Below are positions 1 to 34,858 of a DNA stretch of 34,858 nucleotides, piece after piece. The notes beneath the pieces were generated by a model, which had not been told where the DNA came from, did no database searches, and saw only the letters and a list, made by a program, of their open reading frames with translations. The stretch's first letter is position 1, and the number at the start of each line of letters is the position of its first letter. Origin of the DNA: Neolecta irregularis DAH-3 (taxonomy: Eukaryota). The translations under genes were made by a program, and so were the position numbers. The DNA is taken from assembly GCA_001929475.1 (NCBI GenBank), contig LXFE01003532.1:1-34858 (forward strand), in the 5' to 3' direction.

Positions 1-11474: not shown

Positions 11475-12931
11475 ATGTCCTCTCGTTCTGCCTGCCTCTA
11501 TGGTAAAGATCTCCAGTCCGTACCTGCGAATGACAGTCTAGACCATATTCCTTGCCGGTTTTTTGCCTCCGGAAATGGTTATTGTCGGCGAGGCACAGCT
11601 TGCTGGTACTCGCATTCAGTCCCCGAACAGCGGGGACAAGCTCCGAACCGGAACATGGATAAAACCTGTACCATATGTTTCGAGGATCCAGAAAGGACCG
11701 GGCAACCCTTTGGTCTGCTAGTAGGTTGCCAGCATCCCTTCTGTTTAGGTATGCGCTACTTGACAGATACTCCGCTTACATGCGCAGATTGTATCAGGAA
11801 ATGGAGGACAAGTCAGAGCGGAGAAAGGACTAGGCATTGGTATTTGGTTGGAAGGATAATGATGTTGATTAACTAGTCCGACATGTAGAGCTCCAAGCGA
11901 TTATGTCATTCCAGCATCGCTTTTTCCGACCACTGTCGAAGAGAAAGAGTCGCATATTCGACATCACAAACAAGTATATCCTTACTGCGCCTTCATCTGA
12001 AGTACAAGGTGCTCAAGAAAATTGAATGCAAGTATTTTATCCAATCTGAAATGCACGAAACTCGATGGTGTCCCTTTGGTAACGTATCACCCTACTCTAT
12101 TGCCTCATAGAGTTAAAAATATAGGAATGTCACTACTCTCATAAACAAGACGGTCATGAATATATCTTCAACGAAGACCAACTCGATCAAATTCGTCGTA
12201 GGAAAACTAATCATGATGCTCGAAGGCGTAATACTCTAGAAACAGATGGTCTCGTCAATCGGATTGTGGATTTGGCCGGTGATAGCAGTAGCGAAATCGA
12301 CTTTAATCTTCTTCGAGCATTAGTCCAACTACCAGAATCCGGATCAACTGGTTTCGATGTATCTAATCGACAATTGACAGATCTTGCGGCTGCCTTGGAA
12401 AGATTTCGCCAGAGTTATGGAGCCGATAGCGATGAACATGACTCTGAGGCTGAAGATGATGAAGAAAGTGATTACGGACATGGGGATTCAATTGAAGAGG
12501 ATCACAACAGTAGCCAAGATGAATGGGAATACTACCCCCCATATGATCGGCTTGAAGAGTTTGCAAATAACGTGGTCTTGGAAATTGATGATAATGGCTC
12601 CAGTGGAGATGAGGAAGAACCCCCTCCGGAGATTTTACCTGATCCTCGAGCTTCTTCCTTCTATCGTCAACACCGTCGTTTCGCCCCGCCAACAGCCGGA
12701 TCTTCTTCACTTCGAGCAGTCGAGACAACTCTTCCTATTGGCTCTTCTGCTAACGCCTATGTCGATGAAAATGACTACGACTCCTCTTCAGATGATGAGG
12801 TATCAAGTAAATTATTCTCTTGTAATAATAATAGCAATCAGGAGAGCGGGCTTCGAGCTATGACCAGTTCGCGAACAATATATTATGGGGAATCTACGAT
12901 TATTTTGGATCAGGAAGGTGATTGCATTTAA
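11475..12931 (+). CDS. Makorin-like CCCH-RING-CCCH E3 ubiquitin ligase with acidic tail; introns 11503-11541, 11749-11787, 11840-11876, 11974-12008, 12084-12124
   Basis: CRFFASGNGYCRRGTACWYSH; RING CTIC...FGLLVGCQHPFCLDCIRKWR...CPTCR; CKYF...CPFGNECHYSH. Confidence 0.88.
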
Positions 12932-13317
12932 TGAATACAGTTGGCTCTGCAATCTTGGATGTTGGAGTTTATCTAATCCTTTTCCGTATTTATCGGCGGG
13001 GTAATAGTCTTTCTGAACCAATCTAAGATACATAGCATATTTATTGAATTCTTAGGTTTGATTCTAGAAATAATCTCCCTTATTCTGACAGTTTGTCCTC
13101 TATCTTAACTGGTGAAAATTAAAGTGAATTCCATTAATGATTTCATGGTTCATTGAGGCTTAGTAGTTTATGAGACGACTATGTCAGCAATAGCTGAAAT
13201 TCATATTAGAACGTTGTAATGCTGATAAAATGCCATTTCAAAAATAGAATTCAGTCTTGTACCCAAGCTGGATTGTAAATCGGCCTCGACTCACCTTCCA
13301 ACTTGGTATTAGGAACT

Positions 13318-13967
13318 ATGGTGAAGAAACTGTCTGTTCTGTTCGTATGGAAAGCAGCTATTCTTTAAAGTTTCTGATTTCTTAGCCTGGGAAACATGTA
13401 AGCCAACAATGAATTCGGGAGAATTCACCTGATTCTCCTATACAGATGTCGAAGTCCGATGGCCGAAGCCGTATTTCGACAGGCAGTTAAAGAAAAGGGA
13501 CTTGAACTGAAATTTGATATGATCGATTCTGCTGGAAGTAAGCAAATACCTTCGAACCAGGGGATAACGGTTACTGAAATAAATCAGCAAGTGCTTGGCA
13601 TATAGGAGGAAATCCCGATAAACGATCTGCTCAAACGTGTAAAAAGCACGGTATTTTAATCGAACATACTGGAAGGCAAGTATGTGAAGGAGACTTCACA
13701 CAGTTTGATTACATACTGGCTATGGACGACTCGAACTTATCGGATTTGTTGGAGATTAGGCCCTCAAATTCCACATCTAAGAGTATATTCTTGCCCGTTA
13801 AGAGCAAGGGTTTATTTCTAGTTGAACTCTTTGGCAAATATGCGCGAGATTCTCATAAAAGGATTATAGATGACCCTTATTACGGCGGCCCGCAAGGATT
13901 CGAAATAAATTACCAACAGATTAAATCGTTCTCAGAAAACTTTCTCGAAGGCATAATATTTGATTAA
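13318..13967 (+). CDS. LTP1: Low-molecular-weight protein tyrosine phosphatase (Ltp1/Stp1 family); introns 13350-13385 (GA-AG), 13398-13445, 13538-13587, 13783-13821
   Basis: Spliced [50 protein letters not shown]. Confidence 0.92.
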
Positions 13968-14038
13968 GGAAGATTCCTATATACAAAAAAGGCTATATCT
14001 GATGACGAATGCAATGGACATAAATATGGAGAGAGCTT

Positions 14039-17000
14039 TCATGCAGTATAAGGGCGGTGTTCGCTATTATATTCGTTGACTGTTTAATCAGTTTCATCTT
14101 TATCCCGACAACATACCTGCCAATCCTATCTTTCTGTAAAGGTAGAGCCTAGAAATTTCGGTATCAATAGGCACAAACGGGCCTTGTAAACCCCCTCTTA
14201 GCACCAAGGCAATTCCTGTTTTCTCTAACGATATTGTTTGAAGCTCTTTAAAAGCAACCTCCCACTCAATTGTCAACCTCTTAGATTTGATTAGCATAAT
14301 TCGAGAGTAGGTGAGCATCATAATCTTGTCATTCCCAGGGAGTTCGAGGTGGGCCAGATATTGTTCATCCGAACCGATAAACCTTCCCTTGTCAAGCTGC
14401 TTGAGCCAGTATTGTCCCAGAGCTAATATTAATATATAAATCTTGAATGAGAACATACCCTCGCGATGATTGTATGGTCGGACGATAGCATCCTTCCCAA
14501 TATATCTGGGAAGTCGGATTCTATCGATGCCATCACGATCAAATACGGTAGTAGTATTGCGAATTCCTTCAGTGAGATTGCTGGCAAGATCAAAAACACC
14601 AACTACGGGTTTCGTGGCAAAACTTGACGTTAAAAAACTTGTTAGTTTCACGCACATACCCAACTAAACCTTTCCCGACTCCTCGGAAAAAGCCCGCCGC
14701 ACCATCCTTCTCAGCTCCTTCAAGTGGTTGTTTCGCCAAGCCTTCGAACCCACTGGCAATGCTGGTTGCAAAAGATGTGGCTCCAGCTGTTACACCATAC
14801 AGTGCATGTCTAGGTCGATTACGGACACGAGATATTCTTCGTTTTGCTTGATACTCTTTGTCCATCGTTGCAGTTGAAAGACCTTTTGATATACTTCCGG
14901 TGACCTTGGTGACGGAGTCGGTAATTCCAAAAACAGTTTTCTTTACGAAGCTTGCTGCACCTTTTGCCAGCCCTTTTCCAAGTTCTTGTGGACTATCGCT
15001 CATGACAAAGCCTTGATATGGTTCATAAAATATATCAGCAACCCCAGAACTAACATTATTGAAGAGGCCAACAGGATTACCGAGAAAGTCGGCAGACCCC
15101 AGAATCTTATGTAGCTGGTAGAAGAATTCCTGGCCATAATGACTTTGTATACGTTGAATGAGGAGTGGGAGCGACATTCGTACGTTCTCCATCAGCAAAG
15201 CGTTCAGCTTTACCGGCGCATCATTGATATTTCCGATAGCCATTGTTAGAACATTAAGGAAGAACGCAAAGGGGTTCCGTGAGGATGTTCTAGGAATGAG
15301 AAAACAAGTCTCAGGGTAGAGATTACTTGTCTTCGACATTTATGCGTTCTGTTCTCACAAATGAAAGGTTCATTTGGGCTGGCTGCAGGTGCAGGACTTC
15401 AAAATAAACATCTAGGCCGGATGTTTCTGTCTGTGGTTCAGGAATTTCCAGTCGATCATCGCAAAGTTTCCCTTCATTCTGCTCAGACCAGTTATCACCC
15501 GGGATTTTGATGAAGTCAAGCAATGCAAATAGAAAATCCTCATCGATCTCGACGCTCAACTCTTGCAATAAAAGCGTCGCATACTTGACGTAGACAACGC
15601 CGTGGGCTTGAATATCAAAATTGCGAAACTCAAATGTTTCTTACAGTCATCTTTCACCATCGTAATTTGCGTGTGAAAGGCAGGGTGTGCCTCTGCTTCT
15701 TTTCCGGATTTTGGGATGACAGTGGGATATAAAATAATCGGATAGAGGCCTCCATATAACTGATTGTCGATCTAATGTTAAAAAGAGACCGCACGTTGAC
15801 TTGTTACCTGTATCCATTTCACAATGGTCTCTACCGTCTGGTAAATTGTCGAATCACTATATTTGATTTCAAGTCCTCTGAGCGTCAAATAAGCCAACTC
15901 CTGTAAACGATTGTTGATCAAAGAAATCCCGATTCCCTCAAAATTCAAGAGAACTTCAAAAGTGGTTTTGGCGTCCAGGCTGATAACGTCAAAAGCTTCA
16001 CGATCGATGACTGTTCCACGATATGTCGCTGAACCAGCATCTAACTCTTTTTTCACAGGACGATAGATACTCTTAGATTGCTTATAGTTCGAAAGAACCA
16101 AAGTCTGTGTTGGTCCGTCTGCAACTACATTGATCTCAATGACTTTGGGTTTGGCGCCCGGCATCTAGCCACTGTCAGTCTCTGCAATAGGATGCACTTA
16201 CCGAAAGTTTCATGGGAATAAGATTTCCGATCTCAGCCAATTTGACATGACGTTCCTTCCCATTTGCGCTTATGATCAATTCCTTATTCTGCGTTGCAGG
16301 ATAATCCCAAGCATAAGGCATAACACTTCGAGCTGGAAGACTGTACGTCTTGCTTGTGTGAAGAGATCGCCTTCGACTTTGAGGAGATTCTCTGTCATCA
16401 TTTTGGATATTGACCGGATGCTAAAAGAGTCAGAAGAGTCAGAGGTTAACCCTACAGCTTGCCAAAAGACGAAATCAGTGTCGCTTTCGTTTCGAATCGA
16501 GTATGGCCAACTATTTTCGACACCGATGTGAATGAATACGACAGCTTTTTCAAGCATGATCTCTATTTTGACTAGTTGCTGACGTTCATTGCCCTTTGAC
16601 ATCTTTACGTGAACTCGGCCCACATCCTGAATATTGAATGGTGCCGACCTGACGTATCAACACAACCAGCAATAGGTGATACGTGCCATTCATTGCCCAG
16701 GCCTGGAAAACACATAACCATTTGTTTTTCTTGTGTTTGCCTCAGAAAATGCAAAGGAAAACGAGTGTGCGCTTTAAGCGTCCGCACTATAGAGGATCCT
16801 GGCTCACGAATGTTAAGATCTTCATCAAGGATACTGTTGAGAATGAAGCGCGGCGTCAGTGTAACAACTTTTGTCATCTTATACTGAAGGTAAGCATCTC
16901 AGGGCATTCTTGAAGTGAAATACTTTGCCTTCGCCTTCATCGACACAAATCCCGATATGAAACTCAGATTCATTGGTGGACGACGGAAGGATTGCTTCTG

Positions 17001-20000
17001 CAACACTTCCGATAGCTTCAAAGCTTTGGGGCTTACTCCACTCGGAATCTGCGAATTTAAGGACAGCTCGGTTCCGTCTCTCATCATTGCTATATGCAAA
17101 CATATACGGTTTGGCTTCCCCTTTATTTCCTGCATTCAGTTGGCCTGCGGCCACTTTGGCCGAGGACAAAAAGGATTTAGATTTTATTTGCATGTCGAGA
17201 CCGGTCATGTTGAGAATAACATATGGTGAATATACTGACACTTCGAAGGCCATTCCGCTATCAGGAAGGTCCCTAAACACTTAAAAAAACAGCAAACATC
17301 AATGATTTACCGATAATGAAGCCTCAGTGGTAACTTCAGTCCGTTTTGATCTTCAAGAACAATTTTTTTCTCGCGCCCATAGTCTTCTGGGTTTCGTGTG
17401 TTGATGATTGAAAAATCGCTGGGTTTATAAACTACATTGTCAGATCGCAAAGAAAATTAACTGCGTACTATCGTCTTCTAAATCGATACTCATGAGCAAG
17501 AGATGCGATAATTCTACTACGTGAATAGGCTGTTGCCCCCCTTTCCTTAAGAACATACTCCAGTTTTTGCGAGAATTCTTATCGTATATCCTAAACTTCA
17601 TATCTACAGGAAGTAGGTTTTTAATCATAATTGGGGCGGAGATTCTGAGAGTCATATAAGGATAGACCTTTGTAAGAGGATTTCCCTTGTCATAGCGAGT
17701 ATGCAGCTGAAACCAGTATGGCGATTCATCGCGCTCATTTGCAGGACAGGCAATTGAGCGAGTTGGATTAGCCATGAGATCCTTCCAAAACATGCCTTCC
17801 CCGCACCATGTATAGCCAAAGCCAGCTATATATTAAGTTATTTTCCTTCAGTGGAAATGCCTTACAGTCTGGTTTAATCCGAATTGATTTTTCAAAAGCA
17901 GCTTGGATGGGAACAGGTCGGTCTTCGTCCGGGGCTAATCATCAGTCAAAGTACTAAGAACAAAAATAACCAATTTTATAGACGTGTACAACAGTCTTCT
18001 CATTCATAATCGCCATTTCGACTGGAATTGAAGTCCGGTTCTCCACCAAAAAAGAGGATCTCAACGTAATTACTTTGACGTTGTCTGTTCCGAGTTTGAC
18101 TTCGCAAAGAAGTCGATGGCTGGTTTGCTGCCGTTTAGATCTGAGTGAGTACATAACCTCGCCTTCGCGATCAACGGGTATATTCGAAATATTAAGCCAT
18201 TCGGAACGTTCAATTTTGATACCAATGCCATTTACATCATTATCAGTGCCCCGGTCTTTGTCCGCCGCCGACTATCAAATGAATTGTCCGTAAAGGAAAG
18301 AATACACACCTCTCGAAGTTTCCACCAATCTTCAAATTGCCATGGAACATCTTCACCGTCGGCCAAGTGTTTCACGTGTTTGGGTATGTCATCGTGTTTA
18401 GAAACAGATGTCCAGACTTGCATAGGGTAGCCTGTTCGATTCCGTATTTTGTAGGGAGCATCGGTCTCTCGAGTCTTTGACAGCACATCATCTGGTTTTT
18501 GCGAGATATAGTTCATAACGGTCATAGCTGTGGCAATTGTCTTCGAAGTGACCGTAAGCTCTAGACGCTTTGGAGAAGAAACTCTGACCGAAAATTTATC
18601 CAGCTTAGAGTCGTGGTTCATCTGCTCATTAATATATTGAACCAAAAAAGTACGAATCATACATGGACACGGAAGTCCCACTTTTCAGCAAGAGGTTCCC
18701 AGTGCGAATTTGAAAAGTTATACGCATTAATATAGGTTGACATTTTAGTATCGACCTTCATCTCGGATGACCAATCTTTCACATCCGCGGAAAACTGACT
18801 GACATTCAAATCTAAAAACGGAAGTTCGTGCATATCTCCAATTAGTACGAGGCGAAGGCCATCGAATGTGGCTCGAAGTTTTTCGATTCTTTTCACTGCT
18901 ACAGTCGCTGGCTTCTCCAGTGAGGGATGTCGATCATCGTGCATTGTGAGCAAGGCCTTTCTAGTTGGTTTCGTAACTGGTGAAAGAGCATGACCACTTG
19001 CAGTACGATGTTTAATTTGTAGACTCTGACGTTCTTTGTCATTATAGATACTGTAATTTGTCTTGGATGACTGTCCATTCTGGGTGTCCCCGGAAAGCTC
19101 GTACGCTCTGTTGATGATCGCTGTAACTAGCTTAATGTCATGGAAAGAAAGCCGAACGACGAGAGGGTTAACATCGATTGCAATGCTCGTGAACTCTCCC
19201 TTGAGACTATCAGATCGCGACTCCATTGACAAATTAATATCGAAATCATCGAGAACTCGGATTCTCGTCCCGTCAAGTTTGTCCATTTTGCATAGATACA
19301 TTCCAATCTCTTGAGCCGTCACAGTCATGACCGTCTGCTGAGAAATAACAAACGCTTTTGCGTTTAATACAATTGCTTCAGAAGTGGGCGATGTTGGATC
19401 CGCGATCAAAATTACCGAAGCGTTATTAATGTTTAAACGGTAGGCCATAGTCATGGTCACTCCGGTTTGAGCTGGAGACTCGGGCCGACCTACTTCACTT
19501 CTATTGAAAGAGACGGCATTCGATCGTTCGGCAGCAAGCTCTGAAGTAGATTCACCGTTGGAACAAACGTACGAAGCGGTTTCTGCAGGCGACAAATCTG
19601 AATATATTTCATCTGTAATTTCCTCGGCAGGAAACGCCGAATATGCAAAATCTCGCATTGCGAATAAGTGATCAAGTGCAAAAATTAACTGAGGGCTATC
19701 AGCCGCAAGCATGGCAATCATACTTCGCTCTTCGCCCCCGGATATTGTTACATTCGCAGTAAACTGACTTCCATTGTGTTTAATAGCAGGTATGACTTCT
19801 CGAAACTGATTATTTTGATGCTTCCTGGTATCGCTAATTGTAAAGCTCTTAATTGTCAACCCTGATTCTGAGGCTCCATCGGAAGACATTCGAACATTGA
19901 CATTTGTATTATTGAGAGAAAACTTGGACAGGCTGTGATCTTCAATATCTTTAACTGCAAGGCCTTCTTGATTATTGAATATTTCCAAAGCAATAGTATC

Positions 20001-23000
20001 GATTTTAAATGAGAGTCCAAGGGTGTCCCAGATATCCGCTTTGTCTTCTTTCAGAGTCACTGGCGAAACAATATCGACGTTTACTTCTTGGTTATTGTTG
20101 TCGGCTTGATCTTTCTCTCTCTGGATGTCAGTGTTGTTTGATTCTTGATTCGCTCTGAGATCTTCAGGTGCCTCCTTGAGCTCGAGAGTTGGCTCAACTT
20201 GGAATACTCTGGGAATAGATTGGCCCAGTTCCATCAAGAATCTAGCTTGCGTTTGGGTCAATTTCATTTTCAAATCTGAGAGAAATCCTTCAATCTCAAG
20301 ATCTGCTCGTTCTAAGCCAGATTGATGTTCAGCATAAACGACATCGAATTGTAGAGTGACATCATCCATCATGGATAGATTTTCCACCTGCCCATCTTCA
20401 AACACAATCTGAGAAGATAATCCAATCTTTCTTAGACCAGCCTTGATATGGTTGCTCACTAAGGATCCCTTCGATTTACTGAGCAGCTCAAATGAGTTAT
20501 GAGCAAATATCTCACCCAATTCAGCCTTGATTATCTGACGGCTTTTTATTTCTCTAATATCCATTCTGGGGAAAATGACAATTGGAGTTCGAATTACGAT
20601 ATCGAAATGCATCCTACTGGCCGTTTCTTGAATATTTGAAGCCTGGTTCAAAGCAACCTCTCGTGCTGTGTCGTATATTGCCTTCATCCTCGCAAATTTA
20701 GTCATAAATTCGAATATCTTTCGGAAAGGCTCTTCAACGAAACTGACTTTTAGTGATCCAGTTCTCAAATACACAGAGGAATCGTATTGCGGGTAGGTTG
20801 AACTGTTCTTAGGATCGTAGACTTCATATCTAAAATCAGCAAGTTCACCACCCTCGAGGCTAATGAGTTGACGGAATGGCGATGCTCGTTGAGCTCCTTG
20901 ATCTATATCATCGGATATCGAGAGATCTCCTAATCGAGCACCAACACGCATGGTATTACCCATCATGAAGATCCCAAGGTCTGCATGTTTCAACGTTAAC
21001 GTAGCTAGTTTGATACCATCATTGTTGAGGACAAGAACGATACTTGAAAGAACGATTTTGGCCCTTAGTTTACTGTCATCGACCGGTTGATTGTCTTGGT
21101 GACGTTGGAAGTCGGCAGGCGATGCCCCTTCCACTTCCAGAAGACTCGACCGGGGAGGATGTTTTGGGTGTGATGGCTGCGATTTGGCATTGTCTTGCTG
21201 GGGAGAAATAAAAGTTAGAATTATATAATCGTATAATGTAAGGATACTCCTTCGAGTGACGATAACATTGATGGTGGATATATGGACATCGATATTTTGC
21301 TGTATTCCTTCGTAAACCTCCATAAAATCTGGAGAGTCGTTTTGGACCGAGGTGTACTTGACTCGAATTAATTCTTGGGTTTGTTCTTTATCAGCAGCTC
21401 GAGCACTAGAGATAATCCTCTTAAACTCCAGAGCAGATGTTGGATCAATCCTATCCTCAACGTGAAGAGACCACAAAGCGACTTCAGCTACCATCCCATA
21501 TTTCCGTTGTACAAAATTTAATGCAAAGCGTTCGAGGACAAGCTCGACCAACAAATCATCTGGCTTTTCTCCCTTTGGATGGGCTTTGAAAAGCGACCCT
21601 TGAAGTTTATCGACAGTAAATTTGAATTCGAAAATATTTTGTTGAATATTGTCTTCATTTTCCATTTCGCTTCGTGCTTCAACAAATAATTCATTGTCAT
21701 TGTTCTCCCGATCTGATTGTTCTCCGGGAAGAGAATCAAGTTCATGTCGAAAAAGGTCATCGTCATGGCCAGTGTTATAGAACGAACCAGCCCTTGCTGA
21801 GCGAGTTCTGGCTGTACTAGGTCTTTCATCTTTCTTATCAGATTGAAATTGCTCGATTGGTGTATTCTTCTCGTCAATGTCGAAATTTGGCATGGCAATA
21901 TCGATAATACGCATCATTGTTTTGTACTTTGAATCACTGATTGAGGCATGTAATAAAGGAAGATGCCCCGTAATTCGAAATTTTGTAAGATTTGGCGCCT
22001 TGGGCAATATTGACATTTCAACCTGAAAAGTCATGTTAATACGATCGACTACATTATATGGTCGATCGTCCGTCATTCTCTTCAACTGATTAAGTGTGCT
22101 TTCAACAGATGGTCCGATTAGTAGTTGGGTTGACTCTAATTGCAGTGTGAACTTGTCATACATCAGCGATTCGAGACGCGAATAGTCTTCTGGTGTATAC
22201 TGATGGCTATGTTTTGCTTGGATTTCTCGAATTTTATTCTTATCAACCAAATCTGAGAAAAGACTGATATGCCCGGCATCAAGTACGATACAGCAGGCAT
22301 CTTTTTTAGTGACACTTTCGGGGATAATAATCAACGGAGCTTGAAGGTCAAGCTTTGCGTTCAAAGTTTTGTGTTCCTCGAGAGCAAATTCAAGGCCAGC
22401 TCGAGTTTGGTTTCGAATTCCTTCAACGGTCGCACCCGCTGCTTCAATAAGCACACCAAGGCTTTCCATCTGACTTTCTGGAGGTTCAAAAAATCGATAA
22501 ATGCTTTCGATGCATCGAGGATTATATATGATCTCCATTGAACGAAGTCGAGCACTCACGGCCGAGTCAGCGCTTTCATCAAGAGGATTTTGTTCAAAGG
22601 AAAAATAAAAGAACGGTTCTTCGGCATCAGGTACAGCAACCACTGCTTCGACTTCATTCTGTTGATTGGTAATATCTCGAGTTTCTGCAGCTTCCACATC
22701 AACGTGTTCCTTGTCTTTCACCTGGACAATTTGTCGGAATAGAGTCCCTTCGGTTGTACCGTCATATACGCGCAGGCCGCCTAGGCTGAGCTCTCCTTTC
22801 ATCGAATCAGCTCTCTGCAGAACATTGGCCCTAAAAGTATCGAAAAGCACTGAAATAATATTGGTGCACTTTCCATGCGGATCCTTTCTCAAGGTAAGAC
22901 TTCCTTGCTTAAGTTCTGCAGAGACTGCTAATTTAATAGAATCTCGAGTTTCATCAACGACAGAGGCAGAAGTCTGACGTTCATCCCAGTCAATCGCATC

Positions 23001-24577
23001 ATATAATTCTTGTTTTTGTGCTTCAGTAATGACAGTTTCTCCCTCTTCATTTGGAGTAGTCTGCTGACTCTGTTGTGTTATCGAGCTCATTAACCAGGAG
23101 CCCCATCCTTGTTTTGCAACAGGGTCAATTGACTTGGTAAGTGCTCGTTCCTTTCGAAGTCGATTACGCGCGAGAGAACGATAAAAACGAATATCCTCGT
23201 AAGAAAGCACCTTTTCCATCTCTTGAAGTTCTGTGGTCTCTGGGGAAACAAGCGTTTCCATGACTTTCTTTTTGAACAACTCAATGTACCTCGTCCGCTG
23301 ATCTCGTCTTTCTTGAAAATATTCCCAAGTCCATTTCCGATTCTTCTCGTGTATCTCTCGAAGAATACAATGTGCTGCGAAGTGAAACCAAGCATGAGGG
23401 TTTTCCGTTACTGAAACGCCTTTGGGTCGATATTTCTGGTAGTGTTGGTGGCGAATATAGAAGTGGAACAAGTCCAACATTAAAAGCGCATCTCGGTATT
23501 GATCTTCGTCAAGTACAAACCCAATTTCATCGAAAAGCAATGTTGTTTTGTTGTTTGGAGTATCCTTTTTGACAATTTTACTTAATTCCAAGCGCCCAGT
23601 GCCGCTGACTGGCTTCAAGATGAATTGGTTGCTTTCCGGAATATGGTCGCCTCGAGAAACAAGTTGACTAAATAAATCCTGTAATTCGTCTGCGGGTTTT
23701 CCAGCAAGAGATTGTGTATCGCTATTCCAATATACCGCCAACGAACCCAGAGTAATGAGTTTGTGGACCATTTCCACGTTATCATGAACGAAGACTGGAT
23801 TCCAGTTTGCGTCAGTAGATGTGGCCGAGAATTCTGATAATGTAATCCCGACAGCAAAGGGATGACTCGGCCCAGACAATTTGTCTTCATATCGAATATG
23901 TATGCACTTGACGCTCACTTGAAGGTTGTCGACAATCTATCTCTTAAAGACATAGATTTGTAAAGCGTACCTTTGCCACGAGAGTGTCTGTGAAGCTCTG
24001 ATTATTTCGGACGTCCTGTTCACTTAATCCTATCGATGACTGTTGAGACAATAATTCGGCGCTAAACCTTTCAGCATATGACACACTACCTAGCATATAC
24101 TTGTCGAGCTTTTCCTGTTTAACAGCTTGTGCTCGACGCCCTTCGTCTTCCTCATCATACTCAAAATTAGCGTATGGATCACAGGGAATAGCTACTTCTT
24201 GCTCTGCTTTCGGCGACGCGAGTAGATACACATTCTCGATGAACACTTTAACGGGTTTGTTTTTCAAATTCGACCATGGAATCTCGATCGTAAGTTCTCC
24301 CAAATATCCTTGGGAAACATCAATGGGCAATCTAAACTTGTCGAGCGCCTGGGTTGGGATTAGGGTAGGGTCTAGAATAGACACGTACCTCTTTCTTCAA
24401 TTCAAGGTTTCGTAACTTGACGGCCCCGGACCAAATGCCGATATTAAGCTGCTTGGGATCAAAGTTCTTGACATAGGCACCGAGAAAGCGATTCAGCAAT
24501 CCTACGACACGCTATCAGCCCTGATTCTATGGACGGGGTATCGAGGAGTCGGTACCGGCTACAAGCGACTCCAACAT
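14039..24577 (-). CDS. VPS13: Vacuolar protein sorting 13, bridge-like lipid transfer protein; ~21 introns
   Basis: Chorein-N start [34 protein letters not shown]-terminal [26 protein letters not shown] and PH-like tail; ends [13 protein letters not shown] at 14039. Confidence 0.97.
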
Positions 24578-24812
24578 GGTAAACAGCCGCGAGCAGGGAG
24601 CCCAGAATCACGAGCAACGCCTAGGGTGTATGATGGTCTTCTGCTATAAAACTTCTGAATGCGGAGGTTGTTTCCGGCCACCCTGCACCACCTCCGTCAC
24701 CGGGGAAATCCAGGTCTCTGGTTCTACATCTGCCTGCTGCAGTTCTGCCTGGTGGAGGCTGCGCAGCGGCCTGCATGTTTGTCTGCCGCGACCTGGGCAT
24801 GACGTCAGGGTC
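24578..24812. promoter_or_regulatory. Short GC-rich bidirectional promoter between VPS13 and the DUF3429 gene, containing a CRE palindrome TGACGTCA (24800-24807)
   Basis: Head-to-head start codons about 235-270 bp apart; ATGACGTCA at 24799-24807. Confidence 0.55.
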
Positions 24813-24848
24813 ATGTCTGCGGCGGGGCGCATCGCTCCCATCACCGCA

Positions 24849-34858: not shown

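Follow-up and report, generated by a model that had tools for sequence, protein, structure and literature searches.

A gene for a low-molecular-weight phosphotyrosine phosphatase in Neolecta irregularis DAH-3 carries, within the codon for its catalytic cysteine, a putative 36 nt intron that begins with GA and ends with AG. The gene lies on the plus strand at positions 13318–13967 of the window (the whole 34,858-nucleotide stretch of contig LXFE01003532.1 that was analyzed), and consists of five exons that together encode 158 amino acids. The catalytic cysteine exists only if the GA-AG segment is excised. The reading that we tentatively favor, and to which we give slightly less than an even chance, is that this intron is productively spliced in the fungus.

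The gene model was obtained by joining exons by coordinates. Exon 1 (13318–13349, 32 nt) runs from the ATG at 13318 to TTC GTA TG, the final two nucleotides of which are the first two bases of the catalytic Cys codon; in alignment, this exon agrees with the S-V-L-F-V-C of homologues. Intron 1 (13350–13385, 36 nt, GAAAGC...TTCTTAG) follows in phase 2 inside the Cys codon, with a GA donor and an AG acceptor. Exon 2 (13386–13397) is a 12 nt microexon, C CTG GGA AAC AT, which supplies the third base of the Cys codon, L-G-N and two bases of an Ile codon, and which has a 36 nt intron on one side and a 48 nt intron on the other. Next come intron 2 (13398–13445, 48 nt, GTAAGC...ATACAG), exon 3 (13446–13537, 92 nt, opening with completion of the Ile codon) and intron 3 (13538–13587, 50 nt, GTAAGC...AAATCAG); the placement of exon 2 and of introns 2 and 3 is predicted from homology. 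Exon 4 (13588–13782, 195 nt) encodes TSAWHIGGNPDKR...SNSTSK, while exon 5 (13822–13967, 146 nt) encodes the DPYYGG loop and ends with the stop codon TAA at 13965–13967. Between them lies intron 4 (13783–13821, 39 nt, GTATAT...TTTCTAG), the only intron of this gene for which an RNA-type joint is seen (GT..AG, in a contig of the X2 set described below). Intron 4 is in frame and free of stop codons; its retention adds 13 residues without truncating the protein, and the open reading frame at 13578–13967 in the plain ORF list is a read-through across it.

Judged from its sequence, the locus seems to be an intact and so far unannotated gene. Exons 4 and 5, read through intron 4, match the Pfam family LMWPc (PF01451; curated cut-off 23.2 bits) with 75.2 bits (E = 8.1e-21), and exon 3 by itself matches the same family with 33.1 bits (E = 7.4e-08). 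Members of the family include Ltp1 of yeast, Stp1 of fission yeast and mammalian ACP1. The predicted protein resembles these enzymes in its size (~158 aa), its single domain and its two characteristic loops, CLGNICRS and DPYYG. It departs from them in that an intron whose donor is non-canonical interrupts its Cys codon, and in the 12 nt microexon. The first loop, the P-loop C-X5-R-(S/T), is present as CLGNICRS solely when the gene is modelled with the GA donor.

Conservation was assessed against 146 homologues, kept from 269 on the basis of length (145–200 aa) and possession of a P-loop, such that the P-loop columns are conserved by selection. Across this set, 41 columns reach a conservation of 85% or more; the model matches 40 of them and departs at one, with an I in place of V. 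Residues L8, F9, V10 and C11, all contributed by exon 1, fall in columns that are 86–100% conserved (100% for C, by selection), and the DPYYG loop (D128-P129-Y130-Y131-G132) falls in columns that are 95–100% conserved; we take its Asp to be the catalytic general acid. A hidden Markov model built without the predicted protein scores it at 223 bits, placing it at rank 21 of 147, and among the best 24 library matches the spliced N-terminus aligns with the family residue for residue. No further disabling lesions and no relaxed conservation were found across the five-exon frame and the 41 columns. That the remainder of the gene is intact, as a reading of the sequence alone had proposed, is thus upheld by the open five-exon frame and the conserved columns.

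The same sequence-only reading held that removal of a 36 nt GA-AG intron is needed to build the catalytic cysteine, and both the nucleotide sequence and the exon assembly bear this out. The end of exon 1 at 13349 (...TTC GTA TG) is followed by GAAAGC (G at 13350, A at 13351), and the end of intron 1 at 13385 (...ctgatttcttag) by C CTG GGA AAC. Joining 13349 to 13386, together with removal of the three downstream GT-AG introns, yields the open 158-aa frame, and the P-loop with its nucleophile Cys11 (TG|C) arises solely from this joint. An identical mRNA would be produced if the intron were set leftward by a single base (13349–13384, GG..TA); the GA-AG placement is preferred because it keeps an AG acceptor. 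Other outcomes each lose the cysteine, in the ways that had been anticipated. If the intron is kept, translation meets the TAA at 13366–13368 (codon 17). Two candidate cryptic donors lie just upstream on the plus strand: (i) GTATGG (13345–13350), 5 nt upstream of the GA, which gives a 41 nt intron, shifts the frame and ends translation after 27 aa, and (ii) GTTCGT (13341–13346), which with the acceptor at 13385 gives a 45 nt intron and an in-frame product of 155 aa that lacks F-V-C and hence the nucleophile. An alternative first exon was sought among the six upstream TG|G[TC] sites in 12600–13349; none ends in V-C, and all lead to unrelated peptides or stops. A search of the window for a second P-loop (patterns C.G[NS].C and GN.CRS) gave one other match, CVGSWC at 10821, which is unrelated.

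Apart from its second base, intron 1 is typical of its host in length, in positions +3 to +6, in its branch motif and in its TAG acceptor. The standard of comparison is a local set of 24 introns in the window, made up of 20 from VPS13, one from the upstream gene and introns 2–4 of the phosphatase gene; five are supported by X2 joints, 17 by the public VPS13 model, and two (introns 2 and 3) by our own model. The VPS13 gene lies on the minus strand (14042–24577, with its CDS start at 24577) and includes a 1759-aa open frame that is 100% identical to the 3257-aa VPS13 annotated in Neolecta irregularis DAH-3; when the annotated protein is threaded exactly onto the minus strand, the exact segments cover 3253 of the 3257 residues. 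All 20 VPS13 introns are GT-AG, with lengths of 34–54 nt, and the last three coincide with joints in X2 contigs. The 36 nt of intron 1 sit inside this local range. With the second base left out, its donor scores higher than 18 of the 24 local donors (leave-one-out); with T at +2 the donor would read GTAAGC, as in introns 2 and 3, and would score 6.8 bits, near the local median. A branch-site-like CTGAT (CTRAY) on the plus strand at 13374–13378, with its A located 8 nt before the acceptor, may serve as the branch site; CTGAT also occurs in intron 2, and motifs of the CTGAT/CTGAC type in several VPS13 introns.

The two upstream GTs are less well endowed. By the local position weight matrix, under which the 24 known donors score from −1.8 to 9.1 (leave-one-out), the GT at 13341 reaches 3.5 bits and the GT at 13345 only 1.0 bits, the latter with a C at −1 that is found in none of the 24 local donors. 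VPS13 donors are loose beyond GTA, however (GTTATT, GTTGAT, GTGTGT, GTACCG), and an RNA-supported antisense intron at the phosphatase locus itself has a donor of −1.5 bits; weak GTs such as those at 13341 and 13345 are therefore usable in this organism. The proposal that the GA had been chosen over two adjacent GTs stands in part: the products of the two GTs are as described, but both sites are weak by local standards, which softens the point that they are passed over. Use of GA is no habit of the genome, since GT opens every one of the other 24 introns of the window, a sample that excludes only GA frequencies of roughly 10% or more.

Two runs were found to contain this stretch, and their contigs bear on the locus, with word depths of ~420 (X1) and ~71 (X2). 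X1 is a DNA run that contains all sampled words and is possibly the assembly's own source. Both runs are labelled 'DNA?', but we read X2 as cDNA-derived: seven stretches the size of introns, bounded by GT..AG or CT..AC, are skipped in its contigs, and three of these stretches are annotated VPS13 introns. One X2 contig is unbroken from 13035 to 13385, and so crosses exon 1 and the whole of intron 1 in unspliced form. The contig proceeds through two joints of the CT..AC type, corresponding to minus-strand introns: (i) joint 13385>13428, the cut lying one position further right, for an antisense intron at 13387–13428 (42 nt, GTGAAT...CCCAG) that takes out exon 2 of the sense gene along with the greater part of its intron 2, and (ii) joint 13528>13569, for an antisense intron at 13529–13568 (40 nt, GTTATC...CAGCAG). 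It then skips 13783–13821 (GT..AG, sense intron 4) and runs on into VPS13 with minus-strand introns. This contig is thus a mixture: across the 5' half of the phosphatase gene it represents an antisense RNA that has been spliced, and across the 3' part sense mRNA. X2 contains 0.75 of the 91 sampled words, against ~0.74 predicted by this single contig, a comparison too coarse to resolve a second form.

These contigs show that sense transcripts of the phosphatase gene exist, since intron 4 is spliced in X2. They show, too, that the unspliced intron 1 seen in RNA sits on an antisense molecule; with antisense GT-AG joints adjoining it, the contig says little about the sense mRNA. The sense joint 13349>13386 appears in neither of the two X2 contigs over the region, and neither do the sense joints of introns 2 and 3, contigs of this kind being informative about presence and not about absence. 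With the canonical joints of introns 2 and 3 absent too, the absence of the GA joint counts neither for nor against use of the donor. Removal of introns 1–3 from the sense mRNA, use of the GA donor and activity of the enzyme are accordingly all put forward here as predictions from the gene model.

The phosphatase gene (plus strand) and VPS13 (minus strand) converge, with 71 nt between their stop codons (TAA at 13965–13967 and TGA at 14041–14039), and both are spanned by one X2 contig; overlapping transcripts are expected from the proximity of the two stop codons, and the 3' ends of the two genes must overlap. No conserved open reading frame was seen on the strand of the antisense RNA. Both antisense introns carry GCTTAC ~15 nt before the acceptor, where a branch site would be expected; this is the sense donor GTAAGC in reverse complement.

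Under the favored reading, the major (U2-type) spliceosome would treat intron 1 as a GA-AG intron and remove it from some, if not all, of the transcripts. Its recognition would be helped by (i) the G at −1 and the G at +1, (ii) AAGC at +3 to +6, as in the GTAAGC of introns 2 and 3, and (iii) the CTGAT motif 8 nt before the TAG acceptor, together with a typical intron length. U1 may dock on the GT located 5 nt upstream, after the manner of the human FGFR GA site. The joint codon TG|C would then specify the nucleophile Cys11 of the C-X5-R-S loop, giving an active 158-aa enzyme. In favor of this reading are the intact gene, a donor context better than average, the weakness of the decoy GTs and the presence of sense mRNA. 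Against it are the exon context TG|GAA in place of AG|GAA, the low rank of GA among human donors and the 24 of 24 local introns that begin with GT; the unspliced cDNA-type contig also counts against it, with little weight since it is antisense there. Rough reckoning suggests that about one used GA-AG intron might be expected per genome with tens of thousands of introns, and that intact genes whose sole lesion is a T to A change at +2 would be rarer per genome than that.

GA-AG introns are rare yet documented, fungi included. In Fusarium graminearum, GA-AG is among the non-canonical splice sites identified from RNA-seq, and seven genes with non-canonical sites were confirmed by Sanger sequencing (PMC3577648). 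Intron 12 of Trema orientalis SYMRK has a fully functional GA donor, and in several plants ~0.01% of the introns that are annotated belong to the GA-AG type (PMC10668435). Many GA-AG introns are described for both Eurytemora affinis and Oikopleura dioica (PMC7072748; PMC5714493), and the context reported for these GA-rich genomes is AG|GAA (PMC7072748). The GA site of human FGFR1–3 reportedly relies on a canonical GT that lies six bases upstream of it (cited in PMC7072748, PMC6280755), and 'dead-end' is the term for the GA site in the title of Brackenridge 2003 (via citing papers). Human non-canonical donors are used in the order GC > TT > AT > GA > GG > CT, mostly as minor partners of a stronger neighbor (PMC6280755). 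The literature that we searched linked Neolecta with non-canonical splice sites in no case, and a look through 10.1101/479493 yielded no data on +2T>A changes.

Intron 1 shares with the rare U2-type GA-AG introns a G at +1, an A at +2, an AG acceptor and otherwise ordinary U2-type signals; its removal is predicted. With FGFR it shares a canonical GT close upstream, at 5 nt compared with the 6 nt cited for FGFR. The upstream GT of the phosphatase gene is weak by the local matrix, and is a candidate at most for a part in U1 docking. A further difference from FGFR lies in the reading frame: the upstream GT of the phosphatase gene is out of frame, while in FGFR both the GA and the GT site reportedly give in-frame isoforms. 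The parallel with Trema SYMRK is that of a single base change in an otherwise functional gene that, at first look, resembles a pseudogene. From the GA-rich animals the locus differs in exon context (TG|GAA here, AG|GAA there), and the Neolecta window shows no GA habit.

The strongest competing explanation is that a recent T to A change at +2 killed the intron 1 donor, and that the sequenced material has no active low-molecular-weight phosphatase. Sense transcripts would then either retain intron 1, with a stop at codon 17, or be spliced from the GT at 13345, with a frameshift and termination after 27 aa. This is a serious contender, which we hold to be only a little less likely than the favored reading. 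Loss of the low-molecular-weight phosphatase is tolerated in yeasts. With a T restored, the donor would be identical to those of introns 2 and 3, and the uniform use of GT in the local introns fits a donor that has been lost, as does the occurrence of the unspliced form in a cDNA-type contig. According to PMC6280755, GA ranks low among donors and most +1/+2 changes in man are pathogenic. The reduced gene set of Neolecta (14.5 Mb, 5,546 predicted genes; PMC5309816) makes ongoing gene loss plausible. In common with known splice-donor loss alleles, the locus has a +2 change in a GTAAGC-like donor and two GTs no more than 9 nt upstream that lead to a frameshift or a deletion; it differs from such alleles in that the contigs contain no aberrant sense junction and the gene displays no other relaxed constraint. 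The lack of a second lesion, with 40 of 41 conserved columns matched, means that the change would have to be very recent. Furthermore, the contig gives more weight to sense transcripts from which intron 4 has been removed than to the unspliced form, even though nonsense-mediated decay would be expected to reduce such transcripts in a null allele, and the rough estimate above makes genes with a sole lesion of this type rarer per genome than used GA-AG introns. Productive GA-AG splicing is preferred by a small margin. The suggestion that a functional GA donor is the simplest reading is supported only in part: the excision is required for the cysteine, but no contig shows joint 13349>13386, and with a null allele that explains the locus nearly as well, a functional donor is not clearly the simplest reading.

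A third possibility, which we consider improbable, is that the in-frame GT at 13341 is the donor in use, alone or beside the GA, and that the resulting 155-aa protein is catalytically dead but may still bind substrate. The product is in frame, GTT-type donors are used in VPS13 (GTTATT, GTTGAT), and a 45 nt intron fits the local range. Set against this, the donor score is low, three residues that are 93–100% conserved would be lost along with the start of the P-loop, and X2 contigs contain no joint for such an intron. A variant that we regard as slightly more doubtful still has both the GA and the GT nine bases upstream in use, giving an active phosphatase and a Cys-less, substrate-binding form. 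In that same doubtful scheme, the choice of donor would set the ratio of the two forms, perhaps under the influence of the overlapping spliced antisense RNA. Such an arrangement would make a natural on/off switch out of a non-canonical splice site that lies within a catalytic codon.

We think it unlikelier again that the A at 13351 is not the organism's base, or not its only one, whether through a systematic error or through a mixed or heterokaryotic sample in which A is the minor or the major allele and another allele has T. X1 may be the very data behind the assembly, and contigs drop rare variants, both of which leave some room for this explanation. Over 12300–15300, however, the X1 and X2 contigs show no differing letters and no insertions or deletions. 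A T at 13351 was looked for, and both sets have A at that position, with the proviso just given that contigs drop rare variants. An assembly or consensus error is unlikely because the A is found in two separately built contig sets, one of the DNA type and the other of the cDNA type. The GA at +1/+2 and the AG at the 3' end of intron 1 are thus present in genomic DNA, as seen in contigs of which the X1 set is possibly the source of the assembly.

Finally, an intron of the U12 type, handled by the minor spliceosome, was considered and rejected. U12 introns have a rigid RTATCCTT donor and a TCCTTAAC-like branch site, and ascomycetes are generally regarded as lacking the minor spliceosome. A loose likeness to the branch consensus of U12 introns is seen in the motif TTCTTTAAA, located 16–18 nt before the acceptor, but the donor GAAAGCAG is unlike RTATCCTT and fails this rigid signal, leaving the idea with next to no probability.

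The phosphatase gene seems to be missing from the published protein set of the genome, because the VPS13 of the same contig is present there while no close phosphatase is. Among proteins of at least 68 aa, no public model more than 57% identical was found; the top listed value of 57% belongs to a 93-aa fragment, and the closest full-length library proteins are ~49–53% identical. A longer or fused protein sharing sequence with the model was sought among 145 candidates, none of which matched at E <= 1e-8. Metagenome scans with a degenerate pattern for AWHIGGNPDKR, and with a 27-mer spanning the junction of exon 1 and intron 1, its +2 position left as N, returned nothing. In the main text of the Neolecta genome paper (PMC5309816), introns, RNA-seq and a transcriptome go unmentioned. 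A gene finder restricted to GT and GC donors cannot build this gene, and this is the likely reason for its missing annotation.

If the GA donor is used, the locus offers (i) a GA-AG intron that is both natural and clean, belonging to a fungus with some of the shortest introns known (34–54 nt in the window), (ii) an unambiguous read-out, in that the catalytic Cys exists only after correct splicing, and (iii) a handy substrate for probing the +2 tolerance of a short-intron spliceosome. If the donor is instead dead, the locus shows gene loss at its very outset. In both cases, a conserved gene for an enzyme is seemingly absent from the public protein set, and such misses matter since the Neolecta genome is used in presence/absence arguments on gene loss. 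At best, the intron is another case of a known, rare kind; at worst, it marks an ordinary donor-dead allele.

Several further features of the window were noted. The assembly contains two gaps, each a run of 10 N (9186–9195 and 34782–34791), the first of which is inside a long open frame. A GC-rich island at 24000–25100 (GC content 0.52, compared with ~0.42 elsewhere) contains long overlapping open frames on both strands, and the 5' end of VPS13 falls inside it. On the plus strand, a C/D-box snoRNA is found at 26995–27077; this match to Rfam snR75 (RF01185; 69.8 bits, E = 2.1e-12) is the only one in the window at gathering score.
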